Source: Gemmatimonadota bacterium (GTDB lineage Bacteria; Gemmatimonadota; Gemmatimonadetes; Gemmatimonadales; GWC2-71-9). Taken from it: a stretch of DNA of 64,000 nucleotides. The position numbers were made by a program, and so were the translations under genes. Positions 1 through 64,000 of the stretch are shown piece by piece (position 1 is the stretch's first letter; each line of letters opens with the position of its first letter). Location of the stretch: the NCBI GenBank assembly GCA_036679645.1, contig JAZDCY010000033.1, positions 13,700-77,699 on the forward strand, in the 5' to 3' direction. Under the pieces are notes generated by a model that was not told where the DNA came from, made no database searches, and saw only the letters and a program-made list of their open reading frames with translations.

Positions 1-37
1 ATCTCTATTCTCCAATCGCTAAAGCATCCCGCTTCAG

Positions 38-1211
38 TCAATACGCGGACCGATCAACTACGACAACTCCGTCACTGACCACCATCAGCACATCTTGAAA
101 CGCCCCGATGTCATCGAGCGGGTTCCGTTCCAGCACAATGATATCCGCGTCGAGCCCGACGGCGATTCGGCCGGTGCCCGAATCGCTTCGAGCGGGCTCA
201 TGCCGATCCCGACCAACTCCATCAACTCATGACTCAGGCGGAGCACGCTCTCGGACCGTACCCGGTATCCGTAGCCGCCACCATTCTGACACCCCGCGCC
301 CGTGCGCGCGCCGCCATGTCGCGCACACGCGGGAGCATGTGCCGGCCACGGATGTTGAGCACCGCATTGTCGTAGTCGCCACCGGGAATCGTCAGATCCG
401 CCACTACCGCGATCGTGGGCACGAGAAACGTGCCGCGGCTCACCATCAAGTCCAGCGTTTCGTCACTGAGGTACGTCCCGTGCTCGATGCTACGTACACC
501 CGCCGCGACTGCCGCGCGTCCCCCGGTATCTCCGTGTGCATGGGCCGCCACGGGGATGCCGGCACGCTCTCCCTCCTCGACAAGGGCGCGCAGTTCGGTC
601 TCGTCGTAGAAGGGCTTGCGCGGATCGGTTTCGGGAAGCCCCGCACGCTCCGTTGCATTCGTCTTGATGAAATTCACGCCGTGCTCGATCATCACGCGCG
701 CCAGGCGGCGCATGGCCTCCTCACCGTGCACGCCCGATTCCAGCAGATCGGTGAGTTCGGGTACGTCCATGAACAGCTGGTCCGCCGGGCGCGGGCGGAC
801 GTGATATCCGGCAGCGATGATCTCGGGAGACTCGATGGCGCCGGCACGCTGTAGCTCACGCAGACCGACGTCCGCGAAGTGTGATGTCCCCATGCTCCGA
901 GCGGTTGTGACACCGGAACGCAGCGCGCGACGCGCGGCGGCGAAGCTGGAGATATGTACGTGGGCGTCGATGAGGCCCGGCAAGAGATACCGACCGGATA
1001 ACTCGATCACGCGCATGCCGTCGGGCCGAACGGCGCCGCGTTCGATACGCGCGATCCTTCCATCCACGACGATGACGGTGGCGTCGGTGATTGGCTCGTC
1101 ACTGGCGGGATCGATTACGGTCACCCCCACGAGCGCCACGTCCTCCTGCGCCGGTGCGGGACGTGCCACGAGTACTGGAAGCAGGAGTCCGAGCAGGTAA
1201 AGGCGCGACAT
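38..1211 (-). pseudogene. Secreted amidohydrolase (Amidohydro_1), disrupted near the 3' end
   Basis: Signal peptide, PGLIDAHVH, AHAHG, SIEHG and ATDTG motifs. Frameshift near 252 and a second shift/deletion near 177; the C-terminus (TGRIAVGLDADIIVL..NPL) continues in another frame to TGA at 38. Confidence 0.8.
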
Positions 1212-1235
1212 GTGCAGCTCTCCGGGGAAGCGAGT

Positions 1236-1273
1236 GATTGCAGATTTCAGATTGCAGATTGCAGATTGCAGAT
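1236..1273. repeat. Heptamer tandem repeat (GATTGCA)x5
   Basis: gattgca gatttca gattgca gattgca gattgca in an intergenic region. Confidence 0.9.
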
Positions 1274-1335
1274 CCGACCGCCAATCGGCAAGTTGCCTCC
1301 CTTCCCCCCGGTCCGACGAGTTCCTAGTTTCGGTG

Positions 1336-2220
1336 ATGCCTTCCAGTTCGCCGGTATCCCACGTGTCCGACACGGCCCGCTGGGTCGCCATCTATCGGGC
1401 GATGGAGTCCGAGCGACCGGACGCGATATTCCACGATCCGTATGCGCGGCGCCTAGGTGGTGTGCAGGGTCAGGCCATTGTCGATGCCCTGCCCAAGGGT
1501 CGCAAGATGGCATGGCCCATGATCGTGCGCACGGCGGTGATGGACGAGATGATCCTCCGGGCCGTCGAGCGGGACGGTGTGACCACGGTGCTCAACCTGG
1601 CGGCGGGGCTCGACACGCGCGCGTATCGCCTCCCGCTTCCGGCGGCGTGTCGCTGGATCGATGCGGACCTGCCGGACATACTCTCCTACAAGGAAGAGCA
1701 ACTCGAGGGCGAGCGCCCACGCTGCGCCTACGAAATGGCGCGGGTAGATCTGAGCGACGCGACGCAGCGTCGTGCCCTGCTCCAGCGCGTCGACAACGTC
1801 GATGCCACCGCGCTCGTGATCACCGAGGGACTGCTGGTTTACCTCACCTCTGAAAACGTCGCCGAACTTGCGGCCGACCTTCACGCACATCCGTCCATCC
1901 GCTGGTGGCTTACCGACCTCGGCTCACCGAAGTTGCTCGAGATGATGGAACGGTGGTGGGGCAAGCAGCTCGCGCAAGGGAACGCCCCGTTCCGCTTCGC
2001 TCCAGCCGAGGGCGCGGCGTTCTTCGAGCCTCACGGCTGGGCGGAGGTCGAGTTCCGCTCGATGCTCCACGAATCGGTCCGCCTGAACCGTACGATCCGG
2101 TTCGGCCGCTTTTGGTTGTGGCTGTCCCGTCGTGCTCCCAAGAAGAAGCGGGAGGAGGGGCGGCGCCTGTCGGGGGTCGTACTGCTAGCCTCGAGAGAAC
2201 GCGGCGGGGATCGCGCTTAG
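1336..2220 (+). CDS. SAM-dependent methyltransferase, LCM family
   Basis: TARWVA.YRA.E..RPDAIF.DPYA, LAAGLDTRAYRL and ITEGLL.YL motifs. Confidence 0.9.
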   Translation: MPSSSPVSHVSDTARWVAIYRAMESERPDAIFHDPYARRLGGVQGQAIVDALPKGRKMAWPMIVRTAVMDEMILRAVERDGVTTVLNLAAGLDTRAYRLPLPAACRWIDADLPDILSYKEEQLEGERPRCAYEMARVDLSDATQRRALLQRVDNVDATALVITEGLLVYLTSENVAELAADLHAHPSIRWWLTDLGSPKLLEMMERWWGKQLAQGNAPFRFAPAEGAAFFEPHGWAEVEFRSMLHESVRLNRTIRFGRFWLWLSRRAPKKKREEGRRLSGVVLLASRERGGDRA

Positions 2221-2237
2221 CGTTAGAACGTTTTGGT

Positions 2238-2456
2238 CTAGAGGGCCGAGTCGAGCAGCTCTTCTCGAATGATGGTGTTACGGCGGCAGGGGTTGCAGCG
2301 GACGTCAAGGGCTTTCCGCCGTGGACCCTGGACGTTGAGTGGCTTGCCACACTGCGGGCATGGCGGCACGCCATCGGGGTCCGCTACCATGGCACCGCAG
2401 ATCTCCTTCATCTCGGCGCGCGAGTACGGCAACCACGTGTTGCGGTCTTCAGCCAT
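2238..2456 (-). CDS. Small zinc-ribbon protein
   Basis: GAGGAGG RBS; CPQC and CNPC pairs. Confidence 0.65.
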   Translation of the reverse strand: MAEDRNTWLPYSRAEMKEICGAMVADPDGVPPCPQCGKPLNVQGPRRKALDVRCNPCRRNTIIREELLDSAL

Positions 2457-2518
2457 GGTCCTCCTCACAAGCTCTCAATTTGCGCCCAGACGACCGTAAT
2501 AGCCAATGGGTCGGTGGG

Positions 2519-3649
2519 CTACCGCTCGGCCACCATCTGGATCTCGACCAGCAGCGAACTCCCCATGAGCGAGGCTCCGACCACCGCTGCCGCGGGAGCA
2601 CTCAGTGGAAAGACCTGGTCGAGTACCTCCAGCACGTCCCCGGAGTGGCGGATATCTGCAAGGTACACCGACACGACAACCATATTTGTGAAGTCCATGC
2701 CTGCTGCGCCGAGTGTGGCACGGAGATTCTCGAGCGCATTGCGTGTCTGCCCGGCAATGTCCGGCGGCACCCCATCCGAACCGCGGCCCACCATCCCGGC
2801 GAGGTAGAGTCGATTGCCGACGAGAATGGCCGGCGAGAGCGGCGACCGGGGACGCCGCCTGCCTTCCGCGACGACGACGCGTCGGCTGGATGACCGCTCG
2901 GCGATGCACTGGATCTCGGCGTCGAACACCGAGTTCATGAGACCGGCGCGGACCGCGGCGCGGGCGGGCGGATCCTCACCGGGCACGAACTCGCCGTACA
3001 CAGCGTTCATGGCGCCGAACCGGCGGGGATCGTCCAGGAACACCGTACAACTCACGAGGTCGCCGTAGCCCATTCCGGCTGCATCCAGCACGAGCCCGAT
3101 ATTTCCAAAAATGCGCCGCGTCTGCGCCCCGATGTCGCCTGCGACCGGCCGGTAGGTCTCGGGGCTGCGACTCGTGGCACCCGCAATGAACAGCGTGTTC
3201 CCGGCCTTGATGCCCCACGAGTAGGGCAACTCGGGAGACATCATGCCCCGCGGTGTGATGACTTCCTTCGGGAGCCGAGTGGCGATTACCGAGATCTGTA
3301 CCAGTGCGTCTGGATCGGCGAGGTCCACCGCAACCGTGGCGCGAGTTGGAGGGTCGTTCGGGAAGTAGCGGCGATAGACCTCGTTCATGCCCCGAAAGTG
3401 ACGGGTGTCGGACAGAAAGACGTTGGACACGACGACATCGCCGTAGTCGAGACCGTGCGCGCGCAGTTCCGCACCCACCCGATCGAGCGTCACTATCGTT
3501 TGGTCTTCGATGGAAAACCGAGTGCTGCTGTCTGGGATAACACCCCTGACGCCTGTGATGTACACGAAATCTCGGTTCTGCGCGGCGAGTGGCAAGAAAG
3601 AGCCTTGCCAGCACGTGAGGAGTGCTGCTACCAATCCGAATCGTCTCAT
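2519..3649 (-). CDS. Signal-peptide protein with three tandem RidA/YjgF domains
   Basis: Three repeats of LY(I/L)(T/A)G..DI..QT..PP.R.V..(V/A)EI; N-terminal signal peptide. Confidence 0.85.
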   Translation of the reverse strand: MRRFGLVAALLTCWQGSFLPLAAQNRDFVYITGVRGVIPDSSTRFSIEDQTIVTLDRVGAELRAHGLDYGDVVVSNVFLSDTRHFRGMNEVYRRYFPNDPPTRATVAVDLADPDALVQISVIATRLPKEVITPRGMMSPELPYSWGIKAGNTLFIAGATSRSPETYRPVAGDIGAQTRRIFGNIGLVLDAAGMGYGDLVSCTVFLDDPRRFGAMNAVYGEFVPGEDPPARAAVRAGLMNSVFDAEIQCIAERSSSRRVVVAEGRRRPRSPLSPAILVGNRLYLAGMVGRGSDGVPPDIAGQTRNALENLRATLGAAGMDFTNMVVVSVYLADIRHSGDVLEVLDQVFPLSAPAAAVVGASLMGSSLLVEIQMVAER

Positions 3650-3857
3650 CCGCAAGGATCTCCTGGCGTGTCGGGTGCAACGGGCCGCGATGTGGCCACA
3701 AGATACGGTTCGGCGCAGCGTCCGGCGAGGGTTCCGGGGCTGTAGCCCCGGCTCGGCGCACGGCGCCTGGATCGAGCGCGGCGAGGCGCCGAGCGCGCGT
3801 CTTCCAGGCGACAAACGCAGTAGGTTCTCACGAAGCGCGAATCAGTGGGGGATCCAA

Positions 3858-4514
3858 GTGGTTGCTGATGCGGTGACCAAACGCTATTCGGTTGCGGAAG
3901 AGATTGCGCATGCAATAACGCACGGGGTGGGGCTGCTGCTCAGCATCGCGGGCCTCGTGATCCTGGTCGTCTTTGCCAGCTTGCGCGGCGACGCTTGGCA
4001 CATCGTCTCGGTAAGCATCTACGGCGCAACGCTCGTTCTGCTGTACACGGCGTCCACGTTCTACCATGCCCTGACCCCGCCGGGCGCGAAGAGTGTCTTT
4101 CGTATCTTGGACCACGCCGCCATCTACCTGTTGATCGCCGGTACGTACACTCCCTTTGCCCTCGTGAATCTTCGAGGAGCCTGGGGATGGACCCTATTCG
4201 GACTTGTATGGAGCCTCGCCGCCCTCGGCGTCGTGCTGGAGGCGACCGCGAAGCAGCGCTTCAAGATTCTGTCGCTCGTTTTGTACCTCGGGTTGGGCTG
4301 GCTCGGGGCGATCGCCGTGAAGCCACTGCTGCATTCCGTGGAGAGTCGCGGCATCGTGCTGCTGGTGGCGGGAGGGTTGGCGTACACCGGAGGAGTGGCG
4401 TTCTACGGTTGGCGAGGGCTGCGATACCATCACGCCATCTGGCACGTGTTCGTGCTTGCCGGAAGCCTGTTTCACTTCTTCGCCGTGTTGTTCTACGTGA
4501 TACCTCCCCGATGA
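3858..4514 (+). CDS. trhA: Hemolysin III / PAQR family membrane protein
   Basis: EEIAHAITHG, STFYH, DHAAIYLLIAGTYTP, HAIWHVFV. Confidence 0.9.
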   Translation: MVADAVTKRYSVAEEIAHAITHGVGLLLSIAGLVILVVFASLRGDAWHIVSVSIYGATLVLLYTASTFYHALTPPGAKSVFRILDHAAIYLLIAGTYTPFALVNLRGAWGWTLFGLVWSLAALGVVLEATAKQRFKILSLVLYLGLGWLGAIAVKPLLHSVESRGIVLLVAGGLAYTGGVAFYGWRGLRYHHAIWHVFVLAGSLFHFFAVLFYVIPPR

Positions 4515-4727
4515 CACATATAGACGCTCAGACAGACGCCACAGAGGCTCCGCACTCCAGCTAGACCACCGCGTTCGTCAACGCTCCTGGGTTGGACCCA
4601 ACGAGTCCGCCCGCGCTGTCGCTTTTTGCACCCGTCGTGTCGCTTTTTGCTATCACACGTTGCCGAGCGTATTCCATATACTGGCGTGGGTCGTTGCCCC
4701 TTCCTCAACCGCTAGCTGGTGGTCACG

Positions 4728-5456
4728 ATGCGCCGCACCGAATCGGACAGCCTCGATCGATCTCACGAACGACAACGCGCCACAGATTCTCAAAGCGAGA
4801 CGCGGCGGCAGTTGGAGCGAGCGTGGCGGGGGCAGGTCGCCGACGCCTCGAACGCGCTGAACAATCGGCTCGCCGCTGTTCGCAGCCTGGTCAAACAGGT
4901 CGACCGGTCCCGGATGAATCGATCGCAGGTGAGCGACCTTGACCAAATCGACACCGAGATTCAACACGCTAACGACATCATGGCCGAATTGCTATACGGG
5001 GTCAGCGGCTTTACGCCCGGCACCGTCCCGCCCACGTTGGAACTATTGCATGAGGGTACCGTGCGGCCGGCGGACATCTTGGTCGTCGAAGACGACGTGA
5101 GCAATCGTGAGGTGATCACGCGCCTGTTCCAACGACTTGGGCACCGGGTGATCCCGGCGCGTGACGGCCTCGACGCGTTCGAGGCGATGGACCTCACTGC
5201 GTTCGATTGCGTCATCTGCGATATCCGCATGCCGGGCTTGGGCGGGGGAGGGCTGTACCGCCAGGCGGAAGAACGGCACCCGCAGCTCGCCAGCCGGTTC
5301 GTGTTCGTGACGGGCGACTACGGGCGGCCGGATACGTACGAATTCGTGACGAACACCGGGTGCCTCGTGGTCCCGAAGCCGTACGAGATCGACGAACTCC
5401 TCGGCGCCGTCGCCAAGACACTCCAAACGCGCAATCTCGGTCCAACCTCGCAGTGA
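4728..5456 (+). CDS. Response regulator with a degenerate HisKA-like N-terminus
   Basis: Receiver motifs ILVVEDD, DIRMP, FVTG, KPY; N-terminal ASNALNNRL resembles AHELNNPL. Confidence 0.8.
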   Translation: MRRTESDSLDRSHERQRATDSQSETRRQLERAWRGQVADASNALNNRLAAVRSLVKQVDRSRMNRSQVSDLDQIDTEIQHANDIMAELLYGVSGFTPGTVPPTLELLHEGTVRPADILVVEDDVSNREVITRLFQRLGHRVIPARDGLDAFEAMDLTAFDCVICDIRMPGLGGGGLYRQAEERHPQLASRFVFVTGDYGRPDTYEFVTNTGCLVVPKPYEIDELLGAVAKTLQTRNLGPTSQ

Positions 5457-5486
5457 GCCAAGCCATCTGTGAATGGGGGTATCCAA

Positions 5487-5672
5487 ATGAAACCTGCCGC
5501 GCTGGTAGCAACACTGGTTCTGTCAGCTGTTGCGGTGCTCCACCTGCTGCGACTCCTCTTCCAACTGCAGTTCACCGTGGGCAGTACCGAGATCCCCATG
5601 TGGGCCAGCGTACTCGCCGTTCTTGGACCGGGCGCACTAGCGGTGTGGCTTTGGCGGGAACAACGGGAGTAG
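5487..5672 (+). CDS. Small two-TM membrane protein
   Basis: Two hydrophobic helices; GGGGG upstream of the ATG. Confidence 0.7.
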   Translation: MKPAALVATLVLSAVAVLHLLRLLFQLQFTVGSTEIPMWASVLAVLGPGALAVWLWREQRE

Positions 5673-5723
5673 CCGATTGCACTTGCGGTCTCTAGACCGC
5701 ACTAAGACCTGGCGGTTGGTGAA

Positions 5724-6122
5724 TCACACCTTCCAAGTTGCCCCGTTGCGAATGTAGCCGTCGATATCGCGGTTGGTAACGAGACCACAGAGTTCGTTAC
5801 CATCGATGATCGGGAGATGTCGAATCTTGTTCTGGTACATCGTTCGGAGGCACTCGTCGAGAGTTGCTATTGGCGAACACGAGATGACGGGTGAGGTCAT
5901 CACGTCACGCAGCTTGGTCGTCGCCGGGTCACGTTCCTCGGCAACGACACGTTGCAGGATGTCCCGCTCGGTACACATCCCAATCTGCTTGCCATCGAGT
6001 ACGATCATACCACCAATCCCAAGGCGTTTCATGAGGCGAGCGGCTTCCAATACGGAATCGTCTCCCGACATCCGATGGGTGTCGCCACCCTTTCCATCAA
6101 GCAATTCCCCGACCGTTGACAT
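5724..6122 (-). CDS. CBS-domain pair protein
   Basis: GMCTERDIL, DVMTSPV, IRHLPI, GLVTNRDI. Confidence 0.9.
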   Translation of the reverse strand: MSTVGELLDGKGGDTHRMSGDDSVLEAARLMKRLGIGGMIVLDGKQIGMCTERDILQRVVAEERDPATTKLRDVMTSPVISCSPIATLDECLRTMYQNKIRHLPIIDGNELCGLVTNRDIDGYIRNGATWKV

Positions 6123-6277
6123 GTTTGATCCTCTATTCTGTTCGCGATCGCTCAGGAAAGATACTGGGTTGAACGTCTTACCAAAACCGGCGAACCACCC
6201 ATTGCGTGAGGCCGGGAGCATATCGGGTCGCTATATCGATAAGCCGGGGCGACCACGCCGATGAGCAGCAAAGACAG

Positions 6278-6535
6278 TCACCCACTTCTGTCCTCTTGCG
6301 ATTCACGTGCGGCGGTGAGCAAGCGCTCTGCGAAGTCGAGGCGTTCGTGCATTTCGGCCACCTGTGCTCGTGTGTCGTCGAGATCGTCCCGCAGCGCATC
6401 GACCACCGGTCCCAACTCTGAATCGCTGCCTCGCGTCTCCAACTCTTTCTTCTTGAGCTTGAAACGGAGAATCACAACCAGGGCCACGATGATCCCAGGG
6501 ACGCCAACAAGAATGCCGACAATATCTTCGGTCAT
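6278..6535 (-). CDS. Small membrane-anchored coiled-coil protein
   Basis: N-terminal TM helix, ERLDFAERLL motif, GGAGGGG RBS. Confidence 0.7.
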   Translation of the reverse strand: MTEDIVGILVGVPGIIVALVVILRFKLKKKELETRGSDSELGPVVDALRDDLDDTRAQVAEMHERLDFAERLLTAARESQEDRSG

Positions 6536-6622
6536 CGGAACCCCTCCGAGGACAGGAAAATTCGTACACGCCCTGCAGTGGCCACCGAGCGGTCTCGTCG
6601 TCGGGACGTCACGGGAAGGTCA

Positions 6623-8970
6623 TTACGTGCGCAGCGCCTCGAGCACCTCCGCCGTAAACGGATTCTCACCGCGGCGAAGCGCTTCGATCCAGCCCAGGCG
6701 CTGTGTCCGAGCCTCGTTATTCGATGTCCCTGCCACAAAGGCTTCAAAGTCTACAATAGCTCCCGCAAGATCGCCGGTGAGTGCCCGGGCTAGCCCGCGG
6801 CTGTCCCTGACGTTGCCATTATCAGGAGCAAGCGCCACGGCCTGTTCGCAGGCCGTCATGACGTCGCCGGCATGCCCCAACAGGCTACCGTTCCAGCAGA
6901 GCGTGTTCCAATAGCCGGCGTTGTCCGGGTCGAGCTCGGCCAGTCGCCTGAACGTAGCCAGCACCCGAAGCACGGTGGCCTCTGTGCTGTCGAAAATGAC
7001 AGCCATGTCGGCCAGCTCTGAGGCTAAAGCGCTCGGTATTCACAAGCAGAGAGTCAGCGGCGTCCAGAACCCTGCCGGCGAAGTCTGCAGGTTCTGCCGC
7101 CCCCGCGTCGAGAGCGGCAGTCACAATCAATCCGGTAGCACACTGCTCCATCGACGGGCTAGCGGGATACTCCCTGATGTCTTTCGTGATACGGTTCACC
7201 ACATCAGCACGCAACGGCTTGGGGCTCATCATACCACATAACATGGTTCGCTCGATGATATTTGTCGGCTCGAGGAACTCGCTCGCCTTTGTCCAGTCTC
7301 CGTGTACCAGGTAGAGACTGAGCGTTGCACCGCCGTATTCGAGCAAGAAGGGATCGAGGACGCGATCGGTAGCGAAGATGCCCGCTGCCCTGAGTGAATC
7401 CGCCACGCGTAGCGCCTCGGCGCGCCGACCCGATTTGGCGAGCAAGACCATGCGGCGCGCTGCGAGATTCTCAAACTCGGTTTCCACGCCGAGGGAATCC
7501 GCAATCGCGAGTTCGCTGAGTGCCTTGTCGTAAGACTCCTCCAGCTCGAGCACCCGCGCCGCCCACAGATGGGCTTCCGCCACCGAGGGAGTGACGGCCA
7601 ACCATCTTTCGACCCAGGTTCTGGCGACGGACAGAGCTCTGGGACGCTCCGCTTCGGTAACTGCCTGCAAGAAAATCGCGAATGTTGAGCGGTATCACTT
7701 CCAGCGTATCGCGCAAGACCGCAATGAAAGGCAAGTTGTTGGCAGGTAAGGACTCTATGTATGCAGGCAGCGAAGCGCTCTCGCGGCGCGCCGCTACCAC
7801 GAGTCCCATATACCAACCGCCCGCCTTCAGATAGTTGACTACCAGGATCATGTAGCCAGCGTATTGAGACGGGTCCAGCAGCACGGCGGTCTTAGCGAGG
7901 CTGTTGGCCCTATGGAAGGAGCCGCGCATCCTCATGACCCCGTCAACCGAGTGGACAATGCCATCTATGCTCTCGAGCCAAGCGAGGGCAAGGAGCGCGT
8001 CGACATCGCTGGAATCGGCGGCCAGCAAGTCTTCGAGCTGCTCCCGTGCGGTGGCGAACTGAGCGTGATACAGCGCATCCATCGCGCGCAGAAAGCGTTG
8101 ATGGCGCGGCGCGAGACGATCGGACAGCGCGACAGCGCGGCCTAGGTGACCGTAGCCCGCATGCGTCGCGTCAGAGAGGGCTCCCAGATCCGCGAAGAGG
8201 AGCGACGCTTGCGCCAGCTTGAGGTACGCCTGTGCAAACGTGCTGTCGAGTTCTACGGCTTCCTCAAAGGCTTCCCTCGCCCGCCGCATCTCCGCCCGAT
8301 TATAGTGCCGTAAACCGCGGAGATAGGCCTTCAACGCATCGAGGGATTCGGTCGACACGGACGATACGTCGACTTGCGACGCGTCCACGCCTGCCGTCTC
8401 GAGAAGCTCCGCGGCAATCCGCTCGTAGAGTTCCAGAATCGCGTCTTCAGATTCTCCGTCTTCGCTGACGCGCACGACTGTACGACTAGTCGCTACATCG
8501 TATGCTCGGGCGGTGACTCGAATGCGATTGCCCAATCTCAGCACGTCACCCGTGACCACGGTCCATCCGCCGGTCTCCTCCGCGACGCGCCGAATCTGCT
8601 CTTCATCCATCGCTTCCTCGGGAGCGAGCCCATGACGTCGCTGGGCGAGACGGAGACGTTCATCGGAAACAACCGAAACCTCTTGCCACCGGCTCAGAGC
8701 CTCACCAAGCATCACGGGAGCTAGTGCCAGCCAGTCGTCTTCGGGAATCGCTCTGACATTACGAAACGGCAGCACCAGGAAGCTGCGGGCGCGCACGTCT
8801 TGCGCCGGGGGGTCGTTACGAGTCACAACGGCGGGTCGTCTTACGGCTGCATCGCATGGAGGGGGCGTGCCGTCAGCGCACTGGGCGCGGAGAGCAACCG
8901 GCAGCAGCGCCGCCAACAGCGACAAGGCGAGGATGAGTTGAAGCAGGCGCGCAGAGCGGTGCGTGTTCAT
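6623..8970 (-). pseudogene. Secreted TolB-like/TPR protein split by two frameshifts
   Basis: Signal peptide, LVLPFRN domain and TPRs spread over ORFs 7471-8970, 6885-7670 and 6623-7006; shifts near 7673 (T run) and 7030. Confidence 0.7.
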
Positions 8971-8984
8971 CCTGTCAGGACCAA

Positions 8985-9112
8985 GTTCCCGCTCAGTAGC
9001 GTAGCGGGCTGCGGGTGCGGCTCCTTGGCGTTCGCGGTGCTCCCAGGTGCACAACGCAACGGCTCCCATACCCCACGAGCGCGCCCGATCAGTCTGCAAG
9101 CGCGTTGCAGGC
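8985..9112 (-). other. Degenerate attC-like site
   Basis: After the cupin stop: GCCTGCAACgcgcttgcagactg...cacccgcagc; similar to the sites at 12634 and 13010. Confidence 0.45.
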
Positions 9113-9120
9113 AGCGGGCC

Positions 9121-9498
9121 CTATCTGGTTCGAGATTCCGCCGTCTTGAGTTCAACGAGGATCACCTCCATTGGTTCGCCACGCAGATTTTCCGGAAGGT
9201 GAGTTCCGGCCTCTGCCCATATCGTTTCACCGGCCCTTCCCTCAAAATCCACTGTTTGCCCATCGGGGAGCGTGAACTTGCCCGTGTTATCTGTAAGGAA
9301 CACTACTACTCCGGCAGGATGATAGTGCATCACGGATTTCTCGTGCGGTCCGTACGTAATCCGGAGAACCCGGACCTGGTCGTTCTCGAAAACCACCCGG
9401 TAGTGCGTGGAGTCCACCACCGTGGGGTCTTGGGCCCAGGCACGCGCGGCAGCGAACGACGTCAGTGCGAGGAGCAGTGGGAGTACGCGCATGGTCAT
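9121..9498 (-). CDS. Secreted cupin-domain protein
   Basis: Signal peptide; FENDQVRVL, MHYHP, THLPEN. Confidence 0.85.
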   Translation of the reverse strand: MTMRVLPLLLALTSFAAARAWAQDPTVVDSTHYRVVFENDQVRVLRITYGPHEKSVMHYHPAGVVVFLTDNTGKFTLPDGQTVDFEGRAGETIWAEAGTHLPENLRGEPMEVILVELKTAESRTR

Positions 9499-9658
9499 CT
9501 CCGAGTCTAGGGACGATTCTCTGGTTGGCGGATACTCGCCCTTGTAGGCGGACTTGCAGGTGCTACCGTCGGGTGGCTCAGCGGTCTCATCGTCGGGCGC
9601 GCGTCCAGCAGGACGTCAGTGCGGCGGCGGTGCCATCTTCGGCCACCGAAGGCAAAGT

Positions 9659-9803
9659 AGACTAATATTATCGCCTATTATATCCAGCAGGCTTGAAGCC
9701 GCAAGTTGCTACACCCCGTTCGTGACATGGCGAACGCGCTGGGCGACGGTAACCAATGAGATCAATGCCTCGCGATGCTACCGCACTACTGGTATTGGGG
9801 AAC
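9659..9803. repeat. Partial copy of the ~170-bp repeat B
   Basis: ctacaccccgttcgtgacatggcgaacgcgctgggcg..ctaccgcact is shared with the copies at 13214, 13717 and 14819. Confidence 0.7.
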
Positions 9804-9814
9804 CCCCGATCGTC

Positions 9815-10294
9815 TTATTGATCCAGGGGCACGGGAGCCGGAGCATCGCTGGAAAAGCTGACCGACGCGATGAACCACTCGCCGTCGATCTTCCGCCATG
9901 TAGCGAGGTACTTGCCAAGGTCGAAAAGATCTCCGTCCGGAGTCGTCAGCACCAGTCGGTTGACGCCGTACTCCCACGCCATGTCACCGCGCTCCGATAC
10001 CTCCGTATACGTCGTGGTGCTCCCGAACGACTTCACACCCGGGCCGAAGAACTGCTCAAAGAGCGCCCGCACGGCCTCGCGGCCTACGGCCGGGGGACCG
10101 TCAGCTGGCAGCAACACGCCGTCAGGCGCCCAGAACGCGAGTGAGCCGTCGATATCGAACGCGGATTCGGCCGCGACGATGCCGGCCGAGCGAGCGCGAA
10201 CAGCTTCGAGTTCGGCCTCCATGTCTACCCGCGGCGCGGCGCAGGCCACTATGGACGTGGCAGCAACAAAGAGGGTGGTGGAATTCCGGCGCAT
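9815..10294 (-). CDS. DUF4440/SnoaL (NTF2-like) lipoprotein
   Basis: Lipobox-like VAC; GDMAWEYG, GKYLATWRK.DGEW. Confidence 0.85.
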   Translation of the reverse strand: MRRNSTTLFVAATSIVACAAPRVDMEAELEAVRARSAGIVAAESAFDIDGSLAFWAPDGVLLPADGPPAVGREAVRALFEQFFGPGVKSFGSTTTYTEVSERGDMAWEYGVNRLVLTTPDGDLFDLGKYLATWRKIDGEWFIASVSFSSDAPAPVPLDQ

Positions 10295-10493
10295 GGCGAC
10301 CTCACGGGAGGAGTGCAACGATAGGGTACTGTGGCCGAATCAACAATTCTGTGGCGCGGGACGCGCACCCACGATGGGGCTCGTCCCGGTGGCTAAGTGA
10401 GGGTGGGGCGCGACTACATCGGCGTGCATGCCTGACGGTGGGAGCGGAACTCGGCACATTTACCATGTATTACGTTATACGTTATATTCCGCC

Positions 10494-10790
10494 GTGATCC
10501 GAAGCTTCGCGACCCCTGGCACCCGGGACGTCTTCGATGCCACCGACTCCAAAGCGGCGCGGCGCGCGTGCCCGACAAGCCTCTGGAAGATCGCTCGCCG
10601 CAAGCTGGACCAGTTGAATCAGGCCCATGCGCTCGAGGATCTCCGAGCACCGCTGGCCAATCGACTGGAGAAGCTGAAAGGCGACCGGGCAGGACAGCAC
10701 AGCATCCGGATTAACGACCAGTATCGCGTCTGCTTTGGGTGGACCGAGCACGAACCCGAAGATGTGGAGATCGTAGACTACCACCGTTGA
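10494..10790 (+). CDS. higB: HigB (RelE-like) toxin
   Basis: VIRSFA, ARRKL, NRLEKLKGDRAGQHSIRINDQYRVCF, VEIVDYH. Confidence 0.95.
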   Translation: MIRSFATPGTRDVFDATDSKAARRACPTSLWKIARRKLDQLNQAHALEDLRAPLANRLEKLKGDRAGQHSIRINDQYRVCFGWTEHEPEDVEIVDYHR

Positions 10791-10803
10791 GCGAGGTTGC
10801 TTC

Positions 10804-11136
10804 ATGACGACGTTGCCCAGACACCGACCGCCAACCCACCCGGGTGAGATGCTCCTTGAGGAGTTCTTGGTACCTCTCGACATGAGCCAGTCAGAACTCG
10901 CGGACCGGATCCATGTGTCTTATCCACGCGTGAATGAGCTCGTGAACGGAAAGCGAGGTGTCACGCCGGACACCGCTCTACGCCTCGCGAAGCTGCTCGG
11001 GACAACACCAGAATTCTGGCTGAACGGGCAGCAGAACTGGGACTTGTGGCATGCCGTGCACGCGCCCCAAGCAGTCGAACTTCGGGAGATCCGTCCGGTG
11101 TCACGCCGCTCGCGGAGCAAAGCGAGTTTCGCCTAA
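10804..11136 (+). CDS. higA: HigA antitoxin (XRE HTH)
   Basis: THPGEMLLEEFL, GKRGVTPDTALRL, FWLNGQ. Confidence 0.95.
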   Translation: MTTLPRHRPPTHPGEMLLEEFLVPLDMSQSELADRIHVSYPRVNELVNGKRGVTPDTALRLAKLLGTTPEFWLNGQQNWDLWHAVHAPQAVELREIRPVSRRSRSKASFA

Positions 11137-11180
11137 CTAGTCGCTCAGACCTGCAAGATGCATGAAAAAAGTTCGGTCAC
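11131..11180 (+). repeat. Repeat C copy 1, beginning with GCCTAAC
   Basis: 39 bp (11142-11180) match 16478-16516 with one mismatch. Confidence 0.85.
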
Positions 11181-11181
11181 G

Positions 11182-11844
11182 TTACCGTTCTCGTTCTTGT
11201 AGGGGATCGTCCGTCGTGTCCGTATAGTGGGCTGCTTCACATGCAGGACAAATCCCGTGTGAGAACCGCGCCTCAGAGTGCTGACTCACGTAGGTCTCAA
11301 GTTTCTGCCAGAATCCCTTGTCATTCCTGATGCTCTTGCAGTGCGAACAGATAGGCACGAGGCCCTTCAGCGTCTTGATATTGTCCAGGGCATGCTGCAG
11401 AGCGCGGTTCGCTTGCTCCAACTCCGCTGTTCTCTGCTCTAATCCTACCTCCGCCTTCCTGCGCAGCGTAATATCCTGAACAAGACAGCTCACGCCGATG
11501 ATTCTTCCATTACCATCAGCGGTAATAGGGTGATAGTTGTGCATGAAGGTCCGCCGCACGCCTATTTGTGCCGGGGTCTCCGCCTCGATCGTTCCCTCGA
11601 TGATGGATGTGCGCGTCTTCATCACCATGCGCAGTTGAGCCTCGATTCCAGCCGCAACATTGGGAATCACTTCGCCCACCGTTCGTCCCAGGTGCTTCTC
11701 GACAGGCAAACCGTTCAGCCGGGCCAGCCATCGGTTGATGTACAGGTAGCGCAGGTCGGTGTCGAAGTAACAAAGGCCTACCGCCGCGTCGTCATAGGCG
11801 CAACGAAGGATCGCCTCGGAAGGGCGCTTCGCGGGCTCGCTCAT
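11182..11844 (-). CDS. PAS-domain protein with C-terminal Cys-rich domain
   Basis: PAS_4-like N-terminus; PICSHCKSIR..W..FSHGICPAC. Confidence 0.85.
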   Translation of the reverse strand: MSEPAKRPSEAILRCAYDDAAVGLCYFDTDLRYLYINRWLARLNGLPVEKHLGRTVGEVIPNVAAGIEAQLRMVMKTRTSIIEGTIEAETPAQIGVRRTFMHNYHPITADGNGRIIGVSCLVQDITLRRKAEVGLEQRTAELEQANRALQHALDNIKTLKGLVPICSHCKSIRNDKGFWQKLETYVSQHSEARFSHGICPACEAAHYTDTTDDPLQERER

Positions 11845-11957
11845 ACGTCTTCACTCCTAGCAACGTGTCAATAGGGATTTGCTTTCCCCGGCTGGCCAAG
11901 CGCTTCAAAGATAGCATGCCGCCAGTTTGACGTGATCCTGCGGGTGTGGAAGTGGAA

Positions 11958-12380
11958 CTACGACTGCTCCCCGAACGCCGCGATTTCTTGGGCGTACGCC
12001 GAATCGAACTCCAGAGCCTCAACTAGTCGCGAAAGCTCGTTCGCGTAGGCTGGATTCGCCCCGGTTAGGCCCAATTCGCGAGGCAGGTTGTAACAGTACG
12101 CCTCGACAACCTGGTTGCTTGCCAACAGCGCCACCTGGACGCGCTCTCGTTTGTACGCGCGAACACTCGGTTCCGAGTAGAGCGCATGAGCTTCTTGCTC
12201 CGAGAGCTCCATCACGATTCCATAGGCCCGACTCGAAGCGGACGGCAACAATGTCGCTCGCTCGCCGATGTGGATTCGGTAGTCGGAAAGCACCGCTGGC
12301 CCAATAGTTTCAGGGTGAAAACCCTTCTCGGCGAGAAGAGTCCGATCCATGAAGAGGCCGTAAAAGAAAATCTTGCTCAT
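11958..12380 (-). CDS. Gamma-glutamylcyclotransferase-like protein (cassette gene)
   Basis: IFFYGLFMD; ATG lies 16 bp after GTTAGGC. Confidence 0.8.
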   Translation of the reverse strand: MSKIFFYGLFMDRTLLAEKGFHPETIGPAVLSDYRIHIGERATLLPSASSRAYGIVMELSEQEAHALYSEPSVRAYKRERVQVALLASNQVVEAYCYNLPRELGLTGANPAYANELSRLVEALEFDSAYAQEIAAFGEQS

Positions 12381-12396
12381 AGGTGTCGAGCTGTCC

Positions 12397-12560
12397 GCCT
12401 AACTAGTAATTGGACTGCATATGTCCATATGCACCCCACTCGCGAGAAGGCGCTGGGGCGAGGGGACTTCGTTACTAACCGCACTCCTGGTACTGGGAAG
12501 CCCCTGAACACGCGATCTCGGTCCAATCTCGCAGTGAGCGGTATCTTCTAAGGCGAGCCG
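12397..12560 (-). repeat. Repeat B (attI-like or long attC-like), ending in GTTAGGC
   Basis: gcagtccaattactaGTTAGGC on the minus strand; core cgcgatctcggtccaatctcgcagtgagcgg. Confidence 0.8.
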
Positions 12561-12635
12561 CGCGATGACGGGGCACAACCCAACGACTTCCTTACCGCAC
12601 GTTAGTGCCCGCCAACTGCAAGCGCGTGTTTGGCG
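12561..12635 (-). other. Left half of an attC-like site
   Basis: Stop codon followed by GCCAAACacgcgcttgcagttggcggg; joined to repeat B. Confidence 0.55.
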
Positions 12636-12639
12636 CCCG

Positions 12640-12813
12640 CTAGAACTCCCGCTTCTTCATTTCTGAGAAGAAGCTTTGCCGTTCTGTATCCTCGTCCGTG
12701 TCCAGAGGCAAAGTGTCGTCGTGCCGACGCCGCGCCTTTCCTTTCGACTTGGCAGCCTTCGCAGCGTTCTTTCTCACCAAAGCGGCCAACTTCTTATCAT
12801 CGCTGGTTGACAT
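12640..12813 (-). CDS. Small charged hypothetical protein (cassette gene)
   Basis: GGAG RBS, 57 aa, bounded by attC-like sites. Confidence 0.6.
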   Translation of the reverse strand: MSTSDDKKLAALVRKNAAKAAKSKGKARRRHDDTLPLDTDEDTERQSFFSEMKKREF

Positions 12814-12864
12814 CGTTGCCACTCCAAACAGTCTCGAGGTGGATCCGTCTGCGGTGTGCGGTGC

Positions 12865-13010
12865 TCCCAACATCCCTACGTATCATTTGCGGGCGACGTG
12901 CCCGTGAGCAACTTGCGTAGACTGAACGTGCACAATCCTCCAAAGCTCACTACTCAACGACCTCCTTACGCCACGGACGCGCCCGCCAGTCTGCAAGCAC
13001 TTAACTTGGC
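12865..13010 (-). other. attC-like site
   Basis: GCCAAGTtaagtgcttgcagactggcgggcgcgt ... acgtcgcccgcaaatgatacgtagggatGTTGGGA with imperfect inverted arms. Confidence 0.55.
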
Positions 13011-13017
13011 GGGCCGC

Positions 13018-13191
13018 TCACTGGTAGCGGATCGCATAGTAGATGACGTAGACCCACGACAAGAAACCATGGATTATCGCCCACAGAATTGACTTGTTGG
13101 CACTCCACGAGATGGCAATGGCCAGCGCTGCGCCGAAGCCGATGCCTGCCTTGGCGGCGTCCTTGGAGCCACTCCCCTTCTTTTCGCTCAT
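13018..13191 (-). CDS. Small membrane protein (57 aa; absent from the ORF track)
   Basis: MSEKKGSGSKDAAKAGIGFGAALAIAISWSANKSILWAIIHGFLSWVYVIYYAIRYQ; follows GTTAGGC. Confidence 0.8.
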   Translation of the reverse strand: MSEKKGSGSKDAAKAGIGFGAALAIAISWSANKSILWAIIHGFLSWVYVIYYAIRYQ

Positions 13192-13213
13192 CCGGTACCC
13201 CCTGAGGCGGTCC

Positions 13214-13388
13214 GCCTAACTTGTAATTGGACTGCATACCTCCATAATGCTACATCGCGCTCGCGACATAGCGAACGCGCTGGGCGGGAGTAGCCTTCCT
13301 TACCACCGCACTCCGGCTATAGGGAACCCCTGAACGCGCGATCTCGGTCCAATCTCGCAGGGAGCGGTACCTTCTAAAGGCGAGCCGT
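13214..13388 (-). repeat. Repeat B copy ending in GTTAGGC
   Basis: gcagtccaattacaaGTTAGGC; same core as the copy at 12397. Confidence 0.8.
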
Positions 13389-13490
13389 GCATCAGTAGTC
13401 GGCGTTGCTGTACTGCAGAAGGGCCGCACAACAATGCGACTGGTGGTCAGTGTAGGATGAGCCGTACCTCTTTGAACCAGAGGGAGTCCG

Positions 13491-13697
13491 ATGGACGCTG
13501 ACAAGAAAGCCAAGATCGCCCGGGTACTTGGCTACATCTTGCTGGCGGTCGGCGTGCTGAATCTCACGCTTGCCGGTGTGCAATTGGCCCGGGATCGGAC
13601 CCAGGAGGGGTCACTTTTCGTGACTGGTTTCGTGGCCCTCGGGATGGGCATCATCATGGTTTCCCGAGGGAGGCAGAAGCCCACGCCCCGAGCTTAG
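13491..13697 (+). CDS. Small two-TM membrane protein
   Basis: AGGGAG RBS; two hydrophobic helices. Confidence 0.7.
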   Translation: MDADKKAKIARVLGYILLAVGVLNLTLAGVQLARDRTQEGSLFVTGFVALGMGIIMVSRGRQKPTPRA

Positions 13698-13716
13698 CGA
13701 CGTGGTTGGCGTAGGG

Positions 13717-13828
13717 ATGAGATCAATGCAACGCGATGCTACCGCACTCCGAATATTGGCAAGGTTATGCACGCGCGATCTCGGTCCAATCTCGCAGTGA
13801 GCGGCATGTTCTAAGGCGGAACGAGCGG
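13717..13828. repeat. Partial repeat B copy
   Basis: atgagatcaatgc..ctaccgcactcc..cgcgcgatctcggtccaatctcgcagtgagcgg..ctaaggcg. Confidence 0.75.
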
Positions 13829-13897
13829 CGGGGCGCCGTGCCGCCCAAGCACACAACGCAACAGCTTCCCCACACGAACACGTCTGTCGTTGTGGAT

Positions 13898-13977
13898 CCC
13901 CCGATCGTCTTATTGATCCACGGGCACGGGAGTCGGAGCATCGCTGGAAAAGCTGACCGAGGCGATGAACCACTCGC
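13898..13977 (-). pseudogene. Duplicated 3' end of the DUF4440 gene
   Basis: 80 bp matching 9803-9882 with 3 mismatches. Confidence 0.85.
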
Positions 13978-14130
13978 GGGGCCCTGCGCGCGGTGTATCA
14001 CGGTAGTGCGCACCGGACCGTGCTCAAGGAGTTTACCCGCGCCTACCAGAGTCTGGTCGAGGACTCCACGCGTGTGATGCTCCGGCTCAAAGCATTGCTC
14101 CGCGCCCGGGGGATCAAGACGCCCGGTACC
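13978..14130 (+). pseudogene. Probable IS110-family transposase fragment
   Basis: GALRAVYHG..LKEFTRAYQSLVEDSTRVMLRLKALLRARGI resembles the IS110 coiled-coil region. Confidence 0.55.
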
Positions 14131-14173
14131 GAGCGCTTGCTAGGTGGCACCACAGTGTATTACATTGTATGAC

Positions 14174-14395
14174 ATGAAATCTACAGTACTGACCATTCGC
14201 CTTGATCGCGATCTCGAGCGCCAACTCCGACGCATCGCCCGTCGGACCGGCCGTAGCCGTAGCGACATCGTTCGAGAGGCGCTCCGACGCCAGCTCGCGC
14301 TGGCGCAGTTCGAGGACATCCGCCGCCGCATCATGCCGCTCGCTGAGGCTCGCGGATACCTCACCGATGAAGACGTCTTCCGCGATGTCTCTTGA
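14174..14395 (+). CDS. CopG/RHH antitoxin
   Basis: LTIRLD..L...ARRTGRSRSDIVREAL; overlaps the PIN gene start. Confidence 0.9.
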   Translation: MKSTVLTIRLDRDLERQLRRIARRTGRSRSDIVREALRRQLALAQFEDIRRRIMPLAEARGYLTDEDVFRDVS

Positions 14396-14793
14396 GGGTG
14401 GCCCTCGACACGAACATCCTCGTCGCCGCCGTGGCGACCCGCGGCCTCTGCGCCGACCTTCTTCGTGTCGTCCTCGCGGAGCATCAACTGATTCTCGGCC
14501 AAACAGTGCAGCGCGAGCTGCGCCGTGTTCTCCGATCGAAGCTCCGACTTGCTCCAGAAGTCATCACCGAATACGACGCATTCCTTGCGCGGCACGCAGT
14601 GCTTGCGGCGGCCACGGAGCCGGCCCCGATCTCCGTTCGAGATGCCTCCGACGAGCGCGTACTTGCGGAGGCCCTGGCAGGTGAGGCAGACGTTCTCGTA
14701 ACCGGAGATCAAGATCTTCTCAGCGTCGCGAGCGAGTCTCCGATACTGATTGTCGATCCGCGGGGGCTGTGGGAATCGCTGCGCGGGAGATGA
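14392..14793 (+). CDS. PIN-domain toxin (VapC-like)
   Basis: LDTNILV, RDASD, LVTGDQDLL. Confidence 0.9.
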   Translation: MRVALDTNILVAAVATRGLCADLLRVVLAEHQLILGQTVQRELRRVLRSKLRLAPEVITEYDAFLARHAVLAAATEPAPISVRDASDERVLAEALAGEADVLVTGDQDLLSVASESPILIVDPRGLWESLRGR

Positions 14794-14818
14794 CCAGGGA
14801 CACGCATCCGGCGGTGCC

Positions 14819-14998
14819 ACCTAGCTTGTAGTTGGACTGACCACCATATCGCCAGATGCTACACCCCGCTCGCGACATAGCAAACGCGCGGGGCGAGGGG
14901 AACTTCGATGCCACCGCACTCCGGATATCGGGAAGCCCTGAACGCGCGATCTCGGTCCAATCTCGCAGTGAGCGCTACCTTCTAAGGCGGAACGAGCG
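14819..14998. repeat. Repeat B copy
   Basis: acctagcttgtagttggactg..core..ctaaggcggaacgagcg. Confidence 0.8.
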
Positions 14999-15069
14999 CC
15001 TAAAGGCGCGTGCGGTGGGTGGCGTTTTGGTGGGAACACGAAGCCAGATCCCTCTTTCCAGAGGCACAG

Positions 15070-15978
15070 ATGGCTGTACCGGATTTCCAGAGCTGGTTCT
15101 TACCTCTCCTGAAGCGGGTAGCCGACGGAGAGAGTCACCGCCTGTCAGACCTCTACGAGGAGTTGGCGCAGGATCTTGACCTCTCGGACGAGGACCGCGC
15201 GGAAGAGTTGCCAAGCGGCAAGCAACTCACGTATCGCAACCGCATCGGTTGGGCCCGTACGTATCTGAAGAAGGCAGGGCTTCTTGAGTCGCCAGCCCGA
15301 GGCGAATGCAGAATAACAAAACGTGGAATCGAGGTTCTAGCACAGGACTTGGAGCGTGTGGATGTCAAATTCCTAAAGCAGTTTCCTGAGTTCGAGAAGT
15401 TCCACACCTATAAGCCTTCCGGCCCAGGTGAGGGGGGTCCGGACGGAGAGGTCGTCAGCGCCACGCCAGAAGAACTTCTCGAGCAGTCGCACGGGGCCCT
15501 CAAAGACAACGTCACGCAAGAGCTTTTGGAGCGCGTGAAGGCAGCACCCCCATCGTTCTTTGAGTCCCTAGTAGTGGATCTCCTTCTACGCATGGGTTAC
15601 GGCGGTTCACGCGAGGATGCCGGCAAGATCGTCGGCCGCTCCGGTGACGGTGGCGTCGATGGAGTGATCAACGAGGATCGACTTGGTCTTGATGTGGTAT
15701 ACATCCAAGCGAAGCGGTGGGAAAACACGGTTGGCCGACCGGTGGTTCAGGCCTTTGCCGGTAGCTTGGAAGGAGTCCGAGCACGCAAGGGCGTACTCAT
15801 TACAACGTCGGATTTCTCTTCTGAAGCGCGCCAGTACGTTTCCCAGATCGAAAAGCGCATCGTCCTGGTAACTGGCCAGCAGCTCGCGAACCTCATGTTC
15901 GAGCACAACATTGGCGTAAGCTCCGTTGCCTCGTATGAAGTGAAGAAGGTCGACACCGACTTCTTCGAGGAGGCGTAG
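15070..15978 (+). CDS. mrr: Mrr type IV restriction endonuclease
   Basis: Mrr_N (NRIGWARTYLKKAGL) and Mrr_cat (DGGVDG, YIQAKRW). Confidence 0.95.
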   Translation: MAVPDFQSWFLPLLKRVADGESHRLSDLYEELAQDLDLSDEDRAEELPSGKQLTYRNRIGWARTYLKKAGLLESPARGECRITKRGIEVLAQDLERVDVKFLKQFPEFEKFHTYKPSGPGEGGPDGEVVSATPEELLEQSHGALKDNVTQELLERVKAAPPSFFESLVVDLLLRMGYGGSREDAGKIVGRSGDGGVDGVINEDRLGLDVVYIQAKRWENTVGRPVVQAFAGSLEGVRARKGVLITTSDFSSEARQYVSQIEKRIVLVTGQQLANLMFEHNIGVSSVASYEVKKVDTDFFEEA

Positions 15979-16467
15979 GCCTTCGCACGACCCGCGCTAG
16001 GAGCTGCCGGGGGCTACGGGAGGGCACGTACCGTTGGGAACGACCAGCCGCATCAGAGCAACGGTTCGGGGCTGGCAGCCCGGTCAGTTCGCGATCGTTT
16101 GTCTTATCGCAATGGTGACCGAGGGTGGCCTCTACTGGGGCTATCGGGAGCTCGACGCTAGAGTCGACAGGATTGACAGATCCTGGGAACACTTGTTCGA
16201 GCTCCAGCAGCAGCGACTGCGAGATGGCTGTACATCCAGAACGGTGTCTTCGATTCCGCACAGGCGGCCACAGACTTCTTTGTCTCGGTAGTCGGCTCGA
16301 CGGCAGGCAAGCAAGATGCTCGGGCGGTACGCGATCTGGGGCATGGCATTATCACACCGGTCATGGTGCTCGTGTTTGTCGGGATGCTTGTTGTGTCGTG
16401 GCAGTGGTTTGGCCGAGGGTCGCCAGGGGCAACAGCACACAAGCCTGGGCCGCCATCGACCGGAGCA

Positions 16468-16516
16468 GCCTAGCACACGCTCAGACCCGCAAGATGCATG
16501 AAAAAAGTTCGGTCAC
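16468..16516 (+). repeat. Repeat C copy 2
   Basis: GCCTAGC followed by the 39-bp match to 11142-11180. Confidence 0.85.
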
Positions 16517-16574
16517 CAAACCCAGGGAGTAGCCCCGAGAAACAGACCAAGCTAACCACTTGGCTCTCTTATAG

Positions 16575-16592
16575 TTGCCCCGCCTGGGATCG
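16575..16592 (-). repeat. Duplicated 3' end of tRNA-Gln (att-like scar)
   Basis: ttgccccgcctgggatcg identical to 16669-16686. Confidence 0.8.
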
Positions 16593-16668
16593 CAGCCGCA
16601 GCGTCAGCAAGGCCGAGCCCCGGTGGGGCAAACGCAAAACGGCGCGGCTACCGCCGCGCCGTTTGCGA

Positions 16669-16741
16669 TTGCCCCGCCTGGGATCGAACCAGGACTCTTC
16701 TGATCCAGAGTCAGACGTGTTGCCAGTTACACCACGGGGCA
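16669..16741 (-). tRNA. tRNA-Gln(CTG)
   Basis: Cloverleaf TGCCCCG/CGGGGCA, anticodon loop CTCTGGA, TTCGATC. Confidence 0.95.
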
Positions 16742-16742
16742 G

Positions 16743-16815
16743 TGGAGCTGAGGGGGCTCGAACCCCTGACCTCCTGGGTGCGATCCAGGCGCTCTCCCAA
16801 CTGAGCTACAGCCCC
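16743..16815 (-). tRNA. tRNA-Ala(CGC)
   Basis: GGGGCTG/CAGCTCC with G3:U70; loop ATCGCAC. Confidence 0.95.
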
Positions 16816-17010
16816 TAAAAGCTAGACGCACAGACGCTCAGACGCGCAGACACGGAACCCCGCCAAAGTGTCGGCGGGGCCGGTGGAAGTCAAAGCTAGA
16901 AAGGCAGTTGTGGGGGGTCAAGGCTGGTGGGAGGACCCACTTGCCAACGGGGATGGAACACCTCGGCATTCCATGCGTTATTCAAGGCACCCCATGATTC
17001 CGGAGATTCC

Positions 17011-17724
17011 ATGACGCGTACTCCCCGTCGAGGTCGGTCGGCCCTCGCCGCTCCTCTTCTCCTGGCGGGACTGGCCTGCGGAGACGACAGCGGCTCGAAC
17101 CCGCAGCCCAATGCCTCCCCCAACACCACGCCAGCCGCCCTCACCATCGTGAGCGGCAACAACCAAACGGGCACCGTTGGCCAATCACTAAGCAGCGCCC
17201 TCGTCGTAAGCGTGAAGGATTCCGAAGGGGCGGCGTTGTCAGGCGTCAGTGTAGCATGGTCGGCCGTTACGGGTGGTGGTATGGCCACCTCACCGACGAC
17301 CAACACCAACGCGCAGGGAGAGGCCGCCACGACCTACACGCTCGGCGCCGTGGTTGGCGCCAACGAAGCGCGGGCCGCCGTCGCGGACATGACGAATCTC
17401 AATGCGACCTTCACCGCTACCGGTGCCGCCGCACCGCCACCCCCACCCCCACCACCACCGCCGCCCCCGCCGTCGGCCAACGTCTCCATCGAGGACAACT
17501 TCTACATGTCCAGCAACGTCACGGTCAGTAGTGGGCAAAGCGTCGCCTGGAACTGGAACGGCATGAACGCCCACAGCGTCACCTTCGACGCGCCCATGAA
17601 CGACGATTCGGGTGTCCAGAGCGCCGGGATGTTCACGGTGCAGTTCAGTAACCCGGGTACGTTCACCTACTTCTGCACCGTGCACGGGCGCGCCATCATG
17701 TCGGGCCAGGTGGTGGTGAACTAG
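17011..17724 (+). CDS. Lipoprotein: Ig-like domain, poly-Pro linker, cupredoxin domain
   Basis: LAC lipobox; IVSGNNQTGTVG; HSV..YFCTVH....MSG. Confidence 0.85.
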   Translation: MTRTPRRGRSALAAPLLLAGLACGDDSGSNPQPNASPNTTPAALTIVSGNNQTGTVGQSLSSALVVSVKDSEGAALSGVSVAWSAVTGGGMATSPTTNTNAQGEAATTYTLGAVVGANEARAAVADMTNLNATFTATGAAAPPPPPPPPPPPPPSANVSIEDNFYMSSNVTVSSGQSVAWNWNGMNAHSVTFDAPMNDDSGVQSAGMFTVQFSNPGTFTYFCTVHGRAIMSGQVVVN

Positions 17725-17819
17725 CGTGCGGCAAGACGGCGTGGACTGGCTGACGCCCAAGGGTAGGCGAGCGCGCTTGTCGGCATTAGCTTCGTGGCTA
17801 CCAGACCGGAGATCGATCC

Positions 17820-18167
17820 ATGAAGCCTGTCCCAGCTCCTCTCGCCATCGCCCTGCTGCTCGTCCCGCTCGCCGGATGCGGCGACGATACCGGCCAGAAC
17901 CCACAGCCCACGCCGATCACGGTCACGGTGGCAGACAACTCCTACAGCCCGACGACCGTGACACTTCCCACGGGCACGACCGTCAACTGGACCTGGACCG
18001 GGACCCAGCAACACGACGTGGTGTGGTCGGGGACCAATGCGCCTGCGGCAGCACCTCTTCAGGCCACCGGCACCTACCAACGCGTCTTCAACGCAACCGG
18101 CACGTTCGGATACTTCTGCTCCATTCACGTCGCGGAAGGAATGACGGGAACGATCATCATCCAGTAG
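17820..18167 (+). CDS. Plastocyanin-like cupredoxin lipoprotein
   Basis: LAGC lipobox; HDV..YFCSIH....MTG. Confidence 0.85.
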   Translation: MKPVPAPLAIALLLVPLAGCGDDTGQNPQPTPITVTVADNSYSPTTVTLPTGTTVNWTWTGTQQHDVVWSGTNAPAAAPLQATGTYQRVFNATGTFGYFCSIHVAEGMTGTIIIQ

Positions 18168-18187
18168 GCAGGCAGCACACCGACAGG

Positions 18188-18250
18188 CGCTCAGACGCTC
18201 AGACGCTCAGACGCTCAGACGCTCAGACGCTCAGACGCTCAGACGCTCAG
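18188..18250. repeat. Octamer tandem repeat (CGCTCAGA), about 8 copies
   Basis: Perfect tandem array; related units near 4522 and 16824. Confidence 0.95.
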
Positions 18251-18271
18251 TTCATGGCGCTACGCAGGGCG

Positions 18272-18287
18272 TGGCATACCGCAAGCA
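18272..18287 (+). promoter_or_regulatory. Possible sigma54 promoter
   Basis: TGGCATACCGCAAGCA (GG-N10-GC). Confidence 0.4.
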
Positions 18288-18315
18288 ATCAACGTGCTCT
18301 CAACAGGATTTTCTC

Positions 18316-18681
18316 ATGAATCGTGTTTCTCAGCTTTCCGCTGTTGTGGTTATTGTCGTGCTCGGTGCGTGCGGCGGCGACGACGCACAGCAACAGCCCA
18401 CCGGTCCCGGCCCATCCGGACCGACCGCGACGACGAGCGTCAACATTATCGACAACGGCTTCAGTCCGTCATCGAACAGCGCCACCGCCGGTCAGTCCGT
18501 CACGTGGAGTTGGACCGGAAACAATCCTCATAACGTCACCTTTGACGACCCGGCCATTGGGAATTCGAGCACGAAGACGAGCGGCGGGTTTACGCGGAGC
18601 TTCCCTACGGCGGGGTCGTTCACCTACTTCTGCACTGTACACGGTAGGTCGATCATGTCGGGCACGGTGACGGTGAACTAA
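18316..18681 (+). CDS. Plastocyanin-like cupredoxin lipoprotein
   Basis: LGAC lipobox; HNV..YFCTVH....MSG. Confidence 0.85.
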   Translation: MNRVSQLSAVVVIVVLGACGGDDAQQQPTGPGPSGPTATTSVNIIDNGFSPSSNSATAGQSVTWSWTGNNPHNVTFDDPAIGNSSTKTSGGFTRSFPTAGSFTYFCTVHGRSIMSGTVTVN

Positions 18682-18709
18682 AGAACGTTGAACGGTGAAC
18701 GTTCGACGT

Positions 18710-19642
18710 TCACTCGTACGCCACCTCAACTGTCATCCCGTCCTTGGCCACGACGGTCTCGGGGAACACCGCTCGCGCCTCATCGAGCAGAGCGTTCGGC
18801 GCAATGGAGAACCGCGCCGAGAGATGAGTGAGCACCAACCGCTTGACACCCGCAGCTAGCGCTACCTGAGCCGCTTCCACAGCGGTCGAGTGTCGGGTTG
18901 CGCGTGCGCGGTCGCGTTCATCATCCGTGAACGTGGCCTCGTGCACGAGGAGATCCGCACCCGTCGCGGCATCCACCAGTTCCTTCGTGGGACGCGTATC
19001 GCCGGACATGGCAACGAGGCGCCCGGGCCGGGACGGCCCGACCAGCTCTTCGGGTCCCGCGGACTTACGAATGGGTGGATCAACCGACGCATCCTCCCAC
19101 TGCACCGTCTCGCCACGGTGCAGCCGACCCCACAGCTGTCCCTCCGGAATTCCCAGGGCGCGCGCCTTCTCGGGGTCGAACCGGCCCAGCCGCTCGTGCT
19201 CTCGCAGGGCATAACCGACCGCATCGCCACCGTGCTCTGCTCGCAGCACCTCGATGGCGTAGTCCTCTCGGTCGAGCGTGTCGCCCGGTGCAATCTCGTG
19301 GATCTCAATTGGGAAGGGAGCGCGCTCAACTCCCAACTCGATGGCGCTGCCGAGCACGCGTTTGGCGCCACGCGGGCCGTACAGATGGAGCGGATCTTCG
19401 CGACCCTGTAGCCCCAACGTGCGCACCAGGCCGATGACACCGAGAAAGTGATCGGCGTGGAAGTGCGTGAAGAACATTTCTCGGAACGTGAATCCCACCC
19501 CGAAGCGCATCATCTGGCGCTGCGTTCCCTCGCCGCAGTCGAACAGCAACATCTCGCCCTCGCGCTGGACGGCGATGGACGAGACCGATCGCTCGACGGT
19601 GGGCCGCGCCGCGGACGTGCCCAGAAAAGTGAGACTCAGCAT
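18710..19642 (-). CDS. rnz: Ribonuclease Z
   Basis: FLGT, DCGEGTQRQ, THFHADH, exosite GIPEG, HEAT, THLSAR. Confidence 0.95.
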   Translation of the reverse strand: MLSLTFLGTSAARPTVERSVSSIAVQREGEMLLFDCGEGTQRQMMRFGVGFTFREMFFTHFHADHFLGVIGLVRTLGLQGREDPLHLYGPRGAKRVLGSAIELGVERAPFPIEIHEIAPGDTLDREDYAIEVLRAEHGGDAVGYALREHERLGRFDPEKARALGIPEGQLWGRLHRGETVQWEDASVDPPIRKSAGPEELVGPSRPGRLVAMSGDTRPTKELVDAATGADLLVHEATFTDDERDRARATRHSTAVEAAQVALAAGVKRLVLTHLSARFSIAPNALLDEARAVFPETVVAKDGMTVEVAYE

Positions 19643-19655
19643 GGGGGGGAATATA

Positions 19656-19738
19656 GAACGTCGAACTCTGAACGCAGAACATCGAACTCTGATTGTCTGG
19701 CGTTCGACGTTCGACGTTCGATGTTTGGCGTTCGGCGT
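19656..19738. repeat. Inverted pair of heptamer arrays (GAACNNN)x5 and (CGTTCGA-like)x5
   Basis: Seen directly; related units at 18683-18711. Confidence 0.8.
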
Positions 19739-19739
19739 G

Positions 19740-20624
19740 CTAGAACACTCTCAGATGAAAGTATCGCGCCGGCCGCTCCCGAATGTCGTCGAGCAGGATA
19801 CGGAGCGAGCGGGCCGTCTCCACCATCTCGACATAGAGCGTCGTATCGTTCACCAGCCGGCCAAGCGTCCCCGAGTCGCTCTCCATACGTACCATCATGC
19901 GCGCCAGTGCTTGCGTGGCCTGACCAAGACCGATCACCATCTCGTTCAGGTTGTCGGTGATCTCGTCGAGCTGCGCCACGGAGCGGGCCAGGTCGGGACT
20001 ACCCAGCGTTGAGTCGAGGCGCCCAGCTACCGACGACAGCCGCTCGAGCGCACGAGCGGCTTCTCGCACTACGGGCCCGCTGCCAAGTTGGGCGATCACG
20101 TTCATCGCCCGGCGCGTAGCGGCCAGCGTCTCGTGGATCTCGTCGGCCGTGCGTTCCGACAGCAACGCACCGGCCCCGGACAGGACGTCTGTCGCCTGGT
20201 TCGCCACCGTCGCCGCCGTTTCCATTATGGCGAGTTCCCGCGTCCCGTCGATGATCTGTCCGTCAGCGAGCGCCTGATCCGACCGGCCCGGGTTGTAGTC
20301 CACATACATCGCGCCGAAGGCGTCCAGCACGCGCACGGCTACTTGGGCGTCCTCCTTGGGCCCCACGCTGGCGTCCACCTCCATGTAGACCACGACGTCG
20401 CCCACACCCTCGAGAACCACGCGTGAGACGCGCCCCTTACGAACGCCCGAGATCGTCACCGGGTCCCCGACCCCGAGACCCGAGATGTCTGCGAAGCGCA
20501 CGCCGAAGGCCTCCCTGTCGCCGAACGACTTCCCCGCGAGAAACGTGAGCCCCCCGAAGACCAGGACGAGTGCGGCGACGACGAGAAGGCCGACGGTGAC
20601 TTCCCGCTTGTAGTGAAGATCCAT
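19740..20624 (-). CDS. mlaD: MlaD/MCE family protein
   Basis: TM anchor; GL.VGDPVTISGV.KG.V. Confidence 0.9.
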   Translation of the reverse strand: MDLHYKREVTVGLLVVAALVLVFGGLTFLAGKSFGDREAFGVRFADISGLGVGDPVTISGVRKGRVSRVVLEGVGDVVVYMEVDASVGPKEDAQVAVRVLDAFGAMYVDYNPGRSDQALADGQIIDGTRELAIMETAATVANQATDVLSGAGALLSERTADEIHETLAATRRAMNVIAQLGSGPVVREAARALERLSSVAGRLDSTLGSPDLARSVAQLDEITDNLNEMVIGLGQATQALARMMVRMESDSGTLGRLVNDTTLYVEMVETARSLRILLDDIRERPARYFHLRVF

Positions 20625-20630
20625 AGGCCG

Positions 20631-21386
20631 CTAGCCCGGCTCGTGGAGGAAGGTCCCGAAATCCCGCTCGAAGAATTCTAACACCGCATCGTCGGTGCTC
20701 GCACGAATCTCTTCCGGCGTTCCCATGGCTCGGATCTGCGCATCCTTCAAGAGCGCAATCCTATCCGCGACGCGGAACGAGCCGCGCACATCGTGACTGA
20801 CGACCACGCTGGTCACGCCAAGGCTGTCTCGCAACTTCGTGACCAGCTTATCGATGATATCTGCATTCACCGGGTCGAGTCCGGAGGTGGGCTCATCGTA
20901 CAAGAGATAGGTCGGCTGGCCGGCAATGGCCCGCGCAATCCCGACCCGCTTCTTCATGCCGCCCGAGAGATCGGCTGGGTACTTCTCCGCCGTCTGGTGC
21001 GGCAGGTTCACGAGGTCGAGGCATTGCGCCACCCGACTCCGACAATACGATCGATCTGCCGCGCACTCCTCGTCGGTGATCCCGAGTTGGACGTTCTCAT
21101 AGACACTCATCGAGTCGAACAGCGCACCGAACTGGAAGACGTACCCTATCCGGGAGCGGAGCATCGACAACGGCTTTCGCTGCAGATGCGGTACACTCAA
21201 CCCGTCGACGTACACCTCACCGGCATCGGGATGGATCAGGCCGTTGATGTGCTTGAGGAGGACGCTCTTCCCGACGCCGGACGGCCCGAGGAGAGCTACC
21301 GTCTCGCCCTGGTTCACGTCGAAGTCCACGCCGTCGAGCACCACCAGCTCGCCGAAACGCTTGTGGACGTCGCTGAGCTTGATCAT
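20631..21386 (-). CDS. mlaF: MlaF-type ABC ATPase
   Basis: GPSGVGKS, LSGGMKKRV, DEPTSGLDP. Confidence 0.92.
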   Translation of the reverse strand: MIKLSDVHKRFGELVVLDGVDFDVNQGETVALLGPSGVGKSVLLKHINGLIHPDAGEVYVDGLSVPHLQRKPLSMLRSRIGYVFQFGALFDSMSVYENVQLGITDEECAADRSYCRSRVAQCLDLVNLPHQTAEKYPADLSGGMKKRVGIARAIAGQPTYLLYDEPTSGLDPVNADIIDKLVTKLRDSLGVTSVVVSHDVRGSFRVADRIALLKDAQIRAMGTPEEIRASTDDAVLEFFERDFGTFLHEPG

Positions 21387-21430
21387 GGGCGGGAAGGCGG
21401 GATGGCGGGATGGCGGGAAGGCAGGATGGC
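21387..21430. repeat. Octamer tandem repeat (GGCGGGA[A/T])
   Basis: About 5 degenerate copies. Confidence 0.8.
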
Positions 21431-21485
21431 ACCCACGGACCCGAGACCCCCATCGTCCCGTCCTCGGTCTGCCGTCGCCGGTTCA

Positions 21486-22280
21486 CTACCCACTGGGCAA
21501 CAAGATTTGCGCGAGTACGGCATCGAGGAAGAGAATCGAGACGGACGCACTTACGACCGCGGCTGTAGTCGCGCGGCCCACTCCCTCCGCCCCCTGCTTG
21601 GTGGTAAACCCGACGTAGCACGGCACGAGGGAGATGGCCAACCCAAAGGCTACCGACTTGACGATCGAGTACCACAGATCCAATGGCCGAAAGAAGTACT
21701 GGGCACCGTAAATGAAGTCCGCGTTCGAAATCTGGAGTATCCCCGTCGCCGCAAACCACCAGCCTGATAGGATCCCGATCAGGTCGGCGAAGATGACGAG
21801 CACCGGCAGCATCAGGGTACCGGCGAGTACCCGAGGAATGATCAGGTGCGAAATGGGAGATCGGCCCAGGCTCTCGAGCGCATCGATCTGTTCCGTGACC
21901 CGCATCGTTCCCAACTCCGCGGCGTAGCGGGCGCCGATACGACCCGCGAGCAACAGCGCGGTGAGCACAGGTCCCAACTCCAGAATGATGGTCTGGACCA
22001 CGAGGCCACCCACGATGTAGACGGGGAGGCTCGCCTCGAATTGATACCCCGTCTGCAGGGCCGTCACCGCACCTGCGAAACCGGCCGTCAGCATGACGAT
22101 GAAGAGCGACCCGAATCCGACGTGATACGCCTGCTCGAAGGTCCGTGGCACCCAGACCCGCCACTCGCCAAGCGAACGGAACATCTCGAGCACTAGGTAA
22201 GAGAGACGCCCAACCTGGCTCATCGCCTTCAGGCTGAAGCGTCCGACGAGTCGCCTGGCGTCCAATGTGACGGTTGGCAT
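21486..22280 (-). CDS. mlaE: MlaE ABC permease
   Basis: ELGPVL, AELGTMRVTEQIDAL, GAEGVG.ATT. Confidence 0.95.
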   Translation of the reverse strand: MPTVTLDARRLVGRFSLKAMSQVGRLSYLVLEMFRSLGEWRVWVPRTFEQAYHVGFGSLFIVMLTAGFAGAVTALQTGYQFEASLPVYIVGGLVVQTIILELGPVLTALLLAGRIGARYAAELGTMRVTEQIDALESLGRSPISHLIIPRVLAGTLMLPVLVIFADLIGILSGWWFAATGILQISNADFIYGAQYFFRPLDLWYSIVKSVAFGLAISLVPCYVGFTTKQGAEGVGRATTAAVVSASVSILFLDAVLAQILLPSG

Positions 22281-22296
22281 GGGCGACTTGGCCTAC

Positions 22297-22758
22297 CTAG
22301 CCGGTGACCGCGAAGAAGAGCGCGGCGGCGACGAGCAACAGCGCCGTACCCGACGCGGCGCGAAGGCGTCCGCGATACAGCCGCGCCGTCGCCGAGGACT
22401 CGGCACCCTCAGACAGCGCGGAGATCCGGGCCAGGCGCTGTGAGGTCGGCAGAGACACGAGGATCTCGATCACGCCGGCCAGGAGCCCCATTCCCTGCAT
22501 CGCCGCGACCGACGGATCGCCCAGCCGTGAGCCGTAGCCCTGGCTCGCGGCCATCATGGTGAGCGCCACGCCGGAGGCAACCGCCGCGATGGCGCCCGGG
22601 CCCACGACCCAGGCGTACACCTTGCCCAGCATCTCGTCAACCGCCGCACGCGCTGCAGGGGACGTTTCGGCCTCGAGCGTGTTCACGAGAACGGCCACGG
22701 CACCGCCTCCCAACCAGAGGCCAATACCAAGCATGTGCAGGAACCTGATGAGGTTCAC
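22297..22758 (-). CDS. Four-TM membrane protein
   Basis: RFLH....LWLGG; four hydrophobic helices; coupled to the upstream gene. Confidence 0.75.
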   Translation of the reverse strand: MNLIRFLHMLGIGLWLGGGAVAVLVNTLEAETSPAARAAVDEMLGKVYAWVVGPGAIAAVASGVALTMMAASQGYGSRLGDPSVAAMQGMGLLAGVIEILVSLPTSQRLARISALSEGAESSATARLYRGRLRAASGTALLLVAAALFFAVTG

Positions 22759-23180
22759 GAGTCGGGCGCCTTAGCCACCACCTCCGGGACGATCGGACGG
22801 CGCGCGGCGAACCCCGCATCGATCTCGTGCCAGTGCAAGACCTCGGTCTCGCCCAGTCTCCAGCACAGGAAGATGTCACGGTCGTCGAGCATGGAGTGAT
22901 AATCGACGAGGCCGTCGTCGAATCCTTTGAGGATACACCCGATCTGCTTCAACTCCTCGATGAACTCGTTGATACGCTGGGCGACTTCATCGACCTCTGT
23001 GCGTAACGCGGCGGCATCTTCGGACTCACCGAGATCCCGTCGATCGCGCGCCGCAACCACCTCGTAGCGACTTAGAGCCCCCTTCCACTCGACATATTCG
23101 TCCACGATGTCCTGGACGATCCGCCGTACCAGCGGGAGCGTCCCGTTCGCTTCCTCGAGCGTGAAGTACCGTGTGTCCAT
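22755..23180 (-). CDS. DUF2203 family protein
   Basis: YFTLEEAN..LP, GLVDY, LCWRLGE, WHE...GFA.R. Confidence 0.9.
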   Translation of the reverse strand: MDTRYFTLEEANGTLPLVRRIVQDIVDEYVEWKGALSRYEVVAARDRRDLGESEDAAALRTEVDEVAQRINEFIEELKQIGCILKGFDDGLVDYHSMLDDRDIFLCWRLGETEVLHWHEIDAGFAARRPIVPEVVAKAPDS

Positions 23181-23188
23181 TCGACGTT

Positions 23189-24337
23189 TCAACCCACCAG
23201 AGTTCGCATGATGCCGGCGACGGCAAAACCGGTGTAGTTCCCAACCGCGTATCCCAGCAAGCCGACCGCAACGCCCGGAACGACACGATCCTGGTATCCC
23301 CGAGCCGTGGCAATGGCCATGGCGGATGCGGGACCGCCGATATTGGCCTGCGACGCGACCGTAAGCGTCGCGAGGTCGATCCGGAGTAGTCGACCGACAC
23401 CGAACAGTAATAGGCCGTGAATGCCTACCACAATCAGCGTGTAGTAGAAGACCGCTGGTCCTACCCGCACAATCTCCCGAATGATCGACTGGGCGCCGAG
23501 GCCCGCCAGAAAAAGATGCAGCAGGTAGTTCCCCCACACGGGGCCGCCGGCCAGACGGCGCACCGGCCCCACCTGGGCAGCGATCAACGCAAATGTCGTA
23601 AGCCACAGGACGGTCGGGACACCCGGCACGTGGCGGCCAATCGCCTCGGCAAAGAAGAGCGCGGCGGTCGCGATGAGGAGCACCGCCGCCGTGTCGAGCA
23701 ACGTTACCGATCGGCCGGTCGCGGTGAACTCGGTGTCAACCGGACTTGATACCGGTGCGGCATCACCCGGCGCCTTGGCTGCGCGCGCATTGCGACCCCA
23801 CACCTGCGCCAACACGACCGGTGCGATGAGCGAAGCGGCCATCCAGAGCGCCGTTGTCACATGATCCGCCGCCACGGCCGCACCGAATATCTCCGCGCTC
23901 GTCTCGAGACCGGCCCCAAGCGCCACGAAGTTGACCCCGCCGCCGATGTACGTACCCGTGTACTGCCCGGCCAGTTTCCACGTCTCGGGACCGACCGCAC
24001 CGTGCAGCAGCAGCCCTCCCGCAATTGCGCCTACGACCGTACCGAAGGCGCCGAGTGCAAAGGCACCGAGCATTGCCGGTCCCGCGCGAATCAGCGTCTT
24101 GACGTCGACCCCCATCAGGATGAGCGCGATCCCGAGGTTCACACCCACACCGCCCAACATATCGTATGCCTCTGAATGAGCGGGTAGGATTCCGACGTTG
24201 GACAGCACCGCGGTGATCACGATTGCCGTGAGTACCGACCCGAGCGATCGCACCACGCGCGAACGCCGCTCGAGGTGAACGGCGGCGTAGACGATCACGG
24301 CAAGGACGAGAAAGACCGCCAGCGGGTCGGCGATCAT
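23189..24337 (-). CDS. DUF819 membrane protein
   Basis: GTYIGGGVNF, ASQANIGGP. Confidence 0.9.
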   Translation of the reverse strand: MIADPLAVFLVLAVIVYAAVHLERRSRVVRSLGSVLTAIVITAVLSNVGILPAHSEAYDMLGGVGVNLGIALILMGVDVKTLIRAGPAMLGAFALGAFGTVVGAIAGGLLLHGAVGPETWKLAGQYTGTYIGGGVNFVALGAGLETSAEIFGAAVAADHVTTALWMAASLIAPVVLAQVWGRNARAAKAPGDAAPVSSPVDTEFTATGRSVTLLDTAAVLLIATAALFFAEAIGRHVPGVPTVLWLTTFALIAAQVGPVRRLAGGPVWGNYLLHLFLAGLGAQSIIREIVRVGPAVFYYTLIVVGIHGLLLFGVGRLLRIDLATLTVASQANIGGPASAMAIATARGYQDRVVPGVAVGLLGYAVGNYTGFAVAGIMRTLVG

Positions 24338-25179
24338 GCAGCGGGACCGGCCCAGGACAGCGCGCGAACGGCCGCGCGATACCCTTCTTCGACGTAGTGG
24401 CCGACACGATCAACAGCGAACGTCGCCTCGGCCTCGATGACGGGCTGCACAACCACCACCCGGGGACCGCCGTTCCGGCTCGCGGCCTCACCGGTCCACC
24501 GCGCAATCTCCCGCTCGATCTGTGCCGCCATCATGATCCGCACCGTGTTCCCATGCGTGCGTACAAGGGGCGGCAGCGCCGCCCTGCGATCGGCAGGCTC
24601 CTCGTAAAGCGATGGTCCGACATTGACCGCGAAGAGTAACTCGGGCTCGAACAGCGCCGCGACATCGAGCGGGAGCACACTGCGGAGTCCGCCATCGACG
24701 TAGAGCCGGTCACCAATCCGGCCTGGCGGGTAGTAGACCGACAGCGCGCAGGACGCATACAGGGCATCGACCAACGGAACCCGCTCGCGCCCGCCGGCCC
24801 CGAACAGCACCAACTGGCCATTCTGGGAATCGACTGCCGTCACTGTGAGGGGGACATCCAATTCGTCGAAGCGTGCGGCGGGAACGAGACGCGCGATGGT
24901 CTCTCGTAGAGGGGCCTCACGCAGAAAACTCTCACTGAAGTACCCCAACACCGCGGCTGATGACATCGCGGCGACATCCGCGCGCCTGATCTGGGTCATG
25001 CGTACGAGCGCCTGCTCATACGACAGGCCGCTTGCCAGGCACGCGGCTACGACGGCACCCATCGAGGTGCCAACGTAGTGCTCGGGAACGAGCGATCGCT
25101 CGGTGAGCGCCTTGACCGCTCCAAGGTGGGCGGCCGTCTTGGCACCTCCACCCGAGAGCGCGCAGACGACGCGCGTCAC
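24334..25179 (-). CDS. Patatin-like phospholipase
   Basis: SGGGAK, GTSMG, DGG. Confidence 0.92.
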   Translation of the reverse strand: MTRVVCALSGGGAKTAAHLGAVKALTERSLVPEHYVGTSMGAVVAACLASGLSYEQALVRMTQIRRADVAAMSSAAVLGYFSESFLREAPLRETIARLVPAARFDELDVPLTVTAVDSQNGQLVLFGAGGRERVPLVDALYASCALSVYYPPGRIGDRLYVDGGLRSVLPLDVAALFEPELLFAVNVGPSLYEEPADRRAALPPLVRTHGNTVRIMMAAQIEREIARWTGEAASRNGGPRVVVVQPVIEAEATFAVDRVGHYVEEGYRAAVRALSWAGPAA

Positions 25180-25619
25180 GAAGGCCTCTCGCGTCCGACG
25201 TCGGCAAGGCGGCGACGACGACGTTCCTGTGCCGCGGTGTGACGGCGTCGCTCCGCTTCCGTCTCCAGCACGAGCCCGCGCACCGGCGACGGTCGGCCGT
25301 TCTCGTCGGTGGCGACGAACGTCACGTAACAACTATTCGTGTGCCGCCGTTTTCCCGTATGCAGGTTCTCGGCTTCGATTCGCACGCCGACTTCCATTGA
25401 CGATCGACCCACGAAGTTGACGCACGCATCGGCAATCACGAGTTCACCCAGATAGATCGGCTCGAGGAAATCGACGCGGTCCATGGATACCGTCACGCAC
25501 GGCTGGCGCGCATGTCGTGTCGCCGCGACCGAAGCGACCTGGTCGATCAACGAGACGATCACGCCACCGAACACATTCCCGAGGTTGTTCGCCATGTGCG
25601 GCATCATCCGCTCGGACAT
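25176..25619 (-). CDS. Acyl-CoA thioesterase (hotdog fold)
   Basis: AN.LGNVFGG, VGRSSMEVGV; start may be slightly upstream. Confidence 0.92.
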   Translation of the reverse strand: MSERMMPHMANNLGNVFGGVIVSLIDQVASVAATRHARQPCVTVSMDRVDFLEPIYLGELVIADACVNFVGRSSMEVGVRIEAENLHTGKRRHTNSCYVTFVATDENGRPSPVRGLVLETEAERRRHTAAQERRRRRLADVGRERPS

Positions 25620-25657
25620 GGTCGCTCGGGTGGCGGAGGGCGGGGCGGGAGGAAGGG

Positions 25658-27436
25658 TCAGTAGTCCACCGGCCTCAGGTAGCTCTCCCCAATAGCCGTA
25701 CTGGACACCATCGCCACCGTCGGGAGACGACGCTTCCAGTGGGTTGAGTCGAGTCGTTGCTTGACGAGATCTACCTCCGCCTGCAAGAACCCGCGCTCCA
25801 CGACCTCGGCGACGCTCATGCCACCCAGCAGCCAGTGGAGGATCATGTCAGCCCTGGCGTAGGAGATACCAAGATCCGCCTCATCGGTCTGACCTTGAAT
25901 GAGGTCCGCCGTGGCCGGCTTCTCGACGATCTGGTCCGAAATGCCGAGGTGCCGGGCCAGAGCCCAGACCTGCGACTTCCACAGATCGCCAAGTGGGTTG
26001 ACCGGCGGGGAGTCGTCGGCGTGCCATGTGAAATAACCAAGCAGTCGCTCGGTCTTGTTCCCGGTACCGAGCGGGAGTGCGTGATGTTTGGCTGAGAGAT
26101 CGAAGAGGGCGATCATCCGCACGCGCGCCATGACATTGCCCCGTCGCGTGGGATCGCCGTCGTCCGGTGTCGAGGCGTAGAACCCGTCAACCGCTTCGGA
26201 GATATCGATCGTGATCGTCTCGATCCCCAACTGGCGCGCCGCGAGCGCGGCATGCTCCAGGCTCTCGGGAGACGATGTCCGGTAGGGCAGTCGTACACCG
26301 ATCACATTCGCCGGACCGAACGCGCGCGCGGCCAGTGCGGCGGTGACCGAACTGTCCACCCCGCCGGACAACGCCACGATGCCGCGCTGGAATCCGCGGC
26401 GCTCGATCACCTCCTCGCGCAGGAACGTCACCAGCCACCGCTCGAGCAGTTCGCCATTGATGGAGAGCGGGTCACCCGGCGGGTCCGGGTCTACCACGAG
26501 ATGGGTGGCGGGCTCAGGCTGGGCCACACTTGGCGACGCCCCGCACGCCGGATCATACGCCGCCGGCTCGCGCCGCCGCTCCGGTGCGCCGCGGATAAGT
26601 ACCGGCAGTGCAGACTGCAGATCGGAGAGCAGCGGCGCGTCCGCCCGCGCGCGTGTGAGCGCCCGCTTGTCGAGTCGCGCACGGACGATGGCCTCCTCGA
26701 ACTCCGGCCCCTCGAGGAGTTGATTGCCGTCGGGTCCCACGAGCGTCGACCTACCCTGGAACCGCTTGCCTCCCTCGAACCCGACGATCTGGACGAGTGC
26801 CGCGTAGACACCGTGCTCGGCTGCGATGACACGCAGGATCCGGTTCCACGTCTCGACGTTGTTGGCTCCCGTACCGATCGGGGCGACGCCGCGCGCCGGC
26901 GACGCGCTGGGGACCAACAAGAGCTGCGCGCCGTCGAGTGCCGCGATCGTGGCCGTGGTCGAGTGCCACAGGTCTTCGCAGATCAGCATCGCGACGCGCC
27001 CCCAACTCGTATCGAACGCCTGAACGCTCCGTCCCGCATCGACGAAGCGTTCCTCGTCAAACAGGCCGTACGTGGGGAGAAACACCTTGCGGTGCACATG
27101 CCGGATCCCGGCGTCACTGCCGCCCAAGGTGGCGTACAGGGCGGAGTTGTGATGGTGGCTCTGGTGCTCCTCGTAGAAACCGACGCATACGTCGAGCGGC
27201 GGCGCGCCCGAGAGGTCGTGCTGTGCGGCCAGGTCGCGGTACAACGTCCCCGCGCTCACCGCCACCTCCCGCACGCCGCCCTCGAGGAAATAACCCGACA
27301 TCACCGACTCACCGAAAACCACGAGACCCGGCGGTTCGTCCCACGCCCCGACCTGCGCGAGCACGTTCGCCACACGGTGGAGGTTCCCGGCGTAGTCGGC
27401 CTTGGCCGGCCGGATCTGGGCCAGCGCAATCAGCAT
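25658..27436 (-). CDS. nadE: Glutamine-dependent NAD+ synthetase
   Basis: Nitrilase domain (E, K, ICED) fused to SGGVDS, GTGNKTE, P.ADL..GQTDE. Confidence 0.95.
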   Translation of the reverse strand: MLIALAQIRPAKADYAGNLHRVANVLAQVGAWDEPPGLVVFGESVMSGYFLEGGVREVAVSAGTLYRDLAAQHDLSGAPPLDVCVGFYEEHQSHHHNSALYATLGGSDAGIRHVHRKVFLPTYGLFDEERFVDAGRSVQAFDTSWGRVAMLICEDLWHSTTATIAALDGAQLLLVPSASPARGVAPIGTGANNVETWNRILRVIAAEHGVYAALVQIVGFEGGKRFQGRSTLVGPDGNQLLEGPEFEEAIVRARLDKRALTRARADAPLLSDLQSALPVLIRGAPERRREPAAYDPACGASPSVAQPEPATHLVVDPDPPGDPLSINGELLERWLVTFLREEVIERRGFQRGIVALSGGVDSSVTAALAARAFGPANVIGVRLPYRTSSPESLEHAALAARQLGIETITIDISEAVDGFYASTPDDGDPTRRGNVMARVRMIALFDLSAKHHALPLGTGNKTERLLGYFTWHADDSPPVNPLGDLWKSQVWALARHLGISDQIVEKPATADLIQGQTDEADLGISYARADMILHWLLGGMSVAEVVERGFLQAEVDLVKQRLDSTHWKRRLPTVAMVSSTAIGESYLRPVDY

Positions 27437-27440
27437 GCTG

Positions 27441-29060
27441 TTACCGCACCCGCCACGTCCAAAGCGTTGCCGCCCATTGATCCGAGCGAATCGTCACGTT
27501 GTCAAACCGTTCGTGTACGCCGGCTATCGTCGTCGGCGTGAACAACCAGACCCCGGGCGCATCTTCGTTGATGACCGTCATCGCCTCACCCCACAGCGCT
27601 TGTGCGCGACCTGCGTCCCACTCGGTCGCCGCCGCTTGGAGCAGGGAATCGAACGCCGCGCTGCGGTACTCGCCGTAGTTGAACCCGCCAATCGCGGCAC
27701 TCGACCAGAGCTCCCGGATCGCCGACGGCGTCACGTCGGTACCCCACATCCCCACCATCGCGTCGAACCGGCCCTGCCCTCCCCGATCGACAAAGGCGTT
27801 GAACTCGACGGGCGTGATGCGTACCTCGATACCGACGGCACGCAACTGCTGCTCCATGATCACCGCCGCCTGCTCGCGCACCTGGCTGGTAGACGAGTAG
27901 ATCAACTCGAACGACAGACGTTCCCCGGCGCGCTCGCGAATGCCGTCACCGTCGGTGTCACGCCATCCGAGATCGCTCAGCACCCGGCGCGCGGCCGCGG
28001 AATCGTACGGCAGTTGCCGGCGGTCGGGGTCCCATATGCTCGTTACGGGCGTCGTGGGTCCACCGGGGACCTGTCCCCACTCGCCAAACACCGCCGCCAC
28101 GATTGCATCGCGATCGATCGCCAGCGACACAGCACGACGCATTGCGCGGTCGGCAAACAGCGGGTTGGGACGTGTCCGGTCTCCCGAGGCACGGAGGTTG
28201 AACCCGAGGTACGCGTAGAGAATTGACCCATACTCGTACAGCCGGATGTGCTCCAGTTCGTGAACCCGCTCGATGTTGTCGCGACCGATTACGGCCTCGA
28301 TGATATCCGCGTCGCCGGCGGCCAGCTGCGCGATCGACGCCGTATAGTCCGGCGTGATACGCCAGATCAGACGCGCAATCCCAGGCGCACCCAGGAAGAA
28401 CGACGAATCGGCCCGCAGCTCGATCGTCGTGTTGGGCTGCCACGCCACGAAACGATACGGGCCGGAGCCGATGGGATTCCGCAGGAACTCGTGCGTGCCG
28501 AGCCGGGCGCGCGGGATCGTGTCGAGCAAGTGCCGCGGCATGATGTACAGGTGATAGACCGCGTCGTAGAACTGTTCCGGGTAGCTGCGGGAGAAATGAA
28601 ACACGACCGTACGCTCGTCCGCCGCGGTGACGCTCTCGATGGCCTCCAACAGTGGCCCCGCCGTTGCCGCAATCGCTGAATCGGTATACAGGTCGTACGT
28701 GAACGCGACATCCGCGGCGGTCACGGCCACGCCGTCGTGCCAGCGGGCGTCCGGATGGATCCGAAACGAAGTCGTCAGTGAATCGTCGAACGTCCACGAC
28801 TCGGCCAGGGCCGGGACGAAGCCATCGTCGCCCACCGTGTTCAGTTCGAGCCCCAGGTCGGCCAGCTTCAGGAAGAGTTGATGCCCCACCGCCTGCCCGA
28901 TATTCGTGCTGCTGAAGAGGGGGACGATGGCATCGGCGTCCGCCCCCGTCGTCACCACCGCAGCGGCGCAGTCGCCCACGCAGGGAGGCGCCGATTCGCA
29001 CGCAGCCAGGCCAAGTGCGGTGGCACCGACGAGTACAGCCAGCTTGATAGGCATGGGCAT
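27441..29060 (-). CDS. Peptide ABC transporter substrate-binding lipoprotein (family 5)
   Basis: LAAC lipobox; LAESW, WHDG..VTA.DV.FT, IGSGPY. Confidence 0.92.
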   Translation of the reverse strand: MPMPIKLAVLVGATALGLAACESAPPCVGDCAAAVVTTGADADAIVPLFSSTNIGQAVGHQLFLKLADLGLELNTVGDDGFVPALAESWTFDDSLTTSFRIHPDARWHDGVAVTAADVAFTYDLYTDSAIAATAGPLLEAIESVTAADERTVVFHFSRSYPEQFYDAVYHLYIMPRHLLDTIPRARLGTHEFLRNPIGSGPYRFVAWQPNTTIELRADSSFFLGAPGIARLIWRITPDYTASIAQLAAGDADIIEAVIGRDNIERVHELEHIRLYEYGSILYAYLGFNLRASGDRTRPNPLFADRAMRRAVSLAIDRDAIVAAVFGEWGQVPGGPTTPVTSIWDPDRRQLPYDSAAARRVLSDLGWRDTDGDGIRERAGERLSFELIYSSTSQVREQAAVIMEQQLRAVGIEVRITPVEFNAFVDRGGQGRFDAMVGMWGTDVTPSAIRELWSSAAIGGFNYGEYRSAAFDSLLQAAATEWDAGRAQALWGEAMTVINEDAPGVWLFTPTTIAGVHERFDNVTIRSDQWAATLWTWRVR

Positions 29061-29196
29061 CTAATGTAAGAGTGCGCCCCACTTTGAGCTAAGTGTATCA
29101 AAACGAGGCAGGCCCGCCGGAGGTCTGAGCATGAACATATCCATGTAATCCGTTGTAAAGCAACCTCTTACGTCGATCTTGCCATCACCCTGACCC

Positions 29197-29211
29197 TGGC
29201 ACCGGCGTTGC
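29197..29211 (+). promoter_or_regulatory. Sigma54 -24/-12 promoter
   Basis: TGGCACCGGCGTTGC matches TGGCAC-N5-TTGC; the operon encodes an enhancer-binding protein. Confidence 0.75.
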
Positions 29212-29280
29212 CCTTACTCCGGGCGGCAGCGGCATCGGGTCGCTCGCCCGCAGCTACGAACTTTGAGGAGGGATACCAAC

Positions 29281-30072
29281 ATGAAGCGCTTTATGGTTGC
29301 AATGGTTTTCACCACGTTTGCGGCTGCCGCATGCGGCGACAGCACCGGTCTGGGAGCGGGGGAGCGCGCTGTTTCGCTGTCGTTCACGACAACGCAACCC
29401 GCGGGTGCGGCGTTCGCCGCCACCCGTCCGTTCTTTGGTGTGACCGGCGATACGGTGGTCTCGGGCACCGACATGATCATCATCGACCGCGTTCGCATGG
29501 TCCTGCGCGAGATAGAGCTCAAGCGGGTTGAAGATCAGTTCTGCGAAGACTCCTCTGGCGAGGGCGAAGACAACGACGACTGTGAAGAGTTCGAGATCGG
29601 GCCGTTGCTCCTCGACCTTCCGCTCAACGGAATGGTCGAGACCGAGGTCTCGGTGGTCGTGGACACCGGCACGTACGACGAGATCGAGTTCGACATCCAC
29701 AAACCCAGCGACGACTCTGCGGCTGATTCCGCCTTCCGGGCTGCCAATCCGCTATTCACCGAGACGAGTATCCGCGTCGAAGGTTCGTTCAACGGACAGC
29801 CGTTCGTATACGAGACGGACCTGAACGTCGATCAGGAAATCGAGTTGACCGATCCGTTGATCGTGACGGACCAAACAGCGGCGACGAACGTCACACTGAG
29901 CGTCGCTCTCGACGTCTGGTTCCGCGACGCGTCGGGTGCCTTGGTCGATCCCGAGACCGGGAACAAGGGCAGCGTCAACGAGAACCTCATCAAGGACAAC
30001 ATCAAGGACTCCTTTGAAGCATTCGAAGATGAGGATCGCGACGGCGACGACGACGACGGGGACGACTCGTAG
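29281..30072 (+). CDS. Acidic lipoprotein (DUF4382-like), paralog 1
   Basis: GAGGAGG RBS, AAAC lipobox, Cys pair, EIEFDIHKP. Confidence 0.8.
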   Translation: MKRFMVAMVFTTFAAAACGDSTGLGAGERAVSLSFTTTQPAGAAFAATRPFFGVTGDTVVSGTDMIIIDRVRMVLREIELKRVEDQFCEDSSGEGEDNDDCEEFEIGPLLLDLPLNGMVETEVSVVVDTGTYDEIEFDIHKPSDDSAADSAFRAANPLFTETSIRVEGSFNGQPFVYETDLNVDQEIELTDPLIVTDQTAATNVTLSVALDVWFRDASGALVDPETGNKGSVNENLIKDNIKDSFEAFEDEDRDGDDDDGDDS

Positions 30073-30144
30073 TCGCTAACTTTCAGCGCATTGGTGGGGG
30101 CGCGCTTCGAGCGTCCCCACATCGCTGACATAGGAGGATCAATC

Positions 30145-30900
30145 GTGAAACGCCTAATACTCGCTATGCTCGTCGCCATTGCGGCGGCATGTACGACGAC
30201 GAACGGGCCGGACAGCGAGTTTGCCAACGTCCAGGTGTCGTTCGCCACACAGCGACCGGCCGGACCTCTGGCGTCGGGCGCTTTCCTGAGCCGGGCCGCC
30301 GGAGACACCATCATCACCGGGACCGACACGCTCGTGATCGACCGCGTACAGGTGGTCTTGCGGGAAATCGAACTGAAGCGCGTGGCAACGACGGACTGCG
30401 ACAGCGCGGCCGATGAGGACGCGTGTGAGAGATTCGAAACGGGTCCGGTGCTCGTTGACCTGCCGCTCGGCAGCACGGTTCAGCAGAAGTTCGCGGTGAA
30501 CGTGCCCGTCGGCAGCTACAACGAAATCGAGTTCGACATCCACAAGCCCGACGATGACGATCCGAGCGACCAGGTATTCATCGCCAACAACCCGACGTTC
30601 GCCGCCATCAGCATACGCGTGACGGGAACGTTCAACGATACGGCATACGTGTACACGTCCGATCTCAATGTCCAGCAGGAGCTGGCTTTGGTACCCGCGC
30701 TCGAGATTACGGACATGACGGGTGCGACGAACCTCACCGTCCTGGTCGATATCGACTCGTGGTTCCGCAATGCGTCCGGTGCGGTGGTGGACCCCACCTC
30801 CGCCAACAAGGGCGGTCCCAACGAGAACCTCGTGAAGGAGAACATCAAGAACTCGGTCGAGGCGTTCGAAGATGACGATCGGGACGGCGCAGAGGACTAA
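30145..30900 (+). CDS. Acidic lipoprotein (DUF4382-like), paralog 2
   Basis: AGGAGG RBS with GTG start; clearly homologous to the previous gene. Confidence 0.8.
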   Translation: MKRLILAMLVAIAAACTTTNGPDSEFANVQVSFATQRPAGPLASGAFLSRAAGDTIITGTDTLVIDRVQVVLREIELKRVATTDCDSAADEDACERFETGPVLVDLPLGSTVQQKFAVNVPVGSYNEIEFDIHKPDDDDPSDQVFIANNPTFAAISIRVTGTFNDTAYVYTSDLNVQQELALVPALEITDMTGATNLTVLVDIDSWFRNASGAVVDPTSANKGGPNENLVKENIKNSVEAFEDDDRDGAED

Positions 30901-30909
30901 CGGGCCAGC

Positions 30910-32250
30910 GTGAGCGACAACCCCGTACTTGCGATCGTCATGATCTCCGATTCCTTCGAGTCGGCCTGGCCGGATCTCGCCGAGGAGGCGAAGGCTATGC
31001 TGGCCACCTTGGCCCCGGGCGACGAGGCGCCGTCAGGTGTATCGGCGGTCCTCGTTGCCGCGGGCGGGATGGAGGCAAAGGGGCTGGAGACCGTCCAGGA
31101 GGTCGCGGACCGCGCGGCGGGACCGGTCTACCTGGTCGGCTCAGAGCCATCGCATCGCTTCGGAGTCGAAGCCGTGCGGCACGGCGCGGCAGATTACTTC
31201 GCCCTGCCCCAGGACTACGACCTCCTGCGACGTACGGTGTTCTCGCGCATCGACGCATCGCGCGAGCGGCATCGGCGCTCGGGTGAGCGGAAGCTCGGCG
31301 ATCCCTTTGCCGAGTTGATCGGCGAGAGCCCTGCGCTCAAGGACACGCTCCACAAGGCGAGTCGGGTGCTGCGGCACCGGGACATCACGGTGCTGATCGG
31401 CGGGGAGACCGGTACCGGCAAGGAGCTACTTGCCCGGGCGCTGCACCGGGGCAGCCCGCGAGCCGATGGACCGTTCGTCGCTGTTAACTGTGCCGCCATC
31501 CCGGCGCAGCTGCTCGAGAGCGAGCTGTTCGGTCACGAGCGGGGCGCCTTCACCGACGCGCACCGCGCCAAGCCCGGCCTCTTCGAGGAAGCCGACAGCG
31601 GCACGCTCTTTCTGGATGAGATTGGGCACCTCCCGCTTCCGCTGCAGGGCAAGCTGCTGCGCGCGCTGGACGATCGGGAAATTCGCCGAGTTGGTGCAAC
31701 GCGCTCCAAGTCGGTCGACGTGCGTATCGTCTCCGCCACGAACGTGGACCTGCGTGATTCCGTGGCGCGCGGGGACTTTCGCGAAGACCTCTTCTATCGG
31801 CTGAACGTGGTACACCTCACGCTCCCTCCGCTGCGCGAGCGCGGTGACGACGTCATTCGTCTGGCCGAGAGATTTGCGGTCTCGCTGGCGCAGCGATACG
31901 GCCTGCAGGTGCCCCGCCTGAGCAGCCGCGTCCACGACACGCTGCGCGCGTATCCGTGGCCGGGCAACGTGCGCGAGCTGCGCCACGCAATCGAGCGCGC
32001 GCTCGTGCTCTCCGAGCCGGGCACCCTGGCCGTCGATGAGCTCACGCCGCCGGCGCCCGCGCCCGCAGGTGGCACGTCACCTCTGCCGTTCCCGGCGACG
32101 CTCGACGCGATCGAGGCGGCCGCGGCACAGGCCGCGGTCGAGCTCCACAAAGGAAACAAGAGCGCCGCGGCACGCGGGCTGGGCATCTCGCGATCCCGTC
32201 TGCAACGGCTGCTCGACCTGGCGGAGGTCTCCGATGCCGGCGCTGAATGA
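30910..32250 (+). CDS. Sigma54-dependent transcriptional activator
   Basis: [33 protein letters not shown], Fis-type HTH. Confidence 0.95.
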
Positions 32251-33238
32251 TCCGCTGCGCCGCGCGCGCCGGTCTGTGCAAGAGCGACGGTTCCAGGAAG
32301 CGTCCGACGAGCTGCGACGTTCGGGACGCGAGGAGCGCGAAGCGCCAGAGTGGCGGTTGCTCTTTGCGATCGTGGCGTGGCGTCTGGGAGACTTCACCGC
32401 AAGCCGCGCGGAAGCCAAGCAGGCGTGCCTAGCGTTCAGCAGTCGCGGGGACGCAGACGGCGAAATGCGCGCCGCCAATGTCGCCGCGGCCGGCGCCTTT
32501 GCACTCGGCGATCTGGAAGAAGCCGAGATGGGGTTCGAGCAGGCACTGGCGATCGCGAAGCGGTTGTCCGATGAGGTGATGATCGCGCGATGCTCGAACA
32601 ATCTCGGCAATGTCTGGTTCTACCTGGGTCGGCACGAGCGCGCACAGGCCTACTACCGGTTGGCCCGCGCCGGGTTCGAGCGGGTGGGGTTCGACCACGG
32701 TATTGCCGAGACGTGGCTGAACTCGGGCTTCGTGCTGCGTGACCTCGGCAAGATGGAGGAGGCTTACACGGCGGCGGATACCGCGCTCGACATCGCCGAG
32801 CGCGCGGGCTCGACGCGAGTTATCGCGCAGGTGTTCTCGAGCCGCGGCGAAGCGACCGCCGCACTTGGCGACGTGGCGCTTGGCGAGAGCCAGGTGCAGC
32901 GGGGCTTGGCGCTCGCGCAGCAGGAAGAGGACCGGCTCGCTGAGGCCGAAGCGCTGCGGGTCTTGGGAAACATCGCGCGCGCGCGCGAGCAACTGGACGA
33001 CGCGGAGCGTCTCGGGCGGCAGGCGCTCGAGATCGTGAGCGATGCACACCACCCGTGGGCGGCGGCGGAGGTGCAGCGCGATCTCGCGGCGACCTATCTT
33101 GCCCAGCACCGTCCGGCCGAAGCGGCGGCGGCGTACCGGGCGGCGGAGGGAGCGTTCCTCCGGCTCGGATCGATGGTACGCGCCCACAAGATGGCTCAGT
33201 TGGCCAACGACGTCCCGTCATCCAACCCAACCAACTAG
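32234..33238 (+). CDS. TPR protein
   Basis: Repeated NNLGN / L..LG...A helical motifs. Confidence 0.8.
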   Translation: MPALNDPLRRARRSVQERRFQEASDELRRSGREEREAPEWRLLFAIVAWRLGDFTASRAEAKQACLAFSSRGDADGEMRAANVAAAGAFALGDLEEAEMGFEQALAIAKRLSDEVMIARCSNNLGNVWFYLGRHERAQAYYRLARAGFERVGFDHGIAETWLNSGFVLRDLGKMEEAYTAADTALDIAERAGSTRVIAQVFSSRGEATAALGDVALGESQVQRGLALAQQEEDRLAEAEALRVLGNIARAREQLDDAERLGRQALEIVSDAHHPWAAAEVQRDLAATYLAQHRPAEAAAAYRAAEGAFLRLGSMVRAHKMAQLANDVPSSNPTN

Positions 33239-34068
33239 TCGCGCGCAGGCTCGAAGAGGGCGCGTCCGTACCGCGCAACCCCGTACTCCCCAATTGCGCG
33301 AAGCGTCTCCGGAGAGAGCAGATACTCGGCGAGCAGCCGCGCGCCTTCCGCATTGACGTGCGGGAACCGCTCTGGGTTGACGCGTATCACGTGATAGGAG
33401 TTCACGAGCGCGCTGTCGTGTTCTACGAAAACCTCGAGACGTAGCGGCGCCTTGTGGGCGAGAAAAGTGCCGATGTCGGACAACGTGTAAGCACCGAACT
33501 GGTCGGCGATCACGAGCGACGCACCCATCCCCTGCCCAGTCTCACGGAGCATGTCCTCTGCGGGTTCGACGCCGCTCAACCCCCACAAGAGCCTTTCGCG
33601 CGTATGGGTCCCCGATCGATCGCCGCGAGACACGAACAAAGCCCCGTACGCGACGATGGCGCGAAACGCATCGACCGCCGAACGACCACGAATGGCGGCA
33701 GGATCCTCCGGAGGTCCGACGATCACGAAGGTATTGTGCATGAGCGGACGCCGGTCGATCCCGAAACCCTCATCCACGAACCGGCGCTCCCCGTCGGGTT
33801 CGTGCAGGATGAGGATGTCGGCAACGCCACGGCGACCCAATTCCATGGCTTGTCCACTGCCCACGGCCAAGACCCGGACACTGACGCCGCTTGCCAGCTC
33901 GAAGGGAGGCAGCAGGACGTCCAGCAGACCCGCATCTCGCACGGACGTCGTGGTCGCAAGAACGACGTCCCTGGTCTGGGCTGCTGCAGCGGGCACGACG
34001 AAGGGCGGCGTGAACGCCGCCATAATGGCGCAGAGGAGGGCGCGGACGGAAAGGCCGTGACGAGACAT
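33235..34068 (-). CDS. tupA: Tungstate ABC transporter substrate-binding protein
   Basis: ATTTS..D.GLL, VGSGQA, FVSRGDRSGTH..E, GQGMG. Confidence 0.88.
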   Translation of the reverse strand: MSRHGLSVRALLCAIMAAFTPPFVVPAAAAQTRDVVLATTTSVRDAGLLDVLLPPFELASGVSVRVLAVGSGQAMELGRRGVADILILHEPDGERRFVDEGFGIDRRPLMHNTFVIVGPPEDPAAIRGRSAVDAFRAIVAYGALFVSRGDRSGTHTRERLLWGLSGVEPAEDMLRETGQGMGASLVIADQFGAYTLSDIGTFLAHKAPLRLEVFVEHDSALVNSYHVIRVNPERFPHVNAEGARLLAEYLLSPETLRAIGEYGVARYGRALFEPARD

Positions 34069-34103
34069 AGCTCCAATCTCGCCCCGGTACCTCCGCGGCG
34101 GCA

Positions 34104-34703
34104 CTAGGAGGAGGAGTCGGCTCCCTGGGATAGCGGTTCAACCGAGGGTTGAATCACCGTGTCCTGCGGCTCGAAGGGCACCGGAATGGGCCGGGACGGC
34201 CGGATCTCGTGCTCACCTCCGATCACTGTACCCACACCCACCGCGCCGCCCACCAGGGCCACCACCAGCGCGACGCGCGCCACGAACCGCTTGGCACTCG
34301 GCGCCAGCCGATCGCGGAGTTGGCGGTTCTCACTCCTGAGTATGGCCTTCTCGGCGGCCTTTTCGACCGCGGCGGCCAGATGGCCCATGTCCACCGGCTT
34401 CTCGAGAAAGTTCTCCGCCCCTAACTGCATTGCCTTCACCGCCGTCTCGATCTCTCCATGCCCGGTCAGCATGATGACCATGGCGTGCTGGCGGCGTAGG
34501 TATTCCAACACCTCTATCCCGGACATCTCCGGCATCTGGAGATCGACGACGGTGACGTGCGGCGAGACCTGCTCGAACAGGCCCACACCCTCCTTGCCGT
34601 TGGACGCCGTGAAGACCTCGTACCCCAACTTCTGGAAATAGCGGCCCAGCGCACTCCGGACCGCTTCTTCGTCATCGATCAGCAGTACGCGATATTCGCT
34701 CAC
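34104..34703 (-). CDS. Receiver-domain protein with a C-terminal TM helix
   Basis: LLIDDE, DLQMP, LTGHG, KP; hydrophobic stretch after the linker. Confidence 0.85.
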   Translation of the reverse strand: MSEYRVLLIDDEEAVRSALGRYFQKLGYEVFTASNGKEGVGLFEQVSPHVTVVDLQMPEMSGIEVLEYLRRQHAMVIMLTGHGEIETAVKAMQLGAENFLEKPVDMGHLAAAVEKAAEKAILRSENRQLRDRLAPSAKRFVARVALVVALVGGAVGVGTVIGGEHEIRPSRPIPVPFEPQDTVIQPSVEPLSQGADSSS

Positions 34704-34786
34704 AAATCGCTCCCATCAGGTAGTAGACCCCACAGGTGGGGAACCTTGAGAGAGTTATCGGTAAGTCGCAGCCGTTTCCAAAGACG

Positions 34787-35611
34787 TCAGCCCGTCTCGA
34801 AGAGTTCGGCTTGGGTGCGGAGTGAGGCCGGGTCCACCGGCTGCTGGCCGACCCGCCTTTGGATCTCCCGGGCGGTCTCGGGGCTATGGCCCTGATAGTG
34901 GTTGTTGACATACCCAAAAACCGTGCGAACCCGCCGCGCCAGCGCCGTCAAGATCTCTCCCCACGCGCTCAGATCCGCGCCCCGATCGAGCTGGACCCTG
35001 GAATAATCGGTGATGGCCCGGTTGGCACCCATCCACCGCACGTACGCGAAGTCCGCCGTAGGTTGGCGCGCGCACTCGAACACCCGTGTACGCCGGAGCC
35101 AGCGACCATCGGACAGGGTGAGCGCAACACGTCGCTCGGTCAGAAGATCCATTGTCTCCGTGGTGAGCCACCTGGGATCGCGGAACTCGATGGCCCAGCG
35201 GAATTCGCCGCTCAATCCGGCAAGAAACTCCGCCAGCACATCGCGGGTCGCAGGTGTCGGTCGCCAATCGGGCGCCATCTGGAGCAGAAGAACGCCCAAC
35301 CGGGCGCCCAACGGTCGAACTCGCTCCAGAAACCGCTCGAGTTCTCCATCTACATCCACCAGCCGGCGCTCGTGGGTGACCTGCTGCGGCACCTTGAGGG
35401 AGAAGCGGAAATCGTCCGGCACCCGCTCGATCCACCCCCGCACTACCGGTTCAGGTGGAATCGCGTAGAACGTCGAGTCCACTTCGACGGTGCGAAACGC
35501 CAGTGCGTAGGTACCGAGCATGTCGCGCGGGCGCGTGCCAACGGGATAAAACGGCCCGACCCACGCCGGATAGTTCCACCCCTGCGTTCCGAGGCGTATC
35601 TCCGCACTCAC
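34787..35611 (-). CDS. DUF72 family protein
   Basis: GTQGWNY..W.G.FYP, VEVDSTFY, YVNNHY.G. Confidence 0.92.
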   Translation of the reverse strand: MSAEIRLGTQGWNYPAWVGPFYPVGTRPRDMLGTYALAFRTVEVDSTFYAIPPEPVVRGWIERVPDDFRFSLKVPQQVTHERRLVDVDGELERFLERVRPLGARLGVLLLQMAPDWRPTPATRDVLAEFLAGLSGEFRWAIEFRDPRWLTTETMDLLTERRVALTLSDGRWLRRTRVFECARQPTADFAYVRWMGANRAITDYSRVQLDRGADLSAWGEILTALARRVRTVFGYVNNHYQGHSPETAREIQRRVGQQPVDPASLRTQAELFETG

Positions 35612-35991
35612 GGCGTGGTGACGACTCGGTGCCAGTACATGCGCACCTCCGACAGAAGATCGTTCTCCGTCTCGCAGAAGAGCGAGCCCCGCAGATCGAC
35701 CGGCTCGCCAGTGCGACGCCGGCGGAATGTGCACCTGAATTCAGTGGCGAACCACGGGCCCGCAACGAAGATCTCGCCGAACCGGAACGAGATTTCCGCC
35801 TGCTCCTTGGGGAGATCCTGCCAGTAGGCGCGAATCGCATCGTGGCCGCTCAAGGGTGGGTCGAACGGGGACGGGGCAAAGACCCCGTCTGGGGTGAAGA
35901 CGCTCAGGATCTGCTCGGCGTCCTCCTTTTCCCACCCCTTCCCGAAGCGCGCGATGAGCGCCGAATACCGGTCCCTCGTATCATCTGTCAT
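35608..35991 (-). CDS. SnoaL-like (NTF2) protein
   Basis: F..DGVF...PF....GHDAIRAYW. Confidence 0.85.
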   Translation of the reverse strand: MTDDTRDRYSALIARFGKGWEKEDAEQILSVFTPDGVFAPSPFDPPLSGHDAIRAYWQDLPKEQAEISFRFGEIFVAGPWFATEFRCTFRRRRTGEPVDLRGSLFCETENDLLSEVRMYWHRVVTTP

Positions 35992-36003
35992 GGCGGGAAG
36001 CTT

Positions 36004-36978
36004 ATGAATGTACCAAACGGTCCGCCAGGTTCGGGCGAGAGGGTCGTGATCGACACCGACCCCGGGATCGATGATGTGGTGACCCTCGTCCTGGCCGCCC
36101 GGTCTCCCGAGATCGACGTCGCGGCCGTCACCACCACATACGGCAACGCCCCGCTCGCCCTAACGACGCGGAACGCTCGTCACGTACTTGGCCTCTGCGG
36201 GCGACCGGACGTTCCGGTACACCCGGGATCCGATCGTCCCCTCGAGCGGGCACTGGTGACGGCACCCGAGACGCACGGCGAAACCGGCGTAGGTTATGCG
36301 CCGGTCCCTGACCCGCCCGCGGGCGAAACCACCCCCTTGATGCCAAACCCGACCGCCTTGCTCGACGTGCTTCGGGCGCAACCCGAGCCCGTAACGCTCG
36401 TTACCCTGGGACCGCTCACGAATCTCGCACACGCGCTGAGAACCGATCGATCCACGGTTCACGCGTCCGTGCGACGACACATCGGGATGTTCGGCAACCT
36501 GCATGAGCGTGGCAACACCAACCGATGGGCGGACTTCAATGCCTGGTGTGACCCCGAAGCCGTTGTCGAGGTATTCCGCAACGGCCCTCGGTGCGAGATG
36601 GTGGGCCTGGACGTCACGAGACGGATGATCGTGACCCGCGGGGAGGTGGAACGCCTCGCCTCGTCACCCGATCCAGTAGTGCGCTGGCTCACCGATGCCT
36701 TGCGTTTTTATGTCGACTTTCACAGCGGTGAAGAGCGGCTGGACGGGTGCGTGGTCAACGATGTGCTCACGGTCGGCGAGCTGCTTCATCCCGGCCTGCT
36801 GGATTTCCAGACGTACGGGCTGAAGATTGTGACCCGCGATGATGAAGAGCGCGGCCGCACCGTCGAGTCCGCCGACGGCGATCACGTACGTGCGGCGCTG
36901 GACATAGACGCTCCCGCCATGCACAGGTTACTGGACCGAGTATTCGGGAGAGACTGGGACCGCGAGGGAGGTACTTGA
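36004..36978 (+). CDS. Nucleoside hydrolase (IU-NH family)
   Basis: DTDPGIDD, HGETG, LGPLTNLA, DFN...DPEA. Confidence 0.92.
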   Translation: MNVPNGPPGSGERVVIDTDPGIDDVVTLVLAARSPEIDVAAVTTTYGNAPLALTTRNARHVLGLCGRPDVPVHPGSDRPLERALVTAPETHGETGVGYAPVPDPPAGETTPLMPNPTALLDVLRAQPEPVTLVTLGPLTNLAHALRTDRSTVHASVRRHIGMFGNLHERGNTNRWADFNAWCDPEAVVEVFRNGPRCEMVGLDVTRRMIVTRGEVERLASSPDPVVRWLTDALRFYVDFHSGEERLDGCVVNDVLTVGELLHPGLLDFQTYGLKIVTRDDEERGRTVESADGDHVRAALDIDAPAMHRLLDRVFGRDWDREGGT

Positions 36979-37925
36979 TGGCCGGTAAGGTACGTGTTGC
37001 CATTGTCGGGGCAGGGGAGATCGGTCGCGGCTGGGGCGCCCTGTGTGTGTCGGCGGGCTGGCCGGTGTCGATCTACGATCAAGATGCGCGCGCGCAGAGC
37101 GATGCGCTGGAAGAGATCGTCGAGCGCGCCCGCGCTCTGCTGAGCCTCGCGAACGCCGACGCCGCCCTGGTGGAGCAGGGGGTGGAGAGCCTGACCGCCG
37201 GACGGAGCCTGCTGCAGGCATGCGGTGAGGCGGAGTGGGTCATCGAGGCCATTCACGAGGACCTTCTCCAGAAGCAGAAGCTGCTGCGCGGACTCGAGAG
37301 TGCTACCCCGAAGGGCCGCATCGTCACAAGCTCGTCGAGCACGTTCTCGCCCACAGACATCGCGGCGCAGTGCGTCCGGCAGGATCGCTGTCTCGTTGCA
37401 CACCCGCTCAATCCACCCGAGCTGATCCCGCTCGTGGAGCTGCTGCCGTCACCCCAGACAGATCGCGCCCTCGTCGAGTTGCTCAAAGGATGGCTGCGGG
37501 CTCTGGGACGGATTCCTGTCACGCTGAAGAAGCAAGTTCGCGGGCACGTGGCGAACCGCATTGCCGCGGCGGTCTGGCGCGAGGCAATCGAGCTGGTTCT
37601 CTCCGGGGCGATCGACGTAGACGACCTCGACCGAGCTGTCTCGCTCGGTCCCGGGCTCGGATGGGCGGCGGCCGGGCCGCACCTGACCTACCATCTCGCA
37701 GCGGGAACCCGGGGCGTCTCGGGGTTCCTGCAGCAACTCCTCCAGAGCTTCGAGGGACTCTGGGGCGACCTCGCTACGTGGGACCATCTGGATCACGACC
37801 GGGAACAGCGGCTGGTACACGCCATTGAACGCGCTTACGAGGGACAGATCGACCAGATCAGGCGTGCGCGCGACCGGCGCCTCGCGGCAATCCTGCAGGC
37901 CTTGGAGATGTCGAAAAGAGGTTGA
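36978..37925 (+). CDS. 3-hydroxyacyl-CoA dehydrogenase family protein
   Basis: GAGEIG, EAI.E, SSSS, HPLNPP.LIPLVE. Confidence 0.9.
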   Translation: MAGKVRVAIVGAGEIGRGWGALCVSAGWPVSIYDQDARAQSDALEEIVERARALLSLANADAALVEQGVESLTAGRSLLQACGEAEWVIEAIHEDLLQKQKLLRGLESATPKGRIVTSSSSTFSPTDIAAQCVRQDRCLVAHPLNPPELIPLVELLPSPQTDRALVELLKGWLRALGRIPVTLKKQVRGHVANRIAAAVWREAIELVLSGAIDVDDLDRAVSLGPGLGWAAAGPHLTYHLAAGTRGVSGFLQQLLQSFEGLWGDLATWDHLDHDREQRLVHAIERAYEGQIDQIRRARDRRLAAILQALEMSKRG

Positions 37926-37958
37926 TACAAGGCAAGTGGTGGAGGGGAGGGAGCCGGG

Positions 37959-39122
37959 TTAGGCCACTAACAACCCCGTTCCATACATCACGACCAGGCC
38001 TGCCAGCAGCCCGCCGGCGTTGAGCGGCGTCCACAGGGGTACGTCAGAGGCGGTCTCCCGCGCCACGACCTTGTAGAGCGCGATCACGACCTGCGCCATG
38101 GCACCAGCGCCGACGCTCAAGAACAACGTGGCAAGCAACGGCGAATACGCCGCACCGCCAATCCACGCTCCGATAACCGTGGGTCCGCCGGCCAGTAGCC
38201 CCATGCCAGCGAGGGTACGCAGCTTCGGCCGGTCGCCGGCAAGCGGTGCGACGATCCCCAGCCCTTCGGTGGAATTGTGCAGCATGAATCCCACGATGAG
38301 AAACGCGCCGAGCGCGGCTTCGCCAAGGGCGTACGCGGCTCCGATGGCCAGGCCTTCGCCGAGATTGTGCAACCCTATCCCGAGAGCGATGAGCCAGGCA
38401 ACCGTGAGGCGCCCCTCGGCTCCCTCGCGCGCGAGGCGCGTTCCGGCGACCGCCTGCAATATGAGCAGCGCGCCCAAGGCACCGATCACGACCACGGCGG
38501 TGCCCTGGTACGCGCCCGCGACCTGCGCACCGGTCTCGAGTGCCTCTTGGATCGCGTCGGCACCGAGGAAGATCAGGAGACCCGCCGTGAGCGCCAGCGC
38601 GAAGTGTATCCAACGACGCTTCAATCGCCGCAGAAAGGGAAACCACAACAGGCCGATCGCGACCGGGATCACGCCAACGTAGATCCCAATCATCGCGAAG
38701 ACCCCGAAGAAACGGGCGTTCACCGTTGGCGTCTCGCGCGCCACCTCAATCTCGTGCGCGAACGTCACACCGGTAGACGTGAGCAACACGATCTCGTGCG
38801 CCTCGTCTTCCACCCACGGATATGGAATGTCGATCGTCATACGGCCCAGCCGACCGACGGTTGCGCTTGGCGAGATCTCGAACGTCCAGAACGCCTCGTC
38901 GATCATGACCTGAGCGACGGTCACCGGATCGGGACCCCCGTTGACGACCTCCACTTTGATGTGGCCGGGTGTGAGGGTCACACGATCAAAGCTGAGTTCT
39001 TCAACGGGCGGTGCGCCGTCCTTTAGGAAGTCGAGTACGCCGGTGCCCGTGACCACCGCCGCGAGCGCGGCGAGAAGCACAAGCGGCAGCGCGCCCAGTA
39101 CCCACGATCGGGACGAGATCAC
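37959..39122 (-). CDS. ZIP family metal transporter with an extracellular domain
   Basis: GLHNLGEG and LHNSTEG motifs. Confidence 0.9.
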   Translation of the reverse strand: MISSRSWVLGALPLVLLAALAAVVTGTGVLDFLKDGAPPVEELSFDRVTLTPGHIKVEVVNGGPDPVTVAQVMIDEAFWTFEISPSATVGRLGRMTIDIPYPWVEDEAHEIVLLTSTGVTFAHEIEVARETPTVNARFFGVFAMIGIYVGVIPVAIGLLWFPFLRRLKRRWIHFALALTAGLLIFLGADAIQEALETGAQVAGAYQGTAVVVIGALGALLILQAVAGTRLAREGAEGRLTVAWLIALGIGLHNLGEGLAIGAAYALGEAALGAFLIVGFMLHNSTEGLGIVAPLAGDRPKLRTLAGMGLLAGGPTVIGAWIGGAAYSPLLATLFLSVGAGAMAQVVIALYKVVARETASDVPLWTPLNAGGLLAGLVVMYGTGLLVA

Positions 39123-40153
39123 GCAACCACTCCGCCGTCCACCACATTGAACAGACCCATCCAGCCAAGCTCGGCGAATTCCGCCTGGTGCGCATGAAAC
39201 ATGAACCGGCCGGTATCGTCGTACGTGAACTCGAGAATGTGTCGCTCACCCTGACACATCATCAACGTGTCGGTGAACTCGTGCGGCGTGAGCGATGTCC
39301 CTGTGCGGTACACGTGGAACAAATTTCCGTGGAGATGCATGGAGTTCACGGGATCGAATTCGAGGGCGTTCACGATGTAGATCCGCTGGAGTTGTCCCTT
39401 CTGGACGATTATGGGATCCTGTTGATATGCGAACGGGACGGTGTTGACGGCGTACACTTCGTTCGAGCCGTCGAAGTTCGTATCGAAGCCGTTCAGGACC
39501 ATGACCATCTCGCGCGCGGGGGGACGCGGCGTTTTCGGATCGACGATGAACGTGCCGTAGAGCCCCTTGGCGATGTGCTTCTTGAGTGGGAGCGTGTGGC
39601 AGTGATAGAGGTGCAGCCCCCACGGCTTCGCCTCGAATTCGTACTCGAACGCTTCGCCCGGCTGGACGATCTCGAAAACCCCATCCATCCGCGCTACGTG
39701 GCTGCCGTGGAAGTGAATCGTATGCGCGTGAGATCCGGCATTCCGAAAATGCACCCGCACCACGTCGCCCTCGGTGGCACGCAAGGTGGGTCCGGGAACC
39801 TGGCCATTATAGGTCCAGGCCGGGTAGAAAACGTTGGGCGCGACTTCGATCTCGCGATCGACCGCCGTGATCTCGTACTCGCGCACCGTGCGGCCGTCGG
39901 CCAGCCGCGAGACCTGCCCGTAATCGAAGTGTTCCAGGAATGTGGCCGGATCGATCGATCCGTCCGTCACGCGTCCCGTCACGGCACCGTTTGCCGGGTC
40001 GTGTGCGCTGGCCCCGGCGAGGCGCAGCGCCCGCTCGGGCGCCAAGCGGCGTTCGGCAGCGCGCAGCGTTTGGGTCGCGGCCGCGACGCCAGCCACACCG
40101 AGTGCGCCGCGTCGCAACAGGTCCCGCCGGCTCAGCTTGTCCCGATCGCTCAT
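39119..40153 (-). CDS. Tat-exported two-domain multicopper oxidase
   Basis: SRRDLL signal; HTIHFH, YHCH, MHLH, FHAH. Confidence 0.92.
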   Translation of the reverse strand: MSDRDKLSRRDLLRRGALGVAGVAAATQTLRAAERRLAPERALRLAGASAHDPANGAVTGRVTDGSIDPATFLEHFDYGQVSRLADGRTVREYEITAVDREIEVAPNVFYPAWTYNGQVPGPTLRATEGDVVRVHFRNAGSHAHTIHFHGSHVARMDGVFEIVQPGEAFEYEFEAKPWGLHLYHCHTLPLKKHIAKGLYGTFIVDPKTPRPPAREMVMVLNGFDTNFDGSNEVYAVNTVPFAYQQDPIIVQKGQLQRIYIVNALEFDPVNSMHLHGNLFHVYRTGTSLTPHEFTDTLMMCQGERHILEFTYDDTGRFMFHAHQAEFAELGWMGLFNVVDGGVVA

Positions 40154-40851
40154 GCTGCACCTCCTTCGACGACGATGGTGCAGCGCAGCGACGCCGCAAG
40201 CTCGTATCCAATGACCTGCTGTATCCCTTCGCGCACGCAGATCGTAACAGGGCCCCGGAAGGGTTTCCGCTCGATCACCTCGAACTCCGCGCCCAGAACC
40301 AACCCGAGTGACGCGATATAGCGCAGTCGCTCCGGATCCTTGTCACTCACCATGCGGAACTCGGCGCACAGGCCGGGGTCGATCTCCGTGAGCGGCACAT
40401 GCGCGGTCTCCTCGATCTCGCCCGATCGGCTGGGAATGGGCGCACCGTGCGGATCGTGCTGCGGATCGCCGAGAACGCGGACCATGCGTTCGATCAACTC
40501 GTCCGAGACTGCATGCTCCAAGCGTTCCGCCTCTTCGTGGACGGAGTCCCAATCGTATCCGAGTTGCGAGGTCAGATAGGACTCGAGCACGCGGTGACGC
40601 CGCACAATGCGCAGCGCGGCTGTGCGTCCCGGCAACGTCAATTGGACGCCACGGTAGGGGACATGCTCCAGCAATCGCGCCTCGGCCAGGCGCTTGAGCA
40701 TGCCGGAGACCGACGCGGGCGCGACCTCGAGCGCCTCCGCGATCGCACTCGTCTGCACGGGGCCACCTTCGGCCCCGAGGGCGTAGATCGCCTTGAGGTA
40801 GTCCTCGGTCGATCGCGACAGACCGGCTGGAGCTGCTGCAGCTGCACCCAT
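40150..40851 (-). CDS. mntR: DtxR/MntR metal-dependent regulator with FeoA domain
   Basis: EDYLKAIY, RRHR..E, EAERLEH, DPHG.PIP. Confidence 0.92.
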   Translation of the reverse strand: MGAAAAAPAGLSRSTEDYLKAIYALGAEGGPVQTSAIAEALEVAPASVSGMLKRLAEARLLEHVPYRGVQLTLPGRTAALRIVRRHRVLESYLTSQLGYDWDSVHEEAERLEHAVSDELIERMVRVLGDPQHDPHGAPIPSRSGEIEETAHVPLTEIDPGLCAEFRMVSDKDPERLRYIASLGLVLGAEFEVIERKPFRGPVTICVREGIQQVIGYELAASLRCTIVVEGGAA

Positions 40852-40873
40852 GACACATCCGTCCCGGGAGAAA

Positions 40874-40887
40874 TTAGGTAAGACTAA
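40874..40887. promoter_or_regulatory. DtxR/MntR-type operator
   Basis: TTAGGTAAGACTAA palindrome just upstream of mntR. Confidence 0.7.
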
Positions 40888-40928
40888 AAATGTTTCGTGA
40901 CGTGCCGAAAAGCAAGGGAATTATGTAC

Positions 40929-40957
40929 TTGACGTAAACCGTTGGTAGTGTTATATT
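40929..40957 (+). promoter_or_regulatory. Sigma70 promoter in the left end (transposase)
   Basis: TTGACG-17-TATATT. Confidence 0.7.
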
Positions 40958-40986
40958 TCGTCAGGTAAAAAGATAGGAACCTGACG

Positions 40987-41982
40987 ATGACCCGCATAGC
41001 CGGAGACAAGGACCCCATAACTACCGCCCTCCCAAAGGCTTGCGTTGACGAGCGGATGGCGATGGACTTCCTAGAGACCCTGATCTGGGGCTACGAGCCC
41101 GCCTGCCCCCGCTGTGGCGATCTGGACGTGTACCCGATGAAGGAACGCAAGACCGGGGAACGTCAGGCCAACGGGCGTTGGCGCTGTCGGGGCTGCAAGC
41201 AGCAGTACACGGTGCGGACGGGCACCATCATGGAGGACTCTCGCATCCCGCTCAAGTATTGGTGTTTTGCGTTCTGGCGGGCGTGCAGCTCGAAGAAGGG
41301 CGTGAGCGCCCTCCAGATCAAACGCGAGACTGGCTTGAGCTACAAGAGCGCCTTGTTCCTGATGCACCGGATTCGCTACGCGATGAGTGGCGGCCCCGAC
41401 CGTCCGTTGCGGGGGACCGTGGAGGTAGATGAGACCTACGTGGGCGGGAAGCCCCGTCGCCACACGCGGAAGCAGAACCGCCGCCCCGGCGAGAACCCAA
41501 ACGTCCAGGGCCGCGCCCCGGACTTCCAGGATCGCAAGACGCCCGTAGTCGCCTTGGTCGAGCGAGGCGGGCCCGCGAAGGCGATCTCGCCAGGGGACGA
41601 ACACGTCACCGGCAAGAACCTCAAGCGGATCATGAGAGAAACCGTGGACCCGTCAGCGACGATCATGACGGACGAGTCCGGCGTCTATCGCGGGATCGGT
41701 CGCCACTTCGAGGGCGGACATTACACCGTCCGGCACTCGATCGGCGAGTACGTCCGGGGCGACGTGACCACCAACACGGTCGAGGGGTTCTTCTCACTCT
41801 TGAAGCGGGGTGTTGTTGGGACGTTTCACCACCTCAGTCGGAAGCACCTGGGGCGGTACGTCAGCGAGTTCGAGTTTAGGTACAACCATCGCAAGGTGAG
41901 TGACGGGGTGCGGACGGTGGCGGCGATCCGGGCGGGGATGAAGAAGCGGCTCACTTACGCCGACCATCTAGCGAGTGTATGA
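40987..41982 (+). CDS. IS1595 (ISXO2-like) DDE transposase
   Basis: Zn ribbon CPRC/CRGC; VEVDETYVGG, IMTDE, TNTVEG, EF.FRYN. Confidence 0.95.
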   Translation: MTRIAGDKDPITTALPKACVDERMAMDFLETLIWGYEPACPRCGDLDVYPMKERKTGERQANGRWRCRGCKQQYTVRTGTIMEDSRIPLKYWCFAFWRACSSKKGVSALQIKRETGLSYKSALFLMHRIRYAMSGGPDRPLRGTVEVDETYVGGKPRRHTRKQNRRPGENPNVQGRAPDFQDRKTPVVALVERGGPAKAISPGDEHVTGKNLKRIMRETVDPSATIMTDESGVYRGIGRHFEGGHYTVRHSIGEYVRGDVTTNTVEGFFSLLKRGVVGTFHHLSRKHLGRYVSEFEFRYNHRKVSDGVRTVAAIRAGMKKRLTYADHLASV

Positions 41983-42014
41983 ACAGTGGAGAACGAGACC
42001 TAGCGGAGGGACCT

Positions 42015-42260
42015 ATGGCGGAGAAGCCGAACGGGGAGAGCATCCGGTTGCGCGAGCAGATCATCGAGGATGAGGTCTCCGGTTTGACGATCCAGATCGA
42101 GCGTACCCCGAATGGCGAGGGGCGGGTCCGGCTGTTCGGCAACATCCCGTTCCGTCATCGCGATTTCGCCTTTGATCGCGACGGGAGATTGGTGGGAACG
42201 GGAACTGGCACATGTTCAACATGTGCCAGCCCCACGTCATGGTTGAAGGTGGTGGACTAG
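42015..42260 (+). CDS. Hypothetical passenger protein
   Basis: GGAGGGG RBS; an in-frame ATG at 41979 overlaps the transposase stop; C-terminal CSTC. Confidence 0.6.
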   Translation: MAEKPNGESIRLREQIIEDEVSGLTIQIERTPNGEGRVRLFGNIPFRHRDFAFDRDGRLVGTGTGTCSTCASPTSWLKVVD

Positions 42261-42556
42261 GGCGTCACGTCGTTGCACGCTGGCAACCGACCGTGACCGT
42301 TGTAGTACTCTTGTAGAAGCTCTCGCTCGCGCCCGAGTGGGGCGGCGTTCACTTCCGTCTTGAAGAATTGGGCTCGCTGTGTGCACGGGCCCTCGTTCCC
42401 CGCGTAGTGACTACGGAGGCGATCACGAATACTGATCGTCGAACTGCCGTAGTAGATGATGTCGGGCATCGTATCGAGCTGATAGACGCCCGGTTGTGCC
42501 GGTGCGCCTTCTATGCGCTCCGGAGTGAAACTCTGGTAATCGCCTTGAATCGGCAT
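42257..42556 (-). CDS. Small standalone GIY-YIG nuclease-like protein
   Basis: PGVY, IIYYG, IRDRL..H, RERELL, P.CN; GGGAGG RBS. Confidence 0.8.
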   Translation of the reverse strand: MPIQGDYQSFTPERIEGAPAQPGVYQLDTMPDIIYYGSSTISIRDRLRSHYAGNEGPCTQRAQFFKTEVNAAPLGRERELLQEYYNGHGRLPACNDVTP

Positions 42557-42598
42557 AAGCCGGATCCTCCCTTGGTGACATTTTTCACATTGTCAGAA

Positions 42599-42639
42599 GG
42601 GGGACTCGCCCATATATTAGTCAGCTTGGCGAGTCCCCC
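42599..42639 (-). terminator. Strong hairpin directly after the tRNA CCA
   Basis: gggggactcgcc / ggcgagtccccc; only a weak U tract. Confidence 0.55.
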
Positions 42640-42744
42640 TGGTGCGCCTGACGGGACTCGAACCCGCACGGGGTGTATCAGCCTACACAGCGGCACCCCA
42701 CTGGCTCCCAAGGCCAGCGTGTCTACCGGTTCCACCACAGACGC
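42640..42744 (-). tRNA. Atypical tRNA: Leu-type body, TGG (Pro) anticodon, very long variable arm
   Basis: GCGTCTG/CAGGCGC, A73, encoded CCA; D arm GTGGAACCGGTAGACAC; CTGGC-CTTGGGA-GCCAG; T arm GCGGG-TTCGAGT-CCCGT. Confidence 0.85.
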
Positions 42745-42795
42745 GAGCGGGGATGGCCGGAGGGCCCGAAGGCCCCCGGCCGCTAGGTCAGGGGG

Positions 42796-42807
42796 TTATG
42801 GCGGCAT
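42796..42807 (-). CDS. Candidate minigene Met-Pro-Pro-stop
   Basis: GAGGAGG-6 nt-ATG CCG CCA TAA. Confidence 0.55.
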   Translation of the reverse strand: MPP

Positions 42808-42894
42808 GGCAGACCTCCTCATGTATCGGCGGCGGTTTCGGAGCGATCTTGCCAAAGAAGATCCGAGACCGCCGCCTCGTTATTGGGGTTAGAA

Positions 42895-43323
42895 CTAGAA
42901 CGGAACGTCCTTCGGTTGATCGTCCTCGGCGCTCCACTCTGCTAGCCCATACCAGCCCCGTTTCGGGCTGCTAAAAACATCATCACGTCGCCTTAACGCA
43001 GACACAAGCGAACCCCTGATCTTGTCTGCGGCCTCGTCCGCTCGATACCCACGTCGTTGCATCTCCGCGATCAACCCTTGAATACGAACAATTTTCCCAA
43101 GTTCCTTGAGAACGGTCTGCGCTTGGCTGACGAGTTCACTTGACCGCGCCCGCCGCCGTTTCGGCGTCCCGTTAGTGCTCGGCATATCGTCGCCAAAAAG
43201 CTCTATGTGTTGCTCAAGCCCGGCGATCAGAGTTAGTATAGATTTGCGCCTTCGATCAATCTGGGTCAGTTCCCGTTTGAGGCGCTTAAGAGTCACGCGG
43301 TAGCTTTTTGTGTGATCCGTCAT
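42895..43323 (-). CDS. Coiled-coil plus winged-helix (HARE-HTH-like) protein
   Basis: N-terminal coiled coil; C-terminal ..F....RGWYGL.EW; TTGATC-16-TATCTT just upstream suggests a leaderless start. Confidence 0.7.
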   Translation of the reverse strand: MTDHTKSYRVTLKRLKRELTQIDRRRKSILTLIAGLEQHIELFGDDMPSTNGTPKRRRARSSELVSQAQTVLKELGKIVRIQGLIAEMQRRGYRADEAADKIRGSLVSALRRRDDVFSSPKRGWYGLAEWSAEDDQPKDVPF

Positions 43324-43345
43324 GCTCAGCAAGATAGCGAGTAAT

Positions 43346-43534
43346 ATGTCAGGATCAAGCGCCACAAACGGACCCGGAGAAGCCGCTGCCAATAAGGACG
43401 AGCGCCCAGGTCCTGACCCTGAGCGGCTCAAAGTCGAGGGGAACTGGAAGGACGCCCTCAGACGGGCTCTCCGAAAGAAGAAGCCAGCGGAGGGATGGCC
43501 GGGAAAAACCGCGAAAAACAAAGGGGCCCCTTAG
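43346..43534 (+). CDS. Small basic hypothetical protein
   Basis: PGPDPERLKVEGNWKDALRRALRKKKPAEGWP; followed by a ggggcccc/ggggcccc hairpin. Confidence 0.6.
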   Translation: MSGSSATNGPGEAAANKDERPGPDPERLKVEGNWKDALRRALRKKKPAEGWPGKTAKNKGAP

Positions 43535-43647
43535 TCGGGGGCCCCAAGAACTACATCAGCTTGCCAAGCCTTAGGAAGGTAGGACCTTCCCCATCTGATA
43601 GCAAGACCATTCGGTGTATCTTCTATTGACAAGCACGGCAGCAGGTG

Positions 43648-43720
43648 GGTGACGAACCGGACTTGAACCGGTTACTTCAGCTTGGCAAGCCGATGTGTTA
43701 CCAGTTACACTACCGCCACC
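43648..43720 (-). tRNA. Atypical tRNA: His-type acceptor (G-1:C73), GCC (Gly) anticodon
   Basis: G-GTGGCGG/TCGTCAC-C; D arm GTGT-AACTGGTA-ACAC; TCGGC-TTGCCAA-GCTGA; T arm ACCGG-TTCAAGT-CCGGT; CCA not encoded. Confidence 0.8.
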
Positions 43721-44010
43721 ACGACGGTTGCCGTACCTCTTCTGGATGCCAACCAAGCGGCGACCGCCTCACCTGTTACTGCCACAAACAATCTACTCGG
43801 GTGGAGCCCTTACTGCAACAACTGCCTGGACCGGCCCCCAGCCTAATCCTACCGAGGGGTGGCCGGGCCCTCGAAATAGAGAGGGGCCGGGCGTTTATCC
43901 CGGCCCCCAGCCCGATTAGTTGGCTAACTGCCCTGCCAGTCGATTATGCTGGCTGACCGACTTCGAGTAAAGCCGATCTAGTTCCTCCGGAGCCAGCGGA
44001 CCGGCCCGCA
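43721..44010 (-). ncRNA. Candidate structured non-coding RNA or tRNA leader
   Basis: No convincing ORF; several GC-rich hairpins; lies downstream of an inward promoter. Confidence 0.4.
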
Positions 44011-44015
44011 CTCCC

Positions 44016-44043
44016 AAGATAACGCCTCACCGCATTTACTCAA
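44016..44043 (-). promoter_or_regulatory. Inward-facing sigma70-like promoter in the right end
   Basis: TTGAGT-16-TATCTT, mirroring the left-end promoter. Confidence 0.5.
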
Positions 44044-44071
44044 GTACACAATTCCCAAAAGCAAGAGCAGG

Positions 44072-44653
44072 TCAGATGCTGCGGAGTAACTCCATGAACG
44101 GAGCGAGGATACGCTCGGTCATCCCCCAAATCAGGTGGGCGCCAACACGGTACCCGGACACGACGAGATCCTGCCCGCGCACGCATACGGTCTCGGTCAC
44201 ACGCGACTCCTCTAGTTCGTCCAGTCCGGCCCAGACGTGCAGCGCGACCTCAGGGCAGGACTGCACGGCGGGCGGACTCGAGAGGCCGAAGACGAAGGGA
44301 CGGACGACGATCTGGGGAAGATGGGGGCTGACCGGGCTGAGATCGCCCAGCTGACCGAGGTAATCAGCGCGCGACAAATCGAGTCCGGTTTCCTCCCGGG
44401 CCTCACGAGCTACGGTGGCGAGAAGATCGGCGTCCGCGGGGTCTCGTCTGCCGCCGGGTAGCGCCATCTGCCCCGACCAGGGATCTCCAAGACGCTCTGT
44501 GCGTTTAATAAAGAGAGCCCGCAAGCCGGCATCGTCGGACGGCACGAGCATGAGCGCAACCGCAGCCTCGCGTAGATCTGGCGTGATTGGGACTTGGCGA
44601 GGCGGCGATACCGACAGCCGGTCACGTATCGCCTCAAATGTGATATTGGTCAC
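44072..44653 (-). CDS. CoA pyrophosphatase (Nudix)
   Basis: AAV.L, SGQMALPGG, REAREETG, IWGMT. Confidence 0.92.
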   Translation of the reverse strand: MTNITFEAIRDRLSVSPPRQVPITPDLREAAVALMLVPSDDAGLRALFIKRTERLGDPWSGQMALPGGRRDPADADLLATVAREAREETGLDLSRADYLGQLGDLSPVSPHLPQIVVRPFVFGLSSPPAVQSCPEVALHVWAGLDELEESRVTETVCVRGQDLVVSGYRVGAHLIWGMTERILAPFMELLRSI

Positions 44654-44735
44654 AGTTTTTCCAAAAAGGGCATACCTCTTGCGGCCTCCTTTATCTTGGG
44701 TGCGGAAAGACGGCAACCTTTACCGGGAGGTTCCT

Positions 44736-44882
44736 ATTCGCAGCTTTCGTGTTGGACTCTTGGCCATCGCCGCTGTAACGGCCGCGAGTCTCTGGCTGCG
44801 TCGCCGGCGCCCTGCGCTCGCCGCGGCTGGATTGAGCGGTCGGACACCTCAGGTGGCAGACCTGCGCGAAGCGGGTCTCTAG
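44736..44882 (+). CDS. Possible small membrane protein with an ATT start
   Basis: GGGAGG-5 nt-ATT, one TM helix plus RRRR, followed by a terminator-like hairpin. Confidence 0.4.
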   Translation: MRSFRVGLLAIAAVTAASLWLRRRRPALAAAGLSGRTPQVADLREAGL

Positions 44883-44964
44883 CGTCCGGGCGGCCTCATG
44901 CGGGGCCGCCTTCGTTTTCTACCCCACCCCGAGCCAGCAGCGCCCGGGGAGGCCATTCGTTTTC

Positions 44965-45816
44965 TCACCCAAAAAGGTGTTTCACGAACCAGTTCACAGT
45001 TGCATCTATCGCGCGGTCCAACTCCGGCGTACTTCCGGCCCAAGGATGCCGGGCGCCGAATGTATGGCTGCCGTGAGCGATCGTGAGCAGTTCAGCAACC
45101 CGCGCGCCCGCGCCGGCAAGTTTGTTGGCCTCGGCAAGGGGAACCACCTCGTCTCCCTCTCCGTGCACGATGAGCCACGGCATCTCCAGTCGCTCAGCCG
45201 CGCCAGGGATGTCGAAACACCCCTCGCGGTCCCCATCGAGTTCGTCGAGCAGGTCGCGGTACAGGGGAAGTACCTCACCAGTCCGCGCGTTCTCGACGTC
45301 CAGCTTCCCGCGCAATCGCCATTTCGCGATGGCCTTCATGTCCCAGCGCAGCGGCTTCGCTATGGCCGACCACGTGACCAACGCATCGATCCCGCGGTAC
45401 CGATCCGCGAACAGGATAGCCGTGCCGCCTCCGCGACTGTGCCCCAACACACCCAGCCGCGTCGGTGGCGCAAGATCGGGAGCGAGCGTGCCGGACCGCA
45501 ACGCGCTCACGACGGTATCGAGGTCAGCAAGGTCACCGGTGTAGGTCATGTGGCCGAAGCGCTCGGGCTCGGAGAAACTCTCGCCGTCCGGCCCCACACC
45601 ACTGCCGGAGAAGTTGAACGAGACAGCAACACACCCCGCGTGCGCGAGGCGGCTTGCGATGTGCGGAAAGAAGCCCCAGTCCTTGAAGCCCTTGAATCCG
45701 TGGCAGATGACCACGGCGGGACGTCCGCCGCCGTCGCTTGCGGCACGGATATCGCCACGCAGGGGGCCGCCGTCTGTGCCCCGCAACTCGAATCGGGTCA
45801 ATCGGGGTGTCGCCAC
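44965..45816 (-). CDS. Alpha/beta hydrolase
   Basis: HGFKGFKDWG, GHSRG, HGEGD, H.FG. Confidence 0.92.
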   Translation of the reverse strand: MATPRLTRFELRGTDGGPLRGDIRAASDGGGRPAVVICHGFKGFKDWGFFPHIASRLAHAGCVAVSFNFSGSGVGPDGESFSEPERFGHMTYTGDLADLDTVVSALRSGTLAPDLAPPTRLGVLGHSRGGGTAILFADRYRGIDALVTWSAIAKPLRWDMKAIAKWRLRGKLDVENARTGEVLPLYRDLLDELDGDREGCFDIPGAAERLEMPWLIVHGEGDEVVPLAEANKLAGAGARVAELLTIAHGSHTFGARHPWAGSTPELDRAIDATVNWFVKHLFG

Positions 45817-45897
45817 GATCGCTTTGACCTCAGTGGTTCGGGGTATCTAGATTCCCTAACCTGACCGCATCCTAAGGAGCCCGTCATACCTCTCACC

Positions 45898-46452
45898 ATG
45901 CGCCCATCGCAATCGACGCTCGTCGCGGTCGGTCGTGGACTGGCCGCCAGTCGCGACGAACTCGTCAAGTCCTGGACGCAGTGGACGCTGCGGCGGGTGG
46001 CCGCCGCGCAGACCATCAACGCGGCGACCCTCGAGCGGCAGATCGCGCTACTGGTCGACGTGCTCGTGGAGCTTGCCGGTCCGCTCCGTCGCCAGGCCAT
46101 GGATCTGTGGCTGGTCGCCTGCGAGGGCTACGGCCGTACCGCGGCCGAGCGCGGCCTGGCCGCCGGCGAGGTGGTAGAAGAGATCCAGCATCTGCGCGAG
46201 CTGTTGATCCGGCATCTCTCCGACGTAGTCGCGGCGTTACCCGCGCGCGCGTTGGTCGCCACGGTGCTTCGCCTCAATCGGTTGGTCGACAGGGGTATCG
46301 CACACGCGGTGGTGGGGTACACGGACGCGCTCGTCGAAATCTTCTTCAACCAACGCGGTGTGCCTGTGGGCACCAGCGGCCCTATCGAAGAGGAGACCGC
46401 CGCCCGTCTGAGCCAGTTGGAGGCCGAGCTCGAGAAGCTGCGCGAGGTGTAG
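45898..46452 (+). CDS. Helical hypothetical protein (RsbRD_N-like)
   Basis: YG..AAERGL..GEVVEEIQ.LR. Confidence 0.7.
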   Translation: MRPSQSTLVAVGRGLAASRDELVKSWTQWTLRRVAAAQTINAATLERQIALLVDVLVELAGPLRRQAMDLWLVACEGYGRTAAERGLAAGEVVEEIQHLRELLIRHLSDVVAALPARALVATVLRLNRLVDRGIAHAVVGYTDALVEIFFNQRGVPVGTSGPIEEETAARLSQLEAELEKLREV

Positions 46453-46458
46453 CGACCG

Positions 46459-47262
46459 CTAACCGGCGACCTCCTCACCACCATCACAGTTGATCACGTT
46501 CCCGGTAATCCAATCCGTGCCGCGATCGCACAGAGCCACGACGGCACGCGCCACGTCATCCGGCGTGGTCAGCCGGCCATGCGGATTCCGTTTGGCCGCT
46601 TCCTCGAACAGCTTGTCACTTCCGGGTATGCGAATCGCCGCCGGCGTGCGTGTCACGCCGCCGCGCAGCGCGTTCACCGTAATGCCCTTGTCACCCAACT
46701 CAACTGCAAGTTGGCGCGTGTGGGACTCGAGTGCACACTTTGCCGCCGACACCGCACCATACGATGAGATGACGCGCGTCGAGCCGGAGGAGGTCATTGC
46801 AAGGATCCTCCCGCCTTGTCCCATCAGTCCGCGGTGCACCAGATCCTGCGCCCAGTACACGAGGGAATGCCCCATGACATCGAGCGTCATGTCGATATTC
46901 TTTTTGCTCAGTACGTCGTCGCCGATGTACGGCTTGAGCGTGCCAAACGCGAGCGAGTGCATCAAGACGGCAATCGTGCCGCCATTCGCCTGAGTTTCCT
47001 CTGCGAGGGCGTCGCACACCTGAGTGCGCTTTACTTCATCGGCCGCATTGATATTGAAAAACAGCGTGCGCCGGCCGAGCCCTTCGATGTGCTGCTTGAT
47101 CTCATCGACGTGCTTGACCCCGGCCTTGCGGTCCAGATGGACGCCCGCTATGTCGTACCCTGCGGCGGCAAGCGCCCTCACGGTCGCTTCGCCGAATCCG
47201 CTCGACGCTCCAAGCACGAGGGCCCAGCGCGGCGTCGTCGTCTGTGCGTGCGCCAACCCCAA
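46459..47262 (-). CDS. SDR oxidoreductase, FabL-like enoyl-ACP reductase
   Basis: GASSGFG, Y..VS.AK, WITG..I..DGG. Confidence 0.88.
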   Translation of the reverse strand: MGLAHAQTTTPRWALVLGASSGFGEATVRALAAAGYDIAGVHLDRKAGVKHVDEIKQHIEGLGRRTLFFNINAADEVKRTQVCDALAEETQANGGTIAVLMHSLAFGTLKPYIGDDVLSKKNIDMTLDVMGHSLVYWAQDLVHRGLMGQGGRILAMTSSGSTRVISSYGAVSAAKCALESHTRQLAVELGDKGITVNALRGGVTRTPAAIRIPGSDKLFEEAAKRNPHGRLTTPDDVARAVVALCDRGTDWITGNVINCDGGEEVAG

Positions 47263-47293
47263 CCTCCGGTGAACGGTCCGCGGAAACTACCCC

Positions 47294-48517
47294 ATGAGCA
47301 AGAACGTCGCTATCGCGGTCGGTCTCGTGCTGGGTCTGGGCCTCGGACTGGCCGCCGCTGGCACCCAATCTACGGCACTCCTGAAGCTGGCCGATGGAGT
47401 TGCACCACTGGGCGAAGCATTCATCAATCTGATCAAGGTTGTGGTGGTCCCGCTCGTTGCCGCGACGCTCTTTACCGGTGTAGCTAACCTGGGCAGTTTC
47501 CGTCAGTTAGGCCGACTGGGCGGCATGGCGCTCGCGTTCTATTGGGGAACGACGATCGTCGCCATCACGATGGGGATGGCCATCACCGCGGCGGCGCTGC
47601 CGCTCGCGGGACCCGCTGGAACCCTCCAACCATCCGGCGAGTTCGTGGCACCCGACATTCCCGGCTTCACGGAATTCCTGGTGAACCTGGTGCCGTCAAA
47701 CGTGTTCGCCGTCGCGGCCGAGGGCGCGCTGCTCCCGCTAATGGTCTTCACCGTGCTGTTCGGTGCGGCCGCCGGTGCGCTGCCACCGCCTGAGAAACGG
47801 CGTCTGCTGGATCTCGTCGATGCGCTCACGAAGGCCCTGATCACGCTCGTGCACTGGATTCTCTGGACCGCACCGGTCGGCGTGTTTGCGCTCGCGGCAC
47901 CGGTCACCGCCAAGACGGGCTTCGACCTGCTGCGGAACCTGGGAGTCTTCGTGGGCGCCGTTGCAGTGGGGCTCCTGTGTTTCGTAGCCCTTGTTTACCT
48001 GCCGGCCGTGAAAATTATTGGCAAGACGAACGTGCGGCGTTTCCTCCCGGCCAATCTCGGGACTGTAACCATTGCCTTCTCGACCACCAGCACAGCCGCT
48101 ACGTTGCCGGCCATGTTCGAGGCCGCCGAAGACCGGTTAGGCGTATCCCGCACGGTTACCAGTTTCGTACTGCCACTCGGCGCCGCCCTCAATCGGGCGG
48201 GAAGCGCGCTCTTTCAGGGGTCGGCTATCGTCTTTCTTGCGCATCTGTACGGCGTGGACGTCGCGGCCACCGCAATAGGCGGCGCGATCGTTGCGACCTT
48301 TCTCGTGGCCCTCACCGTCGCCGGCGTGCCCAGCGCGAGCGTCATGACCCTGCCCCCCGCATTAGCGACGGTCGGTATCCCGCTGGACGGCATCGGCATC
48401 CTCCTCGGCGTAGATCGCATCCCGGACATGTTGCGCACGGCGGTGAACGCTACGGGTGACGTGGCCGCGTGTGTCATCCTCAAAAGCTCCGTCGGGGCCG
48501 CTCAATCACAGGAGTGA
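47294..48517 (+). CDS. Dicarboxylate/amino acid:cation symporter
   Basis: AFSTTSTAATLP, LPLG..LN..G, DRI.DM.RTAVN.TGD. Confidence 0.93.
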   Translation: MSKNVAIAVGLVLGLGLGLAAAGTQSTALLKLADGVAPLGEAFINLIKVVVVPLVAATLFTGVANLGSFRQLGRLGGMALAFYWGTTIVAITMGMAITAAALPLAGPAGTLQPSGEFVAPDIPGFTEFLVNLVPSNVFAVAAEGALLPLMVFTVLFGAAAGALPPPEKRRLLDLVDALTKALITLVHWILWTAPVGVFALAAPVTAKTGFDLLRNLGVFVGAVAVGLLCFVALVYLPAVKIIGKTNVRRFLPANLGTVTIAFSTTSTAATLPAMFEAAEDRLGVSRTVTSFVLPLGAALNRAGSALFQGSAIVFLAHLYGVDVAATAIGGAIVATFLVALTVAGVPSASVMTLPPALATVGIPLDGIGILLGVDRIPDMLRTAVNATGDVAACVILKSSVGAAQSQE

Positions 48518-49338
48518 CACAGGTCATTCGGCTGGTTTCCGTCAATATCTGGGACCTGCCCATCCACGTACCGTTCGGTGACCGTCACGGACGTCGCCGG
48601 CACCTGCTCGCGCAGCTCCCACAACTCGACGCGGATCTCGTGTTGATCCAAGAGGCGTTTCGGCCGGCGTTCCGCGCGCGCTTGCACGAGCAGATGGCGT
48701 ACTCCTACTGGGCGCCGGACCCGGACACATCGCGGCGCGTCCTGTGGATGCACATGGATCGACACGGCGGCCTGATGACCTTCTCTCGCTGGCCCATTGA
48801 GCGAACGACGTTCCAACTCTGGCGTTCGCCACCGCGCATGCGAATCGACGAGCGGATTGGCGGCAAGGGCTGCCTCTGGACCCGCATCGCAACACCTGCC
48901 GGGGCGCTGCTGGTAGGCCACGTCCACATGTACGCGGGCAACGCCGCGCGCGACGCGCGTGCGCGCTGGGGGCAAACGCGCGAGCTACTGACCCGAGGTG
49001 CGATCGATAGCACGTTGCCGACGTTGCTCATGGGCGACTTCAACATGGCCCGAGACGTGGAAACCACGCTGCGCAAGGATACCGGGTTCGATCTCTTGGA
49101 CGATGACGGGTTCGAGGAGATCGCGGGGGGGTATACGGGCGATCTTGCGACGATGGCACCGCGCCGGAACCGTTACGCCGCGTTCGTGCAGCGCGTGCGT
49201 CGCGGGCGCCGTCCGACTCAAGTGTTCTTCCGGGGCCTGCATCCGGGACCTCCGCCGCCACGCATCTGCCTCGACGATCCTCCCGTGTCCGACCACTTCG
49301 GCCTGGCGGCCGAATTGCGAATGACGAATGTCCAATGA
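48514..49338 (+). CDS. Endonuclease/exonuclease/phosphatase family protein
   Basis: VNIW, IQE, GDFN, SDH. Confidence 0.88.
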   Translation: MTQVIRLVSVNIWDLPIHVPFGDRHGRRRHLLAQLPQLDADLVLIQEAFRPAFRARLHEQMAYSYWAPDPDTSRRVLWMHMDRHGGLMTFSRWPIERTTFQLWRSPPRMRIDERIGGKGCLWTRIATPAGALLVGHVHMYAGNAARDARARWGQTRELLTRGAIDSTLPTLLMGDFNMARDVETTLRKDTGFDLLDDDGFEEIAGGYTGDLATMAPRRNRYAAFVQRVRRGRRPTQVFFRGLHPGPPPPRICLDDPPVSDHFGLAAELRMTNVQ

Positions 49339-49354
49339 TGAATTACGAATGTCG
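49312..49354. repeat. Degenerate heptamer array (GAATGAC-like)x6
   Basis: gaattgc gaatgac gaatgtc caatgat gaattac gaatgtc. Confidence 0.75.
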
Positions 49355-49365
49355 AGGGTGCTGCC

Positions 49366-49731
49366 GTGCTCCTGCGCCTCCTCGCTGATACGCTCGTCGC
49401 CGTCCACTTCGCCTTCGTGCTGTTCGTCGTGTTCGGCGGGTTCCTCACCTGGCGTTGGCAACGTGCCGCGTGGATCCACCTGCCGGCGGCGGCATGGGGC
49501 GCGCTCATCGAGTTCATGGGATGGATTTGTCCGCTCACGCCGCTCGAGAACACGCTTCGACGCCAGGCGGGTGAAGCAGGGTACACGGGCGGGTTCATCG
49601 AGAACTACGTCATACCGATCGTCTATCCGGCGGGACTCACCCGCAACGTGCAGTTGATGCTCGGTGTGCTGGTAGTGGCGGTGAATCTGGTAGCGTATTG
49701 GGGGTTGGCGAGAAGACGAAGAGGAGACTGA
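49366..49731 (+). CDS. DUF2784 membrane protein
   Basis: HFAFVLFVVFGG, HLPA..WG, CPLTPLEN. Confidence 0.92.
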   Translation: MLLRLLADTLVAVHFAFVLFVVFGGFLTWRWQRAAWIHLPAAAWGALIEFMGWICPLTPLENTLRRQAGEAGYTGGFIENYVIPIVYPAGLTRNVQLMLGVLVVAVNLVAYWGLARRRRGD

Positions 49732-49745
49732 CTTATCTTCCGACC

Positions 49746-51620
49746 ATGCCAAACACTCTCCCCCCACTGATCCCCCGTGACGTGCTCTTCGGCAACCCGG
49801 AACGGGCGTCCCCCCAGATCTCGCCCGACGGCCGTCGCCTAGCGTACTTGGCACCACTGGACGGCGTCCTGAACGTCTGGGTCGGCCCCACCGGTGGAGA
49901 TGCATATGAACCGGTCACCCATGATGCGGATCGCGGCGTGCGCGTCTATTTCTGGGCGCACGACGGACGGCACCTGATCTACCTGCAGGACAAGGGGGGC
50001 GACGAGAACTGGCGGCTGCATTCGGTCAATCTGGAGAGCGGGACCGAACACGACCTGACCCCATTCGAGAAGGTACAGGTCAACATCCTCGCTCACCGCA
50101 AGCAGCACCCGCACGAGATCCTGTTCGCCATGAACAAGGACGACGAGCAGTTGCACGATGTCTACCATCTCGACTTGCGCACGAACGAGATACAGCAGGT
50201 CGAAAAGAACCCGGGCGATGTGATGGGCTGGATTGCGGATGTCGACTTGCGGGTGGCCGCGTGTGTTGCCATGACACCCGATGGCGGCTCGACGCTTCGT
50301 GTTCGCGACGGCGAGGCCGAATGGCGTGACGCAGTCACGTGGACCCCCGAAGACGCTCTGACGTCCGGCCCCGTCGGATTCTCGCTGGATGGCGCCACCC
50401 TTTACCTGGACGAATCCCGGGACGCAAACACGTCACGCCTCGTCGCCCTCGACGTCGCAACGGGCGACACGCGCGTGATCGCCGAGGACCCACGTTACGA
50501 CGTGGGCGGACTCCTCATGCATCCCGATACCCGTGAGATCCAGATGGTGGCGTTCGTGCGCGCGCGGCAGGAATGGACCGTGCTCGACGCCACGATCGCG
50601 GAGGACATCGAGCGCATTCGCGCGCTGCACCCCGGCGATTTCGACATCACCGATCGCACACACGACGACCGCACCTGGGTGGTTGGCTTCAACGCGGCGA
50701 GTCAATCGGTGTCGTTCTATCTGTTCGACCGCGCGACCGGAGAAGGCACGTACCTGTTTCACACGCGTCCCTCGCTCGCCGAGTACGACCTGGCGGACAT
50801 GGAGCCCATTGCCTTCGACGCGCGGGACGGGCTCCGGATCGAGGGCTACCTCACGCTGCCCCCCGGTGCGGAGCGCACGAACCTCCCGACCGTACTGCTG
50901 GTCCACGGCGGACCCTGGCACCGCGACGTGTGGGGCTACGATCCAGAGGCGCAGTGGCTCGCCAACCGCGGGTATGCGTGCCTTCAGGTGAACTTCCGCG
51001 GGTCGACGGGCTACGGTAAGGATTTCGTGAACGCCGGTGACCGCGAGTGGGGCGCCAAGATGCACGACGATCTCGTCGATGCGGTGCGGTGGATCGTCGG
51101 CCAGGGCATTGCCAATGCAGACCGCATCGCGATCTACGGCGGGTCGTATGGCGGGTACGCGGCGCTGGCGGGTGCGACGTTCACGCCCGATCTGTTCTGC
51201 TGCGCGGTCGACATCGTCGGACCCAGCAACCTGATCACGTTCATCCAGACGATCCCGCCGTATTGGACAACGTTCCTCGGCATGCTGCACCGGCGCGTGG
51301 GCAATCCCGAGACGGATGAGGAGTTCCTGACGTCCAGGTCGCCTCTCACGTATGTCGACCGCATTCAGATCCCCCTGTTGATCGCGCAGGGTGCGAACGA
51401 TCCGCGGGTCAAGCAATCAGAAGCGGAGCAGATCGTGGCCGCGATGGAGAAGAAGGGGATTCCCCACGAGTACATGCTGTTTGAGGATGAGGGACACGGG
51501 TTTGCCAAACCGGAGAGCCGGCTCCGGTTCTACACGGCGGCGGAGCGCTTCCTTGCGCAGCACCTCGGCGGGCGGTATGAACAAGCGACGGAGCCAGAAC
51601 CCGAGGAGAGGTCAGCATGA
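49746..51620 (+). CDS. S9 family peptidase
   Basis: Beta-propeller; HGGP, GGSYGG, NDPRV, EGHG. Confidence 0.95.
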   Translation: MPNTLPPLIPRDVLFGNPERASPQISPDGRRLAYLAPLDGVLNVWVGPTGGDAYEPVTHDADRGVRVYFWAHDGRHLIYLQDKGGDENWRLHSVNLESGTEHDLTPFEKVQVNILAHRKQHPHEILFAMNKDDEQLHDVYHLDLRTNEIQQVEKNPGDVMGWIADVDLRVAACVAMTPDGGSTLRVRDGEAEWRDAVTWTPEDALTSGPVGFSLDGATLYLDESRDANTSRLVALDVATGDTRVIAEDPRYDVGGLLMHPDTREIQMVAFVRARQEWTVLDATIAEDIERIRALHPGDFDITDRTHDDRTWVVGFNAASQSVSFYLFDRATGEGTYLFHTRPSLAEYDLADMEPIAFDARDGLRIEGYLTLPPGAERTNLPTVLLVHGGPWHRDVWGYDPEAQWLANRGYACLQVNFRGSTGYGKDFVNAGDREWGAKMHDDLVDAVRWIVGQGIANADRIAIYGGSYGGYAALAGATFTPDLFCCAVDIVGPSNLITFIQTIPPYWTTFLGMLHRRVGNPETDEEFLTSRSPLTYVDRIQIPLLIAQGANDPRVKQSEAEQIVAAMEKKGIPHEYMLFEDEGHGFAKPESRLRFYTAAERFLAQHLGGRYEQATEPEPEERSA

Positions 51621-51676
51621 CGGGCGCGGAAGCCGCGGCGTTCTACACGAAGACGAAAGAACCTCTGTAGTGATCC

Positions 51677-53071
51677 ATGGCCATCACAATTCTCGCCATC
51701 GGCCTGCTCGTCTTCGTCGGGCATTTTCTCGCGGGGTTCTTCGAGCGCACGAAGGTGCCAGACGTGCTCATTCTCATGCTCGCGGGGATCGTGCTCGGTC
51801 CGGTGCTCGGCGTGGTCGAGTCACGCGACTTCGGACGCGTAGGAGATGTCTTCGCCACCCTGGCCCTGATCATCATCCTCTTCGAGGGCGGGATCCACCT
51901 CAACCTGCGGCATCTAGCGGCTGCCGCCGCGGATACGTTGACCGTCTCGCTCGCCACGATGGCGGTGACCGTCATGTCGCTTGCCTTGCTCGGCGAACTG
52001 TTATTGGGCATCGATTTCCCGACGGCGCTGCTCGTTGCGACCGTGCTGGGCGGGACATCATCGGCGGTCGTGGTGCCGCTGCTGCGCACGCTCAAACTGA
52101 GTGCGACACCGAGCACCGTGCTGTTTCTCGAATCGTCCATCACAGACGTGCTCGTCATCGTGCTCACTTTGGGTCTCATCCAAGGCATGCGCACGGGACT
52201 CGGTGGCGCGGGAATGGATGGCGCGGGCCTCACACTCGGCGTGGTGGGCTCGTTCGTGTGGGCGGGGCTCATCGGTGCGGCGGGCGCCTTCGTGTGGTCG
52301 GCGTTGCTGGACAAGGTAAGGCAGCTACCGAACACGGTGTTCACGACGATCGCATACGTGTTCATTCTCTTCGGCATCGCCGAGTTGTCCGGTTACAGCG
52401 GCGCTATCGCGGCTCTGGCATTCGGGATTGCCGTCGCGAACTTTCCCAACATTCCGGAACGGTTCTTCGGCAAGGTCTTTAGTTTCCGACTCGCCGCCTT
52501 TGCGGATCACGAACGGGCATTCTTTGCGGAAGCGGTCTTTCTCGTCAAGACATTCTTTTTCGTCTTCCTCGGCGTGTCCATGTCGTTCGCGGATCGGCGC
52601 GCGGTCGTGGCAGGCGTGTTGCTCGCCGTAGTGATATTTCTGGTCCGCACCGTCATCATGCGGCTCGTGGGACCGGCAAGCGCGTCGCGGCGTGACGCTG
52701 CCCTCATGACCGCGCTGGTACCAAAGGGTCTCGCCGCCGCCGTGCTCGCGTCGCTGCCGCTCCAGGCGGGGCTGCCCGGTGCAGAGATCGTCCAGGCCAC
52801 CGTCTACGCCGTGGTGTTCTTTACGATCGTGTTCAGCGCGGCTCTGGTGATTGCGGTCGAGCGTGGCTGGCTGGACCCGGTTACGGCATTCTGGTACGCG
52901 AAGTACCCACTCCAGGTCGCACCCTCCGACGCACAGGTGCGCACCTCGCGACAGATCATGCAACAGAGTCTCGTGGTGGCGGACTTGGCCGGTCTCCAGG
53001 AACCCAACCCGATCCCCGATCTCGGGACCCCGCAAGCAGGCGACGCGCCGGCAGAGGAAAGCGAGTCGTAG
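51677..53071 (+). CDS. Cation:proton antiporter (CPA)
   Basis: IILFEGG, ESSITD, PKGLAAAVLA. Confidence 0.9.
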   Translation: MAITILAIGLLVFVGHFLAGFFERTKVPDVLILMLAGIVLGPVLGVVESRDFGRVGDVFATLALIIILFEGGIHLNLRHLAAAAADTLTVSLATMAVTVMSLALLGELLLGIDFPTALLVATVLGGTSSAVVVPLLRTLKLSATPSTVLFLESSITDVLVIVLTLGLIQGMRTGLGGAGMDGAGLTLGVVGSFVWAGLIGAAGAFVWSALLDKVRQLPNTVFTTIAYVFILFGIAELSGYSGAIAALAFGIAVANFPNIPERFFGKVFSFRLAAFADHERAFFAEAVFLVKTFFFVFLGVSMSFADRRAVVAGVLLAVVIFLVRTVIMRLVGPASASRRDAALMTALVPKGLAAAVLASLPLQAGLPGAEIVQATVYAVVFFTIVFSAALVIAVERGWLDPVTAFWYAKYPLQVAPSDAQVRTSRQIMQQSLVVADLAGLQEPNPIPDLGTPQAGDAPAEESES

Positions 53072-53073
53072 GC

Positions 53074-53598
53074 GTGTCCGGTAGTATCCGCATCCACTAT
53101 CATCGTCCCGGCAAAGGGACAACGATTCTCGACGAGCAGCTCGTGCTCGACAGGGCTGACGTCAAGGTCACGTTGCTCCCGGCGTTCTCCGAAGATGATG
53201 TACGGGTTGGTCGCGACATTATTCTCGCCCGTGATGCGCCGGTCGTGTGGTATGTGTTCCCATCCTCGTGGCGCGATGTCGGTCGGTTTCATCTCGCGGA
53301 CGGGACGTTCACCGGCTGGTACACCAACCTGCGCTACCCGATGACGATCGAGGGATTGGATTGGTCGTGTACGGATCTGTTCCTCGACCACTGGCAGCCG
53401 AGCAGTGGCCCGGGGATCTGGCTGGATGAGGATGAATTTGGTGACGCCTTCACCAACGGGCTGATCACCGAGGACGCCCGCACACGCGTTCTGACGGAAC
53501 GGGCCGAGATCGAGGAGGGTCTGCAGAACGGTTCATGGCCGCCTCCCATCACGCGGGAGATCGACCTCGCCGGCGCCCGGGCGGCACTCGCCGGCTAG
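53074..53598 (+). CDS. DUF402 family protein
   Basis: GWY.N, DLFLD, LDEDE. Confidence 0.85.
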   Translation: MSGSIRIHYHRPGKGTTILDEQLVLDRADVKVTLLPAFSEDDVRVGRDIILARDAPVVWYVFPSSWRDVGRFHLADGTFTGWYTNLRYPMTIEGLDWSCTDLFLDHWQPSSGPGIWLDEDEFGDAFTNGLITEDARTRVLTERAEIEEGLQNGSWPPPITREIDLAGARAALAG

Positions 53599-53727
53599 CA
53601 CAAACACACATCGCCGCGACGCCGATTACGGCGCAAAGGCATCACCCGGCGGGCAAACGCGTTCCTTTCGCACCGCCCGCGTTCTTGCGGTACCACATCG
53701 TGGCCCCGGGACTCGTAGCGTCGGCGC

Positions 53728-56700
53728 ATGCTCCGCACGCGCGTTACGTCAGTGCGCTCCGTCCACGACTGCTCTGCCCTCTTCGCCGAACTCGGCTACC
53801 AGCCGACCGATACGCCGTTCGACGCAGGCTGGACCATCGTGGCACGCTGGCAGCGATTCCCTGTGATCGCGGCCGACGCCGCGGCACCTCGGGAAGTTGC
53901 GCGTACAATGGCGCGGTCGCTATCTGGATCCGCGCGTACGGGGCTGGTCGTCGCGATCCAGAGCGGGCAAGAGTTGGTCTTGGCTACGCCGCGGGTCGGG
54001 CACGTTGGGTGCAGTCGCATCCTCACCATCTCCACCTCGAGCCCGGGCCACTTCGCGCTCCAGCAACTCGAAGCCCTTCGGCCCAGACACGAGAGCAACT
54101 CGCTCACGCACGCACTCCGAGTCCTCGATGTCCTGGAAAGCGAGGAGGTGGGCGAACGGTTCTTCACCGCCTTTCGCACCATCCATCTCCGAATGAGCGC
54201 GTTCCTGAATGACAGGGGGACCGCCGATGAACGATCCCTCATGGCGTTACTCACGCTGACGCGCGTCCTGTTTCTCTATTTCGTCCAGGCCAAGGGATGG
54301 CTCGACGGTCGTGCTGACTACCTGAAACAACTCTTGGACACCGCCCTTTCGCGCCGGCAGCCCTTTCATCGTGACGTGCTCCACCCGCTGTTCTTCGGCA
54401 CGCTCAACCGTGCGCCCGCAGAGCGCGAGACGCATGCCGGCCTCGGCGCGGTTCCCTACCTCAACGGCGGTCTCTTCGAACCCCATCCCGTCGAACGCCG
54501 TCTGGGCCACGCGCTGTTTCCAAACCGGCTCTGGCGCGATGCGTTCGATGATCTGTTCGAGCACTACAAATTCTGCGTGCGCGAGGACGACGAGGTCGGC
54601 GCCATCGCGCCGGACATGCTCGGCCGCGTGTTCGAACGCATCATGAGCGCCGAGGAACGTCACGCCACCGGTACCTACTACACACCGGAGTCGGTAGTCC
54701 GTGACCTGGTGCGCGCTACCGTCGCCACGGCGCTCACCAGCGATGACATCGGGCAAGACGTCGCTCACCGCGTTGTCCGCGCGCAACCGATCCCAACTGC
54801 GCTCGCTCGCGTTGTCCGCCACGCGCTCGCGCACCTCACCGTACTCGACCCCGCGGTCGGGTCGGGGGCATTCCTGTTGGGTGCTCTGGAGTGTCTCACC
54901 GAAGCGCATGTCGCACTCCAGCGGCGCGTTTCGCCTCGAACGAGATGGAAGCTGCGTCGGCGCATCTTGCAGCAGAACCTCTTTGGCGTCGACATCAGCC
55001 CCGTAGCGGTGCGGCTTGCCGAGCTGCGGCTGTGGTTGGCGGTTGTCGCCGACGACCCCACTGCCGACCCTACCCGCGTCACGCCGTTGCCCAACCTGGA
55101 CGGCATCGTGCGCCAGGGCGACTCCCTGCTCGATCCGGTCGGCGCGGTTCGTGCACTCGGCGTTATCACACGCAAGCCGGCGGCGGCGCGCGATGTCGAC
55201 AGTGCACGCGCTCATCTCTTCAACGCGCGCGGTGCGCACCGGACCGCCGCGGAACACGACCTGCGCAACGCGGAACATCGACTCGCACACGAGGCCCTCG
55301 CAATGGCGCAGGCACAAACGCGCCAGGCGCTACGTGAACTCGCGGCGCTGGCGCGAGGCCGCGACCTCTTTGGTCACCGTACCGGCTTCACTGAACCGCA
55401 ACGCCGGCGACATCGCGCCCTCAAGCGACGAGTGGCGGAACTCCGTGAGATGGCCCGACGCGTCGCGACCGGGGAGGTACCGTTCTTTTCCTTCGAGGTC
55501 CATCGGCCAGATGTGATCGCGCGCGGTGGCTTTTCGGCCGTGCTCGGTAATCCACCCTGGGTGCGCGCCGAGCGCCTTCCGGAGGCAAAACGCCAGGCAT
55601 TGAAGGACCGGTTCGGGTGGTGGCGATCGGGACCGACACGGGGTTTCGGGCATCTCCCCGATCTCTCCGTTGCGTTCCTCGAGCGCGCGCTCGAACTCGT
55701 GGCACCCGACGGGGCGGTCGGGTTGCTCGTGCCCAGCAAGATCACATCGGCAGGCTATGGCGGGGCGGCGCGCAGCGCGCTGGTCCGTGAGACGACCATC
55801 GCGTACCTGCAGCGAATTCCTGATCGCGCCGCTGCGCGGTTTCAGGCAACGACGTACCCGCTTGCGATCGTGGTCAAGAACCGCAAGCCCCAACCCACAC
55901 ATGCGGTGGCACTCGATTTCTCCGGTACGCGTTCCGTGCGCCAGCACTCTCTCGCCGCGTCGGGCCCCTGGATCCTGCTGCCCGCGCGCGCGCAACGCGC
56001 CATCGCCAGGTTCCTCGAGTCAGGCATCCCCCTGAGCGGGCTGGCCCGCCCCGCGCTGGGTGTCAAAACGGGCGCCGATGCAATCTTCGTGGGTAAGGTC
56101 GCTCGCGAAGGCCGGCGAGCGAGTACGCTGCAGGTTGACGACGGGGAGTTCGAGATCGAAACAGACTTGCTGCGTGCGAGCATTCGGGGTCGCGACGTCC
56201 GTCCATTTTCCATCGCACCGACGCGTAGCATCATATGGGCACTCGACGCCGCTGGCGAGCCACACAAGGCTCTGCCGCCGCTTGCCGCGCGCTACTTTCG
56301 CGAGCGGCGGCAACGGCTCGACTCGCGCGCAGATCACGCCGGCGGTCCGCCATGGACGCTATTCCGGGTACGGACGGCGTCCGCCGGTTGGCGTGTCGTC
56401 TGGCCGGATATAGCACGCCGACCCACCGCCGCAGTGCTCGACCCGGAGAATCGGGCCGTGCCACTCAATACGTGTTACGTCGTGTGCGTCCCCGATCGCG
56501 AGGCGGCGGTCACCGTCGCCGCAACACTCAACTCCACTTGGGCCCATGCGCTGGTTCGCGCGCTCGCCGACGAGGCGCGCGGCGGATACCGCCGTCACAA
56601 CGCGGCTGTGATCGGGCGCATGCCCGTTCCCCTTCCCGGCAGAGCTCGACGGGCGGTCGTACGACTCGGCACCCGCGCTCAAGAGACCGGACATGTCGAT

Positions 56701-56793
56701 CAAGACGCGCTCGACCGCGAAGTGGCGCGCGCCCTCGCGTTGCCACCCCGCACCTGCGCCGACCTCGCCGCGCTGGCCCGCGATTCCGGCTAG
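53728..56793 (+). CDS. Large N6-adenine DNA methyltransferase (Eco57I/type IIG-like)
   Basis: YLNGGLF, GTYYTP, DPAVGSGAF, GNPPW, TaqI_C-like tail. Confidence 0.88.
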   Translation: MLRTRVTSVRSVHDCSALFAELGYQPTDTPFDAGWTIVARWQRFPVIAADAAAPREVARTMARSLSGSARTGLVVAIQSGQELVLATPRVGHVGCSRILTISTSSPGHFALQQLEALRPRHESNSLTHALRVLDVLESEEVGERFFTAFRTIHLRMSAFLNDRGTADERSLMALLTLTRVLFLYFVQAKGWLDGRADYLKQLLDTALSRRQPFHRDVLHPLFFGTLNRAPAERETHAGLGAVPYLNGGLFEPHPVERRLGHALFPNRLWRDAFDDLFEHYKFCVREDDEVGAIAPDMLGRVFERIMSAEERHATGTYYTPESVVRDLVRATVATALTSDDIGQDVAHRVVRAQPIPTALARVVRHALAHLTVLDPAVGSGAFLLGALECLTEAHVALQRRVSPRTRWKLRRRILQQNLFGVDISPVAVRLAELRLWLAVVADDPTADPTRVTPLPNLDGIVRQGDSLLDPVGAVRALGVITRKPAAARDVDSARAHLFNARGAHRTAAEHDLRNAEHRLAHEALAMAQAQTRQALRELAALARGRDLFGHRTGFTEPQRRRHRALKRRVAELREMARRVATGEVPFFSFEVHRPDVIARGGFSAVLGNPPWVRAERLPEAKRQALKDRFGWWRSGPTRGFGHLPDLSVAFLERALELVAPDGAVGLLVPSKITSAGYGGAARSALVRETTIAYLQRIPDRAAARFQATTYPLAIVVKNRKPQPTHAVALDFSGTRSVRQHSLAASGPWILLPARAQRAIARFLESGIPLSGLARPALGVKTGADAIFVGKVAREGRRASTLQVDDGEFEIETDLLRASIRGRDVRPFSIAPTRSIIWALDAAGEPHKALPPLAARYFRERRQRLDSRADHAGGPPWTLFRVRTASAGWRVVWPDIARRPTAAVLDPENRAVPLNTCYVVCVPDREAAVTVAATLNSTWAHALVRALADEARGGYRRHNAAVIGRMPVPLPGRARRAVVRLGTRAQETGHVDQDALDREVARALALPPRTCADLAALARDSG

Positions 56794-58987
56794 CGCGCTG
56801 CGGGTCGTCGAGCGGTTGGCGCGGCCGGCTGCAGACCCGGGACCGCGCCGAACGCCGGACGATCTCCTCCCAGCGGTGCGTCGCGCGCTGATGGGATGCG
56901 TCGATCAATCGTGGATGCCTCCAAGCTGGCTCTACCCGCATCAGCGCGATGCCGCACAGCGACTCATAGAGGCGCTCCGTGTCTTCGGCGGGGCGCTGCT
57001 GGCCGACCAAGTCGGCCTCGGGAAGACGCATGTGGCCCTCGCGCTTGCCGCTACCTACGATCGGGTTGCCGTGGCCGTTCCCGCAACACTCAAAGCCCAG
57101 TGGCGGCGCGTGGCAACGCGGCTCTCTGTTGCGCTCGACCTAGTATCGCACGAGGCGCTCAGCCGGGGAACACGCCTACCGGACGCGGACCTCGTGATCG
57201 TCGACGAGGCGCACCGTTTTCGCAATCCCAACACACGACGCTACGACACGCTCGCCCGGAACATCGGCTGCGCTCACCTGCTATTGGTGAGTGCGACTCC
57301 GGTGGTGAACGGCGCGGCCGATCTGATCCACCTCATTCGGTTGTTCCTTGCCGACAATGCGCTCGCCCCGCTGGGAGTGCCGTCACTGGAGCGCATGCTA
57401 TCCGATCTCAACGCCGATACGCTCATGCACGCCATCGCACCCTTCGTCGTAGGGCGATCGGTACAGACGGCACACATGAATCAGCGACTCCCTCGAGTGC
57501 GCGATAATTCGCCGGTAGAGGCTTCACCCATTCCCGCGGCTGCGCTCCCGCCGATGGTCCGATCGCTCGAGGCGTTGCGGTTCCCCTCATTCGGCCGGGA
57601 AGCGTCTGCGCTGCTGCGCCTGCACCTGTTTTACAGGCTCGCCTCGTCGGCTGACGCGTGTCTCGAGACGCTGCGCCGCCACGGGCTGTATCTCGATGAC
57701 GCCACCGATGCCGCTCACCGAGGAGAGCGGCTTTCGCGCGGTGCCGCCCGTCGAGTGTTCGGCCGGGATGAAGGTCAACTCTCACTCGGTCTCTCCGACA
57801 TACGGGAGAACGGCCGTGTCCCCGTGAACCGGTTGATGGCGGAGCGTCGGCGACTCTCCCGTGCAATGGCCGGCCTGCATTCCGGGATACCCAACCCCAA
57901 GACCGATGCATTGCGCGCGTTGGCTCACCACCGCAGAGGTCGCAAGACGCTCGTCTTCACCGCGGCCGAGGCGACGGCACACACGATCGCGGCGGCACTC
58001 GGGTGGAAGGCCGTGGCGGTCGTCGCGAGTGGGCGTGCACGACTCGCATCGGGGCCGATCGCCATGGACGAGGCGTTGAATCTCTTCGCTCCGCGAGCGC
58101 GGGGCCGCCCGGTTCCAGAAGAGCGGCTTCGCGTCGACGTGCTTGTCGCAACGGACTTCGCGAGCGAAGGACTCGATCTCCAGGACGCCGACGCCGTGGT
58201 ACACTTCGATCTTCCGTGGACGCCGTTGCGGCTCGAGCAACGACTCGGCCGCATTGCGCGTTTGCATTCACCGCACGACGCGGTCGATGTGTGGTGGCTC
58301 GTGCCGCCTCGTCTCCTCGAGCGGCGGTTGCATCTGATCGATCGCATCGGCCGCAAGCTGCGCGATCAGTTACGCCTCGCGGTGGCGCGCTCGAGTCGCG
58401 TGGGGCATGCCACGGTCACGGGCGGGTATCTCGATGCGCGAGAGCGCGCCGTAGCCGGGGCACTTAGCGCAACGCGCGGATTCGCCGTCGTGTCGGGTGC
58501 GCGGCGGGCAGTGTTCGGGCTCCGCTGGACGGTGGGCGATCGCGGTACGGTGCACGAACTGATTGACGGTGACGGGAACGCGGGACTGGGATCGGAGTGG
58601 GAGACTCTGTTGCGAGCACCTGAGCGTCGCTCGGAACCCATTCCGGCTTGGTGTCTCGAAGCGCTCGACGTCATTTGCCGCCGCCGCACGCACGTCATGG
58701 AGCGTGGAGCCATTCACGGTGCTGCGCGATTACTGCGCCGTCGAGTGCTGCGTCGCGCCCGGCACGCCGCGAAGCGCAGGGAACACCGCCTGCTCGACCG
58801 GCTCGATGGTGTGCTCCAACGCATCCAGGCAGGGCTCCCCGTTGGTGCGGAGCGAGACCTCGATGATCTGCTCACGCGGCAGCCCGGGGTCCGCGCACTG
58901 GATAGCTGGCAGCGGCGAATACGCGGAGCGTCGCCCCGGTGGCAGGGACCGGAGATCCGGACGATGGTCGTGGCAGAGCCTACCTAG
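56693..58987 (+). CDS. SNF2-like helicase (start codon uncertain)
   Basis: LADQVGLGKT, DEAH, SATP, SEGLDLQ, EQRLGRI. Confidence 0.88.
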   Translation: MSIKTRSTAKWRAPSRCHPAPAPTSPRWPAIPASALRVVERLARPAADPGPRRTPDDLLPAVRRALMGCVDQSWMPPSWLYPHQRDAAQRLIEALRVFGGALLADQVGLGKTHVALALAATYDRVAVAVPATLKAQWRRVATRLSVALDLVSHEALSRGTRLPDADLVIVDEAHRFRNPNTRRYDTLARNIGCAHLLLVSATPVVNGAADLIHLIRLFLADNALAPLGVPSLERMLSDLNADTLMHAIAPFVVGRSVQTAHMNQRLPRVRDNSPVEASPIPAAALPPMVRSLEALRFPSFGREASALLRLHLFYRLASSADACLETLRRHGLYLDDATDAAHRGERLSRGAARRVFGRDEGQLSLGLSDIRENGRVPVNRLMAERRRLSRAMAGLHSGIPNPKTDALRALAHHRRGRKTLVFTAAEATAHTIAAALGWKAVAVVASGRARLASGPIAMDEALNLFAPRARGRPVPEERLRVDVLVATDFASEGLDLQDADAVVHFDLPWTPLRLEQRLGRIARLHSPHDAVDVWWLVPPRLLERRLHLIDRIGRKLRDQLRLAVARSSRVGHATVTGGYLDARERAVAGALSATRGFAVVSGARRAVFGLRWTVGDRGTVHELIDGDGNAGLGSEWETLLRAPERRSEPIPAWCLEALDVICRRRTHVMERGAIHGAARLLRRRVLRRARHAAKRREHRLLDRLDGVLQRIQAGLPVGAERDLDDLLTRQPGVRALDSWQRRIRGASPRWQGPEIRTMVVAEPT

Positions 58988-59007
58988 GCCTGGATTGCTT
59001 CATGAAA

Positions 59008-59025
59008 ACTTCGGGTTATATTCGG
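59008..59025 (+). promoter_or_regulatory. Candidate SOS operator overlapping a -10 box
   Basis: ACTTCGGGTTATATTCGG; 17/18 identical to 62814-62831. Confidence 0.65.
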
Positions 59026-59029
59026 TTTC

Positions 59030-59224
59030 ATGTCAGATAGCTCCCTCCCGATCGTACCTCCGCTTGCCTCGACCGCCCCCGTATCGAAGTACCGTAAGTA
59101 CCTGTACGGCAACTACATACTGCTAGAGCGCAAGCGTACCCCGTGCCCTGAGTGCGGGTTCGGTCTGGTGGCTGCATCCGGATGCGCGTACTGCCCCTCC
59201 TGCGGGTGGGGCAAGTGCGGGTAA
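59030..59224 (+). CDS. Small zinc-ribbon protein
   Basis: CPECG..L....GC..CPSCGWGKCG; ATG 7 nt after the -10 box. Confidence 0.65.
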   Translation: MSDSSLPIVPPLASTAPVSKYRKYLYGNYILLERKRTPCPECGFGLVAASGCAYCPSCGWGKCG

Positions 59225-60246
59225 AGCGCCAAGTTCTCAACCGGAAGCGCCGCGGCGCCTTCTTCGTCAAGCAGGGGGCGCGCACCATCCTCAATCCGCC
59301 GGAATCGACCGGCATGCATTTCTGGTCAGTCAATCCTTATGTCGGGTGCGAGTTCGGTTGCACGTACTGTTACGCCCGTTTTGCGCACAGGTACGTGGTC
59401 GAGCGCGCGACCAAAGCGGGCGAGATCGACGCGTCAGATTTCGATGAACTGCGCGGGGCCCGGTCGTGGAAGGCCTTCGAGCAGTGGATCTTTGTAAAGC
59501 AGCGCAGCGCCGTGCTCGCGGCCTTGGATCGCGATCTGCCACGCGTGCGCGATCGCAATGTCACCACGCGTCAGACACTCGCCATTGGGACCGCGACAGA
59601 TCCGTATCAACCAGCGGAACGTCAATACGCCGTCACGCGTGTGTTACTCGACCGGCTCAGCCGTGAGCGAGGCTTTCACATCGGCATCGTGACGAAGAGC
59701 CCCCTCATCTGTCGGGACATCGACGTGCTGCGCGCACTGCAACGGCGTCACGTGCTCTCAATTCACATCTCGCTGATGACGGTGAACGAAGATGTCATTC
59801 GCGAGTTCGAGGCGCGCTCTCCCATGCCGCATGCCCGTCTTCGTGCGCTTGCAAAGCTGGTCAATGCGGATCTCAACGCGGGCGTGATCGTGGCGCCGGT
59901 GCTTCCCGGTATCACCGACACGGCCGCATCACTGCGGTCGTTACTCCTCGCGGCACGCGGTGCGGGTGCCCGGTTTGCGCACGCGAGCCCGCTGCGTCTT
60001 TATCGGGCAGTGCGCACACCGTTTCTGCCCGTGCTGAAACGCCACGCGCCAAGTCTCGAACAGCGTTATCGCCGAGCGTACGGTGAAAAACCCAACGCGC
60101 CGCAGGCCTACCGCGCGGCCCTGGAGCGGCGGTTTCGCCGGCTGGCGGAAGAGATTGGAATTGCGCTCGACATGTCGTTCGACGGCCCAACCACCGGTGG
60201 CGGCGAACAGCTGGGGTTTTGGATGTCGGAACAGAGTGCGCGGTGA
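59215..60246 (+). CDS. Radical SAM protein, SplB/Rv2578c-like
   Basis: NPY.GCEFGCTYCYAR, GTATDPYQP.E, TKS.L..RD.D. Confidence 0.92.
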   Translation: MRVKRQVLNRKRRGAFFVKQGARTILNPPESTGMHFWSVNPYVGCEFGCTYCYARFAHRYVVERATKAGEIDASDFDELRGARSWKAFEQWIFVKQRSAVLAALDRDLPRVRDRNVTTRQTLAIGTATDPYQPAERQYAVTRVLLDRLSRERGFHIGIVTKSPLICRDIDVLRALQRRHVLSIHISLMTVNEDVIREFEARSPMPHARLRALAKLVNADLNAGVIVAPVLPGITDTAASLRSLLLAARGAGARFAHASPLRLYRAVRTPFLPVLKRHAPSLEQRYRRAYGEKPNAPQAYRAALERRFRRLAEEIGIALDMSFDGPTTGGGEQLGFWMSEQSAR

Positions 60247-60263
60247 GCGGGAACCGTCAACTT

Positions 60264-61286
60264 TCAGCGACTCACACTTTCGACAAACTCCACGATCGCG
60301 TCCACCAACTCAGGGACCACCGGAAGACGCGGATTCGTGTACGTCGGCAACTGCGCGGCAAGCGTCGTGTCGGCTACGCGTTTAAACACATGATTCGCCG
60401 AGCGAACGATGACCACCCTGGCGTCGGGGCGCGCAGCCTGCAGGATGCGCGCGTCGCGTGCGGACACCTGGAGGTCGGTCTCACCCTGCACGATCAGGAC
60501 GGGCACGTTGAGCACCGCCAGCTCGTCGCTTGGTGAGATCGAGATCGCACTCTGCATAAACGCCCGGTTTACGGCCACGAACAGCGGTTCCAGAAGCGAC
60601 GGGATGTCCCCGACGGAGTCGCCGCGCAGATAGCGATCCATCGCGCCGTCATAGCGCGCGAGCATGGCGTCGTCGACCTGTCGCTGCAGTTGGTCGCGCA
60701 GGATGACGCGCATGGGCCGGCCGGCGGCGGCGGCCAACACGAGACCGTCCGCCTCGAGTCCGAAACGCATGGCACGGATAGCCAACGTGGCTCCCTCATC
60801 GTGCCCCACGAGAACCGTGGTCGTGAATCGCACGTCACTACGCAGCGACATGACAGCGGCTGACACATCGTGTGCAAGATCGTCGAGTGTGAGAGCGGCG
60901 AGGTCGACGTGCCCCTGCGTGGCGGGCAGCACGCGCTTGTCGTAACGCAGTGTCGCTACGCCATGTTCGGCCAGGCGCCAGGCGAGTTGCGCGTAGAGGT
61001 TTGCGCGAAGTGTTCCTGCCGTCGCGTTGCCGTTCCGGTCAGTGGGGCCGGACCCGGCAATGATCACCGCTATGGGGAACGGCGCCGCTGTGTCGCGGGG
61101 AAGCGTAATGGTCCCGGAGAGCGTAAGACCATCGCTGGTGACCGACTCGGGCGCCATCATATCGACCGACGCGGGGACGCGAGGGACCTGCGCCTCGAGG
61201 CCGCGCACGGCGACGAGCACGAGTACAGCAGTAACGATGCGCATCTTCATCACCGCGATCGCTAACCCCAGCCAACGACTGCGCAT
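60264..61286 (-). CDS. Secreted alpha/beta hydrolase-like protein
   Basis: IAGSGPTDRNGN, RYDKR, GHDEG, QGETDLQV, NHVFK. Confidence 0.85.
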   Translation of the reverse strand: MRSRWLGLAIAVMKMRIVTAVLVLVAVRGLEAQVPRVPASVDMMAPESVTSDGLTLSGTITLPRDTAAPFPIAVIIAGSGPTDRNGNATAGTLRANLYAQLAWRLAEHGVATLRYDKRVLPATQGHVDLAALTLDDLAHDVSAAVMSLRSDVRFTTTVLVGHDEGATLAIRAMRFGLEADGLVLAAAAGRPMRVILRDQLQRQVDDAMLARYDGAMDRYLRGDSVGDIPSLLEPLFVAVNRAFMQSAISISPSDELAVLNVPVLIVQGETDLQVSARDARILQAARPDARVVIVRSANHVFKRVADTTLAAQLPTYTNPRLPVVPELVDAIVEFVESVSR

Positions 61287-61315
61287 GCAGTTCCCCCGAA
61301 GTGCCAGACACAATC

Positions 61316-61352
61316 TAGTGGTAGGGGCGCACGCCGTGCGCCCCTACCACTA
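61316..61352. repeat. REP-like palindrome
   Basis: tagtgGTAGGGGCGCACGcCGTGCGCCCCTACcacta; a second copy lies inside the RAYT near 61558-61579. Confidence 0.85.
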
Positions 61353-61876
61353 CGCGGATCCGGAATACTGGCGCGGGTTCATTGCGATGTAACGGCGGAT
61401 TCGTCGTAATTCGCCCGCGTCGCGGATTACACGATCGTAATACCCGCGTTGCCACACGGGGCGATCGGACGCGCCGTAACCGCCGATTTGAATCCCGCGA
61501 CGAACGACCCCAACGACCGGGGCGGTCGGACCGGTATTGGCGAGGGGTTCGGGATATGGGGGCGCGCGCCGTGCGCCCCAACAGTCCGGATAACCACGAT
61601 TCCGTGAAGATGGTCTGGCATCACGACGAACACGTCCAGGACGATTTCACGACGGAGGTCCGCAGATCGAAACCATTCGTCCGCGACCACCCGACCGAAC
61701 CGGCTCGGGCACATTCGGCCGTTTGCGACGCTGCCAAACAACGGTGATCGACTATAGGAACAAAGCGTCACGAAATACGCGCCGTCCCGCCTATAGTCAT
61801 AACCCCGGAGACGAATCGATCGGCGACGCCGGAAGGGGACATACCACATCGAAGCCAAACTGGGGAACGTGGCCAT
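61350..61876 (-). pseudogene. REP-associated tyrosine transposase (RAYT), frameshifted
   Basis: RRSIRL.GYDY, FVVMPDHLHGI, GFKSAVT; WQRGYYDRVIR..YIAMNP continues in another frame after about 61470. Confidence 0.85.
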
Positions 61877-61913
61877 GGACACATCACCCCAATTGTCCGT
61901 GACACAATCATTT

Positions 61914-62768
61914 TCACGCAATCCCTACCGTGCCCAACGCATCCCGAAACGCATCGAGCAGTTCCGGCGGTAGCTCGACCTCGTCCCCGTACATCTTCTT
62001 CAGCATCGCCGCATTGGCCGGCGCCTGTCCGACAAAATGATTGTTGGTGATCACGTACGTGTCGCGGGCACGCTTCGCAACCTCGTGGATGCGGTCCATC
62101 CACGATTCCAGTTCGGTCTTCGTGTACAGGTAATCGTACCGTTCGTGTGATTCCGCATTGTCGCGGAACCAGTTCTCGTAGTTGCGGCCGTGGAGACGAA
62201 CGTATCCGACGGGTGACGTGACCTGCGCATCGGGTTCGATCGACTTCGCGTATATCGGTTGATCGATGTTCACGGCACCGATACCGCGCTCGCCGAGCCC
62301 TGAGTAGAACTCGGGCACGTTCCACGAGCTGTGACGAACTTCCACCGCAAGCGGAAACTCGTCGAACGCACGCACGACGTCTTCCAACCATTCGCGTGAC
62401 CTGGCATCGCGCTTGAACGACCACGGGAACTGGATCAACAGACAGCCGAGTGTGCCGGCGTCGCGGAGCGGTGCGAGACCGTCACGAACCGCAGCGACCT
62501 CGTCACGCGTCCACGCCTGGTCCCGTTCGTGGGTGAACCGACGCCACAGCTTCGCGGTGAAGGTGAACCGCTCGTTGTGTTCGACGCGACGCGCCCAGGA
62601 GGTGGCGGACTTCCGTGTTGGTGGCCGGTAGAAGGTGGAGTTGATCTCGATCGTGTCGAAGTAGCGTGCGAGATACGCGAGCGGATCGAACCCTTGGGGC
62701 CGAGTCGCGGGATAGACCGGCCCCCACCAGTCCTTGTAGTCCCAACCTGCCACTCCAAATCTAATCAT
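61914..62768 (-). CDS. DUF72 family protein
   Basis: GVAGWDY.DW, IEINSTFY, YVRLHGRN, TNNH. Confidence 0.92.
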   Translation of the reverse strand: MIRFGVAGWDYKDWWGPVYPATRPQGFDPLAYLARYFDTIEINSTFYRPPTRKSATSWARRVEHNERFTFTAKLWRRFTHERDQAWTRDEVAAVRDGLAPLRDAGTLGCLLIQFPWSFKRDARSREWLEDVVRAFDEFPLAVEVRHSSWNVPEFYSGLGERGIGAVNIDQPIYAKSIEPDAQVTSPVGYVRLHGRNYENWFRDNAESHERYDYLYTKTELESWMDRIHEVAKRARDTYVITNNHFVGQAPANAAMLKKMYGDEVELPPELLDAFRDALGTVGIA

Positions 62769-62799
62769 GACAACGTCTTACGTGTCTTCATAGAGCTTC

Positions 62800-62831
62800 T
62801 TGCACTTCCCCTTACTTCGGGATATATTCGG
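62800..62831 (+). promoter_or_regulatory. Sigma70 promoter with candidate SOS operator
   Basis: TTGCAC-17-TATATT overlapped by ACTTCGGGATATATTCGG. Confidence 0.7.
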
Positions 62832-62854
62832 GTCCTTCTGGAAACTTGGGGGAT

Positions 62855-64000
62855 ATGGACGCTGCGCAAAAGATGGCGGGAGGGCAGGAGGGCGGGAGGG
62901 GGCGGCTCGAAAGCGACCTCGCCGCTTGCCTTTGGATTCCCGCCTTTCCGCTGCGTTGCGAGGAGGCGCGCCGTCCCGATATCACCGATCGGCCCACCGC
63001 GTTGCTTGCTCCAGAAGATAGTCGCCGCATTTGGCAGGCGTCGTCACATGCGCGCCGTCAGGGTGTGAAAGTCGGGATGACCGTGAGCCAGGCAATCGGG
63101 TTGTGCCCCATGCTCTCCGTGATCGAACCCGATCCCGTGCATTACGACGAACAGTTCGCGCACCTGTTGTTGCGGCTCGAAAACGTGAGCCCCGTCATCG
63201 AGCCGGCTGAATTGGGGCGTGTGTTCATCGGAGTAGATGGCTTGGAACGGTTGTTCGGGTCTCCGATGCGGCAATTGCAGGTTATCGCGGCAATGGCCGA
63301 AGGGCGGAAGGGCGGAGGGGCGGAAAGTCGTTCCCGAGGGGAAGTGTGGGGCGGGTCCGCCCGCCTGGGTTGGGGCCGGGGGAAATTCACCGCTTGGGTC
63401 GCAGCGACCCGCGCCAGACCGGGACAACCCGTAATCGTGCAGGACGAGGGAAGGACGGAGTTTCTTCGCGCCCAACCTCTCGCGGTGCTGCCACTCGACC
63501 CCGACAACCATCGGCGGCTGCGGCAACTCGGCCTTCGCACGCTCGGTGATCTCGCGGCATTACCCGAGGCGGCCGTCATCGCTCAGTTCGGTCGTGAAGG
63601 TCGTGCGGCATGGCGCCTGGCATCGGGCATCATGGACGAGTCGGTCACTGGCCGCGAGCGCCCGCGACCCATTGCCGCATCGTTCGATTTCCCTGTACCG
63701 GTCGCCGATCGCGGCATGCTCGCGCATGCGATTTGTGTACTGACCGAACACGCGTTACGTGATCCGCGTCGTACCGGGTGGCGCGTGTCCGTGGTGCGTG
63801 TACGTGCGGCACTCGAGCACGGCGCCTCGTGGATGATCGGTGCTGTCCTCAAAGATCCCGCCGCCACACGCGAACGCATCACCGCGCCGCTGCACGCCAA
63901 GCTCGAGCAGAACCCGCCAACCGGCGCGGTCGAACAGATGGTCGTCGAATTCACCGCCTTCGTCCGCGGCACCGACGAGTTGCAGCTCTTTGCCCGCGAC
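62855..64000 (+). CDS. imuB: ImuB-like Y-family polymerase homolog (runs off the window end)
   Basis: Manual translation: ACLWIPAFPL, ARRQGVKVGMTVSQA, SPVIEP, LRQLGLRTLGDLAALP...QFG. Confidence 0.85.
   Translation, partial: MDAAQKMAGGQEGGRGRLESDLAACLWIPAFPLRCEEARRPDITDRPTALLAPEDSRRIWQASSHARRQGVKVGMTVSQAIGLCPMLSVIEPDPVHYDEQFAHLLLRLENVSPVIEPAELGRVFIGVDGLERLFGSPMRQLQVIAAMAEGRKGGGAESRSRGEVWGGSARLGWGRGKFTAWVAATRARPGQPVIVQDEGRTEFLRAQPLAVLPLDPDNHRRLRQLGLRTLGDLAALPEAAVIAQFGREGRAAWRLASGIMDESVTGRERPRPIAASFDFPVPVADRGMLAHAICVLTEHALRDPRRTGWRVSVVRVRAALEHGASWMIGAVLKDPAATRERITAPLHAKLEQNPPTGAVEQMVVEFTAFVRGTDELQLFARD

Follow-up and report, generated by a model that had tools for sequence, protein, structure and literature searches.

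Transposase genes of the IS1 and IS3 types have their output gated by rare programmed frameshifting, and bldA of Streptomyces, a normal cognate host tRNA-Leu(UAA), gates genes through rare TTA codons whose meaning it leaves unchanged. An IS1595 element of a Gemmatimonadota bacterium, lying in a 64,000-nucleotide stretch of DNA (the window, GCA_036679645.1 JAZDCY010000033.1:13700-77699, on which all coordinates are counted), carries a tRNA with a leucine body and a proline anticodon and may recall both: a rare recoding event would again be the gate, and one tRNA would again act through a rare codon. The proposed gate is a tRNA encoded by the element and altering how a codon is read, rather than a slippery mRNA site or, as with bldA, a tRNA that leaves meaning alone. 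Sister elements lacking the tRNA appear to hide a C-terminal Leu in a shifted frame.

Two described groups of natural bacterial tRNAs come closest. According to the available text of its description, tRNA-ProX (tRNA-ProA/N/T of Streptomyces and Kitasatospora) likewise mismatches body and anticodon, mistranslates and is toxic (PMC10404621); it joins a Pro body (C1:G72) to Ala, Asn or Thr anticodons and has a dedicated ProRSx, the reverse of the Leu body and Pro anticodon seen here. The present tRNA differs further: it lies on a transposon whose ORFs include no synthetase, and a gene of that element has fixed the codon it matches; "transpos", "antisense" and "LeuRS" are absent from the available text of that paper (PMC10404621). 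Allo-tRNAs and the G-1 "tRNA1" species, as far as the accessible text of Mukai et al. (PMC5389517) goes, are likewise irregular, anticodon-mismatched and located near toxin-antitoxin and transposon genes, but the allo-tRNAs have 8/4 or 9/3 folds and Ser or Ala identity, whereas the tRNAs here are 7/5. A G-1 species with a non-His anticodon charged by HisRS is the closest precedent for the second tRNA of the element, with a GCC anticodon; the G-1 tRNAs of that study gave no His insertion in E. coli. In the portions available, its supplement text mentions neither UGG nor transposase, and its main text neither "antisense" nor "complementary".

A three-codon minigene in the cargo has its own relatives. 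The CreT RNA toxin, in the available text, likewise has a brief ORF in which two codons of one kind follow each other, and acts on tRNA supply, sequestering a rare host tRNA under repression by CRISPR-Cas via CreA (PMC8501985). The minigene too is short and SD-led, with two like codons in a row, but it closes with Pro-Pro-stop, and directly downstream of it stands the tRNA that reads its last codon. TnaC-type arrest leader peptides, again from part of the source, share an upstream ORF ending Pro-stop that controls a downstream gene (PMC11890864), whereas the ORFs here have only 3-5 codons and what is sensed would be miscoding by the downstream tRNA itself.

A literature search found no description of such an element-borne recoding tRNA or its transposition control. 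If the reading developed below is true, a selfish element gates its own enzyme by altering what a sense codon means, which, as far as that search shows, would be an undescribed way of controlling transposition and an undescribed form of natural variation in the genetic code. Deliberate bacterial mistranslation would gain a definite target that can be tested directly with one codon and one tRNA, while such transposases would be mistranslated in databases and such tRNAs misannotated as tRNA-Pro.

Element boundaries, transposase and cargo ORFs

IS1595 elements are defined by terminal inverted repeats and an 8-bp target duplication. This one is intact: its paired 17-bp ends (40916..40932, plus strand; 44040..44056, minus strand) differ at a single position (16/17 identical), with a perfect 8-bp duplication, AAAAGCAA, on either side, at 40908..40915 and 44057..44064. 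In a genome of the same genus (G001) the two flanks abut at an empty site; the element is present in one copy in its own 92.7%-complete assembly. A predicted sigma70-type transposase promoter (40929..40957, plus strand; 10/12 consensus with TG) overlaps the left repeat; promoter scores throughout use an approximate consensus matrix. The 331-aa transposase (40987..41982, plus strand) has no stops, keeps C40/C43/C67/C70 and D148/D229/E266, and joins a DDE_Tnp_IS1595 domain to an N-terminal Zn ribbon, with all profile scores above cut-off (PF12762, 129.8 bits; PF12760, 40.3 bits; NF033547, 186.9 bits). A fold search with its model returned generic integrase/transposase folds only, with no IS1595 structure matched. 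The first-pass annotation had described just such an intact element, with a minus-strand cargo running from a promoter and leader to a GIY-YIG gene and including two tRNAs with mismatched body and anticodon; ends, duplication, transposase, cargo order and both tRNAs (RF00005, 57.1 and 53.2 bits) are all borne out.

The other cargo genes are less clear-cut. The winged-helix gene and the nuclease named in that annotation exist as ORFs, but their family assignments are weak and below cut-off: HARE-HTH at E=0.017 for a 142-aa coiled-coil and winged-helix protein (42895..43323, minus strand), and GIY-YIG at E=1.7e-4, just under the Pfam cut-off, for a 99-aa GIY-YIG/DUF7508-like ORF (42257..42556, minus strand). 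The former likely regulates the tRNA operon, HARE-HTH being the commonest family among upstream neighbours (10 hits among the 61 of 70 upstream ORFs that were scanned); a homolog search returned only its own protein, and a promoter-like site noted by eye (43331..43358, minus strand) lies 7 nt before its start. The GIY-YIG ORF looks like an interchangeable passenger. Because tblastn matched it in none of the other loci fetched, and because PADLOC gave no convincing model match in the cargo, the suggested link to defence is unsupported; Cas families had no match in the element's five ORFs. Two plus-strand ORFs had escaped the first reading, as had the antisense promoter, small RNA and CCA codon 16 described below: a 93-aa ORF (41979..42260, no family match) and a 70-aa ORF (43322..43534, no Pfam match) whose small family is common in these elements, with tblastn hits in 25 other loci.

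The Leu-body tRNA and the transposase CCA codons

The Leu-body tRNA (42640..42744, minus strand; RF00005 53.2 bits) has a UGG anticodon at 42710-42708, a long variable arm and an encoded CCA end; ARAGORN called the GCC tRNA and not this one. Intact Leu-body/UGG tRNAs occur in 48 of 80 loci found by transposase similarity. In the reverse direction, a DNA-pattern search of GTDB (80 hits with flanks analysed, of at least 122) yielded an IS1595 transposase in 37 of the 48 fetched loci with an intact Leu-body/UGG gene versus 2 of 32 other hits, those 48 genes spanning eight phyla. The tRNA-bearing set was thus picked by similarity to this transposase or by tRNA pattern, and a sample chosen by transposase family had the tRNA in 0 of 55. 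Homologs do not revert to ordinary Leu anticodons or decay at random: UGG is found in 39 of 40 distinct intact Leu-type tRNA sequences of related elements.

In E. coli, leucine determinants comprise the A14, A15:U48, A20a, A73 and G1:C72 set, the anticodon not being among them, and bacterial-type ProRS requires G72 (PMC9976931, in the text available). This copy has the whole set together with G18G19. Among 88 distinct sequences A14A15, U48 and A20a are each present in 88, A73 in 87 and G1:C72 in 81, the core being kept in 88/88, and Rfam alignments and family counts give a canonical 7/5 cloverleaf with intact stems, not 8/4 or 9/3. The features of bacterial tRNA-Leu (A73, A15:U48, G18G19, A20a, a class II variable arm) are thus present, and those of bacterial tRNA-Pro (C1:G72, G15:C48) are not, with G1:C72 in 81/88 and A15:U48 in 88/88.

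The codons were compared between 81 tRNA-bearing and 69 tRNA-less transposases, 39 of 189 being excluded as unclear (short flanks, another tRNA, or a second transposase in the locus); L342, counted as tRNA-less, carries a Leu/UGG-like tRNA further off and is still included as tRNA-less in these counts. At residue 16, all 58 prolines of tRNA-bearing transposases are CCA, while tRNA-less ones have I12 F11 A9 M8 N7. A C-terminal column has CCA for 56 of 57 prolines, against L21 T13 S6 A4 and no CCA in tRNA-less elements, and a third has CCA in 18/18 against no Pro; in five structural Pro columns CCA accounts for 12/279. Proteins with the fixed CCA average 51% identity, and flanking synonymous sites vary freely. 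Scored against tRNA-less columns, CCA codons (n=299) have a mean BLOSUM(Leu minus Pro) of -0.31, the other Pro codons lie between -2.5 and -3.5, and CCA in tRNA-less elements stands at -2.43. In this element CCA codon 16 (41032..41034, plus strand), the predicted recoding site, falls within helix 10-18 of the structural model (pLDDT about 96), a placement that would support recoding there. CCA codon 202 (41590..41592, plus strand; tRNA-less column V38 I14) is a possible second site in an ambiguous alignment adjoining an insertion, and the C-terminal site is His (CAT).

Reading frame adds to the C-terminal pattern. Among elements with Tyr or Phe three residues before the column, to which this comparison was confined, tRNA-less ones encode Leu there in 41 of 47 (21 in frame, 20 one base off, with 19 of these 20 followed by T/V/I, as after in-frame Leu), and tRNA-bearing ones have CCA without a shifted Leu in 52 of 69 and neither CCA nor a Leu codon in 14. 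The fixed CCA, the aliphatic or Leu residues in tRNA-less columns and the 41/47 C-terminal Leu together suggest that the tRNA likely inserts Leu, completing the transposase. Ten phylogenetically independent pairs, only six of them informative, gave six differences in the same direction, none opposite and four without difference (p=0.031). Anticodon switches track the transposase codons: L341, with a Ser-type body and UAA anticodon, has TTA 4/4 at polar columns, and L409 and L411, with Leu bodies and UGC, use GCA where tRNA-less elements have M/L/I or F/I.

Position 16 is Leu in none of the 120 closest proteins (118 Pro, 2 unparsed; own protein included), and clade members without a UGG tRNA have Pro by CCG/CCT (L341, L093, L347) or Arg (L409, L411), so that Leu may be tolerated there, not required. 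One locus (L059) has CCA16 and no tRNA found within 5 kb on either side. Several other accounts of the codon pattern were rejected. Antisense pairing of the anticodon loop with transposase mRNA fails, as no covariation links the bases beside CCA to tRNA positions 37-38, and overlap with the antisense promoter does not explain the C-terminal CCA, which persists with the tRNA upstream or at a distance of 1-2 kb. TCT at that column in L078/L084, considered as a match to their own GGA anticodon, was dropped since TCT also gives a +1-frame Leu. For the fixed-ACT clade, Rfam detected no hidden tRNA in seven of eight loci and a Ser-type CUA tRNA in the remaining one; shifted-frame Leu explains ACT.

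Proposed mechanism and competing explanations

We infer, with a probability of roughly two in three, that host LeuRS charges the Leu/UGG tRNA, which would then read the fixed CCA codon 16 of its own transposase as Leu; production of working transposase would then be confined to times when the tRNA is switched on, giving the element control of its own transposition under two brakes. The comparison shows the anatomy, the near-invariant LeuRS determinants and the codon pattern; charging, decoding and activation are predicted from it. CCA would be the best switch codon because CCG and CCC/CCU have separate host tRNAs and CCA depends on UGG alone; the host's own tRNA-Pro(UGG) would compete with the element tRNA. 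The programmed Pro->Leu misreading proposed earlier thereby gains comparative support, along with a target, the element's own transposase, that had not been part of the claim.

Both brakes likely set the level of this tRNA and would limit damage to host proteins. A predicted promoter (42590..42618, plus strand; 10/12 consensus) fires into the tRNA 3' end and would make an antisense RNA over it; scores of at least 8 occur at this place in 40/88 tRNAs, compared with 73/1760 among shuffles, 4/88 for the sense strand and 1/50 among host tRNAs, a strong site being absent from 48/88. The other is the Met-Pro-Pro-stop minigene with its Shine-Dalgarno sequence (42796..42820, minus strand; CCG, CCA). 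Pro-Pro-stop stalls ribosomes, and C-terminal proline is the subject of a 2002 paper by Hayes. Ribosomes would stall on the minigene except when Leu is inserted at its last CCA, and the predicted stall sensor would report tRNA level to a hairpin ahead of the tRNA, as negative feedback; the translation-sensing role raised in the first-pass annotation fits this part. Pro-Pro-stop minigenes recur in 10/97 family members, 7 of them with CCA as the final codon, against a shuffle mean of 1.44 and a maximum of 6 in 200, with 0-2 for other dipeptides; 87/97 tRNAs have none within 300 nt. Folding places a GC-rich hairpin between minigene and tRNA (42755..42781, minus strand), at the same place in most minigene loci, and others 3' of the winged-helix gene (42828..42876, minus strand) and directly 3' of the tRNA CCA end (42599..42639, minus strand).

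The enriched antisense promoter, the avoidance of CCA at structural prolines, the PIN, ParE, MqsA and Fic genes among upstream neighbours in the family and the toxic effect in E. coli of tRNA-ProX genes (PMC10404621, available text) would all suit a mistranslating RNA toxin held by antisense RNA, serving addiction or suicide once transcription stops, with transposase CCA arising as a by-product, by drift at Leu-tolerant sites that have the tRNA constantly close by. We consider this unlikely: tolerance predicts CCA avoidance, not fixation at 56/57 and 58/58 at 51% mean identity; the shifted-frame Leu of tRNA-less sisters is left without explanation; and CCA, at only 12% of host Pro codons, makes a mild toxin target.

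Two further readings are less probable still. Since the host ProRS is family I, which in the partial source does not need G72 in archaea and humans, the anticodon match (G35, G36, with G37 and A73 in this copy) becomes relevant and prolylation is possible, so that the tRNA might be a bldA-like supply switch speeding a rare transposase codon; Pro at residue 16 in 118/120 close proteins agrees. That is very unlikely when the host already has tRNA-Pro(UGG), Leu core determinants stand at 88/88 against C1:G72 in 4/88, CCA sites align with hydrophobic columns, not Pro, and the tRNA family includes 19 Pseudomonadota hits. Least probable of all is a non-productive decoy that binds ribosomal CCA and, by stalling or corrupting the transposase, holds transposition down until antisense RNA lifts the brake. 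The CCA sites do lie close to both gene ends, and in the accessible text of Mukai et al. (PMC5389517) G-1 tRNAs are charged but unused and allo-tRNAs inactive or lethal; a misreading brake would, however, place the codon at essential prolines, yet these avoid it (12/279), and the cloverleaf is a canonical 7/5 with intact stems.

The His-like tRNA and its predicted small RNA

The second tRNA (43647..43720, minus strand; RF00005, ARAGORN) has a GCC anticodon at 43686-43684 and no encoded CCA end. Its acceptor start is that of host tRNA-His, and its gene sequence gives G-1:C73 without the GUG anticodon of tRNA-His; of the tRNA-Gly identity elements listed in the source as available, U73 and C2:G71, it has neither (C73, U2:A71). 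Downstream, a predicted small RNA has a 5' part complementary to the GCC anticodon arm (43552..43570, minus strand; 18-nt duplex with 2 G:U), with a promoter-like site of 17-nt spacer (43576..43604, minus strand; by eye, as is the same layout in relatives) and an intrinsic terminator-like hairpin at its end (43523..43545, minus strand; terminator and fold scan). Pairing with the GCC tRNA is predicted at -34.1 kcal/mol, the next best host tRNA reaching -22.4.

This tRNA is a module separate from the Leu/UGG tRNA, because GGC falls at invariant glycines of the transposase (ruling out GGC-to-His recoding), a homolog with a GAT anticodon and G-1:C73 kept occurs in L457, one among 300 relatives, and it has a predicted antisense RNA of its own. 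The idea that both tRNAs, the minigene and the nuclease form one system is accordingly set aside, while the addiction role once proposed fits this module. Even odds seem right for its being a captured RNA toxin with an RNA antidote. Equally balanced is a broader reading, in which this IS1595 clade runs a private code: one host codon would be reassigned per tRNA (CCA->Leu here; TTA->Ser or GCA->Leu in switched relatives) and placed at key positions, with the tRNA tuned by antisense RNA and a miscoding-sensing Pro-Pro-stop minigene as an alternative to the frameshift gate of tRNA-less sisters, and a mismatched tRNA capped by an anti-anticodon small RNA would form an undescribed RNA-only toxin-antidote class. 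If true, such small RNAs would be natural off-switches that can be programmed against suppressor tRNAs and could serve genetic code expansion.

No trans-acting anti-anticodon RNA was found for the Leu/UGG family (best duplex 11 nt among 69), nor an antisense partner for 20 distinct intact viral Leu-like tRNAs with non-A35 anticodons from 120 loci (best 8 nt). Anti-anticodon pairing covaries in 16/16 tRNAs whose body is of another type, in keeping with a likely toxin-antidote role for the GCC tRNA and its small RNA. In 7x7 cross-pairing a tRNA shares 14-19 nt with its own partner and at most 9 with others, a cognate and specific pairing. Upstream of the GCC tRNA, a structured leader with hairpins by folding (43721..43942, minus strand) has no clear homolog among the fetched loci and is preceded by a promoter-like site (43943..43971, minus strand; 9/12 consensus).

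Leucine-bodied tRNA of the element

The best reading of the element, to which we assign a probability of roughly 0.68, is that a transposon-encoded tRNA charged with leucine completes the element's own transposase at CCA. The Leu-body tRNA with a UGG anticodon (Leu/UGG tRNA; 42640..42744, minus strand) would accept leucine and read CCA as Leu, allowing the full transposase to be made. The proposal adds predicted antisense and minigene control, as well as an independent pair formed by the GCC tRNA and a small RNA. The nearest published cases are tRNA-ProX (PMC10404621) and the allo-tRNAs (PMC5389517). Neither an IS-borne recoding tRNA, nor matching codon fixation, nor an anti-anticodon small RNA was found in full-text searches of literature that takes in few subscription papers or bioRxiv supplements and no ISfinder notes.

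The first-pass annotation of an IS1595 transposon (40908..44064) is confirmed in its terminal repeats, target duplication, and transposase: the 17-bp TIRs match at 16/17 positions, the 8-bp duplication is perfect, and the transposase gene (40987-41982, plus strand) encodes an intact IS1595 protein of 331 aa. One copy is present in its own assembly, and an empty site was found in a same-genus genome. The Rfam tRNA model recognizes each of the two cargo tRNAs, with an ordinary 7/5 cloverleaf, and the host's own tRNAs include His, Gly, Pro, and Leu. Judging by the nearest named relatives, this host is probably a member of the Gemmatimonadota. The element is flanked by genes for a DtxR/MntR-type regulator and for a NUDIX protein (40150-40851 and 44072-44716); it lies a short way ahead of where the regulator begins, and the regulator's promoter may have been changed by it.

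The mismatch between body and anticodon, whose recurrence in homologs the annotation had left to be checked, does recur. Among 80 metagenome loci found by transposase, many on short contigs, the Leu-body/UGG tRNA is intact in 48 under a strict filter and in 51 under a looser one, and 39 of the 40 distinct tRNA sequences from transposase-found loci carry UGG. In the reverse direction, scanning GTDB for the DNA pattern yielded at least 122 hits; among the 80 that were analyzed with flanks, 48 are intact Leu-body/UGG tRNAs, covering eight phyla, and an IS1595 transposase lies in the locus of 37 of these 48 vs 2 of the 32 other hits. None of 55 transposases picked by family model from two other groups has the tRNA, which is restricted to one transposase clade. 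We regard this as a real, intact, recurring system.

Stems vary with compensation across the family, while A14, A15, U48, and A20a are each kept in 88/88 distinct sequences, A73 in 87/88, and G1:C72 in 81/88. According to PMC9976931, these kept positions are the leucine determinants in E. coli, the anticodon is not among them, and bacterial-type ProRS requires G72. A point against the leucine reading is that the host ProRS belongs to family I and might charge the Leu/UGG tRNA with proline.

CCA codons of the transposase and their natural controls

Codon usage was compared between 81 tRNA-bearing and 69 tRNA-less transposases, 39 unclear ones being excluded. At the column of residue 16, every proline of the tRNA-bearing proteins is encoded by CCA (58/58), and tRNA-less proteins have I12, F11, A9, M8, and N7 there. 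At the C-terminal column, following a conserved Tyr, CCA accounts for 56/57 prolines in the tRNA-bearing set; the tRNA-less set has L21, T13, S6, A4, and four prolines, none of them CCA. A third column is CCA in 18/18, and five structural proline columns use it in 12/279. Measured against tRNA-less columns as the mean BLOSUM score of Leu minus Pro, CCA positions (-0.31) look unlike proline, and positions of other Pro codons (-2.5 to -3.5) look proline-like, as does CCA in tRNA-less elements (-2.43). Synonymous sites flanking CCA vary, so that constraint acts on the codon. On a tree of 150 proteins, built with both trait columns included, 10 independent pairs gave six in the same direction, none opposite, and four without difference (p=0.031).

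AlphaFold, in a model of high confidence, places residue 16 inside a helix (residues 10-18). Some observations count against the recoding reading. Close relatives have Pro at residue 16 in 118/120 proteins and a Leu codon in none of the 120; in-clade members without the UGG tRNA have Pro by CCG or CCT, or Arg. This copy of the element has His at its C-terminal site and would depend on codon 16 (41032..41034), perhaps also on codon 202 (41590..41592), where the alignment is ambiguous.

An apparent counter-example was the fixation of ACT (12/13) at the C-terminal column of one tRNA-less clade; it is accounted for because Leu is encoded one base off. Among 47 tRNA-less elements, Leu at this column is in frame in 21, in the +1 frame in 16, and in the -1 frame in 4, and Thr, Val, or Ile comes next in 19/20 shifted-frame elements, as happens where Leu is in frame. 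CCA without a shifted Leu is found in 52 of the 69 tRNA-bearing elements. The position seems to want Leu, and we infer that relatives gate it by frameshift or by tRNA. Anticodon switches, in the few cases available, likewise appear to track transposase codons: the Ser-type body with UAA in locus L341 accompanies TTA codons at polar columns (4/4), and the Leu bodies with UGC in L409 and L411 (69% identical) accompany shared GCA codons at columns where tRNA-less elements have M/L/I and F/I. Together, the frame and anticodon controls strengthen the codon-matching reading.

Several neighboring observations deserve record. In ten tRNA-less IS1595 loci with the conserved C-terminal Leu shifted to the +1 or -1 frame (L366, L370, L390, L391, L435, L438, L360, L372, L394, L082), the basic tail is often longer, which makes programmed frameshifting a candidate mechanism where the transposase gene ends. 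Five IS1595 loci (L341:5128-5330, L339:3693, L093:1854, L393:4515-4615, L035:316) carry other mismatched or suppressor tRNAs, with Ser-type bodies bearing UAA, UUA, CAA, ACG, or CUA, plus a short tRNA with UUA. An irregular, short-arm second tRNA of varied anticodon stands beside the Leu/UGG tRNA at L017:2265, L018:2077, L045:1374, L034:5585, L039:3539, L241:2848, L338:5246, L222:1402, L244:3916, and L256:4045; a downstream antisense match is absent from these ten.

Predicted control of the Leu/UGG tRNA

A predicted antisense promoter (42590-42618) faces the tRNA from the opposite strand. Scored with an approximate sigma70-like matrix, with the -10 within 30 nt of the tRNA 3' end, such promoters reach a score of at least 8 in 40/88 cases vs 73/1760 shuffles; controls gave 4/88 on the sense strand, 4/88 further away, and 1/50 for host tRNAs.

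Upstream lies a Met-Pro-Pro-stop minigene with its Shine-Dalgarno sequence (42796..42820, minus strand). Pro-Pro-stop minigenes of 3-5 codons occur within 300 nt upstream of the tRNA in 10/97 family members, all ten also passing a Shine-Dalgarno filter and ending in CCA (seven) or CCT (three); shuffles gave a mean of 1.44 and a maximum of 6 in 200, other dipeptides 0-2, and the downstream side 0. A C-terminal proline slows termination, so that Leu at the last codon would lift the stall. The minigene could then be a sensor that exerts negative feedback through the hairpin and C-rich stretch preceding the tRNA, with Rho or attenuation as candidate routes. A short conserved motif starts 3 bases past the stop in 6/10 loci (42790-42795; L231, L232, L251, L263, L288). 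Elsewhere, the place of the minigene is taken by one of two further structured leaders, both conserved (L017, L020, L023, L045; L024, L028, L032, L071), one of which retains a T-loop-like motif and resembles a tRNA remnant.

The commonest gene upstream of the tRNA is HARE-HTH-like (10/61 scanned; here 42895..43323, minus strand) and is likely an operon regulator. In L051, L062, L281, and L352 the gene immediately before the tRNA encodes an HTH/IrrE-like peptidase, a hint of stress-linked induction. The GIY-YIG ORF (42257..42556, minus strand) has no match in the other fetched loci.

The GCC tRNA and tRNA/antisense pairs

The second cargo tRNA (43647..43720, minus strand) has G-1:C73 and an acceptor start as in the host tRNA-His, and lacks the U73 and C2:G71 of tRNA-Gly. 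Because GGC stands at invariant glycines of the transposase, it cannot serve that protein, and it is a module separate from the Leu/UGG tRNA. Since GGC makes up 3.7% of host codons, misreading would be harmful. Behind it come a promoter-like site, a 19-nt complement of its anticodon arm (43552..43570, minus strand), and a terminator; the predicted duplex spans 18 nt at -34.1 kcal/mol vs -22.4 for the next host tRNA. Mukai et al. (PMC5389517) found that HisRS charges G-1 tRNAs with a non-His anticodon and saw no His insertion in E. coli; toxicity could accordingly arise by miscoding or by blocking. We put the chance that tRNA and small RNA form a toxin-antidote pair at about even. A search of 300 relatives found a single homolog of the His-like body; its anticodon is GAT, and it shows no clear anti-anticodon match.

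The layout behind the GCC tRNA appears also in 5/6 other odd Leu-body tRNAs of the source genome and in one in the IS locus L062, each small RNA pairing with its own tRNA over 14-19 nt and with others over at most 9. A pattern search found 16 such stand-alone Leu-body tRNAs in 9/301 genomes, four from the source genome; a cognate 12-23-nt match is present in 16/16, across five anticodons reading Ala or Val (source genome C7:211519, C11:12621, C32:56781, C47:754, C59:8760; L440-L455). Behind these tRNAs come a promoter-like site, judged by eye in the 16, the anticodon-arm complement, and a terminator-like hairpin. For ordinary host tRNAs the longest match is 13 nt, three of its pairs being G:U. 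A sixth Leu-like body of the source genome (C7:130360-130443; GAT anticodon), without a clear antisense partner, may be decayed. On 12 viral contigs (L100, L104, L105, L111, L113, L142, L153, L164, L166, L178, L210, L213), phage tRNA-like genes combine a Leu-type D arm and a long variable arm with G73, and their anticodon is mostly GTT or GTC; none has an antisense partner. Within the element itself, the hairpin loop after the Leu/UGG tRNA (42621-42633) matches the GCC tRNA anticodon arm at 12/13 nt.

Follow-up and report, generated by a model that had tools for sequence, protein, structure and literature searches.

A tRNA gene that combines a leucine-type body with a proline anticodon (UGG) lies as cargo inside a 3,141-bp transposon of the IS1595 family, at positions 40916-44056 of the 64,000-nucleotide stretch of Gemmatimonadota DNA analysed here (the window), and the transposases of the elements that carry such a tRNA hold the codon CCA at a few particular prolines. 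The best explanation found is that this selected tRNA is probably charged with leucine and would insert it at these CCA codons, an active transposase thus likely depending on the tRNA of the element. On a wider reading, somewhat more likely than not, a large IS1595 clade present in many phyla would use a private code, in which each element pairs a Leu-charged tRNA, with the anticodon UGG or at times UGC or another one, with locked codons of its own transposase, and programmed missense decoding at them switches transposition. That CCA is decoded as leucine, and that this decoding is aimed at the element's own transposase, is considered quite likely from the sequence evidence; once a direction is added, with Leu16 as the active form and Pro16 as the inactive one, the proposal becomes a tentative one.

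The tRNA gene, 105 nt long, is on the minus strand (42744-42640). It reaches 53.2 bits with the general tRNA model of Rfam (E 1.3e-8) and scores 78.8 bits against a family RNA model that includes the window sequence itself; a default ARAGORN run gave no call at this place. All four stems pair. The acceptor (GCGTCTG/CAGGCGC, with G1-C72) is followed by A73 and an encoded CCA, the D arm (GTG GAACCGGTAGA CAC) is almost identical to that of the host tRNA-Leu(CAG), the anticodon stem (CTGGC/GCCAG) closes the loop CT TGG GA with the anticodon at 42710-42708, the variable region of 33 nt contains a GGGGTG/CACCCC stem, and the T arm is GCGGG TTCGAGT CCCGT. A first-pass annotation, made from the letters alone, had described a Leu-type body with the Pro anticodon TGG, and this is confirmed by the Rfam match, the Leu determinants and the position of the anticodon; the same holds for the paired stems, A73, the encoded CCA, G1-C72, the Leu-like D arm and the 33-nt region with its stem. 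The contrast that it drew between this G1-C72 and the C1/G72 of bacterial tRNA-Pro is also valid within the host, whose genome encodes three tRNA-Pro, all with C1:G72, and five tRNA-Leu, including an intact TAG gene elsewhere. The interpretation offered in that annotation was supported in part, and the strand, the transposon context and the matched codons were absent from it. Folded alone, the sequence behaves no better than its shuffled versions (z -0.46), so the support for the structure comes from Rfam and from covariation in relatives. With regard to read support for the anticodon, which had been named as a check, one contig assembled from run X1, with a mean depth of 107, shows 0 differences over 40800-44200, but this contig is probably the source itself, assembled rather than raw reads, and therefore gives no independent support for TGG.

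The hairpin that follows the CCA end (Table 1) is a possible terminator or processing signal. A promoter-like site at 42590-42618 (+) is antisense and aimed into the tRNA; such downstream antisense sites are found in 28 of 128 relatives, compared with 5-9 in each of the other three quadrants, and part of them may be a promoter in the inverted end. Elsewhere in the host genome, six Leu-body tRNA-like genes have irregular anticodon arms (C7:130360-130443, C7:211519-211607, C11:12621-12709, C32:56781-56866, C47:754-841 and C59:8760-8848). ARAGORN calls them Ala, Val or undetermined, and no IS1595 transposase was found on the contigs that contain them (C7, C11, C32, C47 and C59).

Table 1. Features of the IS1595-family element and its cargo (window positions).
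Feature	Position	Strand	Remarks
Left terminal inverted repeat	40916..40932	+	16/17 complementary; target duplication AAAAGCAA before, at 40908-40915
IS1595 transposase, 331 aa	40987..41982	+	Pfam PF12760 and PF12762
Small ORF, 93 aa (81 counting from second ATG)	41979..42260	+	no Pfam match
Cargo ORF, 99 aa	42257..42556	-	weak GIY-YIG match, 22.2 vs curated cut-off 22.6 bits
12-bp perfect hairpin, immediately 3' of tRNA CCA end	42599..42639		sequence
Class II Leu-body tRNA, anticodon UGG	42640..42744	-	Rfam, family model, stem parse
Cargo ORF, 142 aa	42895..43323	-	weak HARE-HTH match; similar ORFs in related elements
Small basic protein GPxP...LKIEGDW...GWP	43346..43534	+	recurs in ~65 loci of related elements; not assigned to any family
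Second tRNA of the cargo, also irregular, with GCC anticodon on a His-like acceptor (G-1 at 43720, C73)	43648..43720	-	
Right terminal inverted repeat	44040..44056	-	target duplication AAAAGCAA after, at 44057-44064

IS1595 elements comprise a transposase with Zn-ribbon and DDE domains, short inverted ends, an 8-bp target duplication and passenger ORFs. The element of the window has 17-bp inverted ends with the 8-bp duplication AAAAGCAA on both sides, and is flanked by an iron-dependent repressor gene on one side and a NUDIX gene on the other; an 8-bp duplication is present in tRNA-free IS1595 relatives too. Its transposase, formed by a Zn-ribbon and an ISXO2-like DDE domain (Pfam, E 3e-10 and 1e-37), is the only IS1595 transposase among the long ORFs of the host genome, and the element is single-copy. 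A Foldseek search with this protein retrieved remote DDE integrase/transposase folds only, with nothing on residue 16. No synthetase ORF was found inside the element. The His-like tRNA with the GCC anticodon shares the strand of the UGG tRNA and lies 0.9 kb upstream of it, separated from it by ORFs and a terminator-like hairpin, and no C73 tRNA of its kind was parsed in the other UGG loci. The GPxP...LKIEGDW...GWP protein, of 50-60 aa, accompanies the main transposase clade; it has no Pfam match and falls in unnamed clusters of the Atlas, and it could be an accessory or a regulator. Its prolines are divided in CCA use less sharply than those of the transposase: the first two are CCA in 19/41 and 17/41 cases, and each of the last two in 3/47.

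To what extent the tRNA belongs to the transposon can be judged from 80 related-transposase loci collected independently of the tRNA. A Leu-body UGG tRNA is found in 33 of the 41 loci with a transposase at least 45% identical and in 0 of the 39 below this threshold, which was set after the data had been seen; a single genome accounts for two of the 33, as copies, and for two of the tRNAs the assignment came from the RNA model or from visual inspection. The named hosts include Planctomycetota, Gemmatimonadota, Gammaproteobacteria, Acidobacteriota, Krumholzibacteriota and Eisenbacteria. Among 33 loci examined, the tRNA lies inside the ends in all 15 that have both a pair of terminal inverted repeats and a target duplication; the other 18 comprise one with a pair of repeats but no duplication and 17 without any pair. 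One tRNA-bearing element, of 4,480 bp, has two copies in the same genome (L040/L041), each with its own target duplication, and therefore has moved. The presence of the tRNA is clustered on the tree (8 changes in a quick tree), and consequently the counts of sequences are not independent events. In one complete element (L011:6534-6599, minus strand) the TGG tRNA has decayed, with a shortened D arm, and CCA at site 1 of the transposase is intact, possibly reflecting a recent loss.

Searches that started from the tRNA gave a similar association. A pattern scan of metagenomes produced at least 119 matches; among the matches listed, 102 parse as full UGG tRNAs, 53 of which have an IS1595 transposase in the available DNA, and among the matches listed with at least 3 kb of DNA the transposase accompanies the tRNA in 30 of 37. 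Within the host order, 15 of 251 genomes contain the pattern, with nine tRNAs judged plausible by eye, and viral contigs contributed 18 matches, of which 12 are full tRNAs and five have a transposase in the available DNA. A DNA search of 401 genomes of the phylum retrieved mostly ordinary Leu(CAG) genes (a UGG relative was one of nine non-self loci inspected), and a distant-mode search of a plasmid collection gave no match. When any non-A35 anticodon was allowed as a control, phage GUU tRNAs made up 26 of the 52 parsed among the matches listed, and the scan therefore offers no clean anticodon background. These phage GUU (Asn) tRNAs (viral loci L228-L347) have G73, a long variable arm and a Leu-like D arm.

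The same Leu body is also found with UGC, AGA, UGA or CGA anticodons in other elements. For covariation between anticodon and codon, elements with an AGA (L034), UGA, CGA, UGU or GUC tRNA, or with a Ser-body CAA tRNA, are represented by one each, and the UGC/AGA loci L399, L401 and L402 had no IS1595 match within 5 kb. Further irregular tRNAs were seen in seven related elements (L015, L017, L021, L030, L069, L127 and L155), either Ser-like bodies with CAA or UUA or Leu bodies with UGA, CGA or UUA, and form tandem arrays in L021, L030, L127 and L155.

The leucine identity of the UGG tRNA has been assessed against the determinants known from E. coli, which, in the parts of the source covered, are A73, A15:U48, G18G19, A20a and the D/T-loop contacts, the anticodon being dispensable for charging by LeuRS (PMC9976931). 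The window tRNA has all of this Leu set and, having G35, is without the Leu anticodon base A35. Instead of the Pro features C1:G72, G15:C48 and a short variable loop, it has G1:C72, A15:U48 and 33 nt, and it does have the Pro-type G35, G36, G37 and A73. A leucine identity with a proline anticodon is thus well supported at the level of sequence. In a set of 32 tRNAs (30 from the transposase search, that of the window and one DNA match), 99.7% of the stem cells are paired, with both sides changed in 18 of 20 pairs, compared with 36-46% in slid controls. The anticodon stems average 36% identity, yet TGG, A14, A15, G18, G19, U48 and A73 are invariant; A15:U48 and G18G19 are kept in 32/32, while C1:G72 is found in 1/32. 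A broader collection holds at least 137 distinct UGG Leu-body sequences, about 105 obtained with a TGG-demanding pattern and 30 through the transposase search. Among 137 of them, A73 is present in 134, position 37 is A in 106 and G in 30, as in the window, and the variable region measures 13-22 nt in 100 and 25-35 nt in 37. These patterns indicate that the tRNA is under selection in the transposon family and that the long arm is optional there; the oversized arm emphasized in the first-pass annotation is real in this gene but not essential.

The second line of evidence comes from the transposase codons. In 65 tRNA-bearing transposases, CCA occurs 261 times, whereas 98 would be expected from the other four-fold boxes (2.65-fold), and 46 transposases without the tRNA have 51 against 48 expected. 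Within the tRNA-bearing group the codon is locked at residue 16 (site 1, 47/51), at a linker after the N-terminal domain (24/27) and at the C-terminal tail (site 3, 43/44), while five other conserved prolines are CCA in 2-9% and such structural prolines use CCG or CCC. When 154 column/four-fold-box pairs are ranked by third-base A, the top three are the locked Pro sites, and the non-Pro boxes have a mean of 0.12 and a maximum of 0.33. The locking stays after dereplication to 56 sequences of less than 75% identity (41/44, 22/25 and 38/39), and the flanking bases and a neighbouring Ala codon vary freely around the locked CCA. At least one of the three sites is CCA in 63 of 65 tRNA-bearing transposases versus 5 of 46 without the tRNA; among these exceptions, one locus retains a TGG tRNA in decayed form and another lies on a 2.9-kb contig. 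In all 3 of the 3 held-out elements for which a transposase was available, site 1 and the linker are both CCA, a fourth held-out locus having no transposase within the 5 kb examined, and nested lineages without the UGG tRNA show 0-1 CCA and Arg at residue 16. The window transposase, with CCA at Pro16, Pro171 and Pro202, has one of the three locked sites (Pro16, the main one); its site 3 is His and its linker Pro137 has another codon.

The avoidance of CCA at structural prolines (14/256 versus 8/114 without the tRNA) is not clearly tRNA-specific. Ala99 is GCA in 3/3 elements with the UGC anticodon versus 4/43 Ala codons in UGG elements, a result from three related elements in a column chosen post hoc. 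Several other causes of the CCA excess were considered and rejected. A DNA or RNA motif, or an antisense ORF, is contradicted by the free flanks and by an antisense frame that is open in only 19/44; a private code that restores a conserved leucine is contradicted by the finding that none of the columns in which Leu exceeds 40% contains a CCA codon, which also counts against the best explanation. The bypass of poly-Pro stalling, proposed in the first-pass annotation, is not supported, as CCA is not enriched in Pro-Pro pairs (7/261 CCA versus 19/512 other Pro codons in tRNA-bearing transposases). The companion proposal that leucine would be placed at CCA and CCG codons survives for CCA, through the locking, and is not supported for CCG, which together with CCC serves the structural prolines.

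The simplest account of a codon fixed at certain prolines and rare at the rest is that these elements do not decode CCA in the way they decode CCG and CCC, and given the Leu body the residue placed there would likely be leucine. According to the wobble rules, CCA is the Pro codon least served by CGG and GGG isoacceptors. Since the host has separate CGG and GGG tRNAs for CCG and CCC, CCA should be the codon at which the UGG tRNA competes best, and, as CCA makes up only 12% of the host Pro codons, the damage to the cell would be limited. In the proposed mechanism, the UGG tRNA would be charged by LeuRS, Leu would replace Pro at the locked CCA sites, and because of this insertion an active transposase would probably depend on the element's own tRNA; such a dependence would explain the retention of a costly tRNA. 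With Pro16, in the middle of the first helix, the transposase would be switched off, and with Leu16 it would be switched on.

This direction is the weakest step. In its favour, an AlphaFold model places Pro16 in mid-helix (helix 10-20, mean pLDDT 92), and only 3 of 46 tRNA-free relatives have Pro at site 1, and in two of these three the tRNA is decayed or the contig is cut; in the others the residue is Ser, Glu, Ala, Arg, Thr, Asn, Ile or Leu. Few elements outside the tRNA-bearing group therefore have this proline. In addition, prolines in normally non-Pro columns are mostly CCA (7/7, 6/6 and 6/9). The opposite direction, in which Pro would be the working residue and the Leu supplied by the tRNA would inactivate part of the transposase pool, acting in trans, growing with copy number and not yet operating when the element has newly entered a cell, is rather unlikely on balance, although some observations suit it better. 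Among the 120 closest proteins, site 1 is Pro in 119 and a gap in one (Pro is thus invariant, 119/119), never Leu, which appears once at site 3; no close homolog therefore encodes leucine directly at site 1, although a single transition would turn CCA into CTA, and an off switch fits this better. L023, in which no tRNA was found, keeps Pro16 with the codon relaxed to CCG, and the GCA at Ala99 of the UGC elements stands in a column where close homologs have only Ala, Ser, Thr or Gly, a point weakened by the origin of that result. Against such a brake, the prolines where leucine should harm most are the ones that avoid CCA, both site 1 and column 99 are occupied by Met, Leu or Ile in distant homologs, and a costly brake should be easily lost, yet 33 of 41 loci keep the tRNA. 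The direction with Leu16 as the active form is consequently preferred.

As for charging, leucylation by LeuRS is likely from the identity elements, and the main doubt is the host ProRS, which is of the archaeal/eukaryote type only. In the parts of the source covered, G72C caused a 135-fold loss for the bacterial-type ProRS of B. thuringiensis, whereas C72 cost a bacterial enzyme of archaeal/eukaryote type only 9.6-fold (PMC11229370). By analogy, the host ProRS may accept C72 and could charge the UGG tRNA too. If the tRNA accepted proline, alone or besides leucine, the CCA sites could work through translation speed, the element supplying or sensing the decoding of a codon that is read only by the host tRNA-Pro(UGG). 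The G35, G36, G37 and A73 of the tRNA, the absence of Leu from site 1 and the low share of CCA among host Pro codons agree with this, but it seems improbable: ProRS is of the bacterial, G72-dependent type in 8 of 10 other hosts, the Leu tertiary set is complete in 32/32 with C1:G72 in 1/32, the same body carries UGC, AGA, UGA or CGA in other elements, and a supply of proline gives no account of CCA at 89-98% in three columns and 2-9% in five.

Slightly less probable still is a main role of the tRNA in toxicity or defence, in which proteome-wide Pro-to-Leu mistranslation would serve addiction, dormancy or abortive infection, the transposase codons being a secondary adaptation. In the parts of the sources covered, missense allo-tRNAs are toxic in E. 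coli and irregular tRNAs occur near toxin-antitoxin genes (PMC5389517), and tRNA-ProX is toxic in E. coli as well (PMC10404621); Fic, SocA/Panacea and MqsA-like ORFs (3-4 loci each) and ochre-reading tRNAs are present in loci related to the one studied here. Tolerance alone, however, predicts a loss of CCA and not the 2.65-fold excess, and no toxin-antitoxin partner recurs across the related loci beyond a few. A role of this kind can coexist with the best explanation. It is, finally, very unlikely that TGG is a sequencing error, a drifted copy of Leu(TAG) or part of a tRNA mimic kept off the ribosome. In favour of such readings, only one base separates TGG from TAG, A37 (106/137 relatives) is unusual for a UGG reader, and, in the passages covered, some G-1 irregular tRNAs are charged yet unused in E. 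coli translation (PMC5389517). Against this stand the at least 137 distinct UGG Leu-body sequences with full covariation, the in-frame, codon-specific locking of CCA with free flanks and the intact host Leu(TAG) elsewhere. Sequencing error and drift, the altered-TAG case raised in the first-pass annotation, are already refuted by the relatives that keep TGG, the covariation and the locking.

Frameshifting and antisense RNA are known translational controls of IS transposases. In Streptomyces, the bldA tRNA-Leu(UAA) is an example of one tRNA that governs its target genes via a few conserved TTA codons; it is cognate and chromosomal and supplies a rare codon. The UGG tRNA differs from it in being non-cognate, mobile and matched to a gene of its own carrier. 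Closer in structure are the irregular tRNAs of soil metatranscriptomes, which comprise Leu-body (7/5) tRNAs carrying UUA as well as His-like G-1 tRNAs whose anticodons do not fit, and for which a link to transposons or toxin-antitoxin systems was proposed (Mukai et al., 2017; PMC5389517). As far as the parts covered go, tRNA2 of that study, 'tRNA-Leu (7/5)', shares with the UGG tRNA the Leu body, similar variable arms and a non-Leu anticodon, but reads UAA, and tRNA1, 'His (7/5, G-1)', charged by HisRS with no translation in E. coli, is of the type of the GCC tRNA of the window (PMC5389517). In the irregular polycistrons, tRNA2 is transcribed together with tRNA0/tRNA1 as a tandem (PMC5389517). 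In those parts, no carrier element or matched codons are described, and the supplement text contains neither a UGG anticodon nor IS1595 (PMC5389517). The allo-tRNAs of the same work, as presented there in the passages covered, have an 8/4 or 9/3 acceptor branch and a Ser/Ala identity, whereas the UGG tRNA is 7/5 with A73 (PMC5389517). The molecule alone is, in sum, a variant of the irregular tRNAs of Mukai et al.

The tRNA-ProX/ProRSx systems of Streptomyces and Kitasatospora are likewise, in the passages covered, a natural and patchy missense family with a mismatch between body and anticodon (PMC10404621; PMC11415595). Their arrangement is reversed, with a Pro body and an Ala, Asn or Thr anticodon beside a dedicated synthetase, proSx, and the parts covered mention no transposon, while the UGG tRNA is inside one without a synthetase (PMC10404621). 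The covered passages of reviews on non-canonical tRNAs (PMC7609411) and on mistranslation (PMC11415595) contain nothing comparable, and open-access full texts on IS1595 yielded no tRNA passengers and no codon-level control. No description of a codon-matched transposon tRNA was found in the open-access full-text literature, subscription journals being mostly outside this coverage; the matched tRNA/transposase system has no counterpart in the literature searched.

The finding has some practical consequences, as standard tRNA finders miss such tRNAs or label them tRNA-Pro. Pro-to-Leu mistranslation may occur in about 6 of every 100 genomes of the host order, or fewer. If the proposal is true, natural mistranslating tRNAs, the purpose of which has so far been open, would gain a named carrier and a named target, and the IS1595 family would exemplify a new control of mobile elements, a site-specific, programmed missense decoding by an element-borne tRNA, to be placed beside frameshifting and antisense RNA.

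Follow-up and report, generated by a model that had tools for sequence, protein, structure and literature searches.

A proline-codon minigene and a leucine-type tRNA with a UGG anticodon: a possible RNA-only cassette of IS1595 elements

Introduction

What does a three-codon reading frame do directly upstream of a tRNA gene? In a Gemmatimonadota genome, a Met-Pro-Pro minigene led by a strong Shine-Dalgarno sequence (SD) stands just before a tRNA with the proline anticodon UGG. The original prediction for this locus held that the proline anticodon is not accidental, and saw in the pair either a sensor of proline decoding or EF-P status controlling the tRNA and a nuclease, or a toxin neutralised by the tRNA. 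Proline-codon toxins themselves were reported in June 2026, from CRISPR loci of P. aeruginosa only according to the available text of the report, which leaves their mechanism open (bioRxiv 10.64898/2026.06.02.729485). Here we ask whether the minigene is conserved, to what kind of tRNA it is coupled and which element carries the two.

Materials and methods

All coordinates are positions in the window, that is, the whole 64,000-nt stretch analysed (GCA_036679645.1, contig JAZDCY010000033.1, 13,700 to 77,699). A pattern search for a Leu-type tRNA body with a UGG loop gave 79 loci in species-representative genomes and at least 7 in viral contigs; together with locus G093 and the window locus this makes 88 listed loci, 86 of them distinct, from many phyla. 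Because the patterns needed GGTA in the D loop, they miss family members that differ there. A metagenome sample of Leu bodies with pyrimidine-starting non-Leu anticodons comprised at least 120 loci, including 29 UGG and 30 UUA. Duplicates (L199 and L216) were left out, as were loci with too little flank (2 in the upstream-window count, those below 100 nt in the metagenome tally and those below 700 nt in the winged-helix count).

We recognised the Pro-Pro and Arg-Arg classes of minigene by eye at first and counted them by rule afterwards. For the Pro-Pro class, the rule asked for two Pro codons in a row inside an SD-led open reading frame (ORF) no longer than 6 codons and lying within 200 nt upstream of the tRNA. 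Promoters and terminators were called by simple scans for consensus matches and are to be read as predicted sites throughout.

Results

A Met-Pro-Pro minigene between two hairpins

The minigene and both hairpins that bracket it are present in the window as originally read (Table 1); the distance from the stop codon to the tRNA 5' end (42744), predicted as about 50 nt, is 51 nt. The SD pairs with the anti-SD at -12.7 kcal/mol, and an in-frame upstream ATG without an SD gives the longer frame MRRSAMPP* (42796-42822). The pattern ATG-x(0-2)-Pro-Pro-stop has 47 matches in the whole 4.05-Mb genome, three of them with an SD of -7 kcal/mol or better, and among these three the window minigene has the strongest SD. 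All three sequence features of a CreT-type minigene are found: a strong SD before the AUG (42814-42820), two consecutive Pro codons directly before the stop (ATG CCG CCA TAA) and a GC-rich downstream hairpin, the C(UUCG)G hairpin, whose stability of about -25 kcal/mol does not, in this GC-rich locus, go beyond that of shuffled sequences (p 0.22). By analogy with CreT, we predict that it serves as a 3' protective hairpin. Across the Pro-Pro loci described below, hairpins beyond shuffles are found upstream of the minigene in 13/19 and downstream in 12/19.

A pairing of AGGTC with downstream GACCT had also been proposed. It forms with a probability of about 0.7 when the leader is folded alone and of 0.0 once the tRNA is included; the homolog alignments hold no conserved equivalent, and we reject this 5-bp helix as a conserved element.

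Table 1. Features of the minigene locus and of the element that carries it (window positions)
Feature	Position	Strand	Remarks
IS1595-family element	40916-44056		3.1 kb; terminal inverted repeats 40916-40932 and 44040-44056
IS1595 transposase	40987-41982	plus	DDE_Tnp_IS1595 and zinc ribbon; convergent with the predicted RNA cassette
GIY-YIG-like ORF	42257-42556	minus	99 aa; just below the Pfam cut-off
Sigma-70-type promoter-like site	42590-42618	plus	TTGTCA-17-TATATT; aimed back through tRNA and minigene
13-bp hairpin	42598-42640	minus	directly 3' of the tRNA; antisense -10 box in its loop
tRNA, leucine-type body	42640-42744	minus	UGG (Pro) anticodon
C(UUCG)G hairpin	42755-42781	minus	GC-rich; after the minigene
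Minigene	42796-42807	minus	ATG CCG CCA TAA (Met-Pro-Pro-stop)
Shine-Dalgarno sequence	42814-42820	minus	GAGGAGG; 6-nt spacer TCTGCC before ATG
Long hairpin	42828-42876		upstream of the SD; followed on the plus strand by a T-rich run, 42877-42884
Winged-helix gene	42895-43323	minus	142 aa; coiled coil and winged helix (HARE-HTH-like); directly upstream of the minigene
Weak promoter-like site	43331-43358	minus	TTGATC-16-TATCTT; ends 7 nt before the winged-helix ATG
Second odd tRNA	43646-43720	minus	GCC anticodon; G-1/His-like acceptor

The tRNA has a leucine-type body

The tRNA does carry the UGG anticodon, but its body is Leu-type and not Pro-type. It has G1:C72, A73, A15/U48, a Leu-type D loop resembling that of the host tRNA-Leu genes, a 33-nt variable arm and an encoded CCA; ARAGORN missed it, and it scores 53 bits against the Rfam tRNA model. 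Identity as tRNA-Leu lies in A73, A15:U48, a Leu-type D loop, a long variable arm and the absence of C1:G72, and the window tRNA has all of these. Over 115 listed UGG tRNAs, A73 is found in 111 and U48 in all 115, with a full 7-bp acceptor stem in 101 and C1:G72 in 7; the D loop formed part of the search pattern and is therefore not independent evidence for Leu identity. LeuRS does not read the anticodon, according to the available text of PMC11028032. Because the Leu identity rules fit and LeuRS ignores the anticodon, we predict that the Leu-body UGG tRNAs are Pro-to-Leu missense tRNAs. The host also encodes a normal tRNA-Pro(UGG) and EF-P.

A DNA search of 401 genomes of the phylum yielded one true homolog, G093, which lacks a Pro-Pro minigene; the other top matches, 10 of the 28 fetched, are ordinary tRNA-Leu genes. 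Recoding of the element's own transposase was considered and rejected: in a comparison of 53 transposases from UGG elements with 12 others, no column had Pro in UGG elements and Leu elsewhere. The literature searched, which lacks most subscription papers, did not describe a Leu-body UGG tRNA occurring naturally in bacteria.

Related Leu-body tRNAs were met in the metagenome sample. One family has the ochre-reading anticodon UUA (30 of the at least 120 loci; L239, L248, L253, L264, L274, L295 and others); a transposase match lies in 8/23 of its loci longer than 1 kb, and among the matches listed the family has no Pro-Pro minigene. A separate family has CGC, CUC or UUC anticodons (L236, L245, L250, L262, L280, L286, L308 and others), with a conserved structured leader, a downstream sense TTGAC site and no IS1595 transposase match. 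By eye, the leader hairpins of L162, L155, L200, L213 and L229 hold TCCAA, complementary to the UUGGA anticodon loop.

Pro-Pro minigenes are conserved and precede UGG tRNAs

By the rule given above, 15/84 listed loci have a Pro-Pro minigene upstream of the tRNA (14/83 without the window locus), compared with 4/4,380 other windows of the same loci and with a mean of 0.10 and a maximum of 1 per set in 100 Markov shuffles. All 15 pass an SD threshold of -4, and two more listed loci have MPPP with a longer tail; the other side of the count is that 69/84 listed UGG loci have no such minigene. Downstream of the UGG tRNA, none was found in the 84 listed loci. The original prediction had staked itself on conservation of the SD and minigene, and on this count it holds: the minigene is a real and conserved element.

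What is conserved is proline before a stop. Over 20 Pro-Pro loci the peptides are MPP, MPPP, MKPP, MRKPP, MKPPP and three with tails, and the stop comes directly after the second or third Pro in 18/20. ATG, frame and stop are kept across homologs while third positions, stop type and spacers vary. The 54 Pro codons comprise 23 CCG, 14 CCT, 9 CCC and 8 CCA, and the stops are TAG (9), TAA (5) and TGA (4); the use of all four Pro codons and all three stops argues for selection on proline before the stop and not on CCR codons. The idea that both minigene codons match the UGG anticodon thus does not carry over to the homologs, in which CCU or CCC makes up 23 of the 54 Pro codons and the same tRNA is also preceded by AGA/AGG, ACA-ACA and CAA-CAA minigenes.

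The association with UGG was seen again in the metagenome sample. Among the matches listed, Pro-Pro minigenes stand before 3/29 UGG, 0/30 UUA and 0/52 other anticodons (3/29 against 0/82, Fisher p 0.016, with kin that are not independent). In earlier sets, from which GTT-anticodon rows were left out, they precede 0/57 listed viral tRNAs with non-Leu anticodons and 0/30 ordinary Leu tRNAs. Among the Leu-body tRNAs listed, Pro-Pro minigenes are thus seen only before UGG, and on this point the original prediction is supported. When viral contigs were scanned for MPPx-stop upstream of Leu-body tRNAs of any kind, the one match, before an ordinary Leu(UAG) tRNA, was due to chance; YCT and VGG anticodons each had 2 viral matches, too few for Arg covariation. 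On a tRNA tree the Pro-Pro label needs 8 changes (shuffled mean 18) and a single origin is not rejected (p-AU 0.082), the tree, of 87 columns and 163 rows, being poorly resolved and unable to settle single against repeated origin. The UGG association may therefore be inherited and not repeatedly selected.

The minigene slot is modular

Other doubled codons occupy the same slot. AGA/AGG doublet minigenes with an SD precede the UGG tRNA in 3/84 listed loci compared with 0/4,380 background windows (9 by eye, longer ORFs included), and are also found before amber and ochre versions of the tRNA (L281, L326). ACA-ACA minigenes (L171, L261, L267) and a CAA-CAA minigene (L238) have a strong SD and lie 31-38 nt before the Leu(UGG) tRNA. 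Since one slot holds AGA/AGG as well as ACA-ACA, there is no strict anticodon match, and AGA/AGG, ACA-ACA and Pro-Pro would seem to be interchangeable slow-codon minigenes. ACA is the cut site of E. coli MazF, and the ACA-ACA and CAA-CAA minigenes might respond to MazF-like nucleases. At another IS1595 locus, L034, an SD-led Met-Pro-stop minigene lies downstream of the Leu(UGG) tRNA, 172 nt from the tRNA start.

Upstream of the slot, a winged-helix gene ends within 400 nt in 15/18 Pro-Pro loci and in 4/68 UGG loci without the minigene, counted with a profile seeded with 10 Pro-Pro loci, so that the matches outside the seed are L165, L178, L194, L202 and L207 only. Pfam HARE-HTH passes its cut-off in 2/13 of these proteins, and the nearest Atlas cluster is 14% HARE-HTH. 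The minigene runs into or directly adjoins the winged-helix stop codon in many alphaproteobacterial loci, which suggests translational coupling.

A search of about 1,500 genomes with the winged-helix profile gave 34 further loci, found independently of the tRNA. None of the 34 has a strict Pro-Pro-stop minigene; two carry a doubled-codon minigene, MTTT* in L377 and MPPPLV* in L380, and in both a hairpin, an RNA with a tmRNA-like acceptor and a convergent promoter-like site come next. The small RNA of L377 (L377:2067-2142) has G3.U70 and matches the Rfam tmRNA model at 26.7 bits (E 2e-7), below gathering; that of L380 (minus strand, after the ATG near 1374) has no Rfam match and is not Leu-type. 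The two RNAs are possibly Ala-charged suppressors or SmpB decoys.

A convergent antisense promoter is predicted behind the tRNA

Promoter-like sites scoring at least 8 on the antisense strand, within 72 nt of the tRNA 3' end, are found in 41/85 listed UGG loci, compared with 12/85 on the sense strand, 6/84 at 300 nt further and 3/30 for ordinary Leu tRNAs; listed viral tRNAs with other anticodons show no strand asymmetry (15 against 14 of 57). Among the matches listed, metagenome UGG loci have the antisense site in 17/27 and a sense site in 2/27, and UUA loci in 6 and 4 of 28. The Pro-Pro loci have it in 15/20.

Terminator-like sites on the antisense strand are placed differently depending on the minigene. 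Within 70 nt of the tRNA they occur in 19/92 loci without a Pro-Pro minigene and in 0/19 with one; the 6 antisense terminators of Pro-Pro loci, the long hairpin of the window included, all lie beyond the ATG, and 13/19 Pro-Pro loci have no antisense terminator at all. We predict from this arrangement a convergent antisense RNA over tRNA and minigene, for which the long hairpin and its T-rich run would form a terminator-like end beyond the minigene. Within 150 nt upstream of the Pro-Pro minigenes, a promoter scoring at least 8 was found in 0/20; the weak site before the winged-helix gene is a candidate sense promoter of the cassette.

The host element belongs to the IS1595 family

A DDE transposase, inverted repeats and an 8-bp target duplication (40908-40915 and 44057-44064) mark the surrounding 3.1 kb as an IS1595 element with passenger genes; the genome has one copy of it. 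Along the minus strand, the GCC tRNA is followed by the winged-helix gene, the minigene, the UGG tRNA and the GIY-YIG-like ORF. The latter is the nuclease that the minigene was thought to control; by tblastn it is present in 1/88 listed loci, that of the window, and we drop this part of the claim. Within the flanks fetched, 49/88 listed loci have an IS1595 transposase, and only 8/17 Pro-Pro loci do; similar bounded IS1595 elements were found at L202, L163, L169 and L157. Four features had no place in the original prediction: the leucine-type body of the tRNA, the winged-helix gene ahead of the minigene, the surrounding IS1595 element and the promoter-like site on the antisense strand.

The element holds further small features. 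The second tRNA combines a GCC (Gly) anticodon with an extra 5' G and a His-like end and is possibly a Gly-to-His missense tRNA; about 80 nt downstream of it a stretch of 17 nt (43553-43569) is 94% complementary to its anticodon arm, and it has no relatives among the fetched loci. Upstream of it lies a cluster of GC-rich hairpins (43820-43950, minus), with no Rfam match at gathering, together with a promoter-like site at 43943-43971. A small basic ORF without a Pfam family (43337-43534, plus) is divergent from the winged-helix gene; tblastn finds it in 22/88 listed loci including that of the window, mostly beside IS1595 transposases. PADLOC gave 0 hits on 9 proteins.

A minimal element of 2.1 kb with inverted repeats (L202:2041-4161) contains a degenerate CGC tRNA, a winged-helix gene, MKPPP*, a UGG tRNA and the transposase. 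Further irregular tRNAs adjoin the UGG tRNA in L202, L163, L198, L223 and L226, the one in L198 being a Leu-body UGA tRNA.

Discussion

An RNA-only cassette as the preferred reading

The reading that we favour, to which we give a little less than an even chance, is that IS1595 elements carry an RNA-only addiction or abortive cassette, in which a CreT-like minigene and a missense tRNA are silenced by an antisense RNA. One transcript from the winged-helix gene would span the minigene and the UGG tRNA, and an RNase P cut at the tRNA 5' end would leave an SD-MPP-stop RNA ending in the GC hairpin and protected by hairpins. Repeated initiation and slow handling of Pro-Pro and stop would then keep both ribosomes and Pro-tRNA occupied; termination after proline is slow, which adds to the stall. 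The UGG tRNA, charged with Leu, would put Leu at Pro codons as a second poison, and the drain on Pro-tRNA could let it compete better there. This synergy, which is purely inferential, would explain why Pro-Pro minigenes are found only with UGG. The antisense RNA would silence both poisons together, and its decay would release both once the element is lost or host transcription stops; the winged-helix protein may autorepress the sense promoter.

We favour this reading because the architecture matches that of P. aeruginosa CreT and the slot also holds the AGA/AGG design of CreT as well as ACA-ACA; because antisense promoter-like sites are enriched, antisense terminators lie beyond the ATG and hairpins bracket the minigene; and because the Leu-type tRNA features are kept and an IS1595 transposase lies near 49/88 listed loci. 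Against it stand the 69/84 listed UGG loci without a Pro-Pro minigene, the 13/19 Pro-Pro loci without an antisense terminator, the single origin that is not rejected and the transposase seen in only 8/17 Pro-Pro loci. No promoter scoring at least 8 was found within 150 nt upstream of Pro-Pro minigenes, while CreT toxicity needed high expression according to the available text (bioRxiv 10.64898/2026.06.02.729485). The toxin limb of the original prediction has gained a precise precedent in the proline-codon toxin CreT; neutralisation by the tRNA survives as a live rival.

That rival, which we judge unlikely but worth keeping in view, has the tRNA as antidote: the Leu-charged UGG tRNA would put Leu at the Pro codons of a CreT-like toxin minigene, remove the Pro-Pro stall and spare Pro-tRNA; the antisense RNA would act as the trigger by taking the antidote away. 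It would fit the restriction of Pro-Pro to UGG (15/84 and 3/29 against 0/30 ochre, 0/52 other and 0/57 viral, among the matches listed), as well as the 34 further winged-helix loci, where strict Pro-Pro-stop is absent and both doubled-codon minigenes are followed by a tRNA-like RNA. It also agrees with the finding, in the available text, that CreT2 needs two consecutive Pro codons, Ser and Leu replacements being among the mutants tested (bioRxiv 10.64898/2026.06.02.729485). However, the tRNA has no Pro-Pro minigene before it in 69/84 listed loci, the AGA/AGG, ACA-ACA and CAA-CAA minigenes before the same tRNA are unreadable by UGG, and MPPPLV* of L380 precedes an RNA that is not Leu-type. The polarity is also wrong for addiction, as a mature tRNA would outlast the toxin RNA, and recoding would be partial in a host with its own tRNA-Pro(UGG).

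The sensor of the original prediction can be cast as a ribosome-sensing leader. The untranslated minigene would pair with the tRNA 5' half and so prevent the tRNA from folding or from being cut by RNase P; when shortage of EF-P or Pro-tRNA stalls a ribosome on Pro-Pro, this would free the tRNA, which would relieve stalling by inserting Leu. The host does encode EF-P, and in the window the tRNA D arm can pair over 15 bp with the spacer and the codons (-24.4 kcal/mol against a null of -14.6, p 0.008), a duplex that also appears in a separate fold. In equilibrium folding, which handles tRNAs poorly, the acceptor stem of the window tRNA forms with a probability of 1.00 when the tRNA is folded alone; adding the leader brings this down to 0.00, and a ribosome footprint brings it back to 0.18. 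L169, the second Gemmatimonadota locus, gives a similar picture (p 0.014; 0.00 to 0.67). Across the 20 loci, however, no conserved switch appears: the footprint raises the acceptor stem by at least 0.15 in 6, changes little in 12 and lowers folding in 2, and complementarity exceeds the synonymous-codon null in only 3. A 10-sequence alignment has no shared structure (covariation term 0), and no terminator/antiterminator pair was found. A general sensor of proline decoding is thus not supported, and we consider the leader model unlikely.

Still less probable, in our view, is a parking site, at which a harmless minigene would hold a ribosome after the winged-helix gene and shield the precursor from decay or Rho termination, the tRNA being the only active cargo. 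Overlap or abutment with the winged-helix stop in many alphaproteobacterial loci, the several slow-codon types in the slot and the lack of an own promoter scoring at least 8 within 150 nt would all suit it, but it leaves unexplained why Pro-Pro occurs only with UGG, why the stop comes directly after Pro in 18/20 and why antisense terminators shift beyond the minigene when it is present. Finally, a chance SD and short ORF in a GC-rich spacer, which could draw on the 47 ATG-x-Pro-Pro-stop matches in the genome and on the complementarity of CCN CC to the SD (hairpin selection could thereby mimic Pro codons), is so improbable as to be largely refuted already by the 15/84 listed loci against 4/4,380 background windows, the 3/29 in a separate collection (among the matches listed) and the ATG, frame and stop kept while third positions, stops and spacers vary.

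Significance

These observations extend the CreT design to CRISPR-free mobile elements, where it adjoins a natural, widespread tRNA that we predict to translate Pro codons as Leu. If the pairing is functional, the three-codon ORF makes up a toxin-antitoxin system together with a recoding tRNA and an antisense RNA. Such a system would also bear on how Pro-Pro-stop kills: a Leu-charged UGG tRNA should rescue if killing is by peptide-level stalling, and should worsen matters or not help if it is by Pro-tRNA drain and mistranslation. For annotation, the tRNA of the window was missed by ARAGORN, and anticodon-based annotation would label such genes Pro.

More broadly, IS1595 elements across many phyla may hold an undescribed RNA-only toxin-antitoxin class, a claim we put forward tentatively. 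Such a class would pair a CRISPR-independent proline-codon toxin with a Pro-to-Leu tRNA, as co-toxin or antidote, under antisense control. Its slots would be modular, taking Pro-Pro, AGA/AGG or ACA-ACA minigenes and Leu-body UGG or ochre tRNAs or tmRNA-like mini RNAs. The cassette suggests an origin for CreT toxins, and the class could be a pool from which CRISPR loci recruited them. In the literature, of which most subscription papers were out of reach, we found no report of a CRISPR-independent proline-codon toxin or of its pairing with a Leu-body UGG tRNA.

Comparison with known systems

In type I toxin-antitoxin systems such as hok/sok, a cis-antisense RNA lies over a structured toxin transcript on a mobile element. 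The locus described here likewise lies on a mobile element, and the structured transcript and small convergent antisense RNA predicted for it would complete the likeness; the toxin of hok/sok is a membrane peptide, whereas the poisons predicted here are RNAs (a three-codon ORF and a tRNA).

With the allo-tRNAs and G-1 irregular tRNAs, the window tRNA shares a long variable arm and a non-cognate anticodon (PMC5389517, available text, as for the rest of this comparison). The proposal for those tRNAs was that they act as missense or nonsense suppressors and have links to transposons and toxin-antitoxin loci; they have 8/4 or 9/3 stems and Ser/Ala identity, whereas the window tRNA is canonical, of Leu type, and aligns 7/5 to Rfam tRNA, so that we reject allo-tRNA identity. 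The word 'proline' does not occur in the main text of that paper, and its available text does not mention a minigene leader. The tRNA-ProX of Streptomyces is likewise a natural dual-identity bacterial tRNA, which mistranslates and harms E. coli; according to the available text it has a Pro body, a non-Pro anticodon and a dedicated ProRSx (PMC11415595), of which the window tRNA, without a synthetase, is the mirror image.

Haloarchaeal CreT toxins (AGA-AGA, AUA-AUA) share a strong initiation signal, a doubled slow codon, a stop and a stem-loop, and their AGA/AGG form is also found in the same slot of sister loci L184, L215, L219, L218 and L281. There, in the text available, the tRNA is the host's cognate one, whose overexpression rescues (PMC8501985); here a non-cognate tRNA lies in cis, and control is not by Cascade.

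The closest likeness, by described architecture and not by sequence, is to CreT1 and CreT2 of P. aeruginosa. According to the available text of the preprint (bioRxiv 10.64898/2026.06.02.729485), these consist of an SD, a mini-ORF of at most 15 nt with two Pro codons followed by a stop, and a GC hairpin, all of which are required. Synonymous Pro codons were tolerated, and a 3-nt deletion after the ATG, which by our inference leaves M-P-P-stop, stayed toxic. The toxins are described there as apparently specific to type I-F loci of P. aeruginosa. The minigenes reported here, in Alphaproteobacteria and Gemmatimonadota, share the SD, the consecutive Pro codons directly before the stop and the GC-rich hairpin downstream. 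They differ in being IS1595-borne, without a cas operon, a creA mini-array or an own promoter that we could find, and in having behind them a Leu-body UGG tRNA and, convergent with it, a promoter-like site. No cas operon lies beside the element (cas1 and a CRISPR array are on contig C9, the element on C28); the host repeat (33 nt) and 3 spacers give weak local scores only (12 or less) against the element in a search for creA, and Rfam scans of the element and 16 Pro-Pro loci found no CRISPR RNA family. Membership of CreTA is thus rejected for lack of adjacent cas genes and creA. By analogy on all three sequence features, the minigene would work like CreT, and we take it to be a variant of CreT that forms part of a mobile RNA cassette apparently not described before.

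What the first reader, a model, noticed from the sequence alone, without database searches (positions are those of the whole stretch)
43648..43720. His-type tRNA with a Gly anticodon
Seen: canonical cloverleaf with G at -1 opposite C73, acceptor starting GTG and loop TTGCCAA. Established: bacterial tRNA-Gly needs U73 and C2-G71, both absent; G-1:C73 is the His hallmark. GUG to GCC needs two changes, so a single error cannot explain it. Inference: His insertion at GGC/GGU codons, or an uncharged decoy.
Basis: partly seen in the sequence, partly recalled or inferred. Interest (0 to 1): 0.8.

Follow-up and report, generated by a model that had tools for sequence, protein, structure and literature searches.

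The report
Miscoding tRNA with its antisense antidote
A jumping gene carries a histidine-type transfer RNA with a glycine anticodon, followed by a predicted small RNA gene whose start is the mirror image of that anticodon arm; the same pairing recurs with ten different anticodons, mostly in related bacteria, so it is likely an undescribed all-RNA poison-and-antidote pair in which the tRNA would put wrong amino acids into proteins.

Summary
Observation confirmed: minus strand 43720-43648, G-1:C73, loop UUGCCAA; a run contig at depth 107 is identical. The host also has normal His(GUG) and Gly(GCC) tRNAs. (1) The gene is cargo of a 3.1-kb IS1595 element, absent at this site in 4 of 4 relatives. 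(2) 77 nt downstream, behind a promoter-like site, lies a ~55-nt predicted RNA that starts with 18 nt antisense to the anticodon arm and ends in a terminator. Five Leu-type tRNAs with Ala/Val anticodons in this genome have the same cassette, and each small RNA fits only its own tRNA. Across 33 modules, the antisense triplet exactly complements the anticodon in 32, over ten anticodons. Best reading (0.55): a stable mistranslating tRNA (Gly to His) held in check by a labile anti-anticodon RNA, an RNA-only toxin-antitoxin. Against: no expression, charging or toxicity data; most His-type mismatched tRNAs outside this lineage lack the partner; related G-1 tRNAs were charged but did not decode in E. 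coli. Not found in nine literature searches. This scan noted similar pairs on other DNA (e1-5264216, e1-3622085).

The parts
43648..43720 (-). tRNA with His-type acceptor (G-1:C73, G1U2G3) and GCC (Gly) anticodon; predicted mistranslating effector
43790..43818 (-). Candidate promoter of the tRNA (TTGCAG-17-TAGATT), 69 nt upstream of G-1; weak consensus match, untested
43576..43604 (-). Candidate promoter of the small RNA (TTGCTA-17-TACCTT), ending 5 nt before the antisense stretch
   Evidence: such a site precedes 23 of 33 modules versus 61 of 6258 control positions. The built-in scan did not list it (7 of 12 consensus matches).
43515..43572 (-). Predicted small RNA gene of about 55 nt (candidate antitoxin); start and end inferred
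   Evidence: no Rfam family at gathering score
43553..43570 (-). 18-nt stretch antisense to the tRNA's anticodon arm, with GGC opposite the anticodon; folds into a mini stem-loop showing that codon
   Evidence: (I6)
43523..43545 (-). Intrinsic terminator hairpin (8 G-C pairs) followed by a T run
40916..44056 (.). IS1595-family element carrying the module (3141 bp)
40916..40932 (+). Left terminal inverted repeat; 8-bp target duplication at 40908-40915
   Evidence: I5
44040..44056 (-). Right terminal inverted repeat; 8-bp target duplication at 44057-44064
   Evidence: I5
40987..41982 (+). IS1595 transposase (PF12760 + PF12762), single copy in the genome
42640..42744 (-). Second mismatched tRNA: Leu-type body (A73, long variable arm, encoded CCA) with UGG (Pro) anticodon; no antisense partner found
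42895..43521 (-). Passenger ORF with weak HARE-HTH match (E 0.037); true start probably near 43323
42257..42556 (-). Passenger ORF, GIY-YIG/DUF7508-like (E 2e-4, below cut-off)
43322..43534 (+). Small passenger ORF (70 aa), no Pfam or PADLOC match
41979..42260 (+). Small passenger ORF (93 aa), no Pfam or PADLOC match

Best explanation
The gene is one half of a two-gene RNA module, a His-type tRNA with a Gly anticodon followed by a predicted small RNA that is antisense to its anticodon arm, and it likely works as an RNA-only toxin-antitoxin pair in which the tRNA would put histidine at GGC/GGU codons unless the small RNA masks it. Shown by sequence: the tRNA, the 18-nt complement, the terminator, the IS1595 context, the covariation and the cognate specificity across relatives. 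Inferred steps: (1) RNase P keeps G-1 and CCA is added; (2) host HisRS charges it through G-1:C73; (3) it decodes GGC/GGU (5.4% of host codons) and poisons the proteome; (4) the small RNA, made from its own promoter, opens the anticodon arm by a loop-loop contact and blocks decoding or triggers decay; read-through precursor may also fold back on the same stretch in cis; (5) because tRNA is stable and the small RNA presumably labile, loss of the element or a transcription block (for example by phage) would release the toxin, giving addiction or abortive infection.
For: Own genome: of 47 Rfam tRNAs, the six longest downstream antisense runs (14-18 nt) belong to this tRNA and five Leu-type tRNAs with Ala/Val anticodons; the 39 canonical tRNAs reach 13 once and otherwise at most 10. 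The 6x6 duplex matrix is diagonal: own -26 to -40, cross no better than -21.4 kcal/mol. Net binding of the small RNA is -18.9 to its own tRNA and -7.8 to host tRNA-Gly(GCC). Unselected Leu-type set: 16 of 17 pattern hits in 10 of 401 phylum genomes have a run of 12 or more (12 of 13 outside this genome); 0 of 8 testable canonical Leu tRNAs exceed 10. His-type set in GTDB: 6 of 31 testable tRNAs with two or more anticodon changes versus 0 of 39 GUG controls; 5 of 6 testable non-GUG hits titled Gemmatimonadota are positive. The triplet opposite the anticodon is the exact complement in 32 of 33 modules over 10 anticodons; a promoter-like site precedes it in 23 of 33 versus about 1% of controls. 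Both bodies are served by synthetases that ignore or weakly read the anticodon (PMC9976931). Eight of the ten anticodons read codons ranked 1-17 in host usage; GGC is rank 6. Mismatched tRNAs arrest or kill E. coli (PMC5389517; PMC10404621). Distribution is patchy with several non-cross-reacting copies per genome and varied neighbours.
Against: No expression, processing, charging, decoding or toxicity data. In PMC5389517 section 16 two G-1 tRNAs with a GGU anticodon were histidylated in vitro but inserted no His at an ACC codon in E. coli, and their charging may have used a shifted GUG that this tRNA lacks. The HisRS anticodon domain matters in vivo. Most His-type mismatched tRNAs lack the partner: only 10 of 84 testable metagenome rows have it (one duplicate, one doubtful), and none of the 11 loci beside an IS1595 transposase does, so such tRNAs can persist without this antidote; 33 of 74 negatives have three or fewer anticodon-stem pairs, but 21 have five. 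The second odd tRNA of this element has no partner. Cognate duplex was best in only 28 of 33 in the all-against-all test. Many Leu-type members have C33 or G32, and this tRNA has A15/A48, which could weaken decoding. The 33 modules include close kin; 13 His-type ones were picked for having the antisense; the promoter pattern was relaxed after seeing the data. No GCC His-type relative was found (0 of 89 GTDB rows).
Confidence: 0.55

Rival explanations
1. The tRNA is charged or bound by host factors but does not decode. It acts as a decoy (for HisRS, EF-Tu, an anticodon nuclease or a phage factor), and the small RNA switches the decoy off.
For: G-1 tRNAs with GGU were charged but inactive in decoding in E. 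coli. Many His-type relatives have broken anticodon stems and no partner.
Against: A decoy for a synthetase needs no particular anticodon, yet partner-bearing modules keep mostly intact stems and use anticodons for common codons. All other canonical features (U33, purine 37, T and D loops) are kept here.
Confidence: 0.15
2. Regulated, beneficial mistranslation: the small RNA is a stress-responsive switch that allows a low dose of Gly-to-His miscoding, with no addiction or killing.
For: tRNAProX mistranslation changes antibiotic tolerance in E. coli (PMC10404621). Non-U33 loops may attenuate decoding (PMC11415595).
Against: Patchy presence, carriage on an IS and six orthogonal pairs in one genome look selfish rather than physiological. 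No dedicated synthetase among 74 neighbouring ORFs.
Confidence: 0.12
3. The antisense stretch works only in cis, as part of the pre-tRNA trailer that misfolds the precursor until it is trimmed; there is no separate small RNA.
For: No terminator lies between tRNA and antisense, and the predicted precursor fold pairs them.
Against: A promoter-like site sits 2-10 nt before the antisense in 23 of 33 modules versus about 1% of controls, while the spacer varies from 40 to 125 nt.
Confidence: 0.08
4. Roles are reversed: the small RNA is the toxin that masks host tRNA-Gly(GCC), and the odd tRNA is a sponge.
For: Host tRNA-Gly(GCC) is the small RNA's second-best target in the genome. CreT toxins are small RNAs that sequester tRNAs (PMC8501985, abstract).
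Against: Binding to the host tRNA is much weaker (-7.8 versus -18.9). Complementarity follows the private stem and D-arm letters of the odd tRNA. A stable antidote with a labile toxin gives no addiction (inference).
Confidence: 0.05
5. A decayed tRNA pseudogene, an assembly artefact or an ordinary extra tRNA-Gly, with a chance inverted repeat.
For: Wobble pairs, A15/A48, no CCA gene end; Gly-type anticodon loop and short variable loop.
Against: Identical at depth 107; Gly determinants U73 and C2-G71 missing; antisense covaries with the anticodon in 32 of 33 modules and is absent from controls.
Confidence: 0.05

Closest known systems
Allo-tRNAs and G-1 'tRNA1' species (Mukai et al., PMC5389517; passages, section 16 and supplement search seen; review PMC7609411, passages)
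   Same: Identity-anticodon mismatch; His-type G-1 members with GGU; found near transposons and toxin-antitoxin genes; allo-tRNA expression killed E. coli.
   Different: Those have 8/4 or 9/3 branches or occur in polycistrons; this one is a standard 7/5 plus G-1. 'Antisense' and 'complementary' occur 0 times in that paper's text and supplement; no partner RNA is described.
tRNAProX family (PMC10404621, passages)
   Same: Natural bacterial mistranslating tRNA family with one identity and several anticodons; toxic in E. coli.
   Different: Pro identity, encoded beside a dedicated ProRSx; 'antisense' occurs 0 times. Here His or Leu identity, no synthetase nearby, and an antisense RNA.
Type VIII RNA-RNA toxin-antitoxin systems: CreTA (PMC8501985, abstract) and SdsR/RyeA (recalled)
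   Same: Toxin and antitoxin would both be RNA; translation is the target.
   Different: CreT is a mini-mRNA that sequesters rare tRNAs and CreA represses its transcription through Cascade. SdsR is a regulatory sRNA with an overlapping opposite-strand antisense (recalled). In neither is the toxin a tRNA.
Type I hok/sok-like modules (recalled)
   Same: Short antisense RNA with an unstructured 5' target region and a terminator; possible fold-back inhibition in the precursor; cognate specificity among copies.
   Different: The toxin is a protein and the antisense blocks an mRNA; here the target is an anticodon arm and both genes lie in tandem on one strand.
IS1595-family transposons with passenger genes (PF12762, PF12760)
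   Same: Transposase, 17-bp inverted repeats, 8-bp target duplication, passenger ORFs.
   Different: Cargo includes two identity-mismatched tRNAs and the small RNA; one search listed no paper on such cargo.

Membership tests
Bacterial tRNA-His identity | Encoded G-1 opposite C73 | tested here: met
   same ends as host tRNA-His
Bacterial tRNA-His identity | GUG anticodon | tested here: not met
   GCC
Bacterial tRNA-His identity | G-1 retained in the mature RNA and histidylation by HisRS | not testable with these tools
   needs 5' mapping and charging assay
Bacterial tRNA-Gly identity | C35, C36, G1-C72 | tested here: met
   set from PMC9976931
Bacterial tRNA-Gly identity | U73 and C2-G71 | tested here: not met
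   C73 and U2-A71
Allo-tRNA | 8/4 or 9/3 acceptor/T-stem branch | tested here: not met
   7/5 fit to RF00005
tRNAProX | Pro identity and adjacent ProRSx gene | tested here: not met
   His-type ends; no synthetase in the element or among 74 neighbouring ORFs of relatives
Type VIII (RNA-RNA) toxin-antitoxin | Two adjacent RNA genes with cognate base pairing | tested here: met
   sequence level only:
Type VIII (RNA-RNA) toxin-antitoxin | Toxin RNA inhibits growth; antitoxin RNA neutralises it and is less stable | not testable with these tools
   no expression or growth data
CreTA | CRISPR-repeat-like antitoxin and adjacent type I cas genes | tested here: not met
   no cas gene in the element; no CRISPR Rfam match in 43400-44060
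IS1595 family | ISXO2-like DDE transposase with zinc ribbon | tested here: met
   PF12762 E 1e-37, PF12760 E 3e-10
IS1595 family | Terminal inverted repeats, target duplication, empty site in relatives | tested here: met
   mntR-like and Nudix genes adjacent in 4 of 4 relatives

The most novel reading that the evidence does not exclude
A family of selfish, protein-free toxin-antitoxin modules in which the toxin is a tRNA that rewrites the genetic code (His or Leu at Gly, Ala, Val, Thr, Ile or Ser codons) and the antitoxin is a dedicated anti-anticodon RNA; new specificities arise by coupled change of anticodon and anti-anticodon, so one genome can stack several orthogonal pairs, and transcription shut-off by a phage would trigger proteome-wide miscoding.
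Probability: 0.5. Interest if true: 0.95.

Novelty: categorically new. Interest (0 to 1): 0.85.

Why it matters
Identity-mismatched bacterial tRNAs have been reported since 2017 (allo-tRNAs, tRNAProX), they are toxic when expressed, and how cells tolerate them and why they sit near mobile DNA is open. A dedicated antisense partner gives a direct, cheap test. If right, a tRNA is itself the toxin of a toxin-antitoxin system and a small RNA controls a tRNA by its anticodon. In formal terms it would fall under RNA-RNA (type VIII) systems, but I found no precedent for either half in that role. It also means tRNA annotations by anticodon are wrong for these genes, and it offers orthogonal, protein-free switches for controlled mistranslation or biocontainment.

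Tried and rejected
DNA search with the 226-nt module found no match in 100 relatives; plasmid blastn gave one weak 61-nt tRNA-like hit; the Leu-type pattern gave 0 viral contigs. No RNA holder was listed among sequencing runs; this is no evidence on expression. The first viral pattern was off by one and returned mostly canonical His tRNAs (113 of 120 parsed rows); it was replaced. The anticodon column was offset by two and was corrected. An inhibitory leader pairing with the tRNA 5' half was rejected: z below -2 in 0 of 14 His-type, 2 of 21 Leu-type and 2 of 39 canonical tRNAs. No convincing partner for the Leu-type UGG tRNA in the element (best runs need 2-5 G:U pairs). L190 (GAG, run 14) was dropped from the module set because it shows no promoter or terminator and differs from GUG by one base; L247 was dropped for a broken anticodon stem; L231, L265 and L285 repeat sequences already counted; L310, L316 and L321 are interrupted by an insertion; L318 and L168 have too little downstream DNA. 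The class-wide His-type search (3 of 401 genomes) added no new module. PADLOC found nothing in 4 passenger ORFs. The idea that the antisense stretch is the IS end was rejected once the true inverted repeats were found. A look-up of earlier findings by sequence was empty. Literature searches listed no tRNA plus anti-anticodon RNA module; the library lacks most subscription papers, and bioRxiv supplements were closed.

Full report
Observation. The gene is real and lies on the minus strand, G-1 at 43720 to C73 at 43648. ARAGORN names it tRNA-Gly(GCC) and Rfam scores 57.1 bits with all four stems paired. It has G-1:C73, G1-C72, U2-A71, G3-C70 and the loop UUGCCAA. It lacks U73 and C2-G71, which with G1-C72, C35 and C36 form the bacterial Gly set; G-1:C73 is the major His element and the anticodon a weaker one (PMC9976931, PMC4357726, PMC3064791, passages). 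It has two G:U pairs in the acceptor, A15/A48 and no encoded CCA. A run contig at depth 107 is identical over 40700-44300 (probably the source sample). The host has canonical His(GUG) with G-1/C73 and canonical Gly(GCC) genes and one HisRS above the TIGR00442 cut-off.

Context. The tRNA lies inside an IS1595 element: transposase at 40987-41982, inverted repeats at 40916-40932 and 44040-44056, an 8-bp target duplication on both sides, and an empty site in 4 of 4 relatives, where the mntR-like and Nudix genes are neighbours. The element also carries four small ORFs and a second mismatched tRNA, a Leu-type body with a UGG anticodon at 42744-42640.

The partner gene. Seventy-seven nt after C73 starts an 18-nt stretch (43570-43553) complementary to the tRNA's anticodon arm, with GGC opposite GCC. 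A TTGCTA-17-TACCTT site ends 5 nt before it and a terminator follows at 43545-43523. The predicted ~55-nt RNA folds a mini stem-loop that displays the GGC codon; net binding is -18.9 kcal/mol to this tRNA and -7.8 to host tRNA-Gly(GCC), the next best. No Rfam family matches it at gathering score.

The same cassette in this genome. Of 47 Rfam tRNAs, eight are odd. Six of the eight, this one and five Leu-type bodies with GGC, GGC, CGC, GAC and GAC anticodons, have the six longest downstream antisense runs (14-18 nt). The 39 canonical tRNAs reach 13 once and otherwise at most 10. The two odd tRNAs without a partner are the UGG one in this element and one with a malformed loop. The six small RNAs are orthogonal: own duplexes -26 to -40, cross duplexes no better than -21.4.

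Relatives. A pattern for His-type ends with non-GUG anticodons gave 89 GTDB rows; 82 were well formed. None of 39 that proved to be GUG has a run of 13 or more over the anticodon; 6 of 31 testable ones with two or more anticodon changes do, five titled Gemmatimonadota and one Acidimicrobiia. The pattern could not see anticodons with U at 34 or 35. In metagenomes 10 of 84 testable rows are positive, one a duplicate and one doubtful. A pattern for the Leu-type body, blind to anticodon and downstream DNA, gave 17 hits in 10 of 401 phylum genomes; 16 have a run of 12 or more, and the one that fails has a shortened variable arm; 0 of 8 testable canonical Leu tRNAs exceed 10. In 35 loci examined together (14 His-type, 13 of them chosen for the antisense; 21 Leu-type, four of them added by hand), 33 have the run; the triplet opposite the anticodon is the exact complement in 32 (the other has a G:U) over GCC, GGC, CGC, AGC, GAC, CAC, GGU, CGU, GAU and GGA; a promoter-like site lies 2-10 nt upstream in 23 of 33 against 61 of 6258 control positions; by inspection of the folds each ends in a strong hairpin, and many carry a second block resembling the reverse complement of the D arm. 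Kin are included, so these are not 33 independent events, but different stems and anticodons are each tracked by their own antisense. Neighbours vary; a few are toxin-antitoxin-type genes, most are ordinary, none is a synthetase (74 ORFs).

How it likely works. Both bodies belong to synthetases that ignore (LeuRS) or weakly read (HisRS) the anticodon, the anticodons read codons for small or beta-branched residues, and eight of ten read codons ranked 1-17 in the host; GGC is rank 6 and GGC+GGU are 5.37% of codons in 1315 long ORFs. Mismatched tRNAs arrest or kill E. coli (PMC5389517; PMC10404621). A gene whose product tracks the anticodon base for base is most simply an inhibitor of that tRNA. 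A stable toxic tRNA with a short antisense RNA fits toxin-antitoxin logic, as do the patchy distribution, the orthogonal copies and carriage on an IS. I give this 0.55. The two-gene module itself I regard as nearly certain; every functional step is inferred.

Evidence against. Two G-1 tRNAs with GGU were histidylated but inserted no His in E. coli. The HisRS anticodon domain matters in vivo. Most His-type mismatched tRNAs, chiefly Thr anticodons (68 of 89 metagenome rows), have no partner; 33 of 74 such negatives have weak anticodon stems but 21 have perfect ones. Eleven such loci lie beside an IS1595 transposase, none with the partner and none GUG, so IS carriage and the partner are separable and this locus is the only one seen with both. 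Cognate pairing was best in 28 of 33 in the all-against-all test. No His-type tRNA with GCC was found elsewhere, although a Leu-type GCC tRNA with the same loop and its own antisense exists (L323). A leader-based inhibition idea failed its test.

Comparison with what is known. The tRNA half works like allo-tRNAs, G-1 tRNA1 and tRNAProX but fails their membership tests (branch geometry, Pro identity, dedicated synthetase). The pair resembles RNA-RNA toxin-antitoxin systems, but CreT is a tRNA-sequestering mini-mRNA repressed through Cascade (PMC8501985, abstract), and hok/sok and SdsR/RyeA (recalled) do not use a tRNA. Nine searches listed no such module; 'antisense' is absent from PMC5389517 (text and supplement), PMC7609411, PMC10404621 and PMC11415595. 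Subscription papers and bioRxiv supplements were out of reach. Earlier notes of this scan describe tRNA-like RNA plus anti-anticodon RNA pairs in Thermoleophilia (e1-5264216) and an Anaerolineales prophage (e1-3622085); I had formed my reading before seeing them and did not check them.

Verdict. Observation confirmed, interpretation partly supported, and the larger finding is the two-gene module. Interest 0.85; novelty categorically new for the module, with the caveat that it would be filed under type VIII if toxicity and rescue are shown.

Noticed in passing
window 42640-42744 (-): Leu-type tRNA with UGG (Pro) anticodon and an unusually large variable-arm loop (18 nt), missed by ARAGORN, followed by a hairpin; no antisense partner found.
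   Followed up: partly
G000 C7:211523-211606, C11:12622-12705, C32:56781-56864, C47:755-838, C59:8763-8847: Five Leu-type tRNAs with Ala or Val anticodons, each with its own promoter-like site, antisense stretch and terminator; annotators would call them tRNA-Ala or tRNA-Val.
   Followed up: yes
L137, L252, L230, L306, L008, L223, L242: His-type tRNAs with Thr or Ser anticodons, most beside an IS1595 transposase, without antisense partner; several are followed by a terminator and a small ORF that looks by eye like a ribbon-helix-helix regulator (not tested), a possible protein repressor.
   Followed up: partly
L202 1502-1668 (tRNA orientation): His-type tRNA with UGG followed by a second odd tRNA (GGC), next to an IS1595 transposase.
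   Followed up: no
L144: Closest relative of this tRNA (score 51 of 73) has GAU; its downstream promoter-terminator unit seems to match only D-arm pieces and not the anticodon.
   Followed up: partly
L310, L316, L321 (G103): Three class II tRNA genes, two odd and one near-canonical Leu, are cut in the T arm by the same inserted sequence.
   Followed up: no
L152, L203, L280: A 14-18 nt same-strand repeat of the anticodon arm lies 100-170 nt from the tRNA; it would be an antisense RNA if read from the opposite strand.
   Followed up: no
GTDB rows, e.g. L130, L149, L164, L197: Many His(GUG) tRNAs have C, A or G in place of U33.
   Followed up: no
G000 C9, downstream of tRNA-Gly(GCC) at 139620-139692 (-): Repeated 5' fragments of the initiator tRNA-Met in a short tandem array before the intact gene.
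   Followed up: no
G000 C7:130361-130442 (-): Leu(CAA)-like body with a malformed anticodon loop and no antisense partner; possibly a pseudogene.
   Followed up: partly
L348 1465-2754 (-): Host HisRS has a motif 2 loop reading RQQRGR; its fit to C73 recognition was not tested.
   Followed up: no
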